In this document: piece after piece, positions 1 through 64,000 of the stretch
Numbering within the stretch: the first letter of the stretch is position 1
Layout of the letters: each line of letters starts with the position of its first letter
IMG/VR virus record: IMGVR_UViG_3300009151_000057
Coordinates: 11,078 to 75,077 of that record
Length of the DNA: 64,000 nt
Source of the DNA: a virus
Strand: one strand, 5' to 3'
Program-made: the position numbers and the translations under genes
The notes under the pieces: generated by a model
Told to the model about the DNA's origin: nothing
The model's input: only the letters and a program-made list of their open reading frames with translations
Databases searched by the model: none

Positions 1-119
1 TGAATAAAATCATTCCATTAGATATCTCTAATAATTTTGAATGGCTTGATTTTAATACTGAATATTTTAATATATACCACAAAGATATTGGTATAACGAA
101 TAGTTTTTTAAAAATATGA
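1..119 (+). CDS. 3' end of an upstream ORF, truncated by the window edge
   Basis: Open frame NKIIPLDISNNFEWLDFNTEYF...FLKI* ends in TGA at 117-119, overlapping the next ATG (ATGA). Confidence 0.45.
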   Translation, partial: NKIIPLDISNNFEWLDFNTEYFNIYHKDIGITNSFLKI

Positions 120-1255
120 ACTGGCCATTAAATGTAAATAATTTTACTTTTCTAGATAAATTAAAAATATCTTTTTTTATTTTAAATCCAAACAGCAGGT
201 GGACACAAGATAAAAAAGTAAAACAATTTGAAGAAGAAATGGCTTCATTTATAGGAAGCAAATATGCAGTTTTTTGCTCTAGCGGTTCAACAGCTAACAC
301 AATGTTAGCAATGATGTTGAAAGACAAAAATAAAGAAAAGAAAACTATTATTTTTCCATCCACAACGTGGACAACTTCTATTTCCCCTTTTATAAGAGAA
401 GGGTTTGTGCCTAAATTCGTAGATGTGAATCTTGATGATTTTTCATTTAATTACGATCAGCTAGAAGAAGTTTTAAAAACAAATGAAGATATAGCATGTA
501 TTTTCGCAACTAGTCTGTTAGGGTTTGTTCCAGATTTAAATAAATTAAAACAATTATCAGATAAATATTCTGTTAAATTGATGTTGGATAATTGCGAAAA
601 TACGTTTGGAAAATTTGAAGGTAAAAACGTATCTTCTTTTGCAACATCTACAACAAGTACATATTTTGGACATCAACTTCAAAGCATTGAGGGAGGATTT
701 GTATTCACAAATTCAAAAGAGGAATATGATTATTGTTTAATGTTAAGAAATCATGGCATGACAAGATCAGTCAGCGATTCAAATCAGTATAGAAATAATG
801 ACGTAGATGGAAGATTTGATTTTTATTGTTTAGGAAACAATTTTAGAAATACAGATTTAAATGCATTTATTGGACTTATTGATTTCTCAAAAAAGGAACG
901 ATATATAACAAAAAGAAAAAATATTTACGACTTATTTTCTAGTAAATTAAATTCTAAATACATTTTGCCACATACATTTAATAATAGAGAAGCTAGTGCA
1001 TTTAGTTTACCTATTATTTTTAAAAATTCACAAAAAAAGAAAGAAGCATTAAAATATTGTGACGATCAAGGAATTGAAACAAGGCCAATTATTTCTGGTA
1101 ATTTGCTAAGGCAAACATGTTACAAAGATTTTGCTTCTTACAAAAATTTTCCAATGAGCGAGCTTTTACATCAAAACGGTTTTTATGTTGGACTTCATGC
1201 AAAATTAACAGAAAAACAAGTAGAAGAATTAGTTAATTATTTAAATAATCTATAA
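116..1255 (+). CDS. DegT/DnrJ/EryC1/StrS-family PLP enzyme, ColD-like (GDP-4-keto-6-deoxymannose 3-dehydratase type)
   Basis: Motifs SSGSTAN, DNCE, LRNHG, ETRPIISGN; active-site segment TYFGHQLQSIEGG has His where aminotransferases have the Schiff-base Lys; near gmd. Confidence 0.85.
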   Translation: MNWPLNVNNFTFLDKLKISFFILNPNSRWTQDKKVKQFEEEMASFIGSKYAVFCSSGSTANTMLAMMLKDKNKEKKTIIFPSTTWTTSISPFIREGFVPKFVDVNLDDFSFNYDQLEEVLKTNEDIACIFATSLLGFVPDLNKLKQLSDKYSVKLMLDNCENTFGKFEGKNVSSFATSTTSTYFGHQLQSIEGGFVFTNSKEEYDYCLMLRNHGMTRSVSDSNQYRNNDVDGRFDFYCLGNNFRNTDLNAFIGLIDFSKKERYITKRKNIYDLFSSKLNSKYILPHTFNNREASAFSLPIIFKNSQKKKEALKYCDDQGIETRPIISGNLLRQTCYKDFASYKNFPMSELLHQNGFYVGLHAKLTEKQVEELVNYLNNL

Positions 1256-1256
1256 T

Positions 1257-1613
1257 ATGTCAATAGAAAGAATAACAAAAATTAGCGAATTACTTTTAGA
1301 AGAAATTGCAGAAAGATTTGATAAAGAATCAATCAATTCAAATGATATTGAATTCAGCGAGAGCTTTGCCGAGATCTTAGATCGGTTTATTGTTTTACAT
1401 ATTAGAATGTGGAAACTAGAAGACGCGATAGGAGAAGCGACTTCAAACGATGAAATTGCAGACTTAAAAAGAAAAGTTGATTACTGCTTTAAAGATAGAA
1501 GACCAAAGTTAACAAAAGCAATTAATTCTTTTCTAGATGTTTATGTTGACAAGAATCATGTCAAAAAATTCTCAGAAGAAAACGTAAAATTATATAAAGG
1601 TTTTAAAAATTAA
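1257..1613 (+). CDS. Helical protein of the sugar cluster (DUF4254-like)
   Basis: EILDRFIVLHIRMWKLED...KRKVD pattern; lies between two NDP-sugar genes. Confidence 0.45.
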   Translation: MSIERITKISELLLEEIAERFDKESINSNDIEFSESFAEILDRFIVLHIRMWKLEDAIGEATSNDEIADLKRKVDYCFKDRRPKLTKAINSFLDVYVDKNHVKKFSEENVKLYKGFKN

Positions 1614-1614
1614 T

Positions 1615-2676
1615 ATGAAAAAAGTACTAATCACGGGCGTCACTGGACAAGATGGCAGCTTAATGGCAGACTATCTATTAGGTAATTTTAATGATATAGA
1701 AGTATATGGAACTCAAAGAAGATTGAGTGTTCCCAACAGACAAAATATAAATCATCTATTATCACATCCAAAATTCAAATTGATTGAAATGGATGTGACG
1801 GATTCAGAAAGCATTAATTCTGTAGTTACAGAAGTTTTGCCAGATTATTTTATTAATTTTGCAGCAAATTCATTTGTTGGAAACAGTTGGAAAATGCCAC
1901 TAAATCACATGCAGACAAATGCTATTGGAGTTCTTCTTTGTTTAGAATCAATTAAAAATATTGCTCCTCTTTGTAGGTTTTATAATGCTGGAAGCTCAGA
2001 GCAATTTGGAGACGTTGATTATGCTCCACAAGATATTAAACATCCATTTAAACCAAGATCTCCATATGGAGTTTCAAAATGTACCGCCCATCATTTAGTA
2101 AAAGTATATAGAGAGTCTTATAATATATTTGCTGTACAAGGTATTCTTTTCAATCATGAAGGAGTCAGAAGAGGTGAAGAATTTGTTACTAGAAAGATTA
2201 CAAAAAATGTAGCAAGAATTTTAAAATCCTTAAAATCTCACAATGAAAAATTTGAACCTTTAGAACTTGGCAATATTTACAGCAAGAGAGATTGGAGCGA
2301 TGCGGAAGATTTTGTTAAAGGTATTTGGTTGATGATTAACCAAGATAAACCAAAAGACTTTGTATTATCTTCTAATGAAACTCATACAATTAAAGAATTT
2401 ATACAATTAGCGTTTGAGTACGCAAAAATCAAAGGAGAATGGCACGGTGAAGGTGTAAACGAAAAATTTTTATTTAGAGATTACAATGGAGAATACAAAT
2501 ACTATGCAGATGATTGTCCATTGGTTAGGATAAATGAAAAGTTTTGTAGACCTGCTGAAGTAGAATTATTATTAGGCGATTCAAGTGAAGCGAGACAAGA
2601 GTTAGGATGGAATCCTGAGACATCCTTTGAAAATCTTGTTAAAAAAATGGTTGCAATTGATATTGGCATGGTATAG
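1615..2676 (+). CDS. gmd: GDP-mannose 4,6-dehydratase
   Basis: ITGVTGQDGS, SSEQFG, PRSPYGVSK, GILFNHE, RGEEFVTRKIT, RDW, RPAEV motifs. Confidence 0.95.
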   Translation: MKKVLITGVTGQDGSLMADYLLGNFNDIEVYGTQRRLSVPNRQNINHLLSHPKFKLIEMDVTDSESINSVVTEVLPDYFINFAANSFVGNSWKMPLNHMQTNAIGVLLCLESIKNIAPLCRFYNAGSSEQFGDVDYAPQDIKHPFKPRSPYGVSKCTAHHLVKVYRESYNIFAVQGILFNHEGVRRGEEFVTRKITKNVARILKSLKSHNEKFEPLELGNIYSKRDWSDAEDFVKGIWLMINQDKPKDFVLSSNETHTIKEFIQLAFEYAKIKGEWHGEGVNEKFLFRDYNGEYKYYADDCPLVRINEKFCRPAEVELLLGDSSEARQELGWNPETSFENLVKKMVAIDIGMV

Positions 2677-2685
2677 CATTTTGCG

Positions 2686-3036
2686 ATGCCACCTAAAAAG
2701 AAAGGATTGAACAAAAAATTAATTTTAAAAAATCTGATTATTATACCAAGGGGTAGCAAGAGAGAAATTTACGCCAGAGAGATGAAATTGCTCAATGATT
2801 TGATTGCTAGATATTCAGAAGATTTTATTTGTGTCTTGACATTGAAAGAAAAATATGATAGCATCGCTGTTATATTAAGTGAGTCTTATAAAAAAGAACT
2901 AGATCTAAAATTTAGTAATTTTAATTATAAGATAGATATTAATAAATATGCTTTGCCCACCTTAACCGAAAAGGTTGGTGAAGATATTTGCATTTCGATA
3001 AAACCCAAAACAATTAAAAATTTTCTAAATGGCTAA
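2686..3036 (+). CDS. Hypothetical protein
   Basis: 116-aa ORF, co-oriented, overlaps the recA-like start. Confidence 0.7.
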   Translation: MPPKKKGLNKKLILKNLIIIPRGSKREIYAREMKLLNDLIARYSEDFICVLTLKEKYDSIAVILSESYKKELDLKFSNFNYKIDINKYALPTLTEKVGEDICISIKPKTIKNFLNG

Positions 3037-4165
3037 ACAAGAAAAAACCGTAGTTACATCAAAAGACGTTCTTTCTACTTATTTAAAGGATAATAAAGAA
3101 GATCATTATAATTATGAAGAGGACGTTCTTTACAAAGCATCCAGCGGATCTCTTCAATTAGATATTCAGCTAGGTGGTGGATTTGGTCCAGGTCTTCATA
3201 GATTTTGCGGCATTAATGAAGGTGGAAAGACTTCTGCTGCTTTAGAAGTTATGAAGAATTTTTTGCTTACAATTCCAAATGCAAAAGGCTTTTACATTAA
3301 AGCAGAAGGAAGACTTTCTGAAGAAATGAAAAAAAGATCTGGAGTTCCATTTACTACGAATCCAGAAAATTGGGAACTTGGCACTTGTTTTGTTTTTGAA
3401 AGTAATATTTATGAAACTGTAGTAGACGCAATGAGAAATCTTGTTGCAAAAAATGATGAAAAAATTAAATATTATTTTCTTCTTGACGCTGTAGACGGTT
3501 TAATTACGAAGGGGGATTTAGATAAAACATTTGAAGACTCCAATAAGGTCGCTGGAGGCGCTGTAATAGCCGCCAACTTCATGAAGCGCATGTCTATCGC
3601 ATTGGCGAAGAGAGGGCATATGGCGGTCTTTGTGTCGCAAGTTAGAGCAGATATTAAACTAGACCCTTATTCCAAGGCTCCAATTCGTCAAACATCAGCA
3701 ACTGGAGGGAACGCTTTGTTGCATTTTGCAAATTGGATTCTTGAATTTGAACCGAGATTTAATGGAGATTTAATTTTACAAGATTCTACAAATAAAAAAA
3801 TAGACCTTGAAAAGAATCCTGTTATTGGTCACTGGGCAAAAGTTACAGTCAAAAAATCGCCCAATGAAAAAACGAATCTTCAAATTCCATATCCAATTAG
3901 ATATGGTAGGAAAAATGGAACTTCAATTTGGGTAGAGAAGGAATTGGTAGATCTACTTTACGCATGGGAATTCATGAATAGATCTGGAGCATGGGTGAAA
4001 CCATCTGAAGATTTTATTGAATTAGTTAAAGACCTAAATATTGTAATTCCAGAAAGTTTTCAAGGCGAAAAGGCTTTATTTAAATTTATCGAAGAAAATC
4101 CAGAGTTGATTAAATTTTTAACTAATTATTTTAAGAATTCTATAAATGAAATTCAAAACTCTTGA
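3029..4165 (+). CDS. recA: RecA/UvsX-like recombinase
   Basis: P-loop GINEGGKT, LLDAV, SQVR, TGGNALLHFA. Confidence 0.88.
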   Translation: MAKQEKTVVTSKDVLSTYLKDNKEDHYNYEEDVLYKASSGSLQLDIQLGGGFGPGLHRFCGINEGGKTSAALEVMKNFLLTIPNAKGFYIKAEGRLSEEMKKRSGVPFTTNPENWELGTCFVFESNIYETVVDAMRNLVAKNDEKIKYYFLLDAVDGLITKGDLDKTFEDSNKVAGGAVIAANFMKRMSIALAKRGHMAVFVSQVRADIKLDPYSKAPIRQTSATGGNALLHFANWILEFEPRFNGDLILQDSTNKKIDLEKNPVIGHWAKVTVKKSPNEKTNLQIPYPIRYGRKNGTSIWVEKELVDLLYAWEFMNRSGAWVKPSEDFIELVKDLNIVIPESFQGEKALFKFIEENPELIKFLTNYFKNSINEIQNS

Positions 4166-4553
4166 TGGTAAAGAGAGGACTCTTAAAAATATAAAAAATT
4201 GCATTATTGATTGGGATGCAAAAAGCAGAAGTAAGTTTCAATTTTCAGTAAAGCAATTTTTAAAAACGTATTGGAAGGGAGATGTTGTTTTTGAAGAATT
4301 GAGAATAGTTGGAACTAGACTATCTCTAGATCTTTATAACGCTAATAAGAAAGTTGCTATAGAAGTTCAAGGAGAGCAACATTTTAAATATGTTCCATTC
4401 TTTCATAATACACGGGGAAGTTATTTAAAACAAATAAAAAGAGATGTAAAAAAGAATGAATTTTGTGAAATCAATGGAATTCATCTTGTAGAGATTTATC
4501 CAAATGATTTTTTATCTAAAGAGCTTTTTGAAAAATTTGGCGTTTATTTATAG
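4146..4553 (+). CDS. PD-(D/E)XK endonuclease (DUF559/Vsr-like)
   Basis: LDLY...AIEVQGEQH...RDVKKNEFC. Confidence 0.75.
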   Translation: MKFKTLDGKERTLKNIKNCIIDWDAKSRSKFQFSVKQFLKTYWKGDVVFEELRIVGTRLSLDLYNANKKVAIEVQGEQHFKYVPFFHNTRGSYLKQIKRDVKKNEFCEINGIHLVEIYPNDFLSKELFEKFGVYL

Positions 4554-4565
4554 TGTAAATAAAAT
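4553..4565 (+). promoter_or_regulatory. GTGTAA-class putative phage promoter
   Basis: GTGTAA begins 13 nt before ATG 4566; the motif recurs before at least 10 genes. Confidence 0.55.
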
Positions 4566-4844
4566 ATGCCAAAGAAAAAACCGAAATTTTCAAAATTCGA
4601 AGTTCCAGAAGCATTTTTAGATACTCTATATGAACTTACAGGAGGTAAAGATAATCATAAAGGGTACATTGTTTGTTTTATAGATGAAGAAGGAAACGGG
4701 CAAGTTAAAAGCAAATTTGATTCTCAAGCAACAGAGTTTGCTCTTTTGAAGTTTCTTGAAGTTTACTCTGAGAATAATTTAAATTCGCGTGAAATTCAAA
4801 TATATCCAGATGAATTCTTTGGAGAAAGCGAAGAAGAGGATTGA
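4566..4844 (+). CDS. Hypothetical protein
   Basis: 92-aa ORF with an acidic C-terminus. Confidence 0.7.
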   Translation: MPKKKPKFSKFEVPEAFLDTLYELTGGKDNHKGYIVCFIDEEGNGQVKSKFDSQATEFALLKFLEVYSENNLNSREIQIYPDEFFGESEEED

Positions 4845-4873
4845 CATTTGTTAACTGTATGCGATTATAGGGC

Positions 4874-6379
4874 ATGATTCAATCTTTCGAATTAGAAAAA
4901 CAGCTTCTAGCTGGTTTATTGCGTAATTCGGAATGCTTCGCAGAGATTTGCTCCTTTATAGACGAGAGAGATTTTTATTCTGAGGATTCCGTTCTGCACA
5001 AAACAATTTTTCTTGTAATTAAACAAGCGATAGAAAATTGTGATGGAGTAGATGATGTGATAATAGCACAGAGAGTAAAGTCTATCGGACTTTCTTTTAC
5101 AGAAGATATTAATCCAGCGGATTATATCAAGTCTTTGGCCATGAAGAAGGTCATTCCCGAAAGCACCATTAAGGCTGCAAAGGAACTTAAGAAATATACA
5201 ATCAGAAGAGAGATACACGAATCTTCTCTTCAAGTTTCAAAAAAGATGCTATCTATACCAGCAGATAGCTCTTATGTAGATATTATTGAATGCGCTGATA
5301 AGATTTATAATTCGCGTATAAATCATTATGAAATAGGTAACGATATGCCACAAAATATTTACGAGGATATGGAAGCGATCATAGAGGATCGTGGAAATAA
5401 TCCAGTAAAAGATTTTGGCATGATGGGGCCACATAAAAAAATAAACGATATGTATGGCTCTCTTTTAAGGGCTGGAAATATCACAGTTGTAGTTGCTAGA
5501 TCTGGAGTTGGTAAAACTCAATTTTGTATGGATTACGCAACTAAAGTTGCAGCAGAATATGATATTCCAGTTTTACATTTTGACAATGGCGAAATGAGTC
5601 AAGAAGAATTAATGATGCGTCAATGTACCGCATTGAGTGGAGTGCCAATGCACTTGCTTGAGACGGGAGATTGGAGAAGATCTGGAAAAGAAGTTGTCGA
5701 TAAAGTTAGGAGTGTTTGGCCAAAAGTTAAAAAAATGAAATTCTTTTACTACAATGTAGGAGGATTAGATGTCGATGCAATGATAAACACCTTGAAAAGA
5801 TTTTACTTCCAAAAAGTTGGAAGAGGCAATAAGATGATTTTTAGTTTTGATTACATTAAAACAACTTCAGAAAGAAGTGATAAAAATGAATGGCAATTAG
5901 TTGGAGAAATGGTTGATAAGTTCAAGAAGTGTATCCAAAAAGAAATTCTTGAAGATGGAAAGCCAATCATTTCTATGCTCACATCTGTCCAAAGCAATAG
6001 AAGTGGGATTACAAATAATAGAGCATCATCTAATATAGTAGATGACGAAAGTATCGTATCTTTGTCAGATAGAATTATTCATTTCTGCTCTCATATGTTT
6101 ATTCTTAGAAAGAAAACTACTGATGAAATAGCAACAGAAGGCAATCAATTTGGAAGCCATAAATTAATTAATGTTAAATCAAGACATCTGGGCAAGGATT
6201 TAGCTGGCGCATTGGAGCCAGTTAGAATTGGAGATACCCTCAGAAACAATTTTGTTAATCTTGAATTTAAAAATTTTAATATTAGTGAAAGAGGTGATTT
6301 GCGAGATATTGCGCAGGCCTTGCAAGGCAGAGAGGATTTAGACGAAGACACAGACTTTGAAGCCCCGCCAAGATTCTAA
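4874..6379 (+). CDS. dnaB: Replicative DNA helicase (DnaB family)
   Basis: N-terminal DnaB domain (EKQLLAGLL...DFY), Walker A ARSGVGKT, FDNGEMS, FDYIK, QSNR, KSRH. Confidence 0.92.
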   Translation: MIQSFELEKQLLAGLLRNSECFAEICSFIDERDFYSEDSVLHKTIFLVIKQAIENCDGVDDVIIAQRVKSIGLSFTEDINPADYIKSLAMKKVIPESTIKAAKELKKYTIRREIHESSLQVSKKMLSIPADSSYVDIIECADKIYNSRINHYEIGNDMPQNIYEDMEAIIEDRGNNPVKDFGMMGPHKKINDMYGSLLRAGNITVVVARSGVGKTQFCMDYATKVAAEYDIPVLHFDNGEMSQEELMMRQCTALSGVPMHLLETGDWRRSGKEVVDKVRSVWPKVKKMKFFYYNVGGLDVDAMINTLKRFYFQKVGRGNKMIFSFDYIKTTSERSDKNEWQLVGEMVDKFKKCIQKEILEDGKPIISMLTSVQSNRSGITNNRASSNIVDDESIVSLSDRIIHFCSHMFILRKKTTDEIATEGNQFGSHKLINVKSRHLGKDLAGALEPVRIGDTLRNNFVNLEFKNFNISERGDLRDIAQALQGREDLDEDTDFEAPPRF

Positions 6380-7395
6380 TGAATACAGATATTCAATCTT
6401 CATTAATTAAATTAGGTTATAAACTACAAGATTGCGGAAGTCATTGGAGAACAAATGCACTTTATAGAGGAGGAGATAATTCTGTAGCCCTAAAAATATA
6501 CAAAGATACTGGAGTGTGGACCGATTTTGTTGACAACAAAAGTCCCATGCCATTTATCAGACTTGTGCAATTGACATTGAATACCAATGATACAAATGTA
6601 ATAAAAAATTATTGCGTTGATTCAATAAAAGATGTAGAATATAAAAAGAAAGAAGTATTAGAAATGGAACGTATTTATCCAGAAGACTGTCTTAAAAAGC
6701 TTTTTCCTAATTTTTCTTTTTATGAAAAAAGGAATATTTTAAAAGATGTTCAATTATTATATAAATGTGGATTAGCTTCTTCTGGAAGAATGTACAGAAG
6801 AATTGTATTTCCAATATACAATAAAGATGGACAGATCTTTGGTTTCTCTGGCAGGAAAATAGATGAAGACACAGACGCTCCAAAATGGAAACATATAGGT
6901 TTAAAGAGCAACTGGATTTATCCAGCAATGCTTCCAAATTTTTCAGAGGTAGATGATGAGATTATTCTTGTGGAAAGCATCGGAGATAGTATGGCTTTAA
7001 CGCAAAATGGTTACGCTAATAATTTGGTAACTTTTGGATTAGATTGTAGCAATTCATTGGTTAATTATTTAATATCCTTAAATCTCAATAGCATTATTAT
7101 TGCGACAAATAATGATAGCGAAAAAGAAAAAAATAGAGGTTTAATTGCAGCAATTAAAATACTAACAAAATTATCAAATTTCTTTGATTTAAACTTGTTG
7201 AAAATTAAACTACCTATTCGAAACGATTTTGCGGATATGCAGAATTCAGACAATCCTTTACTATTTGATCAGTGGAGAAAAAATGGCTTTATGCCTTATG
7301 CTGATATATTAAAATTCATTAATGATAACCAAAATGATTTTAATAAAACAAAGATCAAAAAATTAGTTCAACAATTAAAAATTCAAAATGAATAA
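6379..7395 (+). CDS. dnaG: DNA primase (DnaG-like, TOPRIM)
   Basis: RIVFPIYN...FGFSGR, PKWKH, IILVESIGD, IIIATNND, NDFAD; follows dnaB. Confidence 0.85.
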   Translation: MNTDIQSSLIKLGYKLQDCGSHWRTNALYRGGDNSVALKIYKDTGVWTDFVDNKSPMPFIRLVQLTLNTNDTNVIKNYCVDSIKDVEYKKKEVLEMERIYPEDCLKKLFPNFSFYEKRNILKDVQLLYKCGLASSGRMYRRIVFPIYNKDGQIFGFSGRKIDEDTDAPKWKHIGLKSNWIYPAMLPNFSEVDDEIILVESIGDSMALTQNGYANNLVTFGLDCSNSLVNYLISLNLNSIIIATNNDSEKEKNRGLIAAIKILTKLSNFFDLNLLKIKLPIRNDFADMQNSDNPLLFDQWRKNGFMPYADILKFINDNQNDFNKTKIKKLVQQLKIQNE

Positions 7396-8392
7396 AGTCT
7401 CACTATCTGCTAGTAGAATAAAAACAGCGCAATCGTGTTCTTGGTTATATTGGTCAAAGTATCATTTAAAAATTCCAGACAAAAGCAATGACGGTGCAAA
7501 TCGTGGAACTGTAGCTCATGAAGTTTTTGAACTATTAGGAGATCCCAAGAATAAAAAAGACTACGATAAAATTATTACCAAACAAGATGTATTCGCCAGT
7601 GTCAAAATTAAAAATTTGATAACATCTTTAGCAAAAAAATTGAAGGTAGATGATGAGGTAAATTTAAAAATAATCAAAGATTATACATTAAATGGATTAA
7701 TGTTTGACTTTTTTGGAGAGGCTAAAGGAAAAATAAAAGAAAGTCATTCAGAAAAAGATTTTGAATTTGATGTAAATGAAAATGGTTTAAATTATAAAGT
7801 TAAAGGATTCATTGATAAATTATTTATTTACGAAGATAATAGCGCAATTATTAGAGATTTTAAATCAAGTAAAGAAAAATTTAAAGGAAAGGATTTGGAA
7901 GATAATTTGCAAGATTTAATGTATGTTCTTGCAGTTAGAAAAATGTTTCCAGAAGTTAAAAGAATTACTACTGAATTTTTGTTTCTTAAATTTTCCGATG
8001 GATTAATACCCATGCCAGAATTATCAGATATTGAAATCCAAGGTTTTGAACAACAATTATCTTTCATACAGACTTATTTGGATAATTTTAATGAAAAAAT
8101 AGCTGTTAAAAAATTAGCTGCAAGAGCCGATTATCCAAAAGACGACTCTTTTAGTGGACCGTTGATGTGTGGACGAGCAAAGTCTCCAGGCCAAATCAAA
8201 AAAGACGGGACTCCAATGTGGCATTGTTCGGCAAAGTTTGCATTCGATTATTTTCAAATAAAAGACGAAAATAACGTAATCATTGATTCATGTTACAAGG
8301 ATGACAAAAAAGAATATATAGAAAAACACAAAGACAAGAAAATTAAATTTGAGTTATTTCAATACTCTGGATGTCCAGCGCATTGTAAGTAA
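7388..8392 (+). CDS. PD-(D/E)XK exonuclease, Cas4/RecB-like with candidate Fe-S cysteines
   Basis: LSASRIKTAQSC, GTVAH, KGFIDKL, IRDFKS, QDLMY, C-terminal Cys residues. Confidence 0.85.
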   Translation: MNKVSLSASRIKTAQSCSWLYWSKYHLKIPDKSNDGANRGTVAHEVFELLGDPKNKKDYDKIITKQDVFASVKIKNLITSLAKKLKVDDEVNLKIIKDYTLNGLMFDFFGEAKGKIKESHSEKDFEFDVNENGLNYKVKGFIDKLFIYEDNSAIIRDFKSSKEKFKGKDLEDNLQDLMYVLAVRKMFPEVKRITTEFLFLKFSDGLIPMPELSDIEIQGFEQQLSFIQTYLDNFNEKIAVKKLAARADYPKDDSFSGPLMCGRAKSPGQIKKDGTPMWHCSAKFAFDYFQIKDENNVIIDSCYKDDKKEYIEKHKDKKIKFELFQYSGCPAHCK

Positions 8393-8401
8393 ATTCAAAA
8401 T

Positions 8402-8436
8402 GAACGCTACACTCAAAAGGTGTAGCGTTCTTGCTT
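8402..8436 (+). terminator. Hairpin / probable intrinsic terminator
   Basis: 11-bp stem GAACGCTACAC-TCAAAAG-GTGTAGCGTTC followed by a weak T-rich tail. Confidence 0.65.
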
Positions 8437-8444
8437 GGTTTACC

Positions 8445-8472
8445 TTGACAATTCAAATACACAGTATATCAT
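8445..8472 (+). promoter_or_regulatory. Sigma70-like promoter
   Basis: TTGACA-N16-TATCAT, then 6 nt to ATG 8479. Confidence 0.65.
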
Positions 8473-8478
8473 ATGACA

Positions 8479-9234
8479 ATGATCCCGTTGTTCAAATCCA
8501 ATTTTTCTATTGGTAAAAGCATATTAACATTAACCGCACCAGAATTACATCCAGATCCAGAAAGAGCGGATTCTATTTTGCAGATCGCAAAAGACAATAA
8601 TTTAGATAAAATCATTTTAGTAGAAGATTCGATGATTGGTTTTTTGGAAGCTCATAAATCTTGCAAATCTTTAAATATTCAATTGATCTACGGTCTTAGA
8701 ATTAATTGTTGCAACAATGTTCAAGACGAAAACAAAGAGCAGTCCAGACATAAAATAATAATCTTTGCAAAGAATGACGATGGATGTAAATTATTAAACA
8801 AAATATACTCAACTGCATTTTGTGAACATGGTGGATATATGGACTGCAATGTTTTAAATACCTTATGGAATGACGATTATTTAAGTTTATCTATACCTTT
8901 TTACGATTCTTATATATATCAAAATTGTATTTCATTTAATAATTGTATTCCAAATTTCAGTTTTACTAAACCTACTTATTTTTACGAAATAAATAACTTG
9001 CCATTTGAACAATTTTTAACGAATAAAATCAAAACAATTGCTGATCCTATTTTGACAAAATCAATTTATTATAAAGATAAAAAAGATGTATACGCATTTC
9101 AGACGTACAAAGTTCTTTCAAATAGAAGTTTTGGAAGAGAGTCGTCATTATCAAATCCTAATTTAAACCACTTTGGTTCTGACGAATTTTGTTGGGAAAG
9201 TTATTTACAATATGGAAGATCTTCTTCGCTTTAA
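8479..9234 (+). CDS. Stand-alone PHP domain of DNA polymerase III alpha (degenerate)
   Basis: KSNFSIGKS, LVEDSMIGF, QLIYGLR, IIIFAKNDDGCKLLNKIYS match the DnaE N-terminal PHP fold; metal-binding His residues are missing; start set at 8479 from promoter spacing. Confidence 0.8.
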   Translation: MIPLFKSNFSIGKSILTLTAPELHPDPERADSILQIAKDNNLDKIILVEDSMIGFLEAHKSCKSLNIQLIYGLRINCCNNVQDENKEQSRHKIIIFAKNDDGCKLLNKIYSTAFCEHGGYMDCNVLNTLWNDDYLSLSIPFYDSYIYQNCISFNNCIPNFSFTKPTYFYEINNLPFEQFLTNKIKTIADPILTKSIYYKDKKDVYAFQTYKVLSNRSFGRESSLSNPNLNHFGSDEFCWESYLQYGRSSSL

Positions 9235-9841
9235 TTATAATCAAAAGTATCTAATTTTAGATACGGAAACCGAAGGTTTAAATTTATTAAATTCAAGACC
9301 TTGGCAAGTTTCTTGGATAACTGCAAAAGGTAGTTACATCCAAAAAAAATACGATAGATTTGCAAAATGGAATGATTTAAATATTTCTGATGACGCTGCT
9401 AGAGTGACAGGATTTGATAGAGGCAAATACGATTCTATATCAGAAGATCCATCCAAAATATTAAATGATCTATGGCCCATGATAACAGATCCAAGTTATA
9501 TTGTTATTGGTCAAAATATATTAAATTTTGATTTATATATTTTAAATATTCTAAGAAATAGATGCGGTTTAAGTGCAGATTATTCTTATGTATCTAGAGT
9601 TATAGATACAAGAGCATTAGCTATGGCAATCGCACTTGGTCATAAACAGATTGATAAAAATGATGTTATGAATCAATTTAGATTCGTAAACTATAGGGAT
9701 AAAAAAATCAAAACTAGTCAAGCGTCTTTACTAAAGCGTTACTCAATTGATCATGATCCATCCAAACTTCATGATGGCATGTATGACATTGAAATGACTT
9801 TTAAAATTTTCTTAAAACAAATCCAAGAAATAGATATTTAA
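9212..9841 (+). CDS. DEDDh 3'-5' proofreading exonuclease (DnaQ-like)
   Basis: LDTETEGL, GQNILNFD, IDT, HDGMYD; likely ATG at 9212. Confidence 0.88.
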   Translation: MEDLLRFNYNQKYLILDTETEGLNLLNSRPWQVSWITAKGSYIQKKYDRFAKWNDLNISDDAARVTGFDRGKYDSISEDPSKILNDLWPMITDPSYIVIGQNILNFDLYILNILRNRCGLSADYSYVSRVIDTRALAMAIALGHKQIDKNDVMNQFRFVNYRDKKIKTSQASLLKRYSIDHDPSKLHDGMYDIEMTFKIFLKQIQEIDI

Positions 9842-9842
9842 T

Positions 9843-12398
9843 ATGTTCGAAAACTTTCAGAAATATGAAATGCCAACAGCAGCTGGCGTTCTTCTCCCCA
9901 AGATCAAGATAGATAAAAAATACTATGATCTAATTGGTGCTCCAGATCAATGTTCTAATTTTGATTTCCTAAGACACTTATGTTTCTACGGAGTGAAGAA
10001 AAAGGAAATTGATAAATCAGACAAAAAAGATATTTATTATAACAGAGTAAAAACAGAACTTTCTATTCTAAATGAACTTGGGTTTATTGATTATATTCTT
10101 TTGAATTGGGATATACTAAATTATTGTCATGAGAACGATATCCCCACAGGTCCAGGGAGGGGCAGTGCAGCTGGATCTTTGGTGCTTTTCTTAATTGGCG
10201 TCACAAAAGTAGATCCAATTAAATACGATCTTTATTTTGAAAGATTCGTGTCCAAGAGTAGAGCTAAGAAAATAGAATACAATGGAACAACTTACCTTGA
10301 TGGATCTTTGTTGGCTGATGTTGATAATGATATTAGTTATGAACGTCGCAAAGAAGTGATTCAATTTATTGAAAATAAATACGTAGGAAAAACTTGTAAA
10401 ATTCTTACAATGAATACCTTAAGTGGTAAACTATGTATCAAAGAATGTGGTAAAATAGTTGCTGAACTAGACGAAACATCGGTGAATGAAATTAGTGATT
10501 CAATTCCTAAAAAGTTTGGAAAAGTAGCACCCTTAAAAGAAGCGTATATTGAAAGTGAAAAATTTAAAATATTTGCGCTTAAATATCCAGAAGTTTATAA
10601 AATTGCTAGAAAGCTAGAAAATTTAAATAAAAATACAGGTGTTCATCCTTCTGGAATTGCAATCTCTCACGATGATTTGCGTGAATTAATGCCAGTGCAA
10701 AAAACTGGCGATGGAGATTTAGTTTCTGGTTACGATATGAACAACGTATCAGAATTAACTGTTAAATTTGATATTTTAGGACTTCGCACACTTTCTGTTG
10801 TTTATGATGTATGCAAGCAAATAGGAATGGATGTTACTGAAATAGACATGTCATCAAATTTAATTTTTGATAACCTTAGGGATCTAAGATGTGCGCAAGG
10901 ATTATTTCAAATCGAAGCTGATACAAATTTTTCAGTTTGCAAAAAGATTAAACCAAGGAATCTAGAAGAGCTTTCTGCAGTGGTTGCAATCGCAAGACCT
11001 GGAGCATTGGAGTTCGTATCTAATTACGCAACTTTTGTAGAGAGCGGTGATTTTCAAAGCGTTAATCCATTCTTTGACGATGTACTATCGTACACTGGTG
11101 GAATTCCATTGTATCAAGAACAGCTAATGAAGATGGCTGTAAAGGTTGGATTTACACTCGATGAGGCAGAGCAACTTAGACGCATTGTAGGCAAGAAAAA
11201 AGTAGATCAAATAGAAGCTTGGAAACAAAAAATCGAAGATAAAATTAAAGAAAATTTTTTAGATGAAAACATTGGCAATATTTTGTGGAAGGTCGCTGAA
11301 GACAGTGCAAACTACTCTTTCAATAAATCTCACTCTATATCTTATGCTATTCTTGCTGCTTGGACTATCTATCTCAAATTTAATCATCCTACTGAATTCT
11401 TTTTGAGTTTACTTAAATTAACTCAGCAAGAACAAGATCCATACGAAGAAATATCTAAAATTTCCAAAGAGCTTCCTTATTTTAATATTCAATTGCTTCA
11501 ACCAGACTTGACAAAATCTGGAATTGACTTTCAAAGAGAAAAATTAAATATTAGATATGGTTTAAATTCAATTAAGGGAGTTTCCACAAAAGTTCTTGAA
11601 TCATTGATTGAATTCAGACAGTCTAATTTTTCTAATAAATACGAAATTTTTACAGCTGCAAAAGATAGTGGATTAAATATCGGCGCATTGTCTGCGCTTA
11701 TACAAGCTGGAACACTAGATGGCTTTACAAACAATCGTTGTAGACTAGTCCTTGAAGCTCAATGCTTCAATATCCTAACAGATAAAGAGAAAAATCAATT
11801 TATTAATATTGGCGATGTTCATGAATATGATATTTTAAATTCCATCAAGAAATCAATGGATGAAAAATTAATAGGTGAAGATGGCAAACGAGTAATGACG
11901 GACAAAAGATTTGAAACATTTAAAAAGAAATACGTATCTTACAGAGAGATTTACGATAAAAATGCCAAACATCAAAAATTTGCAAACTGGTTTTTTGAAA
12001 AAAAATTATTGGGATATAGCTACTCTCATATCATAAGAGATATATTTAAAGATGCAGACGACAATAGATTTACAAATACTTTAGAATTTAGTTCTATGGA
12101 TAATAATGAAGTTGTCAAAGTAGTTGGTTGGGTGACAGATGCTGAAAAAAGAACAAGTAGAACAGGTAACAAATATTTAAAGGTTGCCATTCAAGATGAA
12201 TTGGGTTCATTATTCACAATGATGATAGATAACTCTAGAGAGACTAAAATGACGAAGTATTATGATGAGGGAGGAGTTACACCCAAAAAAGACAGCATTG
12301 TAATCTTGACTGGCAAGAAAGGTAATGATACCATGTTCTTGGATAACATTTTCATACTAGATGAAAAAATCTATATGAAACTTTCAGAATTAAAGTAG
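9843..12398 (+). CDS. dnaE: DNA polymerase III alpha catalytic core (lacks the PHP N-terminus)
   Basis: GPGRGSAAGSL, LYFERF, ADVDND (catalytic Asp), HPSG, KFDILGL, YQEQLM, YSFNKSHS, C-terminal OB fold. Confidence 0.95.
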   Translation: MFENFQKYEMPTAAGVLLPKIKIDKKYYDLIGAPDQCSNFDFLRHLCFYGVKKKEIDKSDKKDIYYNRVKTELSILNELGFIDYILLNWDILNYCHENDIPTGPGRGSAAGSLVLFLIGVTKVDPIKYDLYFERFVSKSRAKKIEYNGTTYLDGSLLADVDNDISYERRKEVIQFIENKYVGKTCKILTMNTLSGKLCIKECGKIVAELDETSVNEISDSIPKKFGKVAPLKEAYIESEKFKIFALKYPEVYKIARKLENLNKNTGVHPSGIAISHDDLRELMPVQKTGDGDLVSGYDMNNVSELTVKFDILGLRTLSVVYDVCKQIGMDVTEIDMSSNLIFDNLRDLRCAQGLFQIEADTNFSVCKKIKPRNLEELSAVVAIARPGALEFVSNYATFVESGDFQSVNPFFDDVLSYTGGIPLYQEQLMKMAVKVGFTLDEAEQLRRIVGKKKVDQIEAWKQKIEDKIKENFLDENIGNILWKVAEDSANYSFNKSHSISYAILAAWTIYLKFNHPTEFFLSLLKLTQQEQDPYEEISKISKELPYFNIQLLQPDLTKSGIDFQREKLNIRYGLNSIKGVSTKVLESLIEFRQSNFSNKYEIFTAAKDSGLNIGALSALIQAGTLDGFTNNRCRLVLEAQCFNILTDKEKNQFINIGDVHEYDILNSIKKSMDEKLIGEDGKRVMTDKRFETFKKKYVSYREIYDKNAKHQKFANWFFEKKLLGYSYSHIIRDIFKDADDNRFTNTLEFSSMDNNEVVKVVGWVTDAEKRTSRTGNKYLKVAIQDELGSLFTMMIDNSRETKMTKYYDEGGVTPKKDSIVILTGKKGNDTMFLDNIFILDEKIYMKLSELK

Positions 12399-12412
12399 TG
12401 TAAAATATGGAG

Positions 12413-14809
12413 ATGCAAGAATATAATTTAGTTCCGCGTGTCAAAAGATCAATAGAGTTTTCTATTGAACTGGCAAATAAATATAAACATCAACAAGTAA
12501 ATTGTTCTCATCTGTTATGCTCTTTACTTGACGAAGCTACACAACCAATTAAACTTATTTTTAATTCTTTCTCAATAAATATTGAGAATTTAAAAAAGGC
12601 ATTATTACTGGAGCTTCCAGTTCAAAATCCAGAATATTTTAAATCATCTAAAAAAGATGAATGGTGGTCTGGAGATATTGAATCAATTTTAAAAGATTCA
12701 TTTGATATGTCTCAAGATCTAGATCACCAATTTATTGGTATTGAACATTTGCTTTATTCAATTTTAAAATCTGATTGCGTAACAAAAAAATTTCTTTCTG
12801 AAAAAGGTGCTCCTTGTGAAGAAATTGCTGATGCAATCATCTCAATTTTAAATCCTTTTGATAAGCAACAGGAAACAAAAAAAGAAGATTCCGAAGTTCC
12901 TGAGCAAAAGAAAGAAAAGCATATAAGTAAATATTGTCAAAATTTAAATGAATTAGTATTAAAATTTAACACAAGAATCGAAGGAAGAAATCCAGAAATA
13001 AATAAATTAATAGAAATTATTTCTTGCAAAATAAAGAATAATGCTATTTTGATTGGAGATGCTGGTGTTGGTAAAACAGCAATTGTTGAAGGTTTAGCTC
13101 AAATGATTAATTTTGGAGATTGTCCAGTTTTTTTATCTGGATCTAAAATTTATTCATTAGATATTGGATTAATGCTTGCTGGAACAAAATATAGAGGTCA
13201 ATTTGAAGAAAGACTAAAAGGTCTTCTTGAAGAATTCAAAAATGATCCTCAGTCAATCTTGTTTATTGATGAAATTCATTCAATCGTTGGCGCTGGATCT
13301 AACGAAGGTTCAAATGATTTAGCTAATTTAATTAAGCCAGCTTTAGCTAGAGGAGAACTAAAATGTATTGGAGCCACAACAGCAGAAGAGTATAAAAAAT
13401 ACTTTGAAAAAGATTCTGCTTTAAATAGAAGATTTCAAACAATTAATGTTGAAGAACCCTCTAAAAAAGAAACTTTTTTAATTTTAAAGAAGTCTAAAGA
13501 AAATTATGAAAAATTTCATGGCGTAACATATAGCGATGAAATGATTGATAGTATATTAAATCTTTCTGAAAAGTATATGCCATATAGAAAGTTTCCAGAT
13601 AAAGCTTTTGATATTCTAGATAGGATTGGTGCGAGCGGAAAAATTAAAAAATTCAAAGTTCCAGATAATTTAAAGCAAATGGAAAAAAATATTATCAAGT
13701 ATATGGAAGATGGAATACTTGAACAAAAAGATAATAAAGAAAAGTGCGAAAAAATGCTTAAATCTTTTTTAAAGAAAAGAGAAAAATGGTTAACTAAAAC
13801 TAGTGATGAAATTTTTGAAATTCAAGAAACAGATATAAAAGATGTTATTTCAAATATAAGTGGGTTAAAAAAAGAAAATATAGAATTAAATTCTTCAAAA
13901 TCTATTCTTGTCTTAAATGAAGAAATAAAGTCAAAAGTTTTTGATCAGTCAGAAGTAATTGATAAAATTTACGAAATTCTTATTTGCTCAAAAGCGGGAA
14001 TTAAAAAAAGAAATAAAACAATAGCAAATTTTCTATTTGTTGGAGCTACAGGAGTTGGTAAAACATACACAGCAAAAGTCATAGCTGAAAAGTTTTACAA
14101 CAAATCAAATTCATTTCTTCAAATAGACATGGGAGAATTTGTTGAGAAAAATTCTATTTCTAAATTACTTGGCACAAGTGCTGGATACGTAGGATACGAA
14201 GAAGGTGGTTTACTTTCAGAATTTGTAAGGGCTAATCCTAATTCTTTAATTCTTTTTGATGAAGTAGAAAAAGCTCATCCAGAAATAACAAATATTCTTT
14301 TAAGGATAATGGATGAAGGTTGTATTATTGATAATTTTAATCGTAAAATTGACTTTTCTAACTGCATTATAGTGCTTACTGGTAATATTGGCGCAGAAAC
14401 AGAAACGGCACGTTCTATGGGCTTTTCTGATGCGCCATCAGACTCTAGTAAAAAGAACGACTATGAGAAAGCAATCAAACAGCAATTTAAACCAGAATTA
14501 ATTTCAAGATTAGATGAAACTTTAATTTTTAATGCTAAATTTTCAGAAGAGGGTTTATTTAAAATGATTAATTCAAACATCTCTGAAATAGAACATTGTC
14601 TTTTAGATAAAAAAATTAAATTAAATAAAAGCCAAGAACTTCAATCTTATTTATATAAATGCATTAAAAATGATGGAAACAATGCTAGAGCAGTACAAAA
14701 AGTATTAAGAACCAAATTTGAAATTCCACTTTCTAAATTTGTGGTTTCTAATGAAAATATTGAAGAAATTAATACGAAAATAGTTGACAACGAGGTTGTG
14801 TTTATGTAA
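12413..14809 (+). CDS. ClpA/ClpC-type AAA+ unfoldase
   Basis: Clp-N repeats; two AAA modules (GDAGVGKT/FIDEIH and GATGVGKT/LFDEVEKAH); KYRGQFEER; GYVGYEEGG; MGF ClpP-docking loop; start 12407 or 12413. Confidence 0.92.
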   Translation: MQEYNLVPRVKRSIEFSIELANKYKHQQVNCSHLLCSLLDEATQPIKLIFNSFSINIENLKKALLLELPVQNPEYFKSSKKDEWWSGDIESILKDSFDMSQDLDHQFIGIEHLLYSILKSDCVTKKFLSEKGAPCEEIADAIISILNPFDKQQETKKEDSEVPEQKKEKHISKYCQNLNELVLKFNTRIEGRNPEINKLIEIISCKIKNNAILIGDAGVGKTAIVEGLAQMINFGDCPVFLSGSKIYSLDIGLMLAGTKYRGQFEERLKGLLEEFKNDPQSILFIDEIHSIVGAGSNEGSNDLANLIKPALARGELKCIGATTAEEYKKYFEKDSALNRRFQTINVEEPSKKETFLILKKSKENYEKFHGVTYSDEMIDSILNLSEKYMPYRKFPDKAFDILDRIGASGKIKKFKVPDNLKQMEKNIIKYMEDGILEQKDNKEKCEKMLKSFLKKREKWLTKTSDEIFEIQETDIKDVISNISGLKKENIELNSSKSILVLNEEIKSKVFDQSEVIDKIYEILICSKAGIKKRNKTIANFLFVGATGVGKTYTAKVIAEKFYNKSNSFLQIDMGEFVEKNSISKLLGTSAGYVGYEEGGLLSEFVRANPNSLILFDEVEKAHPEITNILLRIMDEGCIIDNFNRKIDFSNCIIVLTGNIGAETETARSMGFSDAPSDSSKKNDYEKAIKQQFKPELISRLDETLIFNAKFSEEGLFKMINSNISEIEHCLLDKKIKLNKSQELQSYLYKCIKNDGNNARAVQKVLRTKFEIPLSKFVVSNENIEEINTKIVDNEVVFM

Positions 14810-14812
14810 TAT
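14784..14812 (+). promoter_or_regulatory. Sigma70-like promoter
   Basis: TTGACA-N17-TAATAT, then 7 nt to ATG 14820. Confidence 0.6.
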
Positions 14813-14819
14813 CTCACGT

Positions 14820-15026
14820 ATGAAGAATACTTCTGAACAAACTAATAATCTATTCACACGCATTGAAAATTCCAAGGGTCGTTTCTTTGGACTTTATTTG
14901 AAGAATGGCGATATTGTAAATGCGCAATTTCGTAATTCTACATCTTCTTACATTACTGTTTATGATCGTAATGCTAAGACAGCTCGAAAGTTTAAGAAGA
15001 CCAGTATCGCAGCTGCAACAGCTTAG
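14820..15026 (+). CDS. Small basic hypothetical protein
   Basis: 68-aa ORF with its own promoter and terminator. Confidence 0.7.
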   Translation: MKNTSEQTNNLFTRIENSKGRFFGLYLKNGDIVNAQFRNSTSSYITVYDRNAKTARKFKKTSIAAATA

Positions 15027-15047
15027 TACTTACTTGGTTTCGTTGGT

Positions 15048-15081
15048 AAAAACCTCACTGAGAAATCAGTGAGGTTTTTTT
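15048..15081 (+). terminator. Intrinsic terminator
   Basis: AAAAACCTCACTGA-GAAA-TCAGTGAGGTTTTTTT. Confidence 0.85.
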
Positions 15082-15103
15082 ATTTATAAATGTAATATAT
15101 AGT

Positions 15104-16186
15104 ATGAATTTAAGTACCTCGTTACATCAAAGATGTTTTGTCTTTCCTAGAGCTAATTTCGCAACAGATACACATAAAGAAATAATCCAAATCATTCTAG
15201 AAAAACACGGAGACAAAAATTTTGATAGCATCAAATTAATTGATGAAAATGATGAATATGATTCTTTTTTAGTTGAAGTGAATTCTAATTCTTTTTGTAT
15301 TAAAATTTCATTTGATGAAACTGCAATATTTTATGATTATATGACAATTGTTGGTATTCATCATTTAAATATAGCACCAATCGGAATAGATCGAGGACAA
15401 ATTGAATTTGGTAAAACTATTTATTATTCAATTCAAACATATGAACATTCTTTAAGTTTAAAGGAATATGGAGTTTCATCTATTTACTCAGATCTTTCTG
15501 ATAGTTTTAATATAGCATTAAATACATTACATTCTTATAAAATTCCAGATTATGCAAAAGACTACATAGATGACGTAAATTCTTACTTAGAATACAATAG
15601 ATTAAATTTTGAAAAAACAACTGAATTTGTAGAAGAATCAGAAAGAGAAAATTTTCTCTTTATAAAAGAAATATATAATGAAATTTATGATGATATGCTT
15701 AATATCACAAATAAAAATAAAGAAATAATTAAATCAGATACTTTAGTGCATGGAAATTTAGATCAAAGTACAATGATAATTAATTCTGGAAAATTTAGAT
15801 TTATTAATTTTGAAAATTGTTTTATGGGTTCTCATTATTTTGATTTAGCAAGTATATGTTATGAAATATCATCAAACGGAATTAATGAATATGATTTCAT
15901 CTCAAAACGTATATATAATTTAAATCTAACTGAAAATAGATTTACCGCCAAAAAAGAACTTTTAAAATATAAAATATGCAAAACAATCTGGTTGAGAAAA
16001 AAATTACTTGATTTAATCAAAGACTTTTTCAAAGAAACTATTATCTTAAATTCAGAAAGAAAAGATAAAATTTCTTTTTTAGCAAGTGAATTTTCAAGAC
16101 ATTTTTATGATTTTAATCAAATAGATGGATTTGTTAAAAATAAAGATATTTTTATACAAAAATTTGTTGGAATATTAGATTCCTAA
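15104..16186 (+). CDS. APH/choline-kinase-fold protein, probably catalytically degenerate
   Basis: LNTLH, LVHGNL, FINFE, YFDLA align with APH motifs HGDL and IDWE, with both Asp replaced by Asn. Confidence 0.65.
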   Translation: MNLSTSLHQRCFVFPRANFATDTHKEIIQIILEKHGDKNFDSIKLIDENDEYDSFLVEVNSNSFCIKISFDETAIFYDYMTIVGIHHLNIAPIGIDRGQIEFGKTIYYSIQTYEHSLSLKEYGVSSIYSDLSDSFNIALNTLHSYKIPDYAKDYIDDVNSYLEYNRLNFEKTTEFVEESERENFLFIKEIYNEIYDDMLNITNKNKEIIKSDTLVHGNLDQSTMIINSGKFRFINFENCFMGSHYFDLASICYEISSNGINEYDFISKRIYNLNLTENRFTAKKELLKYKICKTIWLRKKLLDLIKDFFKETIILNSERKDKISFLASEFSRHFYDFNQIDGFVKNKDIFIQKFVGILDS

Positions 16187-18952
16187 TTTTTGTTTGATTT
16201 TATCAATATCTAATTTCATTTCTTTTATCGCTGCAATTATTAAAGGAATTGTGTCGGTATATGCAAGTCCTAAAACACCATCTGGAGATGCAGAATCTAC
16301 AGCTTCTGGTAAAACTTTTTGAACATCTTGTGCTATTAAAAATGATCTTCTTGTATCTATAGGGTCATCTTTATAATTTCCAATTACTGTTCTTAATGTT
16401 GAAATTTTTTCAGAAGCTCCAGTTATATATTCAATAATATTTTTTTCTCTTTCATCTGAAAGAGCAGTCCAAGCAGTTCCTTGATTAGCTAAATACACGC
16501 CTCTTCCACTTTGATTTATTACATAAAAACGATTAGTACTATCTACACTATTAAACCATCCTGAGCCTCTAGTTACAGAAGGATGAGAAAAAGATATTTG
16601 ATAATTTCCTGTAGATGATATATTTAAAGCTGCATTTAAAGTGGTTGACCCACTAATAATAGGAGAAGAAATATTTCCAATAAATACTGAGCCACAACAA
16701 GGTTGTAAAACTAATTTATTTTTATTAGTATTGTTTCCATTGCTTGCGCTTATATAAGAATATTGATCAACTCCATTTTTGCAATATGCACCGATTGTTA
16801 AAACTTCATCGTCTTTTTTTATTGCAATATTTCTTACTACAGTTGAATCATTAGCAGTTCCCGCAAATCCAGCGGCAGCATCTATGACATTTGGACCAAA
16901 AACAGATGGATTAGAAATAGATATTCCAATATTAGTACAATTATCTATTCTTAAACCATTGCAAGCTGTACTATGAGATGCGATTGTTAATCCACAAGCT
17001 GTATTAACTCCAGATCTAGTATATAAAATCATTGCATCACAAGCGCATGTTATAGTATTAAAAGCGCCCACATCTACACTTGGATAAAAGAATAGTTGTC
17101 CTTGGTTTGGCGTTGCAGCATTTACTAAACCTAAAGCATATGCATTATCTACTCCACCCGCATTAACACAAAGTAATGCATGTCCATTTCCATCTATAAC
17201 CAACCTCTCAGATATAGTATTAGTAGAACTAACTTCACCTATAACAAATCCACCTCCACCTCCACCTTTTTGATTTAATAAATATGTTTTTCCATTACTT
17301 GCATCTTTATTCCATTCTAAATAGGCTCCTTGATCATGTGTGGTGCGAACACCTATACTAGTAATTGTATTTAATGAAGCATTTCCACCGCCTATACCAC
17401 CCGCTGCTATAATACATCCATAAGAACAAAATGTTTTATCTGGAAAAATTTTTGCTGCACATACTCTTCTATCCGCGTTTCTAGCGCCAGCTGGAGTAAC
17501 TAAAAATCTTAATTCACTAGATCCATCGGCCCAGTTTTGCGAATGCACAGAACTATGTACTATTACATTTTCATTTGCAAAATCTAAAAATTGACCCAAA
17601 CTATCACCATTAAGGAATTTATTTACTTGAACCAATTTTAGCCCATTCCAAGCGCCTGTATTGGCTCTTGCACAATTATTTATTTCTACTTGTGCATCTG
17701 CATTTATACACATTCCCATTTTGCCAGAAATCATCCATTGATGTTCTGTTATATAACCCCCTGCAGTTTGATTAAATCCATAACCCAAAGAGCCTGGATC
17801 ACTAGCTGTATAATCTCTAGATGCAAACCAATGATACCCATAGTTTCCATTGTCCGCACCAAATCTAGTTCTACTGCTTCTTAAAACAGCCAGACCTGAA
17901 AGATCTAAATTTTTTGAAACTGTTAAATTATCAGCAACAGTTACGCCACTAGCAAAATAAGCACATTGATTCCAAGCTAAAGTTAAAGCTAGTTTTCTTC
18001 TATCTGACGCATAAAAATTTGAAGTTTGATTTCCTCCAGATGGAGTAGTATAAAAATACATTTCAGATGCACCATTAATAGTAGCATTATTATTTGGATC
18101 AAATTGTCTATGCTGAATAGAATTAAAAGTATAACCAGAAGGATTCTGGACATCATACGCTATAGCTCCAAGCTTTTTATCATTTCTAGTATTTAAAACA
18201 ACCCAATCACCAGAACCAATAAATCCATTGAAATTATTACAAGAAAGAAAATAAGATTCAGTTATACTGCCTGGATCTCCATTATCATGAAGTAATAATT
18301 TTACTCTAGCATTACATCCTCTAAAAGTATGTCTTCTTGCATCATCATAAGTTTCAATTGTATTTCCTCCTCTATAGGCATAAGGATAAGCAGGATTACT
18401 TTGACCCGCTCTTATTTCATAATTGTATGAATAATATGTGCTATTATTACCAGAAGTGAATGTTCCTAATTGAACTATAGATCCTTGGTTTCCAACTCCA
18501 GTGCTATTATTTTGCATTCTTAACACATAGCCTGCATTAATATCACATTGCATATCCAAATGCCAATATGGAGATTCTGTACCAAGACCTAATTTTTTAC
18601 TATTAATAACTAATGCAGTTTTATCAGTTAAAGTTCCAAATCTTAACTGTCCATTACATGCAGAAAAATATGTCGCGGAATTATCTGTAGCAGTAAATCC
18701 TTTATTAGCATAAAGACACATTGATGCATCAGCATTTACTGAGTTGAATCCAAGTACATTGCTATGCAAAAATGATGTGTAGCCATTTGCTATATATAAA
18801 GCAGTTTGTTTATTTCTTGTTTGAATACAAAACGCCGCATCATTATCAGCGTTGTTTCCAGTTGGACCTACATAGTTACCAGAATTTTGAAGAACCGATT
18901 GACTTAAAGTAGAATTTATTTGTGTAGCTGTATTATTTAAAATAAAAGACAT
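16175..18952 (-). CDS. Tail fibre/spike with C-terminal intramolecular chaperone (Peptidase S74)
   Basis: G/N/S/T-rich beta repeats (LGLGTESP, IGISISNP); C-terminal SDEREKN...LIAQDVQKVLPEAV...AYTDTIPLIIAAIKEM. Confidence 0.88.
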   Translation of the reverse strand: MSFILNNTATQINSTLSQSVLQNSGNYVGPTGNNADNDAAFCIQTRNKQTALYIANGYTSFLHSNVLGFNSVNADASMCLYANKGFTATDNSATYFSACNGQLRFGTLTDKTALVINSKKLGLGTESPYWHLDMQCDINAGYVLRMQNNSTGVGNQGSIVQLGTFTSGNNSTYYSYNYEIRAGQSNPAYPYAYRGGNTIETYDDARRHTFRGCNARVKLLLHDNGDPGSITESYFLSCNNFNGFIGSGDWVVLNTRNDKKLGAIAYDVQNPSGYTFNSIQHRQFDPNNNATINGASEMYFYTTPSGGNQTSNFYASDRRKLALTLAWNQCAYFASGVTVADNLTVSKNLDLSGLAVLRSSRTRFGADNGNYGYHWFASRDYTASDPGSLGYGFNQTAGGYITEHQWMISGKMGMCINADAQVEINNCARANTGAWNGLKLVQVNKFLNGDSLGQFLDFANENVIVHSSVHSQNWADGSSELRFLVTPAGARNADRRVCAAKIFPDKTFCSYGCIIAAGGIGGGNASLNTITSIGVRTTHDQGAYLEWNKDASNGKTYLLNQKGGGGGGFVIGEVSSTNTISERLVIDGNGHALLCVNAGGVDNAYALGLVNAATPNQGQLFFYPSVDVGAFNTITCACDAMILYTRSGVNTACGLTIASHSTACNGLRIDNCTNIGISISNPSVFGPNVIDAAAGFAGTANDSTVVRNIAIKKDDEVLTIGAYCKNGVDQYSYISASNGNNTNKNKLVLQPCCGSVFIGNISSPIISGSTTLNAALNISSTGNYQISFSHPSVTRGSGWFNSVDSTNRFYVINQSGRGVYLANQGTAWTALSDEREKNIIEYITGASEKISTLRTVIGNYKDDPIDTRRSFLIAQDVQKVLPEAVDSASPDGVLGLAYTDTIPLIIAAIKEMKLDIDKIKQKLGI

Positions 18953-18953
18953 A

Positions 18954-19118
18954 TTATTTATTCCATTTTATTAAAAGATCCCAAATTTTTAAACATGTAT
19001 AAATAAAAGCAACAATTAATCCAGCAATTCTAAAAAAACCTTCTAAATTACTCCAAGATATGGCAATAGCTGCCAGATTTACGCCTGCTACCTTTCCTAT
19101 ATCTTGAAAATGTTCCAT
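18954..19118 (-). CDS. Small membrane protein (holin-like)
   Basis: 54 aa with two hydrophobic stretches; ATG 19118 preceded by GTGTAA. Confidence 0.55.
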   Translation of the reverse strand: MEHFQDIGKVAGVNLAAIAISWSNLEGFFRIAGLIVAFIYTCLKIWDLLIKWNK

Positions 19119-19154
19119 CTTTATTTTTACACTGTACAATTTATAATTGATATA

Positions 19155-20027
19155 ATGAAGTATATAATTTTTCAAGTCAATGGTGGCATTGGTAAATCAA
19201 TTATGGCTACTGCGGTATGTAGAGCCATCAAAAAAATGTACAAAGAACATAATTTAATTGTTTTAACTGGATATCCAGAGGTATTTATTGGGAATCCAAA
19301 TATTTATAGAGTATATAGGGTTGGAATGGCTCCATATTTTTACGATGATATTGTTAGAGGAAATGAAGTTATCTTCATGTGTGATGAACCGTATTTAGCG
19401 AAGGGTTATTTAACTAAAACAAAGCATCTAACAGAAGCATGGTGTGATATTTTAGGCGTTAAATTTGATGGAGTAAAACCAGAATTATTTATTAATCCAG
19501 TTGAACAAAATAAAACAAGAATGCAATCCCCAAACGGTAAACCAATTTTAATGTTTCAACCATTTGGAGGCGGTAGTAAAGAAGTGCAGTATAGTTGGAA
19601 TAGAGATATTCCACCGCACCAAGCTCAAATGATCGCTAATACACTAGGTCAAAAATTTCATGTTGTGCAAATTTGTAGGGAAGATCAAATTAAATTACAA
19701 AATGTACAACATGTACATGCACCATTTAGAGACTTATTTGGTTTGATTAATAGCGCAAATGCATTATTAGCAATTGATAGCTTCATGCAACATACTGCCG
19801 CAGCTTTAAATAAAAATGCTGTTGTTTGTTGGGTAACGAATAAACCAGATGTTTTTGGGTATAAAAATCATAAAAATATTTTACCAGATTCAAAACTTAA
19901 AGTAGTCAATAACTGCACTGTAGAAGGCTATATTGAAGAGTACGATTTTTCTGGACATCGCACGCATGATTATCCATACTCATCCGCAGACGTTTTCGAT
20001 CTAAATGAAATTATCAAAAACTTCTAA
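19155..20027 (+). CDS. GT9 (heptosyltransferase-like) GT-B glycosyltransferase
   Basis: GGIGKSIMATA, PEVFIGNP, FQPFGG, LLAIDSFMQHTAAAL. Confidence 0.75.
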   Translation: MKYIIFQVNGGIGKSIMATAVCRAIKKMYKEHNLIVLTGYPEVFIGNPNIYRVYRVGMAPYFYDDIVRGNEVIFMCDEPYLAKGYLTKTKHLTEAWCDILGVKFDGVKPELFINPVEQNKTRMQSPNGKPILMFQPFGGGSKEVQYSWNRDIPPHQAQMIANTLGQKFHVVQICREDQIKLQNVQHVHAPFRDLFGLINSANALLAIDSFMQHTAAALNKNAVVCWVTNKPDVFGYKNHKNILPDSKLKVVNNCTVEGYIEEYDFSGHRTHDYPYSSADVFDLNEIIKNF

Positions 20028-20034
20028 CATAAAA

Positions 20035-20256
20035 ATGAATATACAACCTGTAGAACAAGTATCGAATTATATGGCTCTTCAACCATTGTTTAGGGCAATG
20101 GATAAAGCTAATGATAATACGCCCGAAAATTCCCTTCCAATCAATACAGAAGGGACTATACAAGAAAATGCACATTCTTTACCACAGGTAACAATTTATA
20201 ATGAGCATGGAATTATTAATAAGCAACCACCTAATAGTTTAATAGCTTACGCATAA
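20035..20256 (+). CDS. Hypothetical protein
   Basis: 73-aa ORF from ATG 20035 ending before a terminator. Confidence 0.55.
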   Translation: MNIQPVEQVSNYMALQPLFRAMDKANDNTPENSLPINTEGTIQENAHSLPQVTIYNEHGIINKQPPNSLIAYA

Positions 20257-20280
20257 AAATTAATTCTTTTCATATAATAA

Positions 20281-20309
20281 AAAAACCCCGTTAAAATAAC
20301 GGGGTTTTT
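20281..20309. terminator. Bidirectional intrinsic terminator
   Basis: AAAAACCCCGTTA-AAA-TAACGGGGTTTTT between convergent genes. Confidence 0.88.
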
Positions 20310-20327
20310 AATTGCATATTTTTAAAA

Positions 20328-20585
20328 TTAAATGGTTGCATCTGATAATGCAGAGATAAAAGTTTGCACAGATGCTAATAGACTTTCATTGCTCCATTCG
20401 GGATTATCATAATTTTCATTAGAAAGATTACCCAATTCTACGGGATGCTGAACACCCTCAAGCCATACGATAACCTTCTTTGCAAGAGGATCATCTAATA
20501 TTCTTTGAATAACTACTTTTTCTAAGGTAATTACTTCTGCCTGTCTTACTGTTAATGTTTTTGGAGATTGAAGTTGGAATTCCAT
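20328..20585 (-). CDS. Hypothetical protein (possibly tail-associated)
   Basis: 85-aa ORF in a minus-strand cluster. Confidence 0.65.
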   Translation of the reverse strand: MEFQLQSPKTLTVRQAEVITLEKVVIQRILDDPLAKKVIVWLEGVQHPVELGNLSNENYDNPEWSNESLLASVQTFISALSDATI

Positions 20586-20635
20586 ATATAATAAATGATA
20601 AAATTTAAAAAATTAAATTCTATTTTAAAAATAAA

Positions 20636-21313
20636 TTAATCTATACCAGCATCTATATTATTATTATTTTGAGCGTCTCCTTCTAAACCACCATTAAGAT
20701 CCATAAATTGATCAGATGCTAAATTAAATAAAGAATTAGGAGGAAATATACCATTTTGCAAAGAATTTTCTACAACTTGCGGAGAAAATTCTATTTTTTC
20801 TTTGTTTATATTCTGTATAACTTCTATTTTTGAAGTCCATTTCATTTTTGTTTGAAATGAATCTGTAAATTGATATTTAATTCCACTATCAGTAGAAAAA
20901 ATTTGAACATTAAAGTCAGGTCTAGTCTGGGCTAAAAGTGAAGAACACGATTGAATTATATCAAAACAAGAATTTGCTTCTGAAAAAACAAAAGAATTTA
21001 ATTCAGTATTAAAATATTCGCTTTGCGATCCATCAGCATATTCCCCTATAGCAATAATATTATTTTTTATAAACCATCCTTGCGTTAAATATGAATGATC
21101 CAAATTAATATGCAAATATCCTGTTGAATTTTCGAAACCAGAAAACCCAAATCCTTCTGTATTATTTTCGCAAACCATATATAAAAATTGATTTGCGCCA
21201 GTTTGTTGTATTGAATTTGAAAAAACAAATTGACCAGAACAAGCTACGCTACCATTACATCCAAAAGATGGAAAACCTTTTAATGAATTAGATGTTCTTC
21301 TGTAAAGAGGCAT
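20636..21313 (-). CDS. Hypothetical, probable virion protein
   Basis: 225 aa, S/G/F-rich; coupled to neighbours by 1-nt gaps. Confidence 0.65.
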   Translation of the reverse strand: MPLYRRTSNSLKGFPSFGCNGSVACSGQFVFSNSIQQTGANQFLYMVCENNTEGFGFSGFENSTGYLHINLDHSYLTQGWFIKNNIIAIGEYADGSQSEYFNTELNSFVFSEANSCFDIIQSCSSLLAQTRPDFNVQIFSTDSGIKYQFTDSFQTKMKWTSKIEVIQNINKEKIEFSPQVVENSLQNGIFPPNSLFNLASDQFMDLNGGLEGDAQNNNNIDAGID

Positions 21314-21314
21314 A

Positions 21315-21791
21315 TTAAAGTCTATAATAAATATTAGTCATTAATCCAACACCATTATTACCTTGCCAACCAAATAAACCTTCTTTATCTGTAGTTATCC
21401 TAGTTGTAATTCCTTGGAATCCATCAATTGAATATGTAAAATTTTGATCCAATGTAGATTGAGCATAAATTGGATACGTCAATACTGAAGAGCCTGTATT
21501 ATATCCAGAAAATTGAATATAAAGAGGTTCATCATTTAAATTATTATCAACAAAAAATCCAGCAAGTTTAGTAGCTGCTTGACTAACCTCAATAGATTTA
21601 CCAGATAAATTTAATACTCTACATACAGAGGCGCTTGGAGGTCTAAATTCAAAAGAAGATCCATCTGCTCCAGCTAAGTCAGCTGGAGTTAAAGGTCGCC
21701 ACTCTCCATCATTACCATCATATATATAATTCAGCAAAGGAGATACTTTGCCATGACTTATAGCAGACGATGGAAATACTGGATTAGGCAT
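21315..21791 (-). CDS. Hypothetical, probable virion protein
   Basis: 158 aa, beta-rich composition. Confidence 0.65.
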   Translation of the reverse strand: MPNPVFPSSAISHGKVSPLLNYIYDGNDGEWRPLTPADLAGADGSSFEFRPPSASVCRVLNLSGKSIEVSQAATKLAGFFVDNNLNDEPLYIQFSGYNTGSSVLTYPIYAQSTLDQNFTYSIDGFQGITTRITTDKEGLFGWQGNNGVGLMTNIYYRL

Positions 21792-21792
21792 T

Positions 21793-22035
21793 TTAACTAT
21801 ATGAAATTATTCCACTACCAACGGAAGCTTTTATAGTATTAAAAGCTACTGGATTTGGAAAAGAAATATAGCCATCGGTAGGAACGTGTATCGGAAACAC
21901 GGAATCAACAGTTATAACAATAGAAGAATTATATGGATTATAAATACCATGTAGTAATCCTCCACCACTTATGCTATAATCAGAAGTGCCTGTTACACTA
22001 TGTAGTTTACTAACTTTAAAATAATTACCATTCAT
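21793..22035 (-). CDS. Hypothetical, probable virion protein
   Basis: 80 aa; first gene after the GTGTAA motif at 22051-22046. Confidence 0.65.
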   Translation of the reverse strand: MNGNYFKVSKLHSVTGTSDYSISGGGLLHGIYNPYNSSIVITVDSVFPIHVPTDGYISFPNPVAFNTIKASVGSGIISYS

Positions 22036-22088
22036 ATCTAAATTTTTACACTTTCTAGAAAGAGTCTCCTTTATTATTATAATCAGAT

Positions 22089-22556
22089 ATGAAATTTAGT
22101 CTATATAAACCTAATCCTAAAAATACAGGATGCGCTTTCCAATTTAAAATAGGCCAAGGAAAAGGCGAAGAAAAGGCTTTGTATGTTAGCGCCATTCAAC
22201 AAGCTTCGTGGAATGAAAATACAAGAACTGGATCTTTTTCGGAAAATGCCAAAGTTCCAGAAAAAAATTTAAATATTAAATTAAATGAAAATGAAATCGG
22301 TGGAATGCTATATGCGGTTCGTCAATATAAGGATTTCTCAGCATTTCATACTTTTGAAGAGAATAAAACGCAAATTTCTTTTAAACCATATCAAAAGAAA
22401 GATGGAACTGATGCATTTTCGTTTTCTATTTCTAGAAATGGCAATCAAAAGTTCGGGATTGGTATTGAATTGGGGGAAGCTGAAGCTTTGTCTGAATTTT
22501 TAAAATTTACATTGACCGAAATCTATTACAACAGAAAAATAACTTCACAAGAATAA
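22089..22556 (+). CDS. Putative ssDNA-binding protein, Whirly/PC4-like fold
   Basis: FSLYK start and two beta-beta-beta-beta-alpha repeats (KLNENEIGGML; IELGEAEALSEFLKFTL) resembling Whirly domains. Confidence 0.5.
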   Translation: MKFSLYKPNPKNTGCAFQFKIGQGKGEEKALYVSAIQQASWNENTRTGSFSENAKVPEKNLNIKLNENEIGGMLYAVRQYKDFSAFHTFEENKTQISFKPYQKKDGTDAFSFSISRNGNQKFGIGIELGEAEALSEFLKFTLTEIYYNRKITSQE

Positions 22557-24451
22557 TGAAGAAAAAAATTCTATTCCATTCGAACTTTTCAAGAGCTTTC
22601 ACAGGCTTTGGAAAGAATTGTAAAAATATATTAAAATATTTATTTTCAACTGGCAAATACGAAATAATTGAAGCTGCAAATGGAATAGCGTTTGATTCCC
22701 AAGATTGTAAGAGACAACCTTGGAAATGTTATGGAACATATCCACCACCTCAAAAAGCAGAACAATTAAAAGCACAAAATCCAGGCATTGATCATGCACT
22801 TGGATACGGAGCTGGAATGATTGACGAAATCATTAAACTAGAAAAACCAGACATCTATATTGGAGTAGAAGATATTTGGGGCTTTAATGGATATTGGGAT
22901 AAACCTTGGTGGAATAAAATTAATTCTATAGTTTGGACGACATTAGACAGCTTACCAATTTTACCAGACGCAGTAAATGCAGCTCCTAAAATCAAACATT
23001 ATTATGTATGGGCAACTTTTGCGCAAAAGGCATTAAATGAACTTGGATATAATGTTAATACGCTAAGAGGATCAATTGATATTCAAAATTTCTATAAATT
23101 ACCAGCAGAACAAAGACAAAATCTTAGAAAAAAATTAAATTTAAACGATGAGTTCATTGTTGGTTTTGTTTTTAGAAACCAGTTAAGAAAGTCTGTTCCA
23201 AATTTATTGGATGGATTTAATTCATTTGTAAAAAATAATCCGCAATCTAAAGCAAAATTACTGTTACATACAAACTGGTCAGAAGGTTGGGATATCCCAA
23301 GGCTTTTAAGAGAAAAAAATATCTCAACAGATTTGGTATTAACAACTTATGTTTGTCATGCTTGCGGATCTTATGAAATTAGACCATTTACAAGACAAGC
23401 TATGCCTTGCAAAAGCTGCAGAGCCGAAAACTCACAGCATACCACTAGCACAGTTGCTGGAATTTCAGAAAGTCAATTGAATGAAATTTATAATTTAATG
23501 GACGTATACTGCCATCCATTTACAAGTGGTGGGCAAGAAATTCCTATTCAAGAAGCTAAATTAACAGAATTAATTACTCTTGTAACAAACTATTCATGCG
23601 GGGAAGACAACTGCACGGAAGAAAGCGGTGGTTTTCCATTAGATTGGACCGAATATAGAGAGCCAGGCACTCAGTTTATTAAGGCGTCAACATTACCAGA
23701 AAGTATTTGTTCTAGAATAGAGCAAGTATTTTTAATGGACGAAAAAACAAAACAAGAAATCGGTACGAAAGCTCGACAATGGACGATTGAAAATTTTTCC
23801 ACAGAAGTTATTGGTAAAAAATTAGAAGAAATTTTTGATTCTATGCCAGATGTAAATTTTGAAAATTTATTTGAAGAAAAGAAATGCAACCCAAATTATC
23901 AACCCATCGATAATGTCTCAAACGAAGATTTTATTATAGATTTATATAAAAATATTTTAAACGAAGAAGTAGATAAAAATCATGCATTTTTTATTGAATG
24001 GATGAACCAATTCAGAAATGGTATGACCAGAGATTCATTATATCAAAATATAATAAATCAAGCAATTCAAAAAATAAATCAACCAAAGCAAGTAGAATTT
24101 AAAGATATTTTAGATCAACACGATGAAGGAAGAAGATTAGCGGTAGTTATCCCTCAGTCAGGAGGAGATGTATTGATGGTGAATGCCCTTTTAGAAAATT
24201 TAAAAATTCTTTATAAAGATTTAAACTTATATATTTTTACAGATCCTAGATTTTTTGATCTAATTAGAGATAATCCAGCGGTACATAAAGTTTTACCATA
24301 TTCACCAATTTGTGATAATCTTTTATTCCTAGAAGGGCAAGGATCGCATAAAGGATTTTTTGAAATAGCTTTTTTACCATATATAACAACACAAAAAATA
24401 TATGGCTATCATCACAACGGAAAAGATAAGATTCAATTTTCATTAAAATAA
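22556..24451 (+). CDS. GT4-like GT-B glycosyltransferase with Zn-ribbon insert and C-terminal GT9 N-domain
   Basis: TGFGK, RNQLRKSVP, LNEIYNLMDVYCHPFTSGGQEIPIQEA; CHAC...CKSC; C-terminal SGGDVLM...DNPAVHKVL. Confidence 0.8.
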   Translation: MKKKILFHSNFSRAFTGFGKNCKNILKYLFSTGKYEIIEAANGIAFDSQDCKRQPWKCYGTYPPPQKAEQLKAQNPGIDHALGYGAGMIDEIIKLEKPDIYIGVEDIWGFNGYWDKPWWNKINSIVWTTLDSLPILPDAVNAAPKIKHYYVWATFAQKALNELGYNVNTLRGSIDIQNFYKLPAEQRQNLRKKLNLNDEFIVGFVFRNQLRKSVPNLLDGFNSFVKNNPQSKAKLLLHTNWSEGWDIPRLLREKNISTDLVLTTYVCHACGSYEIRPFTRQAMPCKSCRAENSQHTTSTVAGISESQLNEIYNLMDVYCHPFTSGGQEIPIQEAKLTELITLVTNYSCGEDNCTEESGGFPLDWTEYREPGTQFIKASTLPESICSRIEQVFLMDEKTKQEIGTKARQWTIENFSTEVIGKKLEEIFDSMPDVNFENLFEEKKCNPNYQPIDNVSNEDFIIDLYKNILNEEVDKNHAFFIEWMNQFRNGMTRDSLYQNIINQAIQKINQPKQVEFKDILDQHDEGRRLAVVIPQSGGDVLMVNALLENLKILYKDLNLYIFTDPRFFDLIRDNPAVHKVLPYSPICDNLLFLEGQGSHKGFFEIAFLPYITTQKIYGYHHNGKDKIQFSLK

Positions 24452-24452
24452 T

Positions 24453-25604
24453 ATGGCTCATTTAATAGAAGAATACGCTAAATCGCTTGGTGTTAAAATT
24501 GGCAAACCAATTATAGCTGATCATTTTTTTCCAGTCGCTCATGATAAATACATTACAATTCATTGCGACAATAAAATTGATTCCAAATACTACGAATACT
24601 TTCCACAAGTCTTGAATTTAATAAGAGAAACTTTACATACTCAAGGGTATGCAATTTATCAAATCGGCGGTCCAGAAGATCCAAAATTAAATGTTGATGG
24701 ACACTTTTTACATTTAAATTATAAACAATCTAGTTTTTTAATAAAAAATTCAAAGCTGCATGTTGGAATAGACAGTTTACCAGTTCATATCGCAAGTATT
24801 TATGATATTCCAATTGTAGTGTTATATTCTCATGTATATCCAGCTCATGCAAAACCATATTGGAGTAGTGAAGATAAGTTGATTATATTAGATGCGGATA
24901 GAGGTGAAAACAAACCATCTTATGGTTACCAAGAAGATCCAAAGACTATCAGAAGCATAAAGCCAGAAACAATTGCTAATTCTATTTTTAAACTTTTAAA
25001 AATTAATGGAGAAGTTAATTTCTGTACCAAATATATAGGATCTCATTACCATCTTGACTTTGTAGAAGTCGTTCCTGACTTCAAAGCAGATTTAGCTGAT
25101 AAATCAAAAACATTATATTTAAGAGCTGATTTACATTTTAACGAAGATAATATTCTTTTTTGGTTATCTCAGTGCAGGTGCAATATTATAACTAATAAAC
25201 CAATTGATATTAATATATTAAAATTAGCTCAGTCTAATGTTAACCATCTATATTTAAAAACAACGGATTTGCAGGATAAATATTTAGAAAATTTAAAAAG
25301 GAGTAAAATAAATTTTACAATTTGTTGCGACAATGAAGATTCCATAGCCGAAGTAAAAAATAAATTTTTTGAATATAGGGTTGAGTTTGATAATTGGAAA
25401 GAAAGAGCTGAAAAAGTACAAAAAAATAATTGTAATTTTTTAACAAACAAAGTTCTTTTATCAAATGGGCAGCTATATCCAAGCGAATGTCATCTAAAAA
25501 TTGGAAAACAACTTGACAATTTAAATCAAGTGATTTATGATGATATAAATTTTTGGAAAGAAGCAGAACATTTTTTATTCTATGAAAGAACAAGTACAAA
25601 CTGA
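24453..25604 (+). CDS. GT9 C-terminal-domain protein with an extra C-terminal domain
   Basis: HLIEEYAKSLG, YITIH, YQIGG, HVGIDSLPVHIAS. Confidence 0.7.
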   Translation: MAHLIEEYAKSLGVKIGKPIIADHFFPVAHDKYITIHCDNKIDSKYYEYFPQVLNLIRETLHTQGYAIYQIGGPEDPKLNVDGHFLHLNYKQSSFLIKNSKLHVGIDSLPVHIASIYDIPIVVLYSHVYPAHAKPYWSSEDKLIILDADRGENKPSYGYQEDPKTIRSIKPETIANSIFKLLKINGEVNFCTKYIGSHYHLDFVEVVPDFKADLADKSKTLYLRADLHFNEDNILFWLSQCRCNIITNKPIDINILKLAQSNVNHLYLKTTDLQDKYLENLKRSKINFTICCDNEDSIAEVKNKFFEYRVEFDNWKERAEKVQKNNCNFLTNKVLLSNGQLYPSECHLKIGKQLDNLNQVIYDDINFWKEAEHFLFYERTSTN

Positions 25605-26358
25605 AGTCGAAACACATCCACCAGCAGAAACTCAAGTTGAAAGCAAATTCAAATTCAACCAAGATGGCTCCATTAATTGGAGAGCGATGGTTAAGTCAGA
25701 ATATCTTTACCCCAATAAAGAGTGGTTTGAACTGCGTGGGAAGCCTATTCCTGACTCTGCAGACGGATTAGCAGACAATCAGCTTTTAATTAAACTTGGG
25801 GGTCTTAAAGAGCTTGCAAAGCTTAGGGGCTACAATCAAGTTTCATACGAAGTGATTAAATGTGATAGAGATTACGTGGTTGTTAAGTGCAAAATCCACT
25901 GGAAAGCTTTGAGGGATGCTGCTCCATCGATGGTTATTCTAGAAGATCCTTGCGCTTTTGAAGATATGGCTAATGCCACTCTTGAAAATACAAACGATTT
26001 CTGTGCGAAATTCCTAGAAACAATTGCTACAAATCGTGCATTTGTTCGTTGTGTTCGCAACTACCTTGGAATTAATATTGTCGGTGATGATGAAATTGAC
26101 AAATCAAAAAATAATAAAATTGTTTCAAATTTTAAGAAAGAAGAAACTATTGAAATTGCCGATATTTCTCCCCAAGCTCTATTAAGCGCTCATGTAAATA
26201 AAACTTTAGGCATAAACACATTTGAAGATTTTTTGGATCATTTGCGCCAAATGTGGAAAGATAAGACTTATCAAAACGAAGATATTGTAAATTGGAAAAG
26301 TTACTCTTCAATTCCCGCTAAAGAGTGTAGAAAATTAATTTTCTTAATCAAACAATGA
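25582..26358 (+). CDS. Single-strand annealing protein (Sak/Rad52-like)
   Basis: GLKELAKLRG, VVVKCKI, ETIATNRAFVRCVRNYLGI...DEI. Confidence 0.55.
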   Translation: MKEQVQTEVETHPPAETQVESKFKFNQDGSINWRAMVKSEYLYPNKEWFELRGKPIPDSADGLADNQLLIKLGGLKELAKLRGYNQVSYEVIKCDRDYVVVKCKIHWKALRDAAPSMVILEDPCAFEDMANATLENTNDFCAKFLETIATNRAFVRCVRNYLGINIVGDDEIDKSKNNKIVSNFKKEETIEIADISPQALLSAHVNKTLGINTFEDFLDHLRQMWKDKTYQNEDIVNWKSYSSIPAKECRKLIFLIKQ

Positions 26359-26828
26359 GTTCTCAATCACTAGTAAAAAAGATCACTTCTCTTGAAGAAG
26401 CCGAGCAGGTATCAAAAGATATTCAAGAATTGTTTCAAGAAGATAATGAAAAATATAGACACGCTTTAGATTTAAAGCATGATTGTACATTAATTGCAAA
26501 ATCTATATGTCATGAATCTTTATTGCTATGGAATATACATGCATGGGCACATTTTAATGGTGAAAAGTGGGATGCAATGTTCATAGGAATGATTAGAAAA
26601 TCGGAAAAATTTGGTAAAAAATTCATGGATGAATATCTTTGGTTATCAAAAAATTCAGTTGCTGGCATGAGGCTTTACAAAGAAGCATTAGATTTTGCTA
26701 GAAAACAAAATTGTGAATATATTTCTATGAATGTAACTGAAAGTCATCCACTTTCTCAGAAAATTAAAAAATTCTATCTAAGAAGTGGATTTCAAAAAGA
26801 CGTTGAAACTTATATTAAAAAACTTTAA
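26355..26828 (+). CDS. GNAT-fold acetyltransferase-like protein
   Basis: GMRLYKEALDFARKQNCEYISM...KFYLRSGF. Confidence 0.65.
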   Translation: MSSQSLVKKITSLEEAEQVSKDIQELFQEDNEKYRHALDLKHDCTLIAKSICHESLLLWNIHAWAHFNGEKWDAMFIGMIRKSEKFGKKFMDEYLWLSKNSVAGMRLYKEALDFARKQNCEYISMNVTESHPLSQKIKKFYLRSGFQKDVETYIKKL

Positions 26829-29800
26829 TAAGTTATTAAAGTAATTGACCTAGTAGTTTCTGGAGAGAAGCTATATAAACTACCTACAACTGAGGGTGCA
26901 ACGTCCACAAAAGGTGCGGACGCTTGCACCCCAAGTGTATACGAACCTTGTTCATAAATAGCTGGTAATTGATAATTGTAAATATATTTATTTGTATTTC
27001 TATCAATTGAATCTGCGTTTATAGTTGCTATAAAATTTTGAGTTTGTTTAGATGGCGTTTTTACGTATACCGTATACGTTTTTGCATTTAAAACAGCATT
27101 CCATTGTAAGGATAAATAACTTGAACCATTAAATTGAATTAAAGATAGATCTATTATTATTGGAGTTGTAAGATAATTTGCTTTTATTGCTTGCGAACTA
27201 GCATTATATGCATTTAAAAAATTAAATGTATTTTCTAAATTGTCAATATAAGCACCCTCTTCAATCTCTTTGAATTTATTGCTATCATATTCTGCGGCTA
27301 CTATATTGTATTCATTTATATAGTTTTCTGATATAGAATTTATTTTAAATATTTTATTCTTTTTATTTAAAATATTTAAAGAATAAGTACTTCCAATTGG
27401 AATACATAATGGATCATATGAAGTTTTTATTTTTGAAAAATTATTCGTATAATTCAAACTTGAATTATTAGATCCAAAATATCCATTGTCTGATAATGTT
27501 GTATTTTTTCCAGATTTTGTAACGTATAACTCAGTATATTGATTATATCCACCTTTTTCTGTATAAATACCTGTATATATGCCACTATAAGAACCAGTTG
27601 AATATCCAGTTATATAAAAACTTTCTATTGAAGGTCTATCAGATTCTATTAAACTGTTATATGGAATTGTATTTTTATTGTAAGTTAAAATATTAAAACT
27701 AGGAATTAAATTTGTATTATTAAAAAATGTATAATTTGATTTTGGATTAAAAAATATAGCTGATGTATAATCATTAGTTGTATAACCACCATTATAATTC
27801 ATCAAACATAATACTGCAGTATTAAAGTACTCCCATATATAAGGTAAATTTGCGCTAGTATTTTCAATATTTTTATTAGTAGTATCAAATTTAACTACCG
27901 CCACAGAACTATTCATTTGCCAAAAACCATCAGAAGCATTATTGTAAATATCTTTACCTTTAACATAACATAAAAAAACAGATACACAATCTATATAACA
28001 GCATTTTGTTGATGAATCGGGAGTTTTATATACTGGATGCGCTGGTAAATATGTAAAACAAGCATTTATTTTATAATAATTTATAATATCAGAAATTGAA
28101 GAAAGTGTTTCAGTTGTATAATTTATATCTGAAAGTAAACCGCACCAACCATTTACAGAAGTATTTAAAACTCCATTTAAATAGCTGTTATATGTTGAAG
28201 TAAAAGGTGTTGCAGTACCAAAAAAAGCACATGTTGTAAGACTACCCCTTCTAGCAAAAACATTTAAAAAATTCTTATCTATAGAAAATGTATTTGGAGT
28301 GCTTGTTGTATAACTCTTCATATCCTCATATTTTGGTTTTGCAACAGGAGTATATAAGGAAATTTCATTAGTATTATAAATACCAGAATCTAAAATAGTA
28401 TCTATAACAACTTTAAAAGAGTTATCATCAATATTTTTTATATCTTTAATATAACCAAAATTTTTATTCGCATTATACATTTCATCTTTTATATAAAGAA
28501 GATCGCCAGGCTTATAAAGCAACGCTTTTAAATCTGTTGTAAATGTGACATTTGTAAGTTCTTTACCAACTTGATATAAGAAATGCTTACCTATTCTCCT
28601 TGCTTGTCCTCTAGATGTTGTTCCAAGAGTCGTTAAAGATTTCTTTAAAATACCCTTTTTTCTAATTCCATCTGAATCCTCAACATATTCAATTTTTGGT
28701 TTGAAGTTATCCTTTGAATCCATATACGATACATCAACAGCAGTGAATTCATCATCTTTTTTGTGATTTGTATAATTAAAAATTCCCTCTTTTACATCAT
28801 TGTTAGTAAATTCCCCGATGGGAGGTTTGATTCTATCGCAATCAAATGTTATTAATGAATTCATATAGTAAACAGAACCTCTAAATGTAGAAGCTACTTG
28901 ATTTAACATATCAAATAAATTAAATCTATCTTTAATTAAAACATTAAATGTAAATCTCGGTTCTATGCCCCCATATGTGTCAGGAACGCCATAGTAAAAT
29001 CCATTATCATCCACTTTATCGCACCATCTTGATATTTTATATAATTCCCAAATATCAATTTGATTTGACTCAATATAATTTCCTAATCCATATCTCTTGT
29101 TTACTAAAAGATCCATTAATATCCAAGCTGGATTATTTGTCCAAGCTAATTTAAATGTTCCATCCCAATCTCCTTGATATATACAAGCGGCTCCATTGGA
29201 AGTTGTATACCTTAAATCATCTCCATCCTCATTAAATGCAAAATAATTAGAAGGAATTAATACTTTTTTTAATTTTGCATCAAATGTCCTATTAGGAACT
29301 TGAGAAAATGCTCTTGAATCTATTTTTGTTCCAACAATTGCAGAAAAAGGATACGAAAATCTTTGAGGAATAATTTCGGTTACTTTATTTAAATTAATTG
29401 ATTTTTGAATTAATGAAGATAAAGTTTCATGAGATAATTTAGTAACTTTAACATATCTTCTAATAGATTTTCCATAAGCATCTAATTTTGCTGCTGGTAA
29501 CTTAATGCTATCTGAGGACGTTGCTTGCCAAGTACCATCCCAAAGATTTGTAGCGCAAACTTGAAAATACTCTATTTTTAATACATTAGCAAGACTTACA
29601 TTAGTGGAAGTATAATCTGTCTCATAATAACCATCGTGATAATTATCATTATTATCGTAATATCCATCAACCCATCTTTGCGCACTTGTCGTCACAACTT
29701 TATTACCATCTAAATTAACATTTTGACACATTACACCGCCTACAAAATCTATATCGCTTGGTATACAACCATAAATTTTAAATAAATATTTGAAACAGTT

Positions 29801-32251
29801 CCAAGTCAAAGAATCATAGTTTGGTGCTGTAAAATTAATTTTATTTATTGTATAACTACTTAAAGATCCTAATGTTGGAAAAGTTATAGTTTGAGATGTA
29901 GCGTCATTTAAATAATAAGTTGGGCGAACAAAAGCACCATCTAAATTTCTATAAGCTACATAACCCAATCCCATATCAACCCATTCTTTTCCAGCCGTAA
30001 CATAATTAAGTCCAGGTATGTATTTCCAATTTCCATCAACTAATGGTTGATTATTTGAAAATAAATTTCCATAACTTTTTATATATATGTCTTTTGTAGA
30101 TCCAAGACTTAAATAATCTGTAGCTGTATAATAATCTGTATATGGATTGCCGCAATGATCGTATGCTGTATAAGACTCTTGATGAGTTTTATATTCTATT
30201 TGAAAACCACCATTATAATCATTTAGTAATTGACCAAAATTTATTTCTTGAATGCAAGTGCAACTATAACCAGCATAATTATTGTAACTAGATGCTGGCA
30301 TGAAAATCAACTGTCCTTGTTGAGTTGTACAATTATAAAGAACCCAAAATTTCATTTCAAAATTTATTCTTGATTGTCCATATGTTGGAGAATTTATCGA
30401 ATTTAACTGTTGAGAAAAAACAAAGGGATAATTTTTTCTTCCTAAATCAACAAATGTTTGCGATCCAATTCCAAATATATCATATTTATAAGAATAATAA
30501 TCTCCAATATATGTTGATTCGCAATTTTCATATCCCGTTTCAACTTTAACACTTACAATTGTAGGTAATTTTGTTCCAGCAGTAACTTGTTGCTGAACCA
30601 TAGAAAAATCGCACGCAGCAGTAGTGCTGATTTGTCCATCGTCAGATCTTGTAACTTTTTGATAACTTGCAGAACTAGCAAGCGCAGCATTAGATCCTCC
30701 ATAAATATAATTTCCAGGTAATTGTGCGTAAGTTCCAATACCACCAATAACATCAGCAGCAGTTAATGATTTAGTTCCATTAATAACACTATTTAATGAA
30801 ACCATATCAATATGATTAGTATCAAATAATTGATCAATTCCAAGTGTAATATAAACTTGCTCCACATTTTCATTTGCTATATAATGAGTAATTGGAATAG
30901 CTTCTTGAGATGTTCTGGTACTAGATGTTTTATCAAATTGAGTATAATTAACTCTAGCATTTGAAATAATAAATGGATTTCCCTTACAATCATATTCTAA
31001 AGGCCAAGTTTTTATATATCTAATATCATCACTAGTTTCATCCTCAAGTGATAAATTTACTGGAGGACAAATTCCAGGTGTGAAACATAAAGCGAGTAAT
31101 CTTTGAACTCCTCCAGCAGCAATTGCAGAATTCGGAGTAAAATTATTTTTAACTAAATAAGCACCAAATAAAGATTGTTTATATTCGGTATCAATAGACA
31201 CAGAATCAAAATAATTTAAAGGTGCTTGCACCTCAGATCCACTTCTAAATTCAGATTCAACTAAATTAAAATTATATAAAGACTGTTTATTTTGATGAAA
31301 AATTATTTTTGTGAAATACTTATCAAGTATAGTGTTTATATTTTTTATTCCTTCATTTCCATAAATAGACCATATATATATTTTTAAATTTGAGGCAGAA
31401 AAATTTCCATAAGATATTATTGATTTTGAAAATGTTTTCTTTCCAGCTGAATTAGTACTATCATTTGCCAAGAATGTTCTTGGAAGTTCAAAATAATTAA
31501 ATGAAGTTAAATTATCAGAACCTATTGAAAAATAAATATTTTCAGATAAATTACTTATCCTTGCTTGAATTGGGTTTTTTCCACCATTCTCAGAAGTATC
31601 AAAAGTTCCCTCTGGAAAAATGACATTCATTGAAGGAATATCTATAATTGTTAAAAATGGTTTTTCATCATATACAGGTGATTTATCAAAAGCTTTTTGA
31701 ATTAAATCTCTACTAGCTACATTTCCACCTCTTGAATTTATAAATGCAGATATAGAAGCATTAGGATGATAAGAACTTATTGTAATTCCTGGACCTAAAT
31801 AAGAATTTCCATTTATATCAATATATGCATTTATTGGAGTGACTCTAGGAAAATTAGTATCTTGCAAAAAAGATTGTCCAGAAAAGTAATCAAAATGATT
31901 AATTAAATAATTTTTAAGATTTTGTATAGAAAAATTAAATATTTGGCTCGTTGAAGTTTCTTTGATTGGTGTATCGTTAAAGTAAATACCTTCAAATATA
32001 TTTTCATCGTAAACTTTTCTACCAAATTTATTAACCAAACCATCAATTGGACCATCAGAAAGTAAATCAATCATTTCCGCATAAGAGAAAGAAGCTAGAG
32101 TATTTAATTGTCCCATTTGAGGGGGCGCAAGTACACCAGGATATTGAGTAATAACAGGTGGGGGTGGGGGTGGGGGCGCACTACCACCACCACCACCGCC
32201 TCCACCAGCACCGCAAATCATTAATCTTTTTTTATTTAAAATATTTTTCAT
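26825..32251 (-). CDS. Tail tip / host-specificity protein J (central tail fibre)
   Basis: DLLSDGPIDGL, YPFSAIVG, WDGTFKLAWTNNPAWILMDLL...RYGLG, EPRF, TSRGQARRIG, C-terminal FN3-like segment. Confidence 0.92.
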   Translation of the reverse strand: MKNILNKKRLMICGAGGGGGGGGSAPPPPPPPVITQYPGVLAPPQMGQLNTLASFSYAEMIDLLSDGPIDGLVNKFGRKVYDENIFEGIYFNDTPIKETSTSQIFNFSIQNLKNYLINHFDYFSGQSFLQDTNFPRVTPINAYIDINGNSYLGPGITISSYHPNASISAFINSRGGNVASRDLIQKAFDKSPVYDEKPFLTIIDIPSMNVIFPEGTFDTSENGGKNPIQARISNLSENIYFSIGSDNLTSFNYFELPRTFLANDSTNSAGKKTFSKSIISYGNFSASNLKIYIWSIYGNEGIKNINTILDKYFTKIIFHQNKQSLYNFNLVESEFRSGSEVQAPLNYFDSVSIDTEYKQSLFGAYLVKNNFTPNSAIAAGGVQRLLALCFTPGICPPVNLSLEDETSDDIRYIKTWPLEYDCKGNPFIISNARVNYTQFDKTSSTRTSQEAIPITHYIANENVEQVYITLGIDQLFDTNHIDMVSLNSVINGTKSLTAADVIGGIGTYAQLPGNYIYGGSNAALASSASYQKVTRSDDGQISTTAACDFSMVQQQVTAGTKLPTIVSVKVETGYENCESTYIGDYYSYKYDIFGIGSQTFVDLGRKNYPFVFSQQLNSINSPTYGQSRINFEMKFWVLYNCTTQQGQLIFMPASSYNNYAGYSCTCIQEINFGQLLNDYNGGFQIEYKTHQESYTAYDHCGNPYTDYYTATDYLSLGSTKDIYIKSYGNLFSNNQPLVDGNWKYIPGLNYVTAGKEWVDMGLGYVAYRNLDGAFVRPTYYLNDATSQTITFPTLGSLSSYTINKINFTAPNYDSLTWNCFKYLFKIYGCIPSDIDFVGGVMCQNVNLDGNKVVTTSAQRWVDGYYDNNDNYHDGYYETDYTSTNVSLANVLKIEYFQVCATNLWDGTWQATSSDSIKLPAAKLDAYGKSIRRYVKVTKLSHETLSSLIQKSINLNKVTEIIPQRFSYPFSAIVGTKIDSRAFSQVPNRTFDAKLKKVLIPSNYFAFNEDGDDLRYTTSNGAACIYQGDWDGTFKLAWTNNPAWILMDLLVNKRYGLGNYIESNQIDIWELYKISRWCDKVDDNGFYYGVPDTYGGIEPRFTFNVLIKDRFNLFDMLNQVASTFRGSVYYMNSLITFDCDRIKPPIGEFTNNDVKEGIFNYTNHKKDDEFTAVDVSYMDSKDNFKPKIEYVEDSDGIRKKGILKKSLTTLGTTSRGQARRIGKHFLYQVGKELTNVTFTTDLKALLYKPGDLLYIKDEMYNANKNFGYIKDIKNIDDNSFKVVIDTILDSGIYNTNEISLYTPVAKPKYEDMKSYTTSTPNTFSIDKNFLNVFARRGSLTTCAFFGTATPFTSTYNSYLNGVLNTSVNGWCGLLSDINYTTETLSSISDIINYYKINACFTYLPAHPVYKTPDSSTKCCYIDCVSVFLCYVKGKDIYNNASDGFWQMNSSVAVVKFDTTNKNIENTSANLPYIWEYFNTAVLCLMNYNGGYTTNDYTSAIFFNPKSNYTFFNNTNLIPSFNILTYNKNTIPYNSLIESDRPSIESFYITGYSTGSYSGIYTGIYTEKGGYNQYTELYVTKSGKNTTLSDNGYFGSNNSSLNYTNNFSKIKTSYDPLCIPIGSTYSLNILNKKNKIFKINSISENYINEYNIVAAEYDSNKFKEIEEGAYIDNLENTFNFLNAYNASSQAIKANYLTTPIIIDLSLIQFNGSSYLSLQWNAVLNAKTYTVYVKTPSKQTQNFIATINADSIDRNTNKYIYNYQLPAIYEQGSYTLGVQASAPFVDVAPSVVGSLYSFSPETTRSITLITY

Positions 32252-32913
32252 TAATTTAAAAAATCTTGTATTAAACTCGCGCTACTGGAATAAAATTGAG
32301 ATCCAGCACTTTCATTTGATGAATAATTTTTTACATTAGCTTCCAATAAATAAGACGCTATTTTAACTCTACCATACCCAACTGGAAGTGCGGTTCCTTG
32401 TGAAGCTATATTTTGCATATTATTAAATACATAGCTTTTTCCTTGAGCTTCCAAAATTGAAGTAACACCTCCAACTGCAATTGCAGAAACAGTTTGAGGA
32501 GGTTCTGTTTGCTTTTGCAAAGAATTCATTATAAATGATATACCTACAGAAATAGCTGCGGAAATAGCTGCGTTAATCAAAAATGCACTAACGGTTTCAC
32601 CTATTGCGAAATCAGCTACTGCAGTTCCAGTAGCCCAACTAACAATCGCTCCACCACTTCCACATATAGATGGAACAATATCTATTGTTTGTATTTTTCT
32701 TTTTTCAATAAAATCATTTTCATTTTGAGCAAATTCTCCATTTATAACAATAAAATAATTTAATCCACTTTCATTTAATTTTTTTATTTCCTGTATAAAA
32801 CCCTCTTTATTTGCATCTATAGCTTTTATAGCAGAAGCAGCATTATTTATTTTAAAAATAAAAGATTTTCCAAATTTTTTTGCTAAAATTCCATGTATTG
32901 ATATTTTAGTCAT
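32251..32913 (-). CDS. Tail assembly protein I-like (ubiquitin-like domain), copy 2
   Basis: IHGILAKKFG, IDIVPSICGSGG, hydrophobic segment, SYVF...QGTALPVGYGR. Confidence 0.85.
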   Translation of the reverse strand: MTKISIHGILAKKFGKSFIFKINNAASAIKAIDANKEGFIQEIKKLNESGLNYFIVINGEFAQNENDFIEKRKIQTIDIVPSICGSGGAIVSWATGTAVADFAIGETVSAFLINAAISAAISVGISFIMNSLQKQTEPPQTVSAIAVGGVTSILEAQGKSYVFNNMQNIASQGTALPVGYGRVKIASYLLEANVKNYSSNESAGSQFYSSSASLIQDFLN

Positions 32914-33613
32914 ACATTTTTATTCCCACGCTACTTCCAAAAGCTTCATTAGAAAAAAATTGATCTAAAGAATAATTTTTCATTGCAACACTAATTATAT
33001 TAGATGCTACTTTCATTCTTCCATATCCAATTGGAACTGCATTTCCTTGTGAAGCATTATTTTGAAGATTATCAAAAACAAAAGATCTGGCATTAGAATC
33101 AAGCGTACTTGTTGATCCACCATTAGCCATCATTGCGGCTTTGCCAGTAGCTTCACTACTTCCAGGTGCTTTTGGCATCGTTAATGCAGTAATTAGCAAA
33201 TTTACTCCTACTGTAAATGCCACACCTACGGCAACTACACTAATTCCAGCTATAGTACTCATTCCTCCAGTGAAAGCTGCCGTTCCAGTTAAAGTGCCTA
33301 AAAAACTTGATCCAAGATAAGGCGCTAAATACCAAGCAACTATACAAGCAATAATAATTAAAATAACCGCTACAATAATCATTAAAGTTTTTCCAGATCC
33401 AGTAATCGAGGGAACTAAATGAATTTCAGTACCGTTTTTTTCTAAATGAGCTGTATAATCTTGATTATTTGCATTTAATTTCAAAAGAAATTGCCTAAAT
33501 CCAGATTTAATCGCATCTATGGCAACTACAAAATCATTCAATCTTCCAAGATGAACTTTGATTTTTTTTCCAAACTTTTTTGCAAGAAGACCATGAAAAA
33601 CTATAGTTGTCAT
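32906..33613 (-). CDS. Tail assembly protein I-like (ubiquitin-like domain), copy 1
   Basis: FHGLLAKKFG, IHLVPSITGSGK, TM-like segments, SFVF...QGNAVPIGYGR. Confidence 0.85.
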   Translation of the reverse strand: MTTIVFHGLLAKKFGKKIKVHLGRLNDFVVAIDAIKSGFRQFLLKLNANNQDYTAHLEKNGTEIHLVPSITGSGKTLMIIVAVILIIIACIVAWYLAPYLGSSFLGTLTGTAAFTGGMSTIAGISVVAVGVAFTVGVNLLITALTMPKAPGSSEATGKAAMMANGGSTSTLDSNARSFVFDNLQNNASQGNAVPIGYGRMKVASNIISVAMKNYSLDQFFSNEAFGSSVGIKMYD

Positions 33614-34014
33614 ATTAATTCCTTTAACCTTTGTATTATATTTACATCATAATCCTTGTTTTCGGGTTCATAAATAAAAAATTTTTCAGTGGTTAAAGAA
33701 TAAATCAAAAATGGATAACAACAATTTTCCGATGTTTTGTAGTCAAAATCGGATGGCTTTTCATCTCCCATAAGATGTGTATGAAAAACTCCGAAGCAAT
33801 TTCTTTTCATTATGAAACTTAAATAATCATAAGGATCAATAATAAAATAATTCTCTGGACTTTTAGATCTATTTTGCATGTGTCTATAACAATATTTTCC
33901 ATTTTCATCTGTGCCAATTAAGGCGCATATTTCAGAAAATAAACTTGATTCAGCTTCATTTTTTAAAAATAAGATCAAATCTTCTAATTTATCAAATAAA
34001 AATTCTTTAATCAT
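33610..34014 (-). CDS. Tail assembly protein K-like JAB/MPN metalloprotease (no NlpC/P60 domain)
   Basis: EICALI...NRS...FIIDP...FHTH...PSDFD; ATG 34014 overlaps the end of gene L. Confidence 0.85.
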   Translation of the reverse strand: MIKEFLFDKLEDLILFLKNEAESSLFSEICALIGTDENGKYCYRHMQNRSKSPENYFIIDPYDYLSFIMKRNCFGVFHTHLMGDEKPSDFDYKTSENCCYPFLIYSLTTEKFFIYEPENKDYDVNIIQRLKELI

Positions 34015-35032
34015 ATCTAAATTTATCAGTACCTGGAAATCCACCAAATGGTAAAATTTTAGCACTTGATACGCTATCGTTATAAGATACTGCGCCTCTA
34101 GAATTAGTAAAAGTATCAAGCAAAAATCTTTTTTTACAAGCTGACATTGTTTTAGAACAACCATCTTTATCCCATCTTGTAAAATCTTTATTCGGGGTCA
34201 ATGAAGCTGCAGATGTATGATTTAGTTTACAAATAAACCAAGTAACAGGTGGATCTTTTATGCCGTTTAAATCAGAATTTATTAAACAAACCAAATCACC
34301 AGAAACATAATCTTTATTAGGAGTCCATAAAAAATTAGTAATAGTTGCATCTAAATTTCCATAAATTAAATTTCCAGCGGATGTTTTAATATGTTGATTT
34401 GGATTAAAAAGAAAATCAGAATCGTCTTCTTTACAAATTACATCTCCTTGATAATTACAACCCATGCCTCTGTACTGCCAATAACAATATCTTCCATAAA
34501 TACCTCTTCCAGCTGTTTCCAAACTTTGCATATCAAACGGAGTGATTAATTCAAATTGAACAACTTGTTTGTTCTCCATTATTTTTTGAGATATCAAGTA
34601 TTTTTCTTTGGAAATATACATGTATGCATTAGGAGTTCCAAATGGATTTACATTCGAATCAAAATTAATATCATCTAAATGTCTCAAGAAGACTTTTACC
34701 CTAATAAATTTTCCATTTCTAAAATCAGAATAATCTCTTAATATATTTGATATAATATAATCTTTGTTTGAGGCTGTAATTTTTGGTCTTGGCAATCTTC
34801 CATTTATATTAGCCTCAAAACCTTCTACTTCAATCGCGGAAGCGTAATAACTTTTACCATTCCAAACAATATCTTTTGTTAAATTATTTGTTCCAGAGTG
34901 AAATCTAAATGGTTCTTGATCTGCATCAAAATAAAATTCATAAAGTTCTAAAATAGCTGTTGGCTCTAAATCCAAAAAGGATATTCCCAGATCTTTTCTA
35001 TTTTTAATTGATTGGTCTGAAAATGTTGACAT
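34007..35032 (-). CDS. Minor tail protein L-like
   Basis: LELYE, RFHSG, LPRPKI, FELITPFD, CYWQYRGMGCNY, CSKTMSACKKRF, LPFGGFPG. Confidence 0.9.
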   Translation of the reverse strand: MSTFSDQSIKNRKDLGISFLDLEPTAILELYEFYFDADQEPFRFHSGTNNLTKDIVWNGKSYYASAIEVEGFEANINGRLPRPKITASNKDYIISNILRDYSDFRNGKFIRVKVFLRHLDDINFDSNVNPFGTPNAYMYISKEKYLISQKIMENKQVVQFELITPFDMQSLETAGRGIYGRYCYWQYRGMGCNYQGDVICKEDDSDFLFNPNQHIKTSAGNLIYGNLDATITNFLWTPNKDYVSGDLVCLINSDLNGIKDPPVTWFICKLNHTSAASLTPNKDFTRWDKDGCSKTMSACKKRFLLDTFTNSRGAVSYNDSVSSAKILPFGGFPGTDKFRYD

Positions 35033-35051
35033 ACCAATTGTAATTTAAAGA

Positions 35052-35079
35052 TTGACTTTTTACAATTAAGATTTACACT
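35052..35079 (+). promoter_or_regulatory. Sigma70-like promoter in a divergent intergenic region
   Basis: TTGACT-N16-TACACT, then 7 nt to ATG 35087; a TTGTAA-N17-TACAAT overlaps it on the minus strand, facing gene L. Confidence 0.55.
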
Positions 35080-35086
35080 TATATAT

Positions 35087-35602
35087 ATGAGGTACAGAAG
35101 TGCATTCGATAAAACTGGCGAAAGCAGCGAAATGGGAGGTAAAGCAGAAGATCTATTTGAAATTTTAGCTAAAAATAGAAAATTAAAAATAGAAAAAGCT
35201 ACTTTAAAACAGCAATTATCAAATATAGATTTTATTATTACGAATAAAGATGAAAAAACTTTTATAGATGTAAAAGCTTGCAAAAAAACTTCCAGATCTT
35301 CAAGTGAATCAAACGATGAATTTGTATGGATAGAATTTAAAAATATAAATGGAAATAGCGGATGGCTTTATGGAGCTTCTGATTTTATAGCCTTTGAAAG
35401 AAATGATGATTTTATAATTGTTCCCAAAAAACCCTTAATACTTTTATGCGAAAGAATTGTAAATACATCTGCAAAAGTAGATAAAGTATCAGATGCATTA
35501 TATTCAATATATTCTCGAAAAGGTAGAAAAGATGAAATATCATTAATTAAAATGGAAGATATTATAAAAAATATAAAAACAACAATATGGAAAAAACAGT
35601 AA
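35087..35602 (+). CDS. PD-(D/E)XK nuclease-like protein
   Basis: GGKAE...IDF...IDVKA...WIEFKN. Confidence 0.6.
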   Translation: MRYRSAFDKTGESSEMGGKAEDLFEILAKNRKLKIEKATLKQQLSNIDFIITNKDEKTFIDVKACKKTSRSSSESNDEFVWIEFKNINGNSGWLYGASDFIAFERNDDFIIVPKKPLILLCERIVNTSAKVDKVSDALYSIYSRKGRKDEISLIKMEDIIKNIKTTIWKKQ

Positions 35603-35832
35603 AAATAGTTGGAACTAATAACTTATTTAAAGATTTGCAAGATTCAGAATTTATTTTGGAAAAAATTTTAACTAACAAATCTCAAGTTCATATGATTTCT
35701 TTAAAAAATTTTCCAGATCAAATTTTCTTTGATCCAAATTGTAAAATTTCATTTATTGAAGAAGGGATTTGGATTGAAGGGTTTGCACAGGTCAAAGATT
35801 CAGTGGGTAATTTATCTATAGTTATTAAATAA
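35587..35832 (+). CDS. Hypothetical protein
   Basis: 81-aa ORF within the operon. Confidence 0.6.
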   Translation: MEKTVKIVGTNNLFKDLQDSEFILEKILTNKSQVHMISLKNFPDQIFFDPNCKISFIEEGIWIEGFAQVKDSVGNLSIVIK

Positions 35833-35833
35833 T

Positions 35834-36787
35834 ATGATGCAAATGTTATCGTACAAAGATGTAGTTTTACTACCATCTTATTCGAAAATAAAATCTAGAG
35901 ATGATGTTAATACTTTTATTGATTTTCTTGGTTATAATTTCAAATCGCCAGTAATTCCAGCTAACATGTTTTGTTGCATAGATTTCAAGATAGCAGAGAC
36001 TTTGGCAAAATCTGGATATTTTTATATCTTACATAGATTTTATGATTATTATAATCAAATAATTCCTTGGTTAGCTAGAAGTCAGGGATTATTTCCATTA
36101 AGTATAAGTATAGGAGTTAAACAAAATGATATTGATTTTGTTCAACATTTATCAGAATCAGCATTTAAAATTGATTTTATTACTATTGATGTTGCTCACG
36201 GACATCATGTTCTAGTAAAAAATATCTGCGAACATTTTAAATCTTTAAACTGGAAATATAAACCAAAATTAATTGTTGGAAATTTTGGATCTTCAAAAGG
36301 AGTGGAAGACGCAATTCAATGGGGTGCAGATGCTGTCAAAGTCGGTTTGAGTATGGGCGCAGCATGTACGACTTATAATTCAACGGGTGTTGGAACTCCA
36401 ATGTATTCAGTTGTGCAAGAAATTTCGCTTAATTGTAATATTCCAATTATTGCAGATGGACAAATTAGAGAAATTGGAGATGTAGCAAAGGCAATTAACG
36501 CTGGCGCACAAATGGTAATGATTGGTAGTATGTTCGCATCATGTAATGACAGTCCAGCTGAATTTAATTTTTACAAAACTCATAAGCTTTTTTATGGTTC
36601 TGCATCCTCAAAAAATAAAGGATACGATAAATATGTAGAAGGCAAAGAGTCCAAAATAGAATGTAATAATTTAAATATTTTAGAATTGCACGAAAAAATT
36701 GAACAAGGCTTAAGATCAACTATGTCTTATGCTGGTGTAGATGATATATATAGCCTTACAAAAATGGAGGCTAGACAAAGATTATGA
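35834..36787 (+). CDS. guaC: GMP reductase (IMPDH/GMPR family)
   Basis: PVIPANM, GYFYILHRF, ITIDVAHGH, KVGLSMGAACTT, IIADG, FYGSAS, VEGK; short form without CBS domains. Confidence 0.85.
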   Translation: MMQMLSYKDVVLLPSYSKIKSRDDVNTFIDFLGYNFKSPVIPANMFCCIDFKIAETLAKSGYFYILHRFYDYYNQIIPWLARSQGLFPLSISIGVKQNDIDFVQHLSESAFKIDFITIDVAHGHHVLVKNICEHFKSLNWKYKPKLIVGNFGSSKGVEDAIQWGADAVKVGLSMGAACTTYNSTGVGTPMYSVVQEISLNCNIPIIADGQIREIGDVAKAINAGAQMVMIGSMFASCNDSPAEFNFYKTHKLFYGSASSKNKGYDKYVEGKESKIECNNLNILELHEKIEQGLRSTMSYAGVDDIYSLTKMEARQRL

Positions 36788-37455
36788 TAACCAACGAAAT
36801 TAAAACTAAAATTCAAAAAATTTTAAACGCAACAGAGACTGGAAAACCAGATGGTGATTATGCAAATATCTCGCTATATGATGATGGACCCAATCGCATT
36901 AAACAAATTACATACGGAAAATCCCAGACAACAGAATGGGGTAATTTATCAAAATTAATTGATTTATATATTTTAAAAAAAGGAAAACATGCAGAACAAT
37001 TTAGACCGTATCAAGATAAAATTGGTAGAATTACTTTGGTTCATGAGCAATTTCTGCTTACTATTTTAAAATTAGCAGGATCAGATCCTATAATGATAGA
37101 AGCACAGGATGAATTTTTTGATAAACATTATTGGGAACCAGCAAAACAATGGTTTGATGAAAAGAAATTTACTTTACCTTTTTCAATGCTCGTTATTTAT
37201 GATTCTTTTATACAATCTGGCTCAATGTTAAAATTTTTAAGAAATAAATTTCCAGAAACTACTCCTGTAAATGGTGGAGATGAAAAAATTTGGATTCAAC
37301 AATATGTAAAAGTTCGTCATGATTGGCTATCAAATCATAGCCAACAAATTCTTGTTAATTCTTCTTACAGAACTAGAAATTTACTTCAAGGTTTAAAAGA
37401 AGAAAATTGGATGTTGGATAAAACTTTTATCGCAAATGATTGCAAAATCTCTTGA
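36784..37455 (+). CDS. GH46 chitosanase/lysozyme-fold endolysin
   Basis: ETG...DYANISLYDDG...ITYG...AQDEFFDKHYWEPA...IYDSFIQSG. Confidence 0.75.
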   Translation: MITNEIKTKIQKILNATETGKPDGDYANISLYDDGPNRIKQITYGKSQTTEWGNLSKLIDLYILKKGKHAEQFRPYQDKIGRITLVHEQFLLTILKLAGSDPIMIEAQDEFFDKHYWEPAKQWFDEKKFTLPFSMLVIYDSFIQSGSMLKFLRNKFPETTPVNGGDEKIWIQQYVKVRHDWLSNHSQQILVNSSYRTRNLLQGLKEENWMLDKTFIANDCKIS

Positions 37456-37486
37456 CTTTTAAAAAACTTGCCTTAGTATGGATTAT

Positions 37487-37756
37487 ATGCAAATAGAAAT
37501 GGAAATTCCTACAATCTCAGAAGCAATTGAACATGCAAATTCCGCACAAGTAGATTGTCTTTGGGCTATTTTAAAATACAAAGAAATTGGTATTCTGAGG
37601 AAGATCAAATGTATGTCAGAAGTTTTACAATTCGATATCGATTTAGCTTGCAAAGAACTGCCAGTTAATGAGAATGGTTATATTGTAGATTATAAAACTC
37701 GTCATATGATTCATGATATTCTTTTGGAAAAGTCTAAGCAATTGGCAAAACGATAA
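37487..37756 (+). CDS. Hypothetical protein
   Basis: Preceded by TTGACT(37452)-N16-TAGTAT; start 37478 or 37487. Confidence 0.65.
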   Translation: MQIEMEIPTISEAIEHANSAQVDCLWAILKYKEIGILRKIKCMSEVLQFDIDLACKELPVNENGYIVDYKTRHMIHDILLEKSKQLAKR

Positions 37757-37959
37757 TGGAAAATTCAAAATTGAATCCGCTTGTAAGCTATGAAGTTGTA
37801 GATGGTCACAATGAATGTGTGGCAGCATACAGCTTAGAACTTAAGCAAAATTCTAACGGTAGATTTGATCCATTAAAAATGGCTCAAGATACTTTAAAAT
37901 TTAGACAAGATTATAAATTATTCGAAGTCTATGCAAACGGATTTAGAAAAGAAATTTAA
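37756..37959 (+). CDS. Hypothetical protein
   Basis: 67-aa ORF ending just before tRNA-Met. Confidence 0.6.
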   Translation: MENSKLNPLVSYEVVDGHNECVAAYSLELKQNSNGRFDPLKMAQDTLKFRQDYKLFEVYANGFRKEI

Positions 37960-37960
37960 T

Positions 37961-38036
37961 CGCGGGGTCGTCAAGAGGTTAAGACACTAGTCTCATAAGC
38001 TAGTATGCGTGGGTTCGAATCCCACCCCTGCAACCA
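37961..38036 (+). tRNA. tRNA-Met(CAT) with an initiator-like acceptor stem
   Basis: Cloverleaf: CGCGGGG/CCCTGCA with C1xA72; anticodon arm CTAGT-CTCATAA-GCTAG; T-arm GTGGG-TTCGAAT-CCCAC; encoded CCA. Confidence 0.93.
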
Positions 38037-38053
38037 ATTTATTTAGCTAAATA

Positions 38054-38500
38054 ATGGGAAAAAGCTGGAGCGAGCCGCGCTGATCTAGTAGCCCGTTGGG
38101 GCAAACGAGGTATTTTTTTCCAAACAAGTCGCGGGTAAACTTGTTAGCGAGGATAAGCTCTCGTACAATTTTCTCAGTAACCACAAACCCTCTGGTAGTA
38201 GGTTTTGCTGTAATTGGAATGTAGCAGCATAGAAATCCTGCTGAGAAAGCGACACATGCCTCCCTGCGTAGCGGGGTGCAGGGACTGGGAATACTCAGTC
38301 GAAGAGTTGTGTGACTAATCGGAGAGACGATTAATTGAGTTCCCCCAATTGGGGTGCGACACCTGCCAGTGGCTCCATGCCGCTGGATCTGGTCTACGTT
38401 TTGCGTGGGCTGGGTTAGTGGTGTGACGAATGGAGAGACATCTGTAAAGGCGACACCTGCCAGTCTGACAAAGTGGTGTGACACTGGGAGAGACTAGATT
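38054..38500 (+). ncRNA. Large structured ncRNA of unknown class with three repeated domains
   Basis: GC-rich island with no credible ORF, directly after tRNA-Met; many hairpins; three copies of GCGACAC(A/C)TGCC...AGT(T/G)GTGTGAC-stem-GAGAGA-stem with covariation; boundaries approximate. Confidence 0.75.
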
Positions 38501-38519
38501 TACTTAAATAAACCAACAT

Positions 38520-38828
38520 ATGAAAAAAATCCTATTAGTCTTAGCATTATTTACGACAACAACCGTTGGCTTGGTTCTGTCTTCTACAGGTGCTAAAAAA
38601 ATCAATACAGATAATATTAAAATAGATTATAAATCTATTTATATGGAAGACCCAAATGATCCAAAATGCTTGGCTGCTATCTTGTCAGAAGCAAGGCGAG
38701 CAACCTCTTCAATCTTGCAAGAAGGGGATGCGCCAATTTATAAACACTGTCCCAAATGTGAGACAGGGGTGTTTCTTCCAGATAAAGATGATGTAAATCG
38801 TTGCACTTTCTGTGGAAGTCAAGAGTAA
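38520..38828 (+). CDS. Secreted or membrane-anchored protein with C-terminal Zn ribbon
   Basis: Signal-like MKKILLVLALF; CPKC...CTFC. Confidence 0.65.
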   Translation: MKKILLVLALFTTTTVGLVLSSTGAKKINTDNIKIDYKSIYMEDPNDPKCLAAILSEARRATSSILQEGDAPIYKHCPKCETGVFLPDKDDVNRCTFCGSQE

Positions 38829-38835
38829 TTTAAAT

Positions 38836-38918
38836 GGGAGAGTATACCGTTAAGGAGACGGTCCAGACTGTAAATTTGGCGTACTTGTGCTCGGTGGGAT
38901 CGTTACCCACATCTCCCA
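38836..38918 (+). tRNA. tRNA-Tyr(GTA)
   Basis: GGGAGA/TCTCCC acceptor; anticodon arm CCAGA-CTGTAAA-TTTGG; long variable arm; T-arm GTGGG-ATCGTTA-CCCAC with atypical loop; CCA not encoded. Confidence 0.88.
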
Positions 38919-38921
38919 CTT
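38897..38921 (+). repeat. 25-bp direct repeat, copy 1 (tRNA-Tyr 3' end)
   Basis: GGATCGTTACCCACATCTCCCACTT, identical to 41119-41143. Confidence 0.95.
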
Positions 38922-38924
38922 GTT

Positions 38925-39722
38925 ATGATTATAAATATAGATCAGCTAGAAATACATGCTGCGCATATTTGTAATTTAAATTGTGAAAGCTGTTCTCATT
39001 TTTCAAATTCCAAACATAAAGGCTTTGTATCTATAGAAGATGCAGAATATTGGTTATCACAATGGTCAAAAAGAATAAATCCTAAAAAATTTAAAATTGT
39101 TGGAGGAGAACCAACATTAAATCCAAATTTAATAGATTTTTTACAAATTTGCAGGAAGTATTTTCCAAATTCATCTTTTGATTTATTAACTAATGGATTT
39201 TTCTTACATAATCATTTAGACTTACCAAAAACTTTATTAGATTTAAATATAGATTTATATTTATCTATTCATGATGATTCAAACCAATATATTGAAAAAT
39301 TAAAAAATATTGAAAATTTAATTTCTTGTTGGCGAAAAAAATATCCATTTAATTATTACACTTATAATAAAAGAGATTTAAATTCTTGGACGAGAAGGTA
39401 TCATGGTTTTGGAGAAAACGTAAAACCATTTGATGATAAAAATCCAAAAAAAAGTTGGGAAATTTGTCCAGCTAAAAAATGTATGCAATTATTTGATAAT
39501 AAATTATGGAAATGCTGTTTAATAACTTATTTAAATTTACAAAAACAAAAATATCCAAATTTAAGTAGTGAATGGGATAAATATTTAAAATATAAACCGT
39601 TAGAAATTAATTGTTCTGAAGAAGAATTAATTGATTTCTCTTTAAGAAAAGAAGAAGATATTTGTGGCATGTGTCCATCAGAAAAAATATTCTTTAAAAA
39701 GAAGTCTCCTTTAACGAATTAA
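38925..39722 (+). CDS. Radical SAM protein with C-terminal Cys cluster
   Basis: CNLNCESC (CxxxCxxC), GGEPTL, LTNG, WEICPAKKC...KCC...ICGMCP. Confidence 0.88.
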   Translation: MIINIDQLEIHAAHICNLNCESCSHFSNSKHKGFVSIEDAEYWLSQWSKRINPKKFKIVGGEPTLNPNLIDFLQICRKYFPNSSFDLLTNGFFLHNHLDLPKTLLDLNIDLYLSIHDDSNQYIEKLKNIENLISCWRKKYPFNYYTYNKRDLNSWTRRYHGFGENVKPFDDKNPKKSWEICPAKKCMQLFDNKLWKCCLITYLNLQKQKYPNLSSEWDKYLKYKPLEINCSEEELIDFSLRKEEDICGMCPSEKIFFKKKSPLTN

Positions 39723-39753
39723 TTATTTTACTTAATTCTGTGTAAAATATTTT

Positions 39754-41118
39754 ATGAAAGACTGTGGAAATCATCCAAACTCCTTTTCAACAAAAAGAGA
39801 GTTTTTAACTAATTTTGGTTGGGGGCTTGGAGGATTATCTCTAGCTTCAATACTTGGAGTAAATCCAATAACGGCTGAAGCCGTTTCTCCATTGGTTGCG
39901 AAACCATCTCATTTTCCAGTTAAAGCAAAAGCAGTAATTCAATTGTTTGCTTCTGGCGCTCCATCTCATGTAGATACATTTGATTATAAACCAGAACTCC
40001 AAAAGAGAGATGGAATGAAAGACAGCTATGGTAATTTATTAGCTTCTCCTTTTAACTTTCCACAGTTTGGAAAGTCTGGATTACATATTTCAGAAGTTTG
40101 GTCTAAACTTGGTCAACACGCTGACAGCATGGCAATAATAAATTCCATGCAAACTGATATTCCAGATCATGGTATTGCTCAAAAAATGATGAATACTGGA
40201 TCAACACAATTACCAAAACCTAGTCTTGGTAGTTGGTTAACATATGGTTTGGGAACAGCAAACCAAAACATGCCAGCATTTATTACATTAAATGGTTCTC
40301 CAGATTGGAGGCAATGTGCATTTTTACCAGGCATGTTTCAAGGATGCAACGTCCAGTATCGCACAGGTATGAAATCTGATGAGATTTTATCAAATCTTCG
40401 TAGCGAGTTTTCGACATTGGATAGACAAAGAAGGCAGCTTGAACTAGCCAAGTCAATGAATATTGAGCACATGTCTAGACTTCAAAAAGATTCTCAACTT
40501 GAAGCAAGAATAGAGGCATTTGAAACCGCATTTAAAATGCAAACGGAGGCATCCGACGCTTTTGATATTTCAAAAGAGCCACAAAATATTCGCGATCTAT
40601 ATGGAACAAATGAAGAAGCGAATAAAATGATTGTTGCTCGCAGATTAGTTGAAAGAGGTGTTCGTTTTGTACAAGTTCATGTTGGTGGATATGATCATCA
40701 TTCTGATATTAAAACTGCAATGACAAATACTGCAATGCGATATGATCAAGCTTTTGCGGGACTTTTAACTGATTTAAAACAAAGAGGATTATTGGATTCT
40801 ACTTTAGTAATTTGGGGAGGAGAATTTGGTAGAACTGTTACTGCTGGAGGTGGCGCAGGAGCACCTGGCAGAGATCATAATGGAAAAGCATTTTCTGTAT
40901 GGATGGCGGGCGGCAACGTCAAAGGAGGTCAACGCTATGGAGAAACTGATGAAACAGGTGGTAAATCAATTAAGGATATTGTTCATATACATGATCTTCA
41001 CGCTACAATTCTTAACCTTATGGGCTTTGATCATACTAAGTTAACATATAACTACAATGGTCGCGAATTTAGATTGACAGATAATTTCGGCAATGTTATA
41101 AAAGAATTAGTTAGTTAA
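39754..41118 (+). CDS. DUF1501-family (sulfatase-like) protein with a Tat-like N-terminus
   Basis: KREFL, KAKAVIQLF..GAPSHVDTFDYKP, PSLGSWLTYGLG, ARRLVERGVRFVQV, LKQRGLLDSTLVIWGGEFGRT, GRDH, HDLHATIL. Confidence 0.9.
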   Translation: MKDCGNHPNSFSTKREFLTNFGWGLGGLSLASILGVNPITAEAVSPLVAKPSHFPVKAKAVIQLFASGAPSHVDTFDYKPELQKRDGMKDSYGNLLASPFNFPQFGKSGLHISEVWSKLGQHADSMAIINSMQTDIPDHGIAQKMMNTGSTQLPKPSLGSWLTYGLGTANQNMPAFITLNGSPDWRQCAFLPGMFQGCNVQYRTGMKSDEILSNLRSEFSTLDRQRRQLELAKSMNIEHMSRLQKDSQLEARIEAFETAFKMQTEASDAFDISKEPQNIRDLYGTNEEANKMIVARRLVERGVRFVQVHVGGYDHHSDIKTAMTNTAMRYDQAFAGLLTDLKQRGLLDSTLVIWGGEFGRTVTAGGGAGAPGRDHNGKAFSVWMAGGNVKGGQRYGETDETGGKSIKDIVHIHDLHATILNLMGFDHTKLTYNYNGREFRLTDNFGNVIKELVS

Positions 41119-41143
41119 GGATCGTTACCCACATCTCCCACTT
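41119..41143 (+). repeat. 25-bp direct repeat, copy 2
   Basis: Starts at the base after the DUF1501 stop codon; identical to 38897-38921. Confidence 0.95.
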
Positions 41144-41472
41144 TTTTTAATTAGTGCTAATTTTTCTTGTGCATCTTTCTCGACATTTGGATTGAAAGAT
41201 TTCCAATCTCCCAAATGTCCAATTTTTAAATGACATTGTTCAGATTTTTCTTCGCATAATGTAATTAAATTATTTTGATCTAATTCCAATTCTGGATGCA
41301 AATGAAATGGTTGTTTGTGATGAACTTGTAAGTCTTGAACTTTTCCACAAGCAACACAAAAAGGTTGCAATTTAAGATGATTTTTCCTAGTAGTTTCCCA
41401 ATGAGTGGATCTTAAAGATAAAGGTTTTCCATTTAATTTTTCTTTAATTGAATTTATTATTCTTGTAATCAT
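41125..41472 (-). CDS. HNH endonuclease
   Basis: CVACG...VHHKQP...NLITLC...CHLKIGH; its stop codon lies inside the tRNA-derived repeat. Confidence 0.85.
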   Translation of the reverse strand: MITRIINSIKEKLNGKPLSLRSTHWETTRKNHLKLQPFCVACGKVQDLQVHHKQPFHLHPELELDQNNLITLCEEKSEQCHLKIGHLGDWKSFNPNVEKDAQEKLALIKKSGRCG

Positions 41473-41487
41473 TTTATTATAATTACA

Positions 41488-41517
41488 CGCGATGTCGCCT
41501 AGCGGTTATGGCGCTTG
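41488..41517 (+). pseudogene. 5'-half tRNA remnant (Pro-like)
   Basis: CGCGATG-TC-GCCTAGCGGTTATGGC-G-CTTG forms an acceptor 5' strand and a D-arm, then decays into AT-rich sequence. Confidence 0.5.
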
Positions 41518-41547
41518 AATTGTTATTATTTTTAGTAGTAAAAAAAG

Positions 41548-41627
41548 TCTCTGGTGGGGGAACGGTAGACCCAGAAAGCTGTTAACTTTCCGCGAAAGCA
41601 CTGTACGTTCGAATCGTACCCAGAGAG
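41548..41627 (+). tRNA. tRNA-Asn(GTT) with an extended variable arm
   Basis: TCTCTGG/CCAGAGA acceptor, G73; anticodon arm GAAAG-CTGTTAA-CTTTC; variable hairpin GC-GAAA-GC; T-arm GTACG-TTCGAAT-CGTAC. Confidence 0.88.
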
Positions 41628-41690
41628 TCAATTTTTTATCGTTGGCGCATAAAAAACAAGTTACCCTTCTTGCGAAAAAGGGATTTTTTC

Positions 41691-41765
41691 GCACCGTGAC
41701 TCAGATGGCTAGGGGACAGTCTGCAAAACTGTATTAAACTGGTTCGATTCCAGTACGGTGCTCCA
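41691..41765 (+). tRNA. tRNA-Cys(GCA)
   Basis: GCACCGT/ACGGTGC, U73, encoded CCA; anticodon arm ACAGT-CTGCAAA-ACTGT; T-arm ACTGG-TTCGATT-CCAGT; position 8 is not U. Confidence 0.9.
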
Positions 41766-41785
41766 TTTTAAAGTGTAAAAACGAT

Positions 41786-41977
41786 ATGTCTTTAGATAAG
41801 GCTATACAATATGGTAAAGAGTATCGTAAAAAATATTTTGACAGCAGAAGTTTCGATCCGCATTGTCGCAACAATGAGCGCTGCTCTTATTGCAGGGACA
41901 ATAGGCTATATTCTACAAACAAAAGAAAACGCAAAGCAAATTACGAAATAAAAGAATGGATAGAAAATCCAAATTAA
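41786..41977 (+). CDS. Small basic Cys-containing hypothetical protein
   Basis: 63 aa, CRNNERCSYC; GTGTAA at 41773. Confidence 0.65.
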   Translation: MSLDKAIQYGKEYRKKYFDSRSFDPHCRNNERCSYCRDNRLYSTNKRKRKANYEIKEWIENPN

Positions 41978-42369
41978 CATGGTGGTTAGACTTAGCAAAA
42001 GTCGGAGCTACTAGAAGTGAAGATCCTTGGTATAAAGTTGGCGCAATTGGAATCAGAGAAGATGGATCTATTGCTGGAGTTTCTTATAATGGCGCACCAC
42101 CAAAAATTGAAATAGATTGGTCAAATAGAGATGAGCGTAGAAAATACGTGGTTCATGCAGAGACTAATTTATTAAGATATATAAAACCAAATGAATGTCC
42201 AGTAGTTGCTGTTACATTAGCCCCATGTTTTGATTGTCTTAAAAATTTAGCAAGTTACGGAGTAAAGAAAATTTATTTTTCAGAATATTACGAGAAATGT
42301 AATGCAGATGAATTGCATAACATGGCAGACTTATTTAAAATAGAATTATTTCATGTCTCTGACCATTAA
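41956..42369 (+). CDS. dCMP deaminase
   Basis: KVGA, YNG, HAE, PCFDC. Confidence 0.9.
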   Translation: MDRKSKLTWWLDLAKVGATRSEDPWYKVGAIGIREDGSIAGVSYNGAPPKIEIDWSNRDERRKYVVHAETNLLRYIKPNECPVVAVTLAPCFDCLKNLASYGVKKIYFSEYYEKCNADELHNMADLFKIELFHVSDH

Positions 42370-42457
42370 GATTCAAATCGCTCAATTTATTGTCCAAATA
42401 ATTGTTGGTGCTGGCATTTTGATTCAAGGCTATATTTTACTTAAACGAGGCCGATAA
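42353..42457 (+). CDS. Small membrane peptide (not in ORF track)
   Basis: MSLTIKIQIAQFIVQIIVGAGILIQGYILLKRGR*. Confidence 0.4.
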   Translation: MSLTIKIQIAQFIVQIIVGAGILIQGYILLKRGR

Positions 42458-42656
42458 CATCGCCTTTTCGTACATCATCCCAAGTAACAGGTTCAGACGC
42501 TTTTGCTTTTTGCTTTTTTCTATTCTTGTATTGTGAGTAGCAAACTGCCACCCTTTGTTTTTGATCTTTATAATCATTTTTCATAATATCGTCACCCATG
42601 CAACGATTAATAAATTCACTTTCTTCTTCTTTTTTATGTGGGGTTGGTAGAGGCAT
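42441..42656 (-). CDS. Small phage protein
   Basis: MPLPTP...EFINRCMGD...QRVAVCYSQY; GTGTAT motif upstream. Confidence 0.7.
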   Translation of the reverse strand: MPLPTPHKKEEESEFINRCMGDDIMKNDYKDQKQRVAVCYSQYKNRKKQKAKASEPVTWDDVRKGDVIGLV

Positions 42657-42712
42657 ATAATCAATAATACACTTGACTTTCTAAAAAATCTAAGCATAAT
42701 CATTCCATACTC

Positions 42713-43639
42713 ATGAAAATTTTAATTATTGATTCCCATAAAGGTGGGCCTAAATTAACAAATAACTTGCATCTTCTAAATGCAAATTTAATTGCTAAAG
42801 AAATAAATGCCGATCTTATCTGGTCTTATAAGACTGTTAATGATGATATTAAGTCTGGGTATGATGTGATTATTTTTAATCATGCATCTCAATATTCTTT
42901 TGTAGATTATGCTTGGTTACAAGCAAGTCCAAATGCAAAACTATTTTATATCACAAATGAATATAATTTAGGCGAACCCCGCGCTCTTTGGATGGGAATT
43001 AAAGAAGGTAGGCGTTATGATGTAATCGCTAATCATTCAAACGAACCAAGTAAAGTTGTAAGAAAGTATGTTGATAATTGGCACATTACAAATTTAAATA
43101 CTTTAGTATTTGATCCTCAAGATATTTCTGTAAAAGATAAGAAAGGATTAATTTATTACGGCTCTTTCCGAAAAGATCGCACAAAGTATTTTCAAAAATA
43201 TTTACAAGGAGACATAACGGTATCTACACATAAGAAGAACATTGAAAAATTTAATTCTGTATCAGTTAATGCTAATTTTATTGATAGAGTAAAATGGTGT
43301 AAAGAGGGTCTTGCTCAATATACTACATCATTATATATTGAAGACGAAAAGACACACGAACATTATAATCATTTAGCTAATCGATTTTATGAAGCATTAA
43401 ATTATAATGTATTACCTATCTTTTCAAAAGAGTGTTTAAATACAATAGTTAAATCTGGATATCCAATTCATCCTTCAACAATTTTTGATTCAGTTGAAGA
43501 AATGTATCAAATAAAAGATTACTTAGAAACCGCTGAACTATTTAAATATAGACTTCTTCTGGAATATAAAAAGAACGCAGCTATTGAAAAGAAAAAAACA
43601 ATAGAAACAATTAAAAATATTATTTATGGGAATGTTTGA
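42713..43639 (+). CDS. GT-B glycosyltransferase resembling T4 DNA beta-glucosyltransferase
   Basis: MKILII, YDVIIFN, KLFYITNE, LIYYGSFR (T4 BGT: VIYGGSFR), SLYIED, NRFYEAL; TTGACT-N16-CATAAT upstream. Confidence 0.65.
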   Translation: MKILIIDSHKGGPKLTNNLHLLNANLIAKEINADLIWSYKTVNDDIKSGYDVIIFNHASQYSFVDYAWLQASPNAKLFYITNEYNLGEPRALWMGIKEGRRYDVIANHSNEPSKVVRKYVDNWHITNLNTLVFDPQDISVKDKKGLIYYGSFRKDRTKYFQKYLQGDITVSTHKKNIEKFNSVSVNANFIDRVKWCKEGLAQYTTSLYIEDEKTHEHYNHLANRFYEALNYNVLPIFSKECLNTIVKSGYPIHPSTIFDSVEEMYQIKDYLETAELFKYRLLLEYKKNAAIEKKKTIETIKNIIYGNV

Positions 43640-44267
43640 TGGAGTTTATGTAGCAAAATCTTTAATTGACGAAGTTCTTAAAGATACGGATATCAAGATG
43701 GAATCTTTTGAGGGTTATTACGATTTTCAAACAAAAGACCTCGATAATGTAATGTGTTCTTTTTATATTGAAGCTGATGGAAGTTTTTGTTGGGAGAAAT
43801 TAAACCAAGAGTATATACCCCCAACGAAGGGGAAAGAAAAAAAAGGTAGATGGAATATTGGAGAAATGAGAGAAATTTCTCCCCCAGAAAAAATCGAAGA
43901 TACTCGCACTGCTTATATAGAATTTTACGATGGCTTCGCGTCGGAAATTGAACGAATTTTTATTACATTTAAAGCTCATGTTAAATGTGGAAAGTTACAA
44001 GAGCCGATTTCTATTTTAAGTATTGAAAGATCAAATTTAGAACAAGAAGCCATTCAAACAAAACTTTTTGATGAAAAGTGGCAAAAGATCAAAAAAGATA
44101 AAAGATGGATTATCGGATCTGCGATAAGAGAAATTAGATATAAAATTTCTAGATTTTTCTCTCCGATTAGTCGTAAAATTGATAAGTTACAAAGCAATCT
44201 TTTAGATTCAGCAAGAGAGAAGCAGTTTCCGAAAGAAAAAGAATATAGAGATTCGTATTATGAATAA
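43626..44267 (+). CDS. Hypothetical phage protein
   Basis: MGMFD...FQTKDLD. Confidence 0.7.
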   Translation: MGMFDGVYVAKSLIDEVLKDTDIKMESFEGYYDFQTKDLDNVMCSFYIEADGSFCWEKLNQEYIPPTKGKEKKGRWNIGEMREISPPEKIEDTRTAYIEFYDGFASEIERIFITFKAHVKCGKLQEPISILSIERSNLEQEAIQTKLFDEKWQKIKKDKRWIIGSAIREIRYKISRFFSPISRKIDKLQSNLLDSAREKQFPKEKEYRDSYYE

Positions 44268-44970
44268 TTTAATTATTGGCGATGTCCATACAAAATTTGA
44301 AAAAGTAGAAAAAATTATCAAAGATTATGATTGTCCAGTGATTTTTATTGGCGATTATTTTGATGATTTTGATGACGATGCCGAAATAAATAAAAGTACA
44401 GCAGAATGGCTAAAAGAATCGTTAACGAAACCAAATAGGATTCATTTATTTGGAAATCATGATTTCCAATATAGGATTAAACCTATAGGCATGGTAGCAT
44501 ATTCTGGATTTCATTATAAAAAATATGAAAAAATTAATGAAGTCATGACCGAAGATGATTGGGATAAACTCAAATATTTTCATTCAATTGATAAATATTG
44601 GTTCTCTCATGCTGGAATTACTGAATATTGGTTTCAACATCCTGTATTAGGATTAACAGTCGAAGGCATCAATGAAATTATTTCAAAAGCAAAAGAAGCC
44701 GTAAAAGTTTCAGATCTTGAAGGGGCGCAACCTTTAATCGCCGCTGATTATTACAGGGGCGGTAGACATCGAAAAGGAGGATTGCTTTGGAATCATGATG
44801 CAAATACTGATTACATTGGTGGAATTACGCAAATCTATGGACATACCGAACATAATGAAATTCAAGTTAAGAGAGCATTAAATAATGTTACAATCAACGT
44901 AGATACTGGTTTAAGAGAAGTGCTTGAATTAGATACAGATCTCAATATGTGGAAAATTAAAAAAGTTTAA
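44260..44970 (+). CDS. Calcineurin-like metallophosphoesterase
   Basis: GDVH, GDYFD, GNHD, SHAG, GHT, VDTG. Confidence 0.9.
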   Translation: MNNLIIGDVHTKFEKVEKIIKDYDCPVIFIGDYFDDFDDDAEINKSTAEWLKESLTKPNRIHLFGNHDFQYRIKPIGMVAYSGFHYKKYEKINEVMTEDDWDKLKYFHSIDKYWFSHAGITEYWFQHPVLGLTVEGINEIISKAKEAVKVSDLEGAQPLIAADYYRGGRHRKGGLLWNHDANTDYIGGITQIYGHTEHNEIQVKRALNNVTINVDTGLREVLELDTDLNMWKIKKV

Positions 44971-44971
44971 T

Positions 44972-45331
44972 ATGATAAATACGCCTAACCATAAATACGT
45001 ACATAAGGGATGGGGATACGAACTATGGATCACCAATACAGATAAATATTGTGGAAAACTTTTGTATATACAAAAAGATAAAAAACTTTCTTGGCATTAT
45101 CATAAGTTAAAGGATGAAGTCATGTACGTCCAAGAAGGGACTATTATCATCACTTATGGTTATGACGAAGACATTAATAAAGCTGAAACAATTAAATTAG
45201 AAGTTGGAGATAGTTTTCATATTCCAGTAGGTTTAATTCATAGAATTTCAGCAATTAAAAACGCACAAGTATTTGAGTTTTCAACTCAACATTTTGATGA
45301 AGATTCTATTCGCGTAGAGAAAGGAGATTAA
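44972..45331 (+). CDS. Cupin (mannose-6-phosphate-isomerase-like)
   Basis: KGWGYE, SWHYHKLKDE, HIPVGLIHR, EFST. Confidence 0.85.
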   Translation: MINTPNHKYVHKGWGYELWITNTDKYCGKLLYIQKDKKLSWHYHKLKDEVMYVQEGTIIITYGYDEDINKAETIKLEVGDSFHIPVGLIHRISAIKNAQVFEFSTQHFDEDSIRVEKGD

Positions 45332-45332
45332 T

Positions 45333-45608
45333 ATGTTATTATCACTAATCGCTAATTTAATTAAAGCAATATCAGCATATTTAGAACTTAAAAACAAATC
45401 ATTTTATTATGACATCCTCGAAAAATCAAGAAACCGTCAATCACAACTTACTAAAGAAATCGAAAAACTTAGGGCTGAAGGCACTAACGACTCTAACGAT
45501 ATCGCTGATGCTATCTTCATGCAATTCTGTGCCGAGCAAAAGTACTGCAAACATTTATCAGCCACTTATTCTCCGATTGAAAGCAAAGCAGCAGATTCAA
45601 ACAAGTGA
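45333..45608 (+). CDS. Putative i-spanin-like protein
   Basis: Hydrophobic N-terminus plus coiled coil; overlapped by a lipoprotein ORF. Confidence 0.45.
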   Translation: MLLSLIANLIKAISAYLELKNKSFYYDILEKSRNRQSQLTKEIEKLRAEGTNDSNDIADAIFMQFCAEQKYCKHLSATYSPIESKAADSNK

Positions 45609-45693
45609 TGGTGCATATACACCAGAAACTGATGAAGTTTGGCATAGCGATTACCGTTTTCGTAAATTGGAACGTCAAGTAACAATGCAATAA
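45409..45693 (+). CDS. Putative o-spanin-like lipoprotein
   Basis: Lipobox LMLSS-C after basic and hydrophobic stretches; +1 frame overlap; TAATATG junction to the next gene. Confidence 0.55.
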   Translation: MTSSKNQETVNHNLLKKSKNLGLKALTTLTISLMLSSCNSVPSKSTANIYQPLILRLKAKQQIQTSDGAYTPETDEVWHSDYRFRKLERQVTMQ

Positions 45694-45694
45694 T

Positions 45695-45934
45695 ATGAAA
45701 ACAATTTTTTTAAAAAATATTCATTTTATCTTATTTGATGATTGGTTTACAAAACTATCAGAAAGTGAACAAGAATCTGTATTACAAAATACACCAGGTA
45801 TAGAAAACTATTTGGGTGTTCATTTAAAGAGTGAAGTTTTTGATGAAGAAAAAGGATTTGAATTTGAAATAATTGATGAAGATAGATGGAATACGGTAAA
45901 ACAAATTCATGAATTTTTACAAAGCGTAGAATGA
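45695..45934 (+). CDS. Hypothetical protein (divergent member of the dispersed paralog family)
   Basis: YLGVH...FEFEIIDEDRW. Confidence 0.6.
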   Translation: MKTIFLKNIHFILFDDWFTKLSESEQESVLQNTPGIENYLGVHLKSEVFDEEKGFEFEIIDEDRWNTVKQIHEFLQSVE

Positions 45935-46632
45935 AAGTAGATTTAATTGATAAAATGGGGTCTGATTTATCAGTCGTTAATGCAGCTAGAGTCAGTTTTA
46001 GCAAACAATCTGAATGGAATTGTGATTATGTAGAACAAATTGATCCTGACTCTAGAACTATTTCACATGAATATACTAAATCCTTAAAAGAAGGAGATAA
46101 AAAATTAATTAATTTTCTTGCTCGCGAAAATCATTGGACTCCATTTGGCCATTGTTCCCTTCAATTTAGAATTAAAGCTCCAATTTTTGTCGCTCGTCAA
46201 TTAGCAAAGCATCAAGTCGGACTTGTATCGAATGAAATCTCTCGCCGCTATGTAGATAGCGAACCAGAATTTTATTTTCCAGAAAAATGGAGAAAAAAGA
46301 ATCCAGATAAAAAACAAGGCAGTTATGAAGATGAATTTGTTGATTTAAAGTTTGCGGAGGAATGTAATATAAAAAGTGTTGTTGAAATATGTAAAAATAC
46401 ATATAATGCAATGCTTAATATGGGAGTTTGTGCAGAGCAAGCTAGAATGATTCTTCCTCAAAACATGTATACTGAATGGTATTGGTCGGGAACATTATTC
46501 GCTTTCGCTAGAGTATGTAGACTTCGCGTTAAAAAAGATACACAAAAGGAAACGAGAGAAATAGCGGAAGAGATCTCAGAATTAGTATCAAAACATTTTC
46601 CAGTCTCTTGGGAAGCTCTTATGTGTAAATAA
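45931..46632 (+). CDS. thyX: Flavin-dependent thymidylate synthase
   Basis: VVNAARVSF, HWTPF, VARQLAKHQ, NEISRRY, EQARMILP, TQKE. Confidence 0.95.
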   Translation: MKVDLIDKMGSDLSVVNAARVSFSKQSEWNCDYVEQIDPDSRTISHEYTKSLKEGDKKLINFLARENHWTPFGHCSLQFRIKAPIFVARQLAKHQVGLVSNEISRRYVDSEPEFYFPEKWRKKNPDKKQGSYEDEFVDLKFAEECNIKSVVEICKNTYNAMLNMGVCAEQARMILPQNMYTEWYWSGTLFAFARVCRLRVKKDTQKETREIAEEISELVSKHFPVSWEALMCK

Positions 46633-46639
46633 TAGTATT

Positions 46640-46852
46640 ATGATACAGTTAATTACATGGGTTGGCTCCCACTCAGATCAAATCATAGGTGCTCTTACTT
46701 CGATTGTAACTGGAGCTTCTGCACTAGCCGCATTAACTCCAACTCCCAAGGACGACACTTTTATCGGAAAATTATATAAAGTCATTGATTTCTTAGCTTT
46801 AAATATCGGCAAAGCTAAAGATAGCGGCAAAAAAGACGAAACACAAAAATAA
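46640..46852 (+). CDS. Small membrane protein (holin-like)
   Basis: IVTGASALAALTPTPKDD...DFLALNIGKAK; GTGTAA at 46623. Confidence 0.65.
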   Translation: MIQLITWVGSHSDQIIGALTSIVTGASALAALTPTPKDDTFIGKLYKVIDFLALNIGKAKDSGKKDETQK

Positions 46853-46870
46853 TTAATATTAATTTAATTT

Positions 46871-46899
46871 AACCTCCACTCAAAAGGTGGAGGTTTTTT
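46871..46899 (+). terminator. Intrinsic terminator
   Basis: AACCTCCAC-TCAAAAG-GTGGAGGTTTTTT. Confidence 0.85.
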
Positions 46900-46915
46900 A
46901 TTGTGTAAATATAGG

Positions 46916-47350
46916 ATGGAAGAAATTCACTCATCCTCTGAGTTAGTGCAGTTACTACATTCTTTTATAGATGGTGGATGGCTAGTACTAATAGTGGGTA
47001 TATGTGGAATGATGGCGAGATTAGCTCTTTTTAGTGGGAAAGTAACATTTGCGTATTGTATTAAAAATTTACTTGCAGCTATGTTATGCAGCACAATAAC
47101 ATGGGTAATTTTAGAAGAAATAAAAATGCATTTTATGTATAAAGCTATAATTTACACATTAGCAGGTTTAGATGCTCCAGAGTTGTTAAGAGGAGCAATG
47201 AAATTAGCTAGTGGATTTGCTCAAGATCCACATTCATTTTTACTACAATTACAAAAGGGAAAATTTTATGGCGGCAAAAACAACGACTCAACAAATAACA
47301 GATCAAATAACAGATCAAATAACAGGACACATAGAGCACGAAGTAAATAG
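46916..47350 (+). CDS. Multi-TM membrane protein (holin-like)
   Basis: Three hydrophobic segments; GTGTAA 13 nt before ATG 46916. Confidence 0.6.
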   Translation: MEEIHSSSELVQLLHSFIDGGWLVLIVGICGMMARLALFSGKVTFAYCIKNLLAAMLCSTITWVILEEIKMHFMYKAIIYTLAGLDAPELLRGAMKLASGFAQDPHSFLLQLQKGKFYGGKNNDSTNNRSNNRSNNRTHRARSK

Positions 47351-48062
47351 AAATAAAATTTTTATTGTATTACTTGGATGCTTAATTCTTTGCATGGCTT
47401 TCTTTGGAAAAGTAATTAATGATAGTGCAAATGATGCTTTCGATAAGGTTGAACAACATTTTACATTATCGAATGATTATTTATCGCCAATTTTTGATAC
47501 TTATTCTTGCGTAACCGTAGATGGAGTAGTTAAAGTTGCCCATAAAATAAAAAACAAAAAAGAAGTTTCGGAAGAAATGAAACTTAGATTTGCTGAAACA
47601 AAAATAAAATTACAATATTATTTTGAAAATACACCTTGTCATAAAAAAGAATTAATAGAAAAATTAAAAAAGCAAACAGATGATACAAATAACTATTGGG
47701 ATAAAATTTTAATAAATTTTGACTCTGACAATGCTTCAAATTTTGCTATGGATACTTTAGAAAGCGGAGAATTATATGCTCAAACTGATCCTATTTTAGG
47801 AACAATAAATTCTTTATTAGATTGTCACTTAGAAACTTCGAAAACAGAGAACAATAAATGTCAAAAATCCTTGAAATCTTTCAAAAGAATCTGTATAGTC
47901 AGTTCATCCATAGGGATAACAATTATAATGGCTGTCATTATAAAATTCTTTACCGAAAAAAATGAAATTCAAAAAGGGCGTAGCAACAATATCAGTGGAA
48001 AAAGTGTGGGACGACCAAAGTCAGCAACACCTCGTAAAAAAGCAGTTCCAAACAAAAAATAA
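47268..48062 (+). CDS. Membrane protein with two TMs flanking a helical periplasmic domain
   Basis: TM1 IFIVLLGCLILCMAFFG, TM2 ICIVSSSIGITIIMAVII, basic tail. Confidence 0.65.
   Translation: MAAKTTTQQITDQITDQITGHIEHEVNRNKIFIVLLGCLILCMAFFGKVINDSANDAFDKVEQHFTLSNDYLSPIFDTYSCVTVDGVVKVAHKIKNKKEVSEEMKLRFAETKIKLQYYFENTPCHKKELIEKLKKQTDDTNNYWDKILINFDSDNASNFAMDTLESGELYAQTDPILGTINSLLDCHLETSKTENNKCQKSLKSFKRICIVSSSIGITIIMAVIIKFFTEKNEIQKGRSNNISGKSVGRPKSATPRKKAVPNKK
47292..47326 (+). repeat. 12-bp tandem repeat, about 3 copies (CAAATAACAGAT)
   Basis: Read as NNRS repeats in one frame and QITD repeats in the other. Confidence 0.85.
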
Positions 48063-48408
48063 ATATCAAAAAGAAAGAGATTTCTATATTGGATATGGTT
48101 TGTTTTTTGATTTTGTCACTGATTTAGTGAAATTTGATGATGAAACTAAAACTATTTGGACCAAATATTGCGGCATTTCATTAAATTTAAAATATCCTTC
48201 CAAAGAAAGATATAAATTTAAACAAGGTATTCGTTCAATAGTTGAACAATTAGAAAGTTATAATTTATTCCATAACGACATAAGATGGAAAAATATAGTG
48301 GAAAGTGATAAAGGTGAGTTATTTTTGATTGACTTTGAGGTCATTTCGAATGATAATAAGGAGAGAGATCCAGAATATATTCTCCGAGATAGACCAAATA
48401 AAAAATGA
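47962..48408 (+). CDS. Small protein-kinase-like enzyme (RIO/Kdo-like)
   Basis: VKK, KE, HNDIRWKNI, LIDFE. Confidence 0.75.
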   Translation: MKFKKGVATISVEKVWDDQSQQHLVKKQFQTKNKYQKERDFYIGYGLFFDFVTDLVKFDDETKTIWTKYCGISLNLKYPSKERYKFKQGIRSIVEQLESYNLFHNDIRWKNIVESDKGELFLIDFEVISNDNKERDPEYILRDRPNKK

Positions 48409-48815
48409 AAACTGTACCAACCGTTCATGAACTGCGAAAGCAAGGATATAAAGTAAGAGTGACTCACATTAGGAAGTTTCAACGCTTTGATCCACAAACT
48501 GGAAAGAAGACGCAATTTTATGCTCCTTTTCAGTCTAATAAATTTTCAAAAAATCATCCAGATTCCCCTTTGATTGCCGAGAAAGAAAAGTATGAAGAGT
48601 TCTTTTTATGCATTCGTGGTGGTGAGACTATCGTTGAAATCGCTTTCAAGGGTAAAGAAATCGGTAGAGGTGTAGCTGTATGCTCTGACGAAGATTCGTA
48701 TGTGAAGAAATATGGCGTAAAAAAAGCTGTTGCGTTAGCCCTAAAAGCTTCAAAACTAAACCAAGATCCATATGCTCATTTAAGGAAACTTTTTAATGTT
48801 AAAAAAACTCCTTAG
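48405..48815 (+). CDS. Hypothetical phage protein
   Basis: GGETIVEI...GVAVCSDEDSY..KYGVKKA. Confidence 0.7.
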   Translation: MKTVPTVHELRKQGYKVRVTHIRKFQRFDPQTGKKTQFYAPFQSNKFSKNHPDSPLIAEKEKYEEFFLCIRGGETIVEIAFKGKEIGRGVAVCSDEDSYVKKYGVKKAVALALKASKLNQDPYAHLRKLFNVKKTP

Positions 48816-48963
48816 TAAGTTTATTTGTTTAGCTTTTTATCATTTAGGCGATATCTGTTGTCGTCTAGGTGATTTTTACTTATATAATAAGTTCATGTCT
48901 TTATCTCTTGACATAGATATCAAAAACAATTTAAATATTTGGAAAGAATCACAAGATGAATAA
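48796..48963 (+). CDS. Small hypothetical protein (not in ORF track)
   Basis: 55 aa, MLKKLLSKFICLAFYHLGDICCR...; fills the gap and overlaps both neighbours. Confidence 0.5.
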   Translation: MLKKLLSKFICLAFYHLGDICCRLGDFYLYNKFMSLSLDIDIKNNLNIWKESQDE

Positions 48964-49858
48964 AACACTATATGTAATATTGCCATACTTTAATTTTTTA
49001 AAGAAAAAAAGTTTCGACAAAAATTTAGATCTTTTTTTAACTAATTTTAAAAAGTATATTAATATACAAATAGTTATCAGTGAAGCGTCATGTGATGGTG
49101 AATTTTTAGAAGTTGAATGTTTTAAACATTTAAAATATCAAACATCTCAAATTCTATGGTATAAAGAAAATTTAATTAATTTGGCAATTAAATCCTTACC
49201 AGAAGATTGGAATTATGTTGCTTGGATAGATAGAGATGTAGAATTTTTAGAAGAATCTTGGGTGGAACAAACTATTAATTCACTTAATAATTTTAGTATT
49301 ATACAGCCTTGGTCAAATATTACATTTTTAGATCAAGATGAAAATCCAGAATTTTCAGAAAAAATAAGAGTATCCTCAGTTAATTTTGCGTTAAATTATT
49401 TTAATTTTGATATTCATTTTCCTCATCCAGGCCATGCTTGGGCAGCAAATAAAAATTTTTTTAATACAGTTGGTTTCTTATATGACAAAATGATATTTGG
49501 TGGCGCTGATTTAATTATTTTTGATTGTATTTTTAACTTTTTACCAAAATTTAAAAAAAAATTTTGTTTATCTAAACAATACTATTCAATATGCGATAAA
49601 TATAGAAATTGTTTTAAATCTGTAAAAGTAAGTTTTATAAATCAAAAAATTATACATCATTTTCATGGCAAAATTGAAGATAGAAGAAAAATACAATTTA
49701 AAAATGAAAAAATAAATAGAGATTTTATTTACAAAGAATTAAATTTAAACGAAGATATGTTCTTTTATAGAGAAGATGGGCTTTTACAATTAAAAGAAGA
49801 TTTTTTATACATTGAAGAAATTTTGAAACAATATCTCTTGCAACGTGCGGAAATTTAA
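48956..49858 (+). CDS. GT-A (GT2-like) glycosyltransferase
   Basis: VILPYFN, WYKENLIN, AWIDRD (DxD), PGHAWA, GGAD, HHFHG. Confidence 0.75.
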   Translation: MNKTLYVILPYFNFLKKKSFDKNLDLFLTNFKKYINIQIVISEASCDGEFLEVECFKHLKYQTSQILWYKENLINLAIKSLPEDWNYVAWIDRDVEFLEESWVEQTINSLNNFSIIQPWSNITFLDQDENPEFSEKIRVSSVNFALNYFNFDIHFPHPGHAWAANKNFFNTVGFLYDKMIFGGADLIIFDCIFNFLPKFKKKFCLSKQYYSICDKYRNCFKSVKVSFINQKIIHHFHGKIEDRRKIQFKNEKINRDFIYKELNLNEDMFFYREDGLLQLKEDFLYIEEILKQYLLQRAEI

Positions 49859-49874
49859 CGTATAGTGAAATTGT

Positions 49875-50393
49875 ATGAATATATTTTGCTTAGATCCAAA
49901 TCCTACAATCGCAGCACAATACAACTGCGACCAACACTGTAATAAAATTGTGCTTGAATGCGCACAAATGATGGCTAATTGTTTCTCTTTAGATGTACTC
50001 CAATCTGCTCCTCCTAACTCTTTGGGTAAACCTCGCAAGCATTCCTATTACAATCATCCTGTATCTAAATGGATGCGGCAAACACTGGGCAATCTGTTCT
50101 GGTCTATCGATCATGCTTTTGCCCTTGAGTCTGAGCGTATCTATCGCGGCTACAATCCTCACTTTTCTATGCGATTTATTCGCTGGGTAGCTGATAATTT
50201 TGACAAAGGAGTCGTGCCAGACGACCAAAAAACCGAATTTGCAGTCGCCATAGCAGACCAGATGCAATGTCGCCAACATCCTGACTTCAATTTGCTTGAC
50301 TCCGTTGGCAAATATCGTCTATATTACCAGCACGACAAGCCCTTTGTTACATGGACTCGCCGCTCACAACCCGATTGGTTTGCTAAAAAATAA
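49875..50393 (+). CDS. Pyrimidine-dimer DNA glycosylase-like protein
   Basis: MNIFCLD..P..AAQYNCDQHCNKIVLECAQM, NHP..KW, YRLYY, WTRRSQPDW. Confidence 0.75.
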   Translation: MNIFCLDPNPTIAAQYNCDQHCNKIVLECAQMMANCFSLDVLQSAPPNSLGKPRKHSYYNHPVSKWMRQTLGNLFWSIDHAFALESERIYRGYNPHFSMRFIRWVADNFDKGVVPDDQKTEFAVAIADQMQCRQHPDFNLLDSVGKYRLYYQHDKPFVTWTRRSQPDWFAKK

Positions 50394-50395
50394 TT

Positions 50396-50770
50396 ATGAA
50401 ATTTCAAACTGCAGCAATAATACTTGGATTAACAATCTCTAGCGCAACTTTTACTGCGCTATCAAGATCTTATCATGATGAAATTGCATATAATAAAGGT
50501 TATGCAGATTCAACTTCATACTTTAAACAAATGCTTTTGGATGAAGGATTTGCAGAATACGATAAAAAAACTGCCGAATGGCATTTACTTGATCCATCTA
50601 CTATTCAAGGCAATTTAATTCCAGTGCCAAAAAGAATTCTTTATACCACAATAGAAGATCAAATTCAATCTTACGAAGATGAATTAAAGGTACTCAAAAA
50701 ACAAAAGGAAATTGCTTCAAAAAGACAACCTCGTTCACAGACTGTAAAGTTAGATATGAAAAAACTTTAG
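50396..50770 (+). CDS. Hypothetical protein with an N-terminal signal or anchor
   Basis: Hydrophobic N-terminus, C-terminal coiled coil. Confidence 0.65.
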   Translation: MKFQTAAIILGLTISSATFTALSRSYHDEIAYNKGYADSTSYFKQMLLDEGFAEYDKKTAEWHLLDPSTIQGNLIPVPKRILYTTIEDQIQSYEDELKVLKKQKEIASKRQPRSQTVKLDMKKL

Positions 50771-51160
50771 TTACATCAAAGTAATTAAATATTTTAATTG
50801 ATTTAAAGAACCTAACATTTCATCTCTTATATTTAAGAGATCAGTACGTCCGCTAAGTTGAGGATCGGAATCAAAAGATTTTAAATATTCAATATATCCA
50901 TCAACAGTATTGGCAATATTTGAAGAAAAACCAAATTCAGATGATGTAGATTTGTAATTGTTTAATTCTAAAACAAAATTAGTCTGAGAAAATACACGAC
51001 CAAAAGTTCCTTGATATGTTTCAACAAATTCATCAATTGATTCTTCCAATGCTTCGTAAGTCATATCTAAAGCCTTATGCTCAGAAAAACTACTAGTTTG
51101 CCAATGAAATACTTTAATTTGATTAAGAATTGTTAATAAAGGAGTAATAATTGAAGCCAT
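50771..51160 (-). CDS. Dps/ferritin-like protein
   Basis: HWQT...EHKALD..YE....IDEFVE; LLNIRDEM...KYL; GTGTAA upstream. Confidence 0.75.
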   Translation of the reverse strand: MASIITPLLTILNQIKVFHWQTSSFSEHKALDMTYEALEESIDEFVETYQGTFGRVFSQTNFVLELNNYKSTSSEFGFSSNIANTVDGYIEYLKSFDSDPQLSGRTDLLNIRDEMLGSLNQLKYLITLM

Positions 51161-51228
51161 ACTGTATAATTACACTAATAGAACATTTTTCAATTGACTT
51201 TTGAATTTCAAGAGTTATTCTAATATAT

Positions 51229-51486
51229 ATGGACATTTTTGTGGAGATACCATTGGATAATTTTAATTCTTTCTTTGAAAAAGAATATTTAAATCATAAT
51301 AAAAGCGCTTCTTATTATGAAATATTCCATAAAATGTCTGAATTCAAAAAGAGTTACGCAAATCAAATTTTAGAAAATTATTATGGATTGCATTACATGG
51401 GTCTTGTGCAAGATAATAATAGTTATAAATTCACAGTACTGAATAAAAAATTGTATAGTATTGCAAAATTAAAATTTGGTATATGA
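51229..51486 (+). CDS. Hypothetical protein, dispersed paralog family
   Basis: C-terminal FTVLNKKLYSIAKLKFGI; TTGACT(51194)-N16-TATTCT promoter. Confidence 0.7.
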   Translation: MDIFVEIPLDNFNSFFEKEYLNHNKSASYYEIFHKMSEFKKSYANQILENYYGLHYMGLVQDNNSYKFTVLNKKLYSIAKLKFGI

Positions 51487-51827
51487 TTTTATATGTTACT
51501 TATGCAACCTTTGCGTATTGGTCAATAGATTTGCGCAAAGAAATAAAATTAAAAATGATTAGCTCTGGTAGCAAAATAACAATGGAAGATTATTTTCCTC
51601 TACAAAATAAAATGACCAGAAAGCATATTGGTTTTGAATACAGTTCTTCTGAAAATGGCGCTGGCTATTATCATAATGCTTTAAATAAATTTTCATCTAA
51701 ACCAACCGCTATTGTTAGAGAAAGCGTTATTAAATTAAGAGTTTTAAATCAAAAAAAATTTACAAATTTTATGTTTAAATATAATAAAGATTTTGATTTT
51801 ATAGACAAAGATAAGGTTATGATGTAA
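51483..51827 (+). CDS. Hypothetical protein, dispersed paralog family
   Basis: HIGFE...LRVLNQKKFTNFMFKY. Confidence 0.65.
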   Translation: MILYVTYATFAYWSIDLRKEIKLKMISSGSKITMEDYFPLQNKMTRKHIGFEYSSSENGAGYYHNALNKFSSKPTAIVRESVIKLRVLNQKKFTNFMFKYNKDFDFIDKDKVMM

Positions 51828-51839
51828 TATAATTTATAT

Positions 51840-52265
51840 GGGGGTGCAAGGATTCGACTATATCGAAGTTTGTAACTAACATGCAATGGGTAGAATTGAC
51901 CATTAAAACAATTCAAAAAATCAAACGCCGAAGATAATACTGACGCTATCTTGGCAGAAGCTGAGTACATCATCAACAACGCTGACTTGTTCATCGTTGA
52001 TGAAGTGTTCGCAGAAGCTGCATAAGAAACAGAAACGGACTCCGTTAAACTTTCTGTAAAACGTAACGGGTAGGGCAAAATCGTGAAACCCTGAGAAATA
52101 AATCGAGAGTTACTGGTAGACTTCGCGCCAGTAGGTAGACTTTAAAAGTAGGTGATGCACCACGGCAACCTTTAGTCATCAAATGCCAAACGTATCTAAG
52201 CATGTAAGTAGTTAGTTATTAATTAGTTATAGGACTCGGCTATCGTCATGCCGACACCTCCACCA
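51840..52265 (+). ncRNA. ssrA: tmRNA
   Basis: 5' GGGGGTG..GGATTCGAC and 3' CACCTCC-ACCA give a G3:U70 alanine acceptor; tag ORF 51927-52025 AEDNTDAILAEAEYIINNADLFIVDEVFAEAA*. Confidence 0.93.
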
Positions 52266-52272
52266 CTTTCTC

Positions 52273-52300
52273 TTGACTTATTGCTTCAGTGTTGTATGAT
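52273..52300 (+). promoter_or_regulatory. Sigma70-like promoter
   Basis: TTGACT-N16-TATGAT, then 6 nt to ATG 52307. Confidence 0.65.
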
Positions 52301-52306
52301 TGCCTT

Positions 52307-52807
52307 ATGAAAATATCAGAATCAGATTTTGAAGCTTTATACAAAGAGTATAAAATTAGATTGTTTAAGTTTGTAGAAAAAATTGTTTATTGTCCAAGTA
52401 GAGCAGAAGATATTGTTCAGGAAACTTTTGCACGCTTGCTTAAGCAAGACTACGAAAAAATAAAAGACCATGTTACAAAATGGCTTTTTACGGTATGTCG
52501 TAATTTATCTTTTAAATTAAAAGCAAAAGAAAAAAGATATGTCACCTTACTTGAAGATGATTCAGATATTATAGATGAAGCAAAAAATCCATCTGAATCA
52601 TTAGATTTTTCAGAACAAAAAGAAAATCTTTTAAAGTGTATTGAAAGACTATCTCCTCTACAAAAGAAAGTTATTAAATTAAGATATTTAAAACAATTAA
52701 ATAATCCAGAAATTGCTAAAACTTTAAAAATAACTGTAAATGCCGTTTCATTTCATGTTTGCAAAGGAAAGCAAAATCTTTTTGAAATTATGAAATTTTC
52801 TCACTAA
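52307..52807 (+). CDS. ECF-type RNA polymerase sigma factor
   Basis: Region 2 AEDIVQETF...KWLFTVCRN; region 4 LSPLQKKVIKLRY...EIAKTL. Confidence 0.88.
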   Translation: MKISESDFEALYKEYKIRLFKFVEKIVYCPSRAEDIVQETFARLLKQDYEKIKDHVTKWLFTVCRNLSFKLKAKEKRYVTLLEDDSDIIDEAKNPSESLDFSEQKENLLKCIERLSPLQKKVIKLRYLKQLNNPEIAKTLKITVNAVSFHVCKGKQNLFEIMKFSH

Positions 52808-52812
52808 ATTGA

Positions 52813-52840
52813 TTGACATTAAACTTAAAATATTTAAACT
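52813..52840 (+). promoter_or_regulatory. Sigma70-like promoter
   Basis: TTGACA-N16-TAAACT, then 6 nt to ATG 52847. Confidence 0.65.
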
Positions 52841-52846
52841 ATAAAT

Positions 52847-53941
52847 ATGAGCATTAAAGTAGAAAAAGATATCAAAATGAATATGTCCTTGAGCCCCTCT
52901 CAAACCAAGGATGCGTTGAGACTACTATTAAAGTCTCGCGAAGTTCCAATGATCTGGGGTCCACCAGGGATTGGTAAATCTGCCATCTGTCAAGAGCTTG
53001 CGAATGAAACAGGGCGCAGACTAATTGATATTCGATTGGCGCTTTGGGATCCAACTGATATTCGTGGCATTCCATATTTTGATCCAGAACATAAACAAAT
53101 GTTATGGGCAGCACCTTCTGAATTTCCAAAGGTAGCTTCCGATAATTCAATCATTCTTCTTGATGAATTGCCTTCTGCAGCACCAACGGTTCAAGTGGGC
53201 GCTTATCAGTTAACTCTTAATCGCAAGATTGGAACTTACTCTTTGCCAGACGGAGTAGATGTAATGGCAGCGGGAAACAGAGAAACTGATAGGGGTGTTT
53301 CCTTCAAGATGCCTTCTCCTTTAGCAAACAGGATGACTCATATCGAAATGAAAGTCGATCACTCTGACTTTATCCAATGGGCTATTGACAACAATATGGA
53401 GACAAGTGTCATTTCTTATTTAGCTTGGGCAAAAGCAGATATATTTGATTTTGATCCTCAGAGATCTGGAAAAGCATTTGCAACCCCCCGTTCTTGGGAA
53501 AAGGCAGCTAATATCATTCAAAACTCTAAAGGTTGTTCGGAAGCCGTTTTGACTTCAGTGATTGCTGGCACTGTCGGAGAGGGATTAGCTATCAAATACA
53601 TGGCACACAGAAAGATTAGCATGAAACTTCCAAAGTCGGAAGACATCCTTGACGGTAAGTTAAAAACATTTAAATATGGAAAAGATATTTCTATACTATA
53701 TGCATTGATCATGAATTGTTGTCACGATCTTCGCGAAAGAAAAGATACTCCTTCTAAGAAGTTTTTGGAATATGTAGATAATTTCTATATGTTTATGTTA
53801 TCTAATTTTCCACAAGAGTATCTTGTGATGGGAGTTAAACTTTCAATCAGAAACTTTGGTTTACCAATTGATCCAGAAAAGTTAAAGAGTTATGATCTTT
53901 TCATGGAGAAAGTTGAAAAACATTTATTTAGTAACGATTAA
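52847..53941 (+). CDS. MoxR-like AAA+ ATPase
   Basis: GPPGIGKS, DPTDIRGIP, LLDE, AAGNR, LANR, TPRSWE. Confidence 0.88.
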   Translation: MSIKVEKDIKMNMSLSPSQTKDALRLLLKSREVPMIWGPPGIGKSAICQELANETGRRLIDIRLALWDPTDIRGIPYFDPEHKQMLWAAPSEFPKVASDNSIILLDELPSAAPTVQVGAYQLTLNRKIGTYSLPDGVDVMAAGNRETDRGVSFKMPSPLANRMTHIEMKVDHSDFIQWAIDNNMETSVISYLAWAKADIFDFDPQRSGKAFATPRSWEKAANIIQNSKGCSEAVLTSVIAGTVGEGLAIKYMAHRKISMKLPKSEDILDGKLKTFKYGKDISILYALIMNCCHDLRERKDTPSKKFLEYVDNFYMFMLSNFPQEYLVMGVKLSIRNFGLPIDPEKLKSYDLFMEKVEKHLFSND

Positions 53942-53946
53942 TTAAA

Positions 53947-55083
53947 ATGAGCGCAGCAGCAGAAGATAAACTAATTACAGCAAAAATACGATTGATTTTA
54001 AATCAGCCGTTTTTTGGAAATATCGCTCCCAGATTAATTATGCAAGAGCGTAAAGATATCCCCGTTGCAGCAACGGACGGTATTCATTTCTTTTATAATT
54101 CTGAAGCTATTGAAAAATTAACTTGTGATGAATGCGTATGGTTAATGGCACATGAAGTCGGCCATGTAATCTTTTTCCATTTTGATAGAATGGGCGCTAG
54201 AAATAAAAACGCATGGAATTGTGCTGCTGATTACGCTATTAATTACATCTTAAAAAAGAATAGTATTGGAAAACCAATAAAAGATTGTTTGTATGATAAA
54301 AGATTCAGCGATATGAGTGCTGAACAAATTTATGATATAATTATAAAAGAACAAATTAATTTTGAAGATCTTGTTAAACAAGTCATAGATACTCATTTAC
54401 CTTTATCTCATGATGAAAATGGTAACGAAAGAACTCAGGAAGAAATTGAATCTTTAAGAAATGAAATCAAAGAAGCTATTATTTCTGCCGCTCAAAGTTG
54501 CGAAGCTGGAAAAGTTCCACTGGGAATCGAAAGATTAATAAATGGAATAACCAATCCAAAATTAGATTGGAAGGATATCATCAGACAATCAATTAAATCT
54601 TGTTTAAAATCAGATTTTACTTTTCAAAGACCTAATAAAAGATCTTTCCATACTGGAATTTATTTACCAAGCATGGATAGGGAGGATCAAGTTGAAATCG
54701 CCGTAGCGTTAGATATGTCGGGATCGATTGGTGATGACGCAGTTCAAGCATTTCTTTCTGAAATTAATGGAATAATAACTGATTTTAGTTCATGGAAGAT
54801 TAAAATTTGGAGCTTTGATTGTAAGATTTATAATTATAAAGAATACTCATCTGATTACGATAATGATGTTTTATCGTATAAACCAAAAGGTGGGGGCGGT
54901 ACACTATTCGAATGTAATTGGGAGCATATGAAAAATCTTGACATGAATCCTAAATTATTTATTGTGTTTACTGATATGTATCCTTGCGAAGGATGGGGAG
55001 ATCCAAATTATTGTGATACTTTATTTGTTTCTTATGGAACAAGGGGTGTGGAAGCGCCATTTGGAGAAACTGTTTATATTTAA
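53947..55083 (+). CDS. Metallopeptidase-VWA protein (DUF2201-like)
   Basis: AATDG, HEVGH, WNCAADYAIN, LDMSGS (MIDAS), GGGGT, FTD. Confidence 0.88.
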   Translation: MSAAAEDKLITAKIRLILNQPFFGNIAPRLIMQERKDIPVAATDGIHFFYNSEAIEKLTCDECVWLMAHEVGHVIFFHFDRMGARNKNAWNCAADYAINYILKKNSIGKPIKDCLYDKRFSDMSAEQIYDIIIKEQINFEDLVKQVIDTHLPLSHDENGNERTQEEIESLRNEIKEAIISAAQSCEAGKVPLGIERLINGITNPKLDWKDIIRQSIKSCLKSDFTFQRPNKRSFHTGIYLPSMDREDQVEIAVALDMSGSIGDDAVQAFLSEINGIITDFSSWKIKIWSFDCKIYNYKEYSSDYDNDVLSYKPKGGGGTLFECNWEHMKNLDMNPKLFIVFTDMYPCEGWGDPNYCDTLFVSYGTRGVEAPFGETVYI

Positions 55084-55084
55084 T

Positions 55085-55456
55085 ATGACTCTTTATAAAA
55101 AGGAAGGTAGAAGATATGTGCCAGTACATGATACAGAGGGTTATTATGGCCTTGACAATGGGTGTTGGCTAGTTCAGGTAGATAAGGGCTGTACATCTAT
55201 TAGAAAAGCTGTAGAGCCAAATATGGCGGCTCTTAAGTTTGCCACTTTAATTAAATCAAGAAAAATTTGCGATTATCTTTCTGAAGTTAGTAAAGCTCGA
55301 CCACATAGTACAAAATTAACAAAAAAACAGTTGCAAATCTTTAAGATGTTTGATAATCTACCAACTAAGGATAAGTTACTTTATTGGCAGTATGATTCCT
55401 TACAAGATATGGCTGAAAATATAATTAAATTAATTCTAGATGAAAAAACGAACTAA
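55085..55456 (+). CDS. Hypothetical protein
   Basis: ATG in a TAATATG junction; MTLYKKEGRRYVPV. Confidence 0.65.
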   Translation: MTLYKKEGRRYVPVHDTEGYYGLDNGCWLVQVDKGCTSIRKAVEPNMAALKFATLIKSRKICDYLSEVSKARPHSTKLTKKQLQIFKMFDNLPTKDKLLYWQYDSLQDMAENIIKLILDEKTN

Positions 55457-55652
55457 TGATAGTATCCGAGAGGAAATAGATAAAATGTCACTTGAAGAAG
55501 TGAAGCAGCACGCATTCGCTTATTTAAGGATTAAAGAACATATCTGGAGAGAATTTGAAAAATCTATTTCTGAAAATAGAACTAGAGAAAAACTTAGATT
55601 AAAAGTCGCACAAAAACACATATCCTTCTGGTTTAACGAATACTTAAAATGA
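55440..55652 (+). CDS. Hypothetical protein
   Basis: 70-aa overlapping ORF. Confidence 0.6.
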   Translation: MKKRTNDSIREEIDKMSLEEVKQHAFAYLRIKEHIWREFEKSISENRTREKLRLKVAQKHISFWFNEYLK

Positions 55653-55918
55653 AATACACTAACATCGATCAAATAGTTTTAGACACAATCAATCGCTTTC
55701 TTAAAGAAGATAAGAAATGTGATATCGTAGCAACTCCAGAATCAATTTTAGTTGAAGACTTAGATATTGATTCGCTCGATACAATTGAATTAGGTCTTCA
55801 AGTAGAAGAAGAATATCATATAGAAATGCCAATCGAAGAAATGATGGCAAGTAATTTAGTAACTGTTAACGATATTATAACTTTTGTAAAAAATTATCAT
55901 GATTCAAATGCTGAATAG
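55649..55918 (+). CDS. acpP: Acyl carrier protein
   Basis: Acidic 89 aa; EDLDIDSLDTIEL phosphopantetheine motif; VEEEYHIEMP; TVNDI. Confidence 0.85.
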   Translation: MKYTNIDQIVLDTINRFLKEDKKCDIVATPESILVEDLDIDSLDTIELGLQVEEEYHIEMPIEEMMASNLVTVNDIITFVKNYHDSNAE

Positions 55919-56051
55919 TTTTCTTAATGGATTCGATAGATTCCTTAGAAGACTCGCCGCCATAGTTATTGTTCTATTTATAATTCCCTTTTTATCTTTA
56001 GCGTATCTATTTGGAGTTTTTGATATAACATCTCAAAATGAGGATGAGTAA
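55899..56051 (+). CDS. Small membrane protein (not in ORF track)
   Basis: 50 aa with TM segment LAAIVIVLFIIPFLSLAYLFGV. Confidence 0.5.
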   Translation: MIQMLNSFLNGFDRFLRRLAAIVIVLFIIPFLSLAYLFGVFDITSQNEDE

Positions 56052-56241
56052 AATTATGAATGACGAAATACAGAATGACGATATAAAATATAGTAACTTA
56101 GATATAGATTTGAATGAGTTTGATAAAAACACATTAATTTATTTAATTATTTACGCACACGAAAACAATCTAACTTTCAACAAAGTAATCGAAACTATTT
56201 TAAAAGAATTTTTAAGTCGATATGATGACACAGCAGGATAA
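56038..56241 (+). CDS. Hypothetical protein
   Basis: AHENNLTFNKVIETIL, possibly ribbon-helix-helix-like. Confidence 0.6.
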   Translation: MRMSKIMNDEIQNDDIKYSNLDIDLNEFDKNTLIYLIIYAHENNLTFNKVIETILKEFLSRYDDTAG

Positions 56242-56833
56242 ACAATCTTTGGAAGATTTTGAAAAAGCTTATAAAAGAAAAATATCTTTTGCTATTTTAA
56301 AAGGTGGTAAACCACCACCTAGAAAAGGTCTTTTAAGAACCATTTGTTATTTAAGTGGTTTGGGTCAATGGTATTCCTGTGTTGGTAAAACAGGTCAAGG
56401 AAGAAAAGGTTACAATAGATATTGTCGTTTGGTATTAAATTTACCCACATTATCTGAAAAAAATCTTTTCCTTGATTTTTTTGAAGAATATATTAATAAA
56501 AATGTCGCTCCTTATCTTGGCGATTGTATTTTTAATTTTGACGAACTTCAGTTTGGTCATATTGGCATAGAATACAAATCTTCAGAAGTTAGATGGTATT
56601 TAATTGATTATGAATTAAATTTACTTTATAAAGAAAATTGCTACACTACATCAGCTAATGAATTTAGCGATGGATATACAAATGTACTAAGATTAAGACA
56701 AGATACGGAAAAAACATTAGCTTTAAATAATATTGTTGAAAATATGAGTCATATTCTAAAAATAACTGATTGCATAAACTTTCTTGAGAGTAATGGCTAT
56801 AATGTCGTACAGAAAAAAAACTTGATAAAATAA
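56222..56833 (+). CDS. Hypothetical protein
   Basis: 203-aa ORF. Confidence 0.65.
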   Translation: MMTQQDKQSLEDFEKAYKRKISFAILKGGKPPPRKGLLRTICYLSGLGQWYSCVGKTGQGRKGYNRYCRLVLNLPTLSEKNLFLDFFEEYINKNVAPYLGDCIFNFDELQFGHIGIEYKSSEVRWYLIDYELNLLYKENCYTTSANEFSDGYTNVLRLRQDTEKTLALNNIVENMSHILKITDCINFLESNGYNVVQKKNLIK

Positions 56834-56854
56834 AAACAAAATGTAAAATTTAAT

Positions 56855-57280
56855 ATGACTATAGTAATAGCCACAGGTGGATTTGATCCTATTCATTCGG
56901 GTCATATTAATTATTTAAATGAAGCTAAAAAATTAGGTAATATCCTATATGTCGGCCTTAATAGCGATGCATGGCTAACTCGCAAGAAAGGCAAAGCCTT
57001 CATGAATTGGGAGGAAAGAGCAGTTATTTTATCTAATTTAAAATCAGTAGATTATGTAACTGATTTTGAAGATTTTGATGGAACTGCTAAAGATGCAATC
57101 AGAATTGTAAGAAAGCAACATCCAACAGATAAAATTATTTTTGTTAACGGAGGAGATAGAACTAAAGAAAATATTCCAGAAATGGATATTCAAGATAATA
57201 ATTTAGAATTTATATTTGGCGTTGGAGGCGATTACAAACAAAATTCAAGTTCATGGATACTGAAGTCTTGGCAAAGTTAG
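56855..57280 (+). CDS. Cytidylyltransferase-like nucleotidyltransferase (RfaE domain II/TagD type)
   Basis: TGGFDPIHSGH (HIGH), GLNSD, RKKG, NGGDR, SSS. Confidence 0.88.
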   Translation: MTIVIATGGFDPIHSGHINYLNEAKKLGNILYVGLNSDAWLTRKKGKAFMNWEERAVILSNLKSVDYVTDFEDFDGTAKDAIRIVRKQHPTDKIIFVNGGDRTKENIPEMDIQDNNLEFIFGVGGDYKQNSSSWILKSWQS

Positions 57281-57570
57281 ATACGATTGAGATTCCATAT
57301 GAAACATATTGGAATATGTTGTTTGATTCTCTTTCTGAAAAGAAAAAAAATAAATTATTAGAAGAATGCGATGGTGATATAGATCATTGGCTCGACACAA
57401 AAGATGCTTATAGATATAGTTCTTTGTTTGACAATCGAATTGGAATCAAGTACTCTAGTAAAATCGCAGAGCAGTCTCCACCCTTAGATTACGAAGAAGA
57501 AAAAACAATAATTTTTCTTATAAAAGACAGAAAAAAAATACTTAAATATAGATTATTATATGGATTCTAA
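57253..57570 (+). CDS. Hypothetical protein, dispersed paralog family
   Basis: IGIKY...FLIKDRKKILKYRLLYGF. Confidence 0.65.
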   Translation: MDTEVLAKLDTIEIPYETYWNMLFDSLSEKKKNKLLEECDGDIDHWLDTKDAYRYSSLFDNRIGIKYSSKIAEQSPPLDYEEEKTIIFLIKDRKKILKYRLLYGF

Positions 57571-57754
57571 TAAAGAAATAATGTGTTTTAGAAGCGGAAC
57601 AAAAAGAGTCGCAAAACTTTGGGGTCAAAGAGTTTTTTGGTCGGGAGATATGATTGATGTATGCAGTATTTGTGGATTAGATATTTGGACTGTTGACTTT
57701 GAAAAATTTCATGATACCTTAATTCAGACAGAGTTAGAAAACTTAAATGCATAA
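57560..57754 (+). CDS. Hypothetical protein
   Basis: 64-aa overlapping ORF. Confidence 0.55.
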   Translation: MDSNKEIMCFRSGTKRVAKLWGQRVFWSGDMIDVCSICGLDIWTVDFEKFHDTLIQTELENLNA

Positions 57755-57959
57755 CCTTTACTTATTAAACGAAATGATTGAATTTATTGAACATCGTTGG
57801 AGCAAAGATCCAATTTGTCCACACTGTGGACACGAACAAAAAAAGAGCTTTATTTTTAAAGCTACAACTCCGCATTTAGATTCAGATTGCGATAATTGTA
57901 GAAAAGAATTTAGACTATGGGAGGAAATCGACTGTAGTTATAGTACGGAAAAGTTATGA
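57747..57959 (+). CDS. Small Zn-ribbon protein
   Basis: CPHCG...CDNCRKEF...YST; similar to 62633-62854. Confidence 0.65.
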   Translation: MHNLYLLNEMIEFIEHRWSKDPICPHCGHEQKKSFIFKATTPHLDSDCDNCRKEFRLWEEIDCSYSTEKL

Positions 57960-58120
57960 TGGGTTCATTATTCGCATTAATATCATATGGATGTGTTTTT
58001 GCGCTAATAGAAATATTAATTTCTGATGCCTTGCCAGTACATTTAAATCCTTTATTTAAAAATATCATTATAGGAATAATATATTTTTTATTAATTAAAT
58101 GGATACTGTTGTATTTATAG
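57956..58120 (+). CDS. Small two-TM protein (not in ORF track)
   Basis: 54 aa, MMGSLFALISYGCVFALIEIL...IIYFLLIKWILLYL. Confidence 0.5.
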   Translation: MMGSLFALISYGCVFALIEILISDALPVHLNPLFKNIIIGIIYFLLIKWILLYL

Positions 58121-58335
58121 ATGCAAGAAAATACTGGTCTTTGACACATTTGGCTTGTGATGAAATACAAGAAGATCTCTGGTGGTTTTCAAGTTCAGAT
58201 GAATTAGATGCTATGTTTTTTGGCCTCAGAGAGTTTACCGATCCAAAAACCGTTAGCGAAAATCCACATTTAAAATCTTTTAAAGTGATAAATCCCAAGA
58301 AATATATTTGGGCCAAATTAAAATATAATATATAG
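58099..58335 (+). CDS. Hypothetical protein, dispersed paralog family
   Basis: FFGLRE...FKVINPKKYIWAKLKYNI. Confidence 0.7.
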   Translation: MDTVVFIDARKYWSLTHLACDEIQEDLWWFSSSDELDAMFFGLREFTDPKTVSENPHLKSFKVINPKKYIWAKLKYNI

Positions 58336-58336
58336 T

Positions 58337-59062
58337 ATGGTTATTTTTCAAGCTTTACCTTCAAGACTATTTCCAGTGGTAGTAAACGCTATCCTTCCAC
58401 ACTTGGGAGAAAAGCAAGTTCTTGAATTTCATTATCCTTATTATGTAAAAAGATATGAAGATTGGTTAAAGCCAGAAAATATTCTCAGAGGTTTACCTAG
58501 AGAATGCGTACATCAAAGATTTGATGGTTTTATGTATGGTGTTTTTGGTTCTCACCATTTAAATCTAAAAACTGAAGAAGATTTTGTTTGTACTTTGTTG
58601 CATCACCCAGTAGATCAAGTTTATGAATGTTTTGCATATTTATATTTCACTCATAAAACTTGTGGTCCGAGAACCGAAGAGAATGTAAGAAACAATCCTT
58701 GGGCTAGATATTTAGCAGAAATAGAAATTTTTAAAGATTTTGAAGATGTATCTTTGGAAAGGTTTGTAGATCTTGTATTAGAAGATTTTGATTTTTCATT
58801 TGAATACAAAGATATTCAGTATCTACCAATCCCAGAAAATATTTATGGATATGGTAGGACAAATTATTTTAATTATATTGGCAAATATACAGAATTAGAA
58901 CCCTTTTTTAAAAAACTAAGTATTGAATTAGGCGTTGATATACCGCCACCCAAAGATCAAAGAGCAAACGCCTTCAAAGGTGAATATTACAAAAGAGATC
59001 TTTTGGAAAAGAAATTTGAAAAACAAATTCATTATTATAATAATTTAATCACTTCTATTTAA
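58337..59062 (+). CDS. Sulfotransferase-fold protein (degenerate)
   Basis: TLLHHPVDQVYECFAY resembles RDPxDRxxSxY; SLERFV; FNYIGKYTEL. Confidence 0.5.
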   Translation: MVIFQALPSRLFPVVVNAILPHLGEKQVLEFHYPYYVKRYEDWLKPENILRGLPRECVHQRFDGFMYGVFGSHHLNLKTEEDFVCTLLHHPVDQVYECFAYLYFTHKTCGPRTEENVRNNPWARYLAEIEIFKDFEDVSLERFVDLVLEDFDFSFEYKDIQYLPIPENIYGYGRTNYFNYIGKYTELEPFFKKLSIELGVDIPPPKDQRANAFKGEYYKRDLLEKKFEKQIHYYNNLITSI

Positions 59063-59063
59063 T

Positions 59064-59357
59064 ATGAAGGTAAAAATAACTAAAATAGCTCAAGCTCCAG
59101 ATGCAAGATTTCAATCTGCAAAAATGGATCAATATGTACCTGGACAAATTAATGATAATTTATCGTTGCCAATAGAATATTGGTGCGAAGGTAATTTAAT
59201 AAGACCAATTGAAATTGGTCGCCCATTAGTTATAGCAAGAACGATTAGAAACGGTGTTGAAGCGACTGGAACAATGATTACTTCAGAAGTTACGTCAATA
59301 AAACACGATCAAATTACAACTAAAAATTCAATTTATAATATCGAGTATCTTGAATGA
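59064..59357 (+). CDS. Hypothetical protein
   Basis: 97 aa; TSEV...TKNSIY. Confidence 0.65.
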   Translation: MKVKITKIAQAPDARFQSAKMDQYVPGQINDNLSLPIEYWCEGNLIRPIEIGRPLVIARTIRNGVEATGTMITSEVTSIKHDQITTKNSIYNIEYLE

Positions 59358-60064
59358 AAAAAATAATTCAATTTTTGTTTTCTTTGTTTTTCTGTAAAGA
59401 GGTATTAGCCTCACAGAAGACCATTGGTATTTATCAACAATATCCGATAGCCGATCCACAATGCGTATCGGCAATGCAAACAATTCTTGAACCAAGATAT
59501 AAAACATTAATAATTAATCACGAAGAATTAAATGCTGCTATATTAAAACAAATAGATTGTATTGTTTTCCCTGGCGGCTTAGGAGATTCAGATAATTTTG
59601 ATAATTTTCTTCCAGAAAAAAAGAATTTAATTCAAAAATATGTTGCATCTGGTGGCAAATATGTAGGTGTTTGTATGGGCGCTTTCTTTGCTGGAAAGTA
59701 TTACTTTGATATCTTGGGTAATACAGATGCTGTACAATATGTAAAAAGAAAAAACGCAAACGTCTTTACTGAAGAACCAACAGTAGCAAATTGTTTTTGG
59801 CTGGGAAAAGAAATTGATATGTTCTTTTACGATGGCGCAGCATTCATTGGAGATCTAACAAAATATGAAATCGTTGCTAGATACAGAAATGGAGATCCAG
59901 CAGCAATAGTTAAGAGGTATAAGATGGGTATCGTGGCAGCAGTCGGCCCTCACCCAGAATCTTTGCGTTATTGGTATGATGAAATTAAAAAACAAAAACA
60001 TTGGCACAAAGGAAAACAACATACATTGTTGATTGAAATCTTTGATAATATTTTTAATGAGTGA
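59354..60064 (+). CDS. Class I glutamine-amidotransferase-like protein (BPL_N-type)
   Basis: VFPGG, GGKYVGVCMGAF, GPHPE triad. Confidence 0.8.
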   Translation: MKKIIQFLFSLFFCKEVLASQKTIGIYQQYPIADPQCVSAMQTILEPRYKTLIINHEELNAAILKQIDCIVFPGGLGDSDNFDNFLPEKKNLIQKYVASGGKYVGVCMGAFFAGKYYFDILGNTDAVQYVKRKNANVFTEEPTVANCFWLGKEIDMFFYDGAAFIGDLTKYEIVARYRNGDPAAIVKRYKMGIVAAVGPHPESLRYWYDEIKKQKHWHKGKQHTLLIEIFDNIFNE

Positions 60065-60293
60065 AGAAGCGTTAATCGATACTGATGTTTTTTGGTCGTA
60101 TGCTAAAGTAGTTTATCCGATGGAGGCTAATTGGCATTTGCTAGATCACCGTATACAAAAAATAACCAAAAAAGAAATTGGATTAGAATTTATCGAAACT
60201 GCATTTAAACCAGAATCGCAAGATATTGAATTTAGATTTAAAATAGTCGATAGAAAAAAGTACGCATTTGCAAAAATTAAGTACGGAATTTAA
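60057..60293 (+). CDS. Hypothetical protein, dispersed paralog family
   Basis: IGLEF...FKIVDRKKYAFAKIKYGI. Confidence 0.7.
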   Translation: MSEEALIDTDVFWSYAKVVYPMEANWHLLDHRIQKITKKEIGLEFIETAFKPESQDIEFRFKIVDRKKYAFAKIKYGI

Positions 60294-60302
60294 TTTTGCC
60301 CC

Positions 60303-60331
60303 TTGACAAAGGGACTTTTTTGCTATAAATT
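60303..60331 (+). promoter_or_regulatory. Sigma70-like promoter
   Basis: TTGACA 35 nt before ATG 60338, with a TATAAATT -10 region. Confidence 0.6.
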
Positions 60332-60337
60332 TGCGCC

Positions 60338-60562
60338 ATGAGTACAACAAATATTGCCATCGTAAACGAATTCGTAATCGAAGCTGATGATTATCATGAG
60401 TTTCATGTAATGAAGAAAACACTAGAATCAACACTGGGACTAATTTATTCGTATAGAGAATTTCAAGTAGATCCCGAAACTAGACATTGTAAAGCTTATA
60501 AGGCTTGCTTTACCTTTAAGGGCATTCGTCATCCCGCGCAATACTCAGCAGATATTGAATAA
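60338..60562 (+). CDS. Hypothetical protein
   Basis: 74-aa ORF after a promoter. Confidence 0.6.
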   Translation: MSTTNIAIVNEFVIEADDYHEFHVMKKTLESTLGLIYSYREFQVDPETRHCKAYKACFTFKGIRHPAQYSADIE

Positions 60563-60815
60563 TATGAATAACAATACATATGTAACGCCTAAATGGGTTG
60601 TTTTAAATACATTGATCGAACCACCAGAATGGAATGTATTTGAAAATGCAGCAGAGATGAATCACTTTCTTAAAGAAAAAAGTTTAGAAGATTGGGATTA
60701 TACAAACACTTATAAAATTTTTGAAATTGAAGTTAAAAACATATTTAAATCTTCTGTGGCGGTTCATTTAGATAAAATTAAAGATAAAATTAAAGATGAA
60801 AACATTTCTTTCTGA
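60555..60815 (+). CDS. Hypothetical protein
   Basis: ~84-aa ORF. Confidence 0.6.
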   Translation: MNNMNNNTYVTPKWVVLNTLIEPPEWNVFENAAEMNHFLKEKSLEDWDYTNTYKIFEIEVKNIFKSSVAVHLDKIKDKIKDENISF

Positions 60816-60927
60816 TAGACCAATTTTAAGATATTCATTTCTCTTCTTAGGTTTAATTGTTGGATCTTTTACTGGTTGTGTTGCGGCTATTATTTTATTG
60901 GGAGTCATCTTCAAATGGATAAGTTAG
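60796..60927 (+). CDS. Small membrane protein (not in ORF track)
   Basis: 43 aa, largely hydrophobic. Confidence 0.45.
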   Translation: MKTFLSDRPILRYSFLFLGLIVGSFTGCVAAIILLGVIFKWIS

Positions 60928-60940
60928 AACTTTCTTATAA

Positions 60941-61066
60941 ATGAATGGAAAAGGATCTAAACCGCGTCCAATTAAAAACATTAAAAAATATATATCTAAT
61001 TGGGAGGAAATAAATTGGAAGAAAGACAGTACGTCTCAATCTCTTGGCCAAAAGCCAAAGAAGTAG
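60941..61066 (+). CDS. Small basic phage peptide (not in ORF track)
   Basis: MNGKGSKPRPIKNIKKYISNWEEINW... Confidence 0.5.
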   Translation: MNGKGSKPRPIKNIKKYISNWEEINWKKDSTSQSLGQKPKK

Positions 61067-61239
61067 TAATGGCAATTGGTTGCTATTCTACAGCAAGCGA
61101 TCCAGTTGGTTTATTTGATTGGCCATTGATTGGATTAAAATTTATACCTCATGCTCAAGTTGGATATAAATGGAGATTTGAAATTATAGACAAAAAAAAG
61201 TTATCATATTTTATGATAAAGTATGGTTTTACATTATGA
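61000..61239 (+). CDS. Hypothetical protein, dispersed paralog family
   Basis: IGLKF...FEIIDKKKLSYFMIKYGF; TTG start (61000 or 61015) is uncertain. Confidence 0.65.
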   Translation: MGGNKLEERQYVSISWPKAKEVVMAIGCYSTASDPVGLFDWPLIGLKFIPHAQVGYKWRFEIIDKKKLSYFMIKYGFTL

Positions 61240-61811
61240 ATAATTACAACGAGATAGTTAAAGAATATCCAGAGCTATTTGAGTCAGATACTCCAAACGC
61301 ACCATTTCCAATGTTTGGATTTGAGTGCGGCATTGGTTGGTATCATATTATTGAAAATGCATGTCGTGTAATTTGCTCTAACTACAACAACGCAAAATGG
61401 TTATTGGGAATTACAGAAACTCAAATTGCTGATTACAAAGGGTATACCGAAAGAAGAAATAAATATAGCGAACAGAAGATGACTGAAGAAGAAGTTTTAA
61501 ATGAATTAAATTTAGAACGCTCAAAAAGAATTGAAGACATACAAAAAGAAAAAGATAGCCTTCCAAAAGTTATGCAGATAAAAGAAAAATTTGGAACTAT
61601 GCGCTTTTATCTTGGCAACTGTAACGAAGTTCATAACGCTATCACACAATACGCTGAAAATATGTCTTGCAGAACTTGTGAAGAATGTGGCAATGTCGGC
61701 AAGAATTATCGGATGAGATGGTTTCAAACCCTCTGTCCTCAACACGCAATAGAAAAGTACGGAAAGGAAGAAGTAGATGAATATGAAACAATGGCCCCAA
61801 ATCGGTTCTAA
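61236..61811 (+). CDS. Phage protein with C-terminal Zn-binding motif
   Basis: FECGIGW, QIKEKFGTMRFY, CEECG...TLCPQH. Confidence 0.75.
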   Translation: MNNYNEIVKEYPELFESDTPNAPFPMFGFECGIGWYHIIENACRVICSNYNNAKWLLGITETQIADYKGYTERRNKYSEQKMTEEEVLNELNLERSKRIEDIQKEKDSLPKVMQIKEKFGTMRFYLGNCNEVHNAITQYAENMSCRTCEECGNVGKNYRMRWFQTLCPQHAIEKYGKEEVDEYETMAPNRF

Positions 61812-62103
61812 AATTAAATTCAAAGGAACTCACATGTTCTGGTTCGTTAACATCGTTAAAGATGCCAACGAACTCTTGGAACTTGGTAAAGAATATACAA
61901 TTACCAAATTACAACTAGCTTCTAGTTGGTGCGGAGTAATTGTGCAGGAATTTCCAGAGCATAAATTTTCTTTAAGCTTTTTTGAATACGAAAAAGATTT
62001 GACAACCGAAGAAGCAATGAAGCTCGAAAAAGATGATTGGGATACTGTAAAGTACGAATTCAAAACTTTAGAAGAGCTTAAAAATAAAAAACATGAAACA
62101 TAA
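61777..62103 (+). CDS. Hypothetical protein
   Basis: 108-aa ORF. Confidence 0.65.
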   Translation: MNMKQWPQIGSKIKFKGTHMFWFVNIVKDANELLELGKEYTITKLQLASSWCGVIVQEFPEHKFSLSFFEYEKDLTTEEAMKLEKDDWDTVKYEFKTLEELKNKKHET

Positions 62104-62317
62104 AATTGGAATCAAATCTTATTCATATGAATGCGGCGATGGGTGCTGTAGTGAATGTGGCAACGAATACTATGTCAATGGAGAGTTTATCCATCGCAGT
62201 TCCTGCGATGAAGATGGATGGCTTGCCGTATTAACAGCATTAGGAATCCAAGCAGAAATTGTCGGACTAACTGAAGACAATGAAGAATTATGGGGTATAG
62301 ATAATTTTTATGAATAA
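62093..62317 (+). CDS. Small Cys-rich acidic protein
   Basis: YECGDGCCSECG. Confidence 0.65.
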   Translation: MKHKIGIKSYSYECGDGCCSECGNEYYVNGEFIHRSSCDEDGWLAVLTALGIQAEIVGLTEDNEELWGIDNFYE

Positions 62318-62328
62318 AAATATGATTT

Positions 62329-62631
62329 ATGTTTAATGAAGAAACTCATATTAAAAATCTATTGCGCTGGCTAGTTGCAGAAGTTAAATCAGCCAGTGGT
62401 GATGGTGATGCTATTTGGTACTCAAAGCATCAAACTATTGATGAACTTTTGCCATTTGTGGCAGAAATTAATAAAGAATTAAATTTAAAATGGACAATTA
62501 AAATCAATGAAACTCCAGATGGTTGCGCTTATCTGTCTTGGCACGACAATCAAGAATGTCTAATCATAACTAATAGCGAAAAGATGTGGAACGAAAGACC
62601 AAGCTGGAGTCAATGTTCAATTGATTGGTAA
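62329..62631 (+). CDS. Hypothetical protein
   Basis: 100-aa ORF. Confidence 0.65.
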   Translation: MFNEETHIKNLLRWLVAEVKSASGDGDAIWYSKHQTIDELLPFVAEINKELNLKWTIKINETPDGCAYLSWHDNQECLIITNSEKMWNERPSWSQCSIDW

Positions 62632-62632
62632 T

Positions 62633-62854
62633 ATGGCACACGACGACATTATACCTAGTGACGACTTTCCTCACGACTATACTGATGAAATAGTTTGTGC
62701 TTATTGTGGTTATGAGTTTACGGATAGTTGGGAATTTAATGACACTCAAGATGAACAACATGTAGAGTGTTGTGAATGTGGAAAAGAGTTTTTTCTTTAC
62801 GTAAACATAACCGTCAATTATACTACCAGAAAGAAGCAGAACTTTAATAAATGA
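62633..62854 (+). CDS. Small Zn-ribbon protein
   Basis: CAYCG...CCECGKEF...YTT. Confidence 0.7.
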   Translation: MAHDDIIPSDDFPHDYTDEIVCAYCGYEFTDSWEFNDTQDEQHVECCECGKEFFLYVNITVNYTTRKKQNFNK

Positions 62855-63075
62855 ACAAAACTGATACAGAAGATCTAAAACTTAAAATTTTTCTTTTAGA
62901 TAAAACTGCTAAAATTAGAGTGCGTAAAAAAGTTGCCACTCAGTGGCTTATAGATGACAAAACTATTAATATTGGAGCAACGGTATATTGGTTACAAATT
63001 AAAGATATTGGTTTAAGTGTTTGTGAAATTACTCTTGCACCTTGTGATGTGAAAGAAACAAAAGTATTAAAATGA
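62851..63075 (+). CDS. Hypothetical protein
   Basis: 74-aa ORF. Confidence 0.6.
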   Translation: MNKTDTEDLKLKIFLLDKTAKIRVRKKVATQWLIDDKTINIGATVYWLQIKDIGLSVCEITLAPCDVKETKVLK

Positions 63076-63114
63076 CGAAGAATTAGACAAATTTTATAAA
63101 CAGAAATAAATTCA

Positions 63115-63156
63115 AGCTCGACTATCCACAGGAAACCCTCTAATATTGTAGCATGA
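63115..63156 (+). repeat. 42-bp promoter-containing repeat, copy 1
   Basis: 37/42 identical to 63796-63837; TCGACT-N17-TAATAT-N6-ATG. Confidence 0.8.
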
Positions 63157-63240
63157 AAGACAAGGTGCTATGAATATTGCAGCATCTACCATAGCTAACG
63201 AACTGAAACCCAAACCCAACATCAGAAAGACTAAATCAAA

Positions 63241-63582
63241 ATGATTATTGGAACCCTTACTTTCAATCAAGCCATCGACAAACTGTATCACGCCCATTCG
63301 ATCCATGCGGATCAACTTGGGGAATTTGTTGACATTCACTTACACGACGACGCTCTTGACATACTTCCTTGTTCCAACGATGACAAGTACGAGTTTTTTA
63401 AGTCGCAGAATGAAACTGTTTCAATCTGTTCCTCTATTGGTTCCAGTTCAACATTTCAGTACATGAGAATGTACACAGAAGATGGAGACGAAATGGATTT
63501 CGTTCTCTTTGAACCCGCACCAATCATCACGATGGATGAACTGCTTCAATTCCGTTTACATGTTGGAAATGGCGAAATATGA
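63241..63582 (+). CDS. Hypothetical protein
   Basis: 113-aa acidic ORF. Confidence 0.6.
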   Translation: MIIGTLTFNQAIDKLYHAHSIHADQLGEFVDIHLHDDALDILPCSNDDKYEFFKSQNETVSICSSIGSSSTFQYMRMYTEDGDEMDFVLFEPAPIITMDELLQFRLHVGNGEI

Positions 63583-63797
63583 TAGAGAAGACTAATATGG
63601 GACACTCAAACTACAAACTAACAGACGAACAAAAAAGAGTGCTTGATAGTATTGCGAATAGTATTGTAATCGCAATCGAAGATCATTGTAGAGATCATGA
63701 AATCTTGAACATGTATGAGACACCTGACAGTGAATTTGATAACGACAAGTTCGACGCAGTGGTGTGGTATATTGGGGATTATATTTCTGCTTGTTAG
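63579..63797 (+). CDS. Hypothetical protein
   Basis: 72-aa ORF with ATGA overlap. Confidence 0.6.
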   Translation: MIEKTNMGHSNYKLTDEQKRVLDSIANSIVIAIEDHCRDHEILNMYETPDSEFDNDKFDAVVWYIGDYISAC

Positions 63798-63837
63798 CTT
63801 GACACTCCACATGAAACCATCTAATATTGTAGCATGA
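63796..63837 (+). repeat. 42-bp promoter-containing repeat, copy 2
   Basis: TTGACA-N17-TAATAT-N6-ATG. Confidence 0.8.
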
Positions 63838-64000
63838 TCACATTAAAAACACTAGAACAAGCAACCGCCCAAGAAGTATTCGATCAAGCGGCAGAACATT
63901 TGTTAACACAGAACAAGCAAAGTGAAGGAGTACATAATAACGGGCTTACTTGTATGTATAGAAGTCCAGATGGGTTAAAGTGTGCGGCAGGTTGCCTTAT
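63834..64000 (+). CDS. Hypothetical protein, 5' part (runs off the window)
   Basis: MITLKTLEQATAQEVFDQAAEHLLTQ...CMYRSPDGLKCAAGCL. Confidence 0.7.
   Translation, partial: MITLKTLEQATAQEVFDQAAEHLLTQNKQSEGVHNNGLTCMYRSPDGLKCAAGCL

What the first reader, a model, noticed from the sequence alone, without database searches (positions are those of the whole stretch)
38249..38497. Three tandem, covarying RNA domains in a tRNA-linked large ncRNA
Seen: a GC-rich non-coding island in an AT-rich genome holds three copies of GCGACAC[A/C]TGCC-(variable insert)-AGT[T/G]GTGTGAC-stem-G-GAGAGA-C-stem, at 38249-38333, 38356-38441 and 38450-38497. The closing helix covaries: ACACA/TGTGT in unit 1 and ACACC/GGTGT in units 2 and 3. 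The GAGAGA hexaloop is invariant, but its stems differ in sequence while still pairing (TAATCG/CGATTA, ATG/CAT, CTGG/CTAG). The inserts differ completely: units 1 and 2 each carry two hairpins (e.g. TCCCTGC/GCAGGGA, GACTGGG/CTCAGTC, CCAGTGGC/GCCGCTGG) and unit 3 has only about 10 nt. Inference: a modular scaffold with a conserved core and exchangeable inserts. It could be a multivalent protein-binding or decoy RNA, a processed small-RNA array, a tandem aptamer or a ribozyme set co-transcribed with tRNAs. I cannot match it to a family I know. This is the best candidate for an undescribed system in the window.
Basis: partly seen in the sequence, partly recalled or inferred. Interest (0 to 1): 0.9.

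Follow-up and report, generated by a model that had tools for sequence, protein, structure and literature searches.

The report
Undescribed modular phage RNA array
The three repeats are real copies of a small two-hairpin RNA module that no RNA catalogue lists, although it recurs almost letter for letter in well over a hundred phage contigs; here three copies sit behind a tRNA gene inside a roughly 330-base folded RNA whose job, probably marking or protecting RNA ends, is untested.

Summary
Units 38249-38333, 38356-38441 and 38450-38497 are three copies of one RNA module: GCGACAC(C/A)UGC, an optional insert, AGU(G/U)GUGUGAC, then a 4-6 bp stem capped by G-GAGAGA-C. My covariance model finds only these three copies in the window. 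It finds 264 more in about 250 fetched loci: uncultured phage contigs and 83 bacterial genome contigs. Both helices covary. Rfam 15 has no match, and a full-text search for the core strings found nothing relevant.

- The "closing helix" is a 9-10 bp helix with three single-base bulges.
- The inserts are recurring, covarying sub-types, not free-form.
- The island is a chain of separate modules: a 131-nt insertion, a conserved 5' domain, and the three units.

In phages the module lies on the strand of the flanking genes. It sits between tRNAs, or directly after the major-capsid gene, and usually just before the next gene. A U-tract follows the last unit about five times more often than chance.

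My best guess (0.4) is a self-folding "punctuation" element that sets or protects RNA ends. Self-cleavage is the most novel reading still open. Other agents of this scan noted the same family on other DNA.

The parts
37961..38036 (+). tRNA-Met (CAU) with an initiator-type acceptor stem (C1xA72 mismatch). It is the upstream neighbour of the RNA island.
   Evidence: Rfam tRNA 58.7 bits with a non-standard first pair; ARAGORN. In about 20 related loci a tRNA-Met lies 5-10 nt before domain D.
38037..38168 (+). Element X: a 131-nt structured insertion between tRNA-Met and domain D. It is not part of the repeat family.
   Evidence: Absent in L140 and in the RNA-library contigs of a relative, which join 38037 directly to 38169. 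Conserved blocks are shared only with L034 and L220. L012 has a tRNA-Pro in this slot.
38173..38245 (+). Domain D: a conserved 5' module. An outer helix (38173-38179 with 38239-38245) encloses the ACCA/UGGU and GCUGUA../..UGUAGC hairpins.
   Evidence: The pattern AACCACNANCCC-N18-34-TGGAANGTA is in 54 viral contigs. In alignment A6 the helices are 98-100% paired, with compensatory changes in 7 pairs of D. D also occurs alone before a tRNA or tmRNA.
38249..38333 (+). Unit 1: module with the ACACA/UGUGU variant of P1 and a two-hairpin insert (CCCUGC/GCGGGG and GACUGGG/CUCAGUC). P2 is UAAUCG-GAGAGA-CGAUUA.
   Evidence: R1 43.9 bits, E 1.6e-11; covariation in A6.
38343..38354 (+). Spacer hairpin CCCCAAUUGGGG directly before unit 2.
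   Evidence: Sequence. It is kept in L140, L012 and L034-type relatives. Bacterial copies also carry a hairpin abutting the 5' end of the unit.
38356..38441 (+). Unit 2: module with a type B insert. Hairpin 1 is CCAGUGGC-UCCAU-GCCGCUGG, followed by a long second hairpin. P2 is AUG-GAGAGA-CAU.
   Evidence: R1 33.2 bits, E 2.3e-08. In alignment A7, 11 of 26 pairs have compensatory changes.
38450..38497 (+). Unit 3: near-minimal module (10-nt insert). P2 is CUGG-GAGAGA-CUAG, followed by the U-rich AUUUACUU.
   Evidence: R1 55.8 bits, E 4.6e-15. Minimal units of this form dominate the bacterial copies.
38520..38828 (+). 102-aa ORF that starts 22 nt after unit 3. It lies between the array and a tRNA-Tyr-like remnant. 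In L140 and L039 a tRNA-Tyr follows the last unit directly.
   Evidence: ORF list; only a weak zinc-ribbon-like Pfam hit; synteny.

Best explanation
Shown.
The finding is a tandem array of three copies of a widespread, uncatalogued RNA module that folds on its own.
- P1 is a 9-10 bp helix with three conserved one-base bulges, closed either by a triloop or by an inserted two-hairpin domain.
- One nucleotide follows P1.
- P2 is a 4-6 bp covarying stem capped by an invariant G-GAGAGA-C loop.
- The array is fused to a second conserved module (domain D) and lies inside a same-strand tRNA cluster.

Inferred.
The module is a cis-acting 'punctuation' element of polycistronic phage transcripts. Its own fold, not a phage-encoded protein partner, sets or protects RNA ends between neighbouring genes. 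It could do this in one of three ways: by stopping exonucleases, by directing a conserved host nuclease or a partial termination event at the U-tract that follows the last unit, or by cutting itself.

In this window the array would leave the tRNA-Met ... tRNA-Tyr-like precursor as a stable RNA of about 330 nt (38169-38500), or stay as the structured leader of ORF 38520.
For: Family and fold:
- R1 finds the 3 units in the window and nothing else.
- It finds 123, 92 and 49 further units in fetched viral and genome loci.
- P1 and P2 are 91.6% paired against 29-45% when the partners are slid, with 174 compensatory cells.
- D plus unit 1 in a plain MAFFT alignment is 98.7% paired, and 17 of 39 pairs show compensatory changes.
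- The bulged register is favoured by variation: G3.U goes to A-U 13 times and to G-C 9 times, and G10.U goes to A-U 11 times.

RNA strand:
- G.U pairs lie on the + strand only, and the fold z-score is better on +.

Cis-acting punctuation:
- In phage contigs every nearby tRNA or tmRNA is on the module's strand.
- In 19 loci of one podovirus lineage the array starts 9-17 nt after the stop codon of the major head protein gene and ends just before the next start codon.
- Some contigs carry two separate arrays.
- No protein family is shared by all contexts.

End formation:
- 37 of 112 last units in viral loci are followed by UUUU within 14 nt. Background is 7%, and 1 of 43 internal units has it.

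Intrinsic rather than host-specific constraint:
- About 30 core bases stay invariant in units picked up through domain D, not through the core itself.
- They are also invariant in contigs assigned to Gammaproteobacteria, Cyanobacteria, Chloroflexi, Acidobacteria, Planctomycetes and Bacilli.

RNA libraries:
- Contigs of four metatranscriptome runs from four studies hold the tRNA-Met/D/unit stretch.
Against: - No RNA end has been mapped. The RNA-library data are assembled contigs that bridge tRNA, D and the units, and DNA carry-over cannot be excluded.
- A plain exonuclease stop or terminator would not need about 30 invariant bases.
- The P2 stem is short for a terminator, and the U-tract usually starts 2-6 nt after it.
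- In one Pseudomonadales MAG two units lie antisense to the gene just upstream of them. Co-orientation is therefore not universal outside phages.
- The window's own last unit has only a weak U-rich tail (AUUUACUU).
Confidence: 0.4

Rival explanations
1. New class of small self-cleaving ribozyme. The invariant bulges and the GAGAGA loop form a catalytic core, and cleavage separates the flanking RNAs (tRNAs, or capsid mRNA from downstream mRNA). This is a sharper form of the best explanation and is scored on its own.
For: - Minimal size is about 45 nt. Invariant unpaired bases sit in covarying stems with an optional inserted domain. The core is identical across host phyla and there is no protein partner.
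- Tandem copies occur in phage and mobile-element contexts next to tRNAs. Theta ribozymes show the same association, and over 70% of them lie beside tRNA-Met, suppressor tRNA or tRNA-Leu (PMC10879173).
Against: - No known ribozyme model matches.
- The topology does not map onto the HDV-like fold (own reading).
- The P1 helix is conserved in sequence, which is unusual for ribozyme stems.
- No known ribozymes co-occur in about 113 kb of related loci.
- RNA-library contigs run through the units uncut, which is weak evidence.
Confidence: 0.18
2. Trans-acting stable RNA. After excision from the tRNA precursor, the array binds and titrates a universally conserved host machine (ribosome, RNA polymerase, RNase P, tRNA enzymes) or a defence nuclease, acting as a multivalent decoy or scaffold.
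For: - It is embedded in tRNA operons at tRNA-like spacing, next to an initiator-like tRNA-Met and in relatives next to tmRNA.
- Arrays of 2-5 units have a fixed order of unit types.
- GNRA loops and a conserved UCCAU loop suggest higher-order folding.
Against: - Many occurrences are single minimal units inside mRNA operons, for example after the capsid gene and abutting the next start codon. A separate stable RNA is less likely there.
- Some genomes carry several dispersed copies.
- No partner is known.
Confidence: 0.17
3. Transcription-elongation control. The nascent module acts on RNA polymerase (put-like) or carries a boxB-like hairpin (nut-like), so that polymerase reads through, or stops at, the U-tract after the last unit.
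For: - Two adjacent stem-loops lie on the transcribed strand inside long operons.
- P2 has a purine-rich loop on a 5-bp stem.
- The U-tract is enriched after last units.
- The tail after P2 is often ACAC or ACC, complementary to the 3' strand of P1. That would allow a terminator/antiterminator alternative.
Against: - It is not promoter-proximal.
- The complementary tail is present only in a minority of units.
- There is no boxA and no shared N-like gene.
- RNA polymerase recognition identical across more than six phyla has not been shown for put RNAs.
Confidence: 0.12
4. Translation control of the downstream gene. The GGAG in the P2 loop serves as a structured ribosome-binding site, or is masked by the CUCC-containing insert loop.
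For: - In many loci the last unit ends 8-20 nt before an AUG that has no other Shine-Dalgarno sequence.
- CUCCAU (38373-38378) is complementary to AUGGAG (38430-38435).
Against: - The window phage is essentially Shine-Dalgarno-free (3 of 49 genes) yet keeps GGAGAGAC unchanged.
- The same module precedes tRNAs and tmRNA, which are not translated.
- The GGAG-to-AUG spacing is 12-19 nt.
Confidence: 0.07
5. Tandem riboswitch aptamers sensing a universal metabolite or ion.
For: An invariant core in junctions and loops, covarying stems, and tandem arrangement.
Against: - There is no association with any metabolic gene family.
- It occurs between tRNAs, with up to five copies in a row.
- No Rfam aptamer matches.
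Confidence: 0.04

Closest known systems
Phage T4 rnaC and rnaD (species 1 and 2 stable RNAs of the tRNA cluster)
   Same: Structured RNAs of unknown function encoded on the tRNA strand inside a phage tRNA cluster, at tRNA-like spacing.
   Different: No sequence or structure relation: the best R1 score in the T4 tRNA region is 5 bits. The T4 RNAs are not modular repeats and are not known outside T4-like phages.
Theta (minimal HDV-like) ribozymes next to phage tRNAs (PMC10879173)
   Same: Small RNA elements placed directly beside phage tRNAs, most often tRNA-Met, suppressor tRNA or tRNA-Leu. They are proposed to process tRNA ends without host RNases.
   Different: The module has no nested double pseudoknot. 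Its variable part lies inside the P1 loop and its second hairpin loop is invariant. Rfam HDV-type models do not match. Cleavage is untested.
HK022 putL/putR RNAs and lambda nut boxB
   Same: Two adjacent stem-loops, or a short stem with a purine-rich loop, acting in cis on the nascent transcript. This is a resemblance recalled from the literature, not tested here.
   Different: The module is not promoter-proximal. It has a hexaloop and no boxA, and no shared N-like protein. It occurs in many phyla, whereas put and nut sites are confined to lambdoid phages.
GOLLD (RF01998) and ROOL (RF03087) large ornate RNAs
   Same: Phage-borne, often next to tRNAs, G+C-rich structured islands of unknown function.
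   Different: No Rfam hit at E<=10. Here the island is a chain of small independent modules (45-105 nt) that also occur singly, not one large fold.
Mu-gpT-DE motif (Rfam; downstream of Mu-like major head genes)
   Same: A conserved structured RNA directly downstream of a phage major head protein gene. The module sits there in 19 podovirus-like loci.
   Different: No Rfam match in those loci. The module is not tied to one capsid family and also occurs in tRNA clusters and bacterial islands.

Membership tests
Any Rfam 15 family (incl. GOLLD, ROOL, C4, hammerhead, twister, pistol, hatchet, HDV-like, hairpin, riboswitches) | Covariance-model match at or near the family's gathering score | tested here: not met
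   No match inside 38037-38510 even at E<=10. None in 10 related viral loci or 8 bacterial loci apart from tRNAs.
T4 rnaC/rnaD stable RNAs | Sequence or structure similarity to the T4 RNAs | tested here: not met
   R1 with filters off over the T4 tRNA region: best 5.1 bits, on the opposite strand to rnaC/rnaD.
T4 rnaC/rnaD stable RNAs | Location on the tRNA strand within a phage tRNA cluster | tested here: met
   tRNA-Met upstream and a tRNA-Tyr-like remnant downstream. In relatives the array is flanked by tRNAs at 3-30 nt.
Theta / HDV-like ribozymes | Nested double pseudoknot (P1, P1.1, P2, P3, P4) with the variable region in P4 and a catalytic C in J4/2 | tested here: not met
   The module is two adjacent hairpins. 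Its variable insert lies in the P1 loop and the P2 loop is invariant. HDV-type Rfam models are silent.
Theta / HDV-like ribozymes | Self-cleavage | not testable with these tools
   Needs in vitro transcription and cleavage assays.
Intrinsic terminator | G+C-rich stem-loop immediately followed by a U-tract | tested here: inconclusive
   A U-tract follows the last unit about five times more often than chance. But the stem is only 4-6 bp, the tract starts 2-6 nt away, and the consensus scan calls no terminator at 38484-38510.
Lambda nut (boxA + boxB) / HK022 put | boxA element plus GNRA-like pentaloop hairpin and an N protein; or a promoter-proximal two-stem RNA that modifies RNA polymerase | not tested
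   No reference sequences were fetched. There is no shared small protein next to the module, and the position is not promoter-proximal.
Shine-Dalgarno-type ribosome-binding element | Host and phage genes use GGAG-type sites 5-10 nt before starts | tested here: not met
   Only 3 of 49 + strand genes of the window have such a site. The loop GGAG lies 25 nt from the start of ORF 38520.

The most novel reading that the evidence does not exclude
The module is a new class of RNA with an intrinsic activity. Most plausibly it is a roughly 45-nt self-cleaving ribozyme, or else a nuclease-proof knot-like fold. Phages of many bacterial phyla would use it as a host-independent way to cut or cap RNAs between genes. 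Domain D and element X would be further members of an unexplored repertoire of structured 'spacer RNAs' in phage tRNA operons.
Probability: 0.2. Interest if true: 0.9.

Novelty: categorically new. Interest (0 to 1): 0.8.

Why it matters
An RNA element with about 30 invariant bases is carried by well over a hundred phage contigs and mobile islands assigned to many bacterial phyla, yet it is missing from Rfam and was not found in the literature searched. A core that stays unchanged whatever the host points either to chemistry done by the RNA itself or to contact with one of the few universally conserved cell machines.

Either outcome would add a new tool to known phage RNA biology: how phages set the ends, the amounts or the read-through of tRNAs and capsid mRNA. 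It would also give a compact (about 45 nt) part for RNA engineering.

The window further shows that phage tRNA clusters hold several other conserved structured spacers (domain D, element X). Gene callers and tRNA finders pass over this layer of phage genomes.

Tried and rejected
- **Known RNA families.** Rfam at gathering and at E<=10 on the window, on 10 viral loci and on 8 bacterial loci gave only tRNAs, a tmRNA and chance hits.
- **DNA similarity.** BLAST of the island against 50,697 phage records matched only the tRNA-Met part. The units alone gave nothing at E<=10.
- **Literature.** Full-text string searches for the core (GGAGAGAC, GGUGUGAC, GCGACACC) gave only chance co-occurrences in plasmid and MALAT1 sequences.
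- **T4 rnaC/rnaD.** No R1 match.
- **Phage P1.** There is only a weak, diverged hit (15.2 bits, E 0.008) between trnI and ban at 71164-71201. I do not count it as a member.
- **Partner protein.** All-against-all clustering of neighbouring ORFs found only lineage-specific synteny: scaffold, capsid, a 107-aa protein and a 398-aa protein in one podovirus group. Bacterial neighbours are mixed: integrase, primase, IS transposases, helicase, GmrSD, methyltransferase.
- **Loop GGAG as a Shine-Dalgarno site.** Rejected as a general role, because the window phage does not use such sites.
- **Structural motifs.** Reading the flanks of P1 as C.A and G.G mismatches or as a k-turn was rejected in favour of the bulged register. 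A hand mapping of the unit and of domain D onto the HDV-like fold did not fit. A search for a pseudoknot among the variable positions of 54 minimal units showed no pattern.
- **RNA runs.** Coverage outside the tRNA/ncRNA stretch was absent in the four RNA-library runs.
- **Promoters and terminators.** The consensus scan did not exceed its shuffles and calls nothing at the array ends.

Full report
**What is there.** The window is part of a 75-kb uncultured-virus record estimated at 54% complete. DNA contigs that hold it come from freshwater and lake metagenomes. tRNA-Met lies at 37961-38036 and a 102-aa ORF starts at 38520. Between them is a 474-nt island of 47-53% G+C in a roughly 30% G+C genome. 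The 3' half-motif GTGTGAC-N3-7-GGAGAGAC and the 5' half-motif GCGACACNTGCC each occur three times in 64 kb, against 0.00 and 0.12 expected. The + strand folds better than its shuffles (z -3.0) and better than the - strand (z -1.4).

**It is a family, not a local oddity.** In 52 of these loci the 5' half-motif lies within 130 nt upstream.

I built covariance model R1 from 14 minimal units. Its results were:
- In the window it finds only the three units, at 55.8, 43.9 and 33.2 bits.
- It finds 123 units in the first 100 viral loci.
- It finds 92 units in 83 bacterial genome contigs.
- It finds 49 units in loci fetched through a different motif, domain D. These were therefore not selected on the core, yet the core is still invariant in them.

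The bacterial genome contigs include many Marinobacter species, Microbulbifer, Sedimenticola and Bellilinea. They also include MAGs labelled Pseudomonadales, Cyanobacteria, Acidobacteria, Planctomycetes and Bacilli.

**Fold.** P1 and P2 are 91.6% paired across 114 distinct units. When the 3' partners are slid the figure is 29-45%. There are 174 compensatory cells, and 0 of 500 shuffles reach the observed values.

The register is:
- G1-C(-1)
- bulge A(-2)
- C2-G(-3), G3.U(-4)
- bulge A4
- C5-G, A6-U, C7-G, C8-G
- bulge U9
- G10.U(-9), C11-G(-10)

This register is the one that natural variation preserves. G3.U becomes A-U 13 times and G-C 9 times, C2 to U gives U.G 17 times, and G10.U becomes A-U 11 times. 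In the alternative register the same changes break pairs.

P1 is closed by an NNA triloop in minimal units, or by an inserted domain. One base, mostly A, links P1 to P2. P2 is a 4-6 bp stem with free covariation under an invariant G-GAGAGA-C loop. G.U pairs on this strand would be A.C on the other, so the RNA is the + strand.

**The inserts are sub-types.** Unit 1 carries the hairpin CCCUGC/GCGGGG and the conserved GGACYGGG...CYCRGUCG hairpin. Unit 2 carries an 8-bp hairpin with the conserved top GGC-UCCAU-GCC and a long second hairpin that has a GNRA loop in many relatives. Both architectures recur in other contigs with compensatory changes: 17 of 39 pairs in A6 and 11 of 26 in A7.

**The island is a chain of modules.** Aligning the window with L140, L012, L039, L034, L002 and L102 shows the ancestral order. 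It runs tRNA-Met, then 5-10 nt, then domain D, then unit 1 (always the ACACA/UGUGU type in this lineage), a spacer hairpin, unit 2, unit 3, and then a tRNA (Tyr, Asn and others) or a tmRNA.
- Domain D (38173-38245) is a conserved module in its own right. It is in 54 viral contigs and sometimes stands alone before a tRNA or tmRNA.
- The stretch 38037-38168 is an insertion. It is shared only with L034 and L220 and is missing both in L140 and in the RNA-library contigs of a close relative.
- In the window a 102-aa ORF has come between unit 3 and a tRNA-Tyr-like remnant.

**Contexts.** In phage contigs every tRNA or tmRNA near the module is on its strand. In 19 loci of one podovirus-like lineage the array begins 9-17 nt after the stop codon of the major head protein gene (phrog_1328). 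It ends a few bases before the start codon of the next gene. Other neighbours are mixed: primase, ATPase, a 2OG-Fe(II) oxygenase, homing endonuclease and many unknowns. No protein family is common to all contexts.

In bacterial genomes the units are mostly single and minimal, preceded by a hairpin. They sit in mobile or defence-type surroundings. One MAG has five copies on one strand within 32 kb, and two of these lie antisense to the gene just before them.

The last unit of an array is followed by UUUU within 14 nt in 37 of 112 viral cases. Background is 7%, and 1 of 43 internal units has it.

**Expression.** Four metatranscriptome runs from four studies hold contigs over this stretch. One covers 38230-38537 at 95-99% identity. 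Three come from a 90-95% identical relative and cover tRNA-Met joined to 38169-38385. These are contigs, not reads. They show presence in RNA libraries, but not ends, strand or level.

**What it is not.**
- No Rfam 15 family matches, in the window or in 18 related loci.
- T4 rnaC/rnaD do not match R1.
- Phage P1 gives only a weak diverged hit.
- The loop GGAG cannot be a general Shine-Dalgarno site, because this phage does not use such sites (3 of 49 genes) yet keeps the loop unchanged.
- The fold does not map onto HDV-like theta ribozymes, whose tRNA-Met association it otherwise echoes.

**How it most likely works.** The facts that bear on mechanism are these:
- co-orientation with flanking genes in phages;
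- position tight against the next gene;
- several copies per genome;
- no partner protein;
- a U-tract after last units;
- a core that is identical in hosts of many phyla.

Together they fit a cis-acting punctuation element whose own fold sets or protects RNA ends (confidence 0.4). The step from fold to function is inference, because no RNA end has been mapped.

Within this frame self-cleavage is the sharpest and most novel version (0.18). The main alternatives are a trans-acting stable RNA that binds a conserved host machine (0.17) and control of transcription elongation or termination (0.12). Translation control (0.07) and a riboswitch (0.04) fit poorly.

**Relation to earlier notes of this scan.** Other agents reported the same module on other DNA as a widespread undescribed phage RNA module. 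Their closest-known guesses were put RNAs, boxB, xrRNAs, T4 rnaC/rnaD and theta ribozymes. I reached the family independently from the window and tested three of those leads: T4, P1 and theta.
- the bulged-helix register;
- the insert sub-types;
- domain D and element X as separate modules;
- the capsid-gene context;
- the U-tract statistic;
- the argument from an SD-free phage;
- the RNA-library contigs.

Noticed in passing
window 38834-38921 (+): A tRNA-Tyr-like sequence with anticodon loop CUGUAAA and an odd T-loop (GGGAUCGUUACCC). Neither ARAGORN nor the Rfam tRNA model calls it. It sits where L140 and L039 have a normal tRNA-Tyr right after the last unit. It is probably a decayed or atypical tRNA.
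   Followed up: partly
window 38037-38168 (+): Element X is a 131-nt structured insertion between tRNA-Met and domain D. Its conserved blocks (GGGAAARARCUGGAGCRAGCCG.GCUGAU ... AGGUAUUYUUUUCC ... GUCGCGGGUAAAC) are shared only with L034 and L220, and an internal hairpin covaries. L012 has a tRNA-Pro in this slot. There is no Rfam match.
   Followed up: partly
window 37961-38036 (+): The tRNA-Met has the acceptor stem of a bacterial initiator (CGCGGGG...CCCUGCA-ACCA, with a C1xA72 mismatch). It lacks the three G-C pairs of the initiator anticodon stem. tRNA-Met (CAU) is the usual upstream neighbour of domain D in about 20 related contigs.
   Followed up: partly
window 38373-38378 and 38430-38435: The conserved insert loop CUCCAU of unit 2 is perfectly complementary to AUGGAG, which spans the P2 stem and the GAGAGA loop of the same unit. 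In other units only CUCC/GGAG can pair. This could be a loop-loop contact and is untested.
   Followed up: no
window 38041-38054 and 38498-38511: The near-palindromic 14-mers ATTTAGCTAAATAA and ATTTACTTAAATAA bracket the whole island. They are both a direct and an inverted repeat, 457 nt apart.
   Followed up: no
whole window: The phage is almost free of Shine-Dalgarno sites (3 of 49 + strand genes). It encodes a tmRNA (51840-52265), tRNA-Asn and tRNA-Cys (41548-41765), a GMP-reductase-like protein, a GH46-like protein, a radical SAM protein, DUF1501 and a dCMP-deaminase-like protein near the island.
   Followed up: partly
L005, L038, L057, L060, L062, L091 and 13 more loci: In one podovirus-like lineage, 1-3 units fill the gap between the major head protein gene and a conserved 107-aa gene that has no Shine-Dalgarno site. 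In L005 and L062 a further conserved element lies between the units.
   Followed up: partly
G002:C1:1177884-1210062 (L253, L254): A Pseudomonadales MAG has five units on one strand within 32 kb of a prophage- or defence-like region containing a CI/LexA-like repressor, DUF5131 and a D12 methyltransferase. Two of the units lie directly after pentapeptide-repeat genes and antisense to them.
   Followed up: partly
phage P1 NC_005856 71164-71201 (L257, L259): A diverged look-alike (CACC...GGUGUGAC-A-GCCGG-GAAGAG-UCCGGC) lies in the 286-nt gap between trnI (tRNA-Ile2) and ban. It scores R1 15.2 bits, E 0.008. If real, P1 would be a tractable test system.
   Followed up: partly

Follow-up and report, generated by a model that had tools for sequence, protein, structure and literature searches.

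The nearest parallels to the HNH unit described in the present paper appear, by analogy, to be the SegB gene of phage T4 and the F-Tfl genes of phage T5, the latter being reportedly endonuclease ORFs inside the phage tRNA gene cluster. SegB of T4 is a free-standing GIY-YIG homing endonuclease encoded within a tRNA gene cluster; its cleavage sites map to tRNA 3′ ends, its recognition site has the T-psi-C stem-loop at its core, and the gene is inherited along with flanking tRNA sequence, being present in some close relatives and absent from others (PMC2330249). In phage T6, SegB-driven repeats join tRNA-Tyr to a C-terminally truncated segB with microhomology at the joint, and tandem 718-bp repeats containing the whole tRNA-Tyr are selected by the Septu defence (PMC13096335). 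At a more general level, a survey describes, in its broad outline, nuclease genes at the borders where phages have exchanged genetic material (PMC10448857).

The locus examined here lies in a window of 64,000 nucleotides taken from an uncultured virus record of IMG/VR. Like SegB of T4, its HNH gene is a nuclease gene in a phage tRNA array that is polymorphic among close relatives, and, in line with the SegB recognition site, the duplicated piece of tRNA begins in the T-stem/loop and stops at the tRNA 3′ terminus. Unlike the GIY-YIG protein SegB, the product is a putative homing endonuclease of the HNH type whose cleavage activity is likewise putative, its gene runs antisense to the tRNAs, and it has landed outside the homologous position of the array with truncated tRNA pieces on both sides. 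The joint fuses tRNA-Tyr sequence to an endonuclease gene as in T6, but the repeat amounts to just 25 nt, its copies lie 2.2 kb apart, and there was no sign of amplification. The likeness to the T5 F-Tfl genes, i.e. a nuclease gene in a phage tRNA context, is one of description. With tRNA-targeting integrative elements (prophages, genomic islands and P4-type integrase islands) the locus shares a direct repeat of a tRNA 3′ end flanking a segment that starts at the tRNA gene; it differs from them in that no integrase was found, the flanked genes do not form a unit, no empty site was recovered and one repeat lies inside the coding sequence of another gene. In keeping with the outline of the exchange-boundary survey (PMC10448857), the HNH gene sits exactly at a synteny break between colinear relatives.

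A duplicated tRNA-Tyr 3′ end

The 25-mer GGATCGTTACCCACATCTCCCACTT occurs as two exact + strand copies in the window (Table 1) with a start-to-start spacing of 2222 bp, whereas 100 shuffles gave an expectation of zero, and the entire 75-kb record contains these two copies only, which confirms the duplication originally predicted. The repeat opens with the last 2 nt of the 5′ T-stem strand and runs to 3 nt beyond the discriminator; since HNH homologues carry a T-run at the corresponding position, its closing two T's may be part of the HNH side of the joint. The coordinates also bear out that gene ends lie tight against both copies: the radical SAM ATG (38925) is 3 nt past copy 1, the DUF1501 stop (41116–41118) directly abuts copy 2, and copy 2 contains the stop and final five codons of the minus-strand HNH ORF.

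Table 1 Features of the locus, in coordinates of the window
Feature	Position	Strand	Basis or remark
tRNA-Tyr(GTA), class II	38836..38918	+	Comparative cloverleaf; ARAGORN and Rfam silent
Repeat copy 1	38897..38921	+	Intact tRNA-Tyr, T-loop to 3′ end, plus CTT
Radical SAM gene, 265 aa, CX3CX2C at residues 16-23, ~22% GC	38925..39722	+	Pfam PF04055
DUF1501 gene, 454 aa, ~37% GC	39754..41118	+	Pfam PF07394, E 7e-132
HNH-associated indel, ~450 bp	41103..41551		Copy 2, HNH gene, tRNA-Pro fragment and AT-rich spacer
Repeat copy 2	41119..41143	+	Isolated tRNA-Tyr 3′ fragment; antisense gives HNH stop and last five codons (SGRCG)
HNH endonuclease gene, free-standing, 115 aa	41125..41472	-	Pfam PF01844; PHROG HNH families
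tRNA-Pro(TGG)-like 5′ fragment, nt 1-30	41488..41517	+	Matches intact tRNA-Pro genes
tRNA-Asn(GTT), 80 nt	41548..41627	+	Right flank of indel; kept in HNH-less X2 allele

The assignment of the repeat to the 3′ end of tRNA-Tyr is upheld by a comparative cloverleaf, though neither ARAGORN nor Rfam calls a tRNA at 38836–38918. We judged the structure by a comparative pairing test in place of a single-sequence MFE fold; the latter gave no cloverleaf for the tRNA-Tyr sequence alone, with a z-score of only -1.4. The class II cloverleaf with anticodon GTA was drawn by hand and checked on four homologous sequences, in which 95.7% of cells are paired, compared with 37–50% once the partners are shifted, and compensatory changes occur in three pairs. 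On this comparative evidence we take 38836–38918 to be a real but unusual tRNA-Tyr(GTA), the oddities being a G7.A66 mismatch and a non-canonical T-loop, ATCGTTA, which are probably the reason why the tools miss it. It has no encoded CCA, the discriminator being followed by CTT; the gene is also found, there with a terminal CCA, in the IMG/VR and JGI relatives L003/L004, L005 and L036. A tRNA-like structure for copy 2 was considered and rejected: it retains just 2 nt of the 5′ T-stem strand and the sequence upstream is DUF1501 coding, making a T-arm impossible.

Alleles of the site in related phages

Two syntenic IMG/VR relatives, L019 and L032, display the gene order GMP reductase, GH46, two small ORFs, tRNA-Met, a structured RNA, tRNA-Tyr, then directly DUF1501, tRNA-Asn, tRNA-Thr, dCMP deaminase and a 308-aa gene, and have no radical SAM gene, HNH gene or copy 2. 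Their DUF1501–tRNA-Asn spacers are ~45–50 nt long, mutually homologous and absent from the phage under study, and they contain no degenerate 25-mer, the best matches (11/25 and 9/25) being at chance level. Two further alleles, of close relatives, came from Logan metagenome contigs of two other studies. X2 joins 41102 to 41552 with 63 other letters between them and has DUF1501 followed, after these, by the tRNA-Asn type of the phage under study; X3 joins 41112 to 41633 with 206 other letters between them and carries the radical SAM and DUF1501 genes followed by conserved downstream sequence. Neither has the HNH gene, and the content of the 63- and 206-letter replacements was inferred from their size and from L019/L032. 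All four relatives with DUF1501 at the site lack the HNH gene, and five differing states were seen downstream of tRNA-Tyr. In a blastn search with 37900–42400 against the phage GenBank collection only tRNA-Met matched, and the locus therefore has no cultured relatives there.

The DUF1501 protein, which has a Tat-like STKREFL leader, is 88–91% identical at the amino acid level with its L019/L032 homologues, individually 91% and 89%, and the same leader, TGTGTAAAATATT, recurs in both of these, where DUF1501 stands directly after tRNA-Tyr. Compared across these sequences, DUF1501 appears as the resident of the site behind tRNA-Tyr in this clade. The radical SAM gene, placed between it and tRNA-Tyr, is an insert that varies from relative to relative. 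This radical SAM gene reached no NCBIfam family at cut-off and had no relative in a search of viral contigs.

The HNH gene and its indel

The HNH protein matches PF01844 with 26.5 bits (cut-off 21.4), and its HNH columns (CxxC...HH...N...H...C..CH) are conserved and align with homologues, which we found at twelve IMG/VR loci with 45–76% identity, these being unrelated loci with differing neighbours. Such scattered homologues at that identity are as expected of a mobile gene. The native C-termini of the homologues, e.g. KTKTLV, RARAII and KAKNII, each followed by the stop, are replaced in our phage by antisense tRNA-Tyr sequence: the protein ends in LIKK followed by SGRCG and the stop, and DNA homology to the homologues breaks off at 41143/41144. 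Bases after copy 2 (TTTTTAATTAGTG) resemble the tRNA-Tyr trailers of L032 and L003, a likeness judged to be chance because this stretch is homologous to HNH genes elsewhere. No clear microhomology was seen at the left joint of the indel. On the other side, 16 nt from the HNH start codon, lies the tRNA-Pro fragment, which is cut off in the anticodon stem and is 92.6% identical over 27 nt with the intact tRNA-Pro genes of nine IMG/VR loci; neither ARAGORN nor Rfam calls a tRNA at 41488–41517.

A comparable arrangement is present in G001, a complete 227-kb relative. There the sole HNH homologue, 58% identical, is flanked by intact tRNA-Met and tRNA-Ile genes, runs antisense to them and reads into antisense tRNA-Met, the joint falling right after the discriminator plus C. 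Searches for a donor with tRNA-Tyr, HNH and tRNA-Pro adjacent found none: the tRNA-Tyr 3′ end is present in four other public contigs only, the HNH gene adjoining it in none, and a 23-mer search of metagenome contigs gave three matches only, none with two copies or an adjacent HNH gene.

Origin of the second copy

We consider it probable that copy 2 came along as the flank of a mobile, free-standing HNH homing endonuclease gene and is not an attachment site. The gene has an intact HNH motif, differs in presence between close relatives whose flanking sequences are conserved, and has scattered homologues, and its best reading, by these sequence traits, is as a member of an already known kind of free-standing homing endonuclease gene. 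We infer which way the transfer went, how the donor was arranged and that HNH cleavage was the trigger as follows. In this group of large freshwater phages the HNH lineage can occupy the spacer between two tRNA genes, antisense to them, with its 3′ end fused to the 3′ terminus of the tRNA on the left such that the ORF ends within antisense tRNA. A donor unit consisting of the tRNA-Tyr 3′ end, the HNH gene and the 5′ part of tRNA-Pro would then have been copied into the DUF1501–tRNA-Asn spacer of our phage, replacing that spacer, the likely route being double-strand break repair in a mixed infection with a homologous right side and an illegitimate left side. The last 23–25 nt of tRNA-Tyr would thereby have come to exist a second time, 2.2 kb beyond the phage's intact gene. 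DUF1501 would already have stood directly behind tRNA-Tyr, and the radical SAM gene would be a separate, earlier insertion between them. The polarity of these events is suggested by parsimony over few relatives.

A bolder proposal, which we regard as rather doubtful, is that the HNH lineage homes to tRNA 3′ termini and that the resulting breaks make the tRNA-Tyr site an acquisition hot spot. It fits two independent joints, i.e. with tRNA-Tyr in our phage and with tRNA-Met in G001. The joint proposed under it lies right after the discriminator plus C, with antisense readthrough into the tRNA.

The opposite polarity is unlikely; in it an HNH gene directly behind tRNA-Tyr, overlapping the 3′ end of the latter, came first, and the mending of a break made by the HNH enzyme then brought DUF1501, alone or together with the radical SAM gene, in between. 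Under this scheme the 25 nt needed by both genes were duplicated during capture. It accounts for a 25-mer that both the tRNA and the HNH ORF need, since its duplication keeps both intact, and it draws on G001, where the HNH lineage does overlap a tRNA 3′ end, and on the five states of the site behind tRNA-Tyr. However, the HNH gene is missing from all four relatives that carry DUF1501 at the site, and the DUF1501–tRNA-Asn spacer conserved in L019 and L032 is missing from our phage; the scheme would demand either an independent entry of DUF1501 at the same position with the same leader, or repeated loss of the HNH gene with replacement by the same spacer.

Far less probable is the original prediction of an integrase-less cassette of radical SAM and DUF1501 genes, moved in trans by a site-specific recombinase and integrated in tRNA-Tyr with the 25-mers as attL and attR. 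Direct repeats from a tRNA 3′ end do bound the 2.2-kb segment, with gene ends tight against both copies, but the relatives without copy 2 (L019, L032, X2 and X3) still have DUF1501 at the site, with the radical SAM gene present or absent, and no allele with tRNA-Tyr directly followed by HNH, the empty site that had been anticipated, was found among them. Nor do the two genes behave as a travelling unit: their GC contents (~22% and ~37%) differ by about 15 points, the radical SAM gene lay beside DUF1501 at 0/17 phage DUF1501 loci, and DUF1501 lay within 4 kb of bacterial radical SAM homologues at 0/80 loci. These bacterial neighbourhoods likewise give no support to a functional pair of maturase and alkaline-phosphatase-superfamily enzyme, which was rejected; at one Verrucomicrobiae locus a radical SAM gene is followed by a Phosphodiest-family gene. 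A tyrosine or serine recombinase was sought, the former having been suggested as a check, and there was no PF00589 or PF00239 match in the 75-kb record, which represents ~54% of the genome. Among the contig joints of four runs, in which rare forms are dropped, neither the joint of a 2.2-kb circle (41118 to 38897) nor the deletion joint (38921 to 41144) was present. Moreover, copy 2 interrupts the HNH coding sequence and is therefore a recombination joint, not a clean att site. The locus is most likely to represent ordinary phage mosaicism rather than a new integrating cassette.

Least credible of all is a chimera in which assembly fused two co-occurring strains at the common 25-mer. Several related strains in the sample might speak for it, X1 showing extra short contigs and loose ends around 38842–38875, but it is contradicted by a separate Logan assembly in which one 2486-nt contig of the probable source sample (38846–41331) bridges both copies with zero differences and a second contig, of the probable source run, picks up from 41302; because of this bridging and because the run index uses 31-letter words, which exceed the 25-nt repeat in length, the pair is unlikely to be an artefact, as it might have been had reads failed to span both copies.

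Implications for tRNA arrays of freshwater phages

Overall, the original prediction is partly supported. Its idea that HNH-linked recombination made the repeat survives with the polarity reversed, the HNH gene with its tRNA edges, and not the cargo, having probably been the arrival, and its view of the phage tRNA region as a hot spot of gene turnover also survives. A tRNA-end repeat in a phage genome need not signal site-specific integration, and a homing endonuclease gene overlapping a tRNA end would leave the same signature on moving. For annotation, the radical SAM/DUF1501 cargo is accordingly not to be scored as an integrative element. Three layers can be ordered at this one locus, by the parsimony given above: DUF1501 is the oldest, the radical SAM gene came next and HNH last. 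The SegB/F-Tfl picture of nuclease-driven turnover in tRNA arrays gains a case of the HNH type in uncultured freshwater phages and, if homing to tRNA ends were true, the site behind tRNA-Tyr would be where large freshwater phages capture and reshuffle auxiliary genes, DUF1501 and the radical SAM gene among them.

The first repeat copy lies at the end of a tRNA-Tyr gene

The exact 25-mer is found at two sites in the window and nowhere else in the whole 75-kb IMG/VR record, whereas no duplication would be expected by chance. This confirms the original prediction that the sequence is duplicated, and the gene limits that it placed around both copies (the radical SAM ATG, the DUF1501 stop and the HNH end) also proved correct.

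Features of the tRNA-Tyr locus, in window positions
Feature	Position	Strand	Remarks
Non-coding region behind tRNA-Met	38040-38500		GC about 49%, internal repeats
102-aa ORF	38520-38828		signal-peptide-like N-terminus, weak zinc-ribbon match
Predicted tRNA-Tyr	38836-38918		T-loop ATCGTTA
25-mer, copy 1	38897-38921		
Radical SAM gene	start 38925		ATG
DUF1501 gene	39754-41118		stop 41116-41118
25-mer, copy 2	41119-41143		
HNH ORF	41125-41472	minus	copy 2 holds its last five codons and its stop
tRNA-Pro 5' piece	41488-41517		16 nt from HNH start codon
tRNA-Asn(GTT)	41548-41627		80 nt, long variable region; ARAGORN call

Neither ARAGORN nor Rfam called a tRNA at the copy 1 site. The 86-nt sequence there was found again in four other public contigs, in which it has a CCA end, and a comparative test on these recurring sequences gave a class II cloverleaf with 95.7% of cells paired, compared with 37-50% in slid controls, and with compensatory changes in three pairs, located in the anticodon and variable arms. 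Assignment as a class II tRNA-Tyr with anticodon GTA is well supported by these comparisons, and the missed calls are probably due to a conserved G7.A66 mismatch and the unusual T-loop. Non-canonical T-loops are present in several tRNAs of this phage group, including two on contig L003 (695-765 and 930-1000) with AGCGTTA, the standard form being TTCRANY. Such loops lack the GGTTCRANTCC motif recognised by SegB-type nucleases, although any relevance of this is speculation.

Copy 2 as a joint within the HNH gene

Twelve HNH homologues (45-76% identity) are scattered over unrelated loci of other phage contigs, none of them beside a tRNA. These end in, for example, EKLALIEKTKTLV and a stop; the window protein ends in EKLALIKK followed by SGRCG. 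Copy 2 is, as judged from these alignments, a recombination joint within the HNH coding sequence, because DNA homology to the homologues ends at 41143/41144, past which the ORF is antisense tRNA-Tyr up to its TAA stop, the reverse complement of the T-loop TTA. On the other side of the gene, the tRNA-Pro piece corresponds to nt 1-30 of a tRNA-Pro(TGG) that is intact in nine related contigs, and ends within the anticodon stem. As pieces of tRNA-Tyr and tRNA-Pro flank the HNH gene, the indel of ~450 bp consists of a tRNA-Tyr 3' piece, the antisense HNH gene, a tRNA-Pro 5' piece and an AT-rich spacer.

An intact tRNA-HNH-tRNA unit of this kind is seen in G001, a complete relative of 227 kb. Its sole HNH homologue (58% identity) occupies, in antisense orientation, the gap between intact tRNA-Met and tRNA-Ile genes, starts 20 nt from tRNA-Ile and has no native stop, running instead into antisense tRNA-Met (NEKK followed by VRPVGIEPTTKEL). 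The joint is at the same position in both phages, directly after the tRNA discriminator and one C. Two features are somewhat unusual: the HNH ORF runs antisense over a tRNA 3' end, an arrangement with two independent occurrences, and tRNA fragments remain on both sides of the window's gene. Another HNH-type ORF, on the related contig L043 (about 3340-3475), ends in CPNCHSQTDTFGAKNKGNGRKARGLPLHY and stops about 30 nt upstream of a tRNA-Pro on the same strand, so that tRNA genes have a second lineage of nucleases as neighbours.

Alleles of the locus in related phages

The window derives from an uncultured freshwater phage with a GC content of about 30%, for which no close relative was found among cultured phages. 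Two IMG/VR contigs, L019 (one contig with L005) and L032, are colinear with it over at least 8 kb, in the order GMP reductase, GH46, two small ORFs, tRNA-Met, a structured RNA, tRNA-Tyr, DUF1501, tRNA-Asn, tRNA-Thr, a small ORF, dCMP deaminase and a 308-aa gene. Their DUF1501 genes (proteins 91 and 89% identical to that of the window respectively) start about 22 nt after tRNA-Tyr, behind a leader, TGTGTAAAATATTCTTATG, which is common to all three. Both contigs lack the radical SAM gene, HNH and a second copy of the tRNA-Tyr end. The DUF1501-tRNA-Asn spacers of the two contigs are mutually homologous, and their best matches to the 25-mer (11/25 and 9/25) are at chance level.

Contigs of two further studies (runs X2 and X3), which we aligned to the window, are closer to its phage than L019 and L032. 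In X2, DUF1501 is 97% identical and 63 other bases replace 41103-41551, followed by a tRNA-Asn of the window phage's own type. The X3 contig (2755 nt) has a diverged radical SAM gene ahead of DUF1501, and 206 other bases substitute for 41113-41632 before the conserved downstream sequence resumes; this replacement agrees in size with the matching L019 interval of about 214 bases (spacer, tRNA-Asn and tRNA-Thr). These alleles therefore show that DUF1501 occurs at the site without the radical SAM gene, that both occur without HNH, and that copy 2 occurs only with HNH.

In addition, the structured RNA and tRNA-Tyr of L019 are separated by a tmRNA (2963-3388; Rfam RF00023, 84.9 bits; ARAGORN, 32-aa tag), where the window (38500-38830) instead has the 102-aa ORF. 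The non-coding region behind tRNA-Met has no Rfam match, and parts of it are conserved at 84-100% identity in L019, L032, L041, L042 and L046. The window's tRNA-Asn, which gave no Rfam call at E<=1, differs from the 75-nt tRNA-Asn at that position in L019 and L032, and the next tRNA is Cys in the window and Thr in these relatives.

A putative homing endonuclease gene and its arrival

T4 SegB, encoded in a tRNA cluster, cleaves tRNA genes at their 3' ends, recognises a T-psi-C stem-loop motif and is inherited together with flanking tRNA sequence (PMC2330249, which also places F-TflI and F-TflII, endonuclease genes of T5, within the tRNA cluster). In phage T6, rearrangements that depend on SegB fuse tRNA-Tyr, at microhomology, with a segB truncated at its C-terminus (PMC13096335). 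The window HNH locus resembles, at the sequence level, the free-standing homing endonuclease genes that reside in phage tRNA clusters, with a nuclease domain, presence/absence polymorphism between conserved flanks and scattered homologues, and we regard it as a putative gene of this class, predicted to work by cleavage and biased inheritance.

It is likely that this gene, with its tRNA edges, moved in behind a resident DUF1501. In the simplest history, DUF1501 would have been resident behind tRNA-Tyr in the clade, the radical SAM gene would have been inserted between the two in a sub-lineage (a 4-nt ACTT is the only sequence shared by its two joints), and an HNH gene from an inter-tRNA spacer next to a tRNA-Tyr would then have been copied into the DUF1501-tRNA-Asn spacer, carrying along the edges of both neighbouring tRNAs. 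Given the precedent of the SegB systems of T4 and T6, we infer that a nuclease-made double-strand break may have triggered the transfer, which one homologous and one illegitimate joint would have completed. The edges of copy 2, on the left in the T-stem/loop and on the right at the tRNA terminus, fall where SegB-like enzymes act. No donor genome for the tRNA-flanked HNH unit was found among the public contigs searched. The reverse polarity, with HNH first behind tRNA-Tyr and the cargo captured between them, would explain why both genes retain the 25 nt, but is improbable, as it needs either an independent entry of DUF1501 at the same position or repeated loss of HNH, each time with the same conserved spacer as replacement.

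Radical SAM and DUF1501 are not a unit

The original prediction took these two genes for a cassette integrated into tRNA-Tyr, with the repeats as attL and attR. Their GC contents differ (21-24% for radical SAM versus 37-39% for DUF1501), and among the 17 IMG/VR contigs with DUF1501 the context is a different one in 15, while none of the 17 has the radical SAM gene. The radical SAM protein is one of a large family, about 265-285 aa in length, that includes bacterial proteins (about 45% identical) from Mesorhizobium, Bradyrhizobium, Burkholderiales, Planctomycetota and Methylobacter; neighbours at the bacterial loci are variable, and none of 80 has a DUF1501 gene within 4 kb. The proposed search for a tyrosine recombinase found neither this nor a serine recombinase in the 75-kb record (about half of the genome), and where empty sites had been anticipated, the relatives without copy 2 (L019, L032, X2 and X3) retain DUF1501, X3 also retaining the radical SAM gene. 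Of the four features that define a tRNA-integrating element, the locus lacks three. The two genes are not a unit, and an att-site cassette is very unlikely. An assembly chimera is hardly credible, since a Logan contig of the probable source run spans 38846-41331 with zero differences from the window, reproducing the arrangement exactly.

DUF1501 itself belongs to the alkaline-phosphatase superfamily, has a Tat-like STKREFL leader and occurs widely on contigs of large freshwater phages (17 loci, 75-91% identity), with a second, roughly 30% identical paralogue directly upstream in five (L026-L029 and L033). In a Verrucomicrobiae MAG (L055, 4798-5574), a radical SAM homologue has a type I phosphodiesterase (PF01663) of the same superfamily behind it; this is a single case, glycosyltransferases, transporters or transposases adjoining the other bacterial loci, and there is no conserved radical SAM partner.

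The plasticity of phage tRNA regions is already well known in T4- and T5-like phages. Downstream of this tRNA-Tyr we found five states, namely another tRNA, a small ORF with a tRNA array, DUF1501, radical SAM with DUF1501, and the form in the window, which bears out the earlier suggestion that phage tRNA regions are places of gene turnover.
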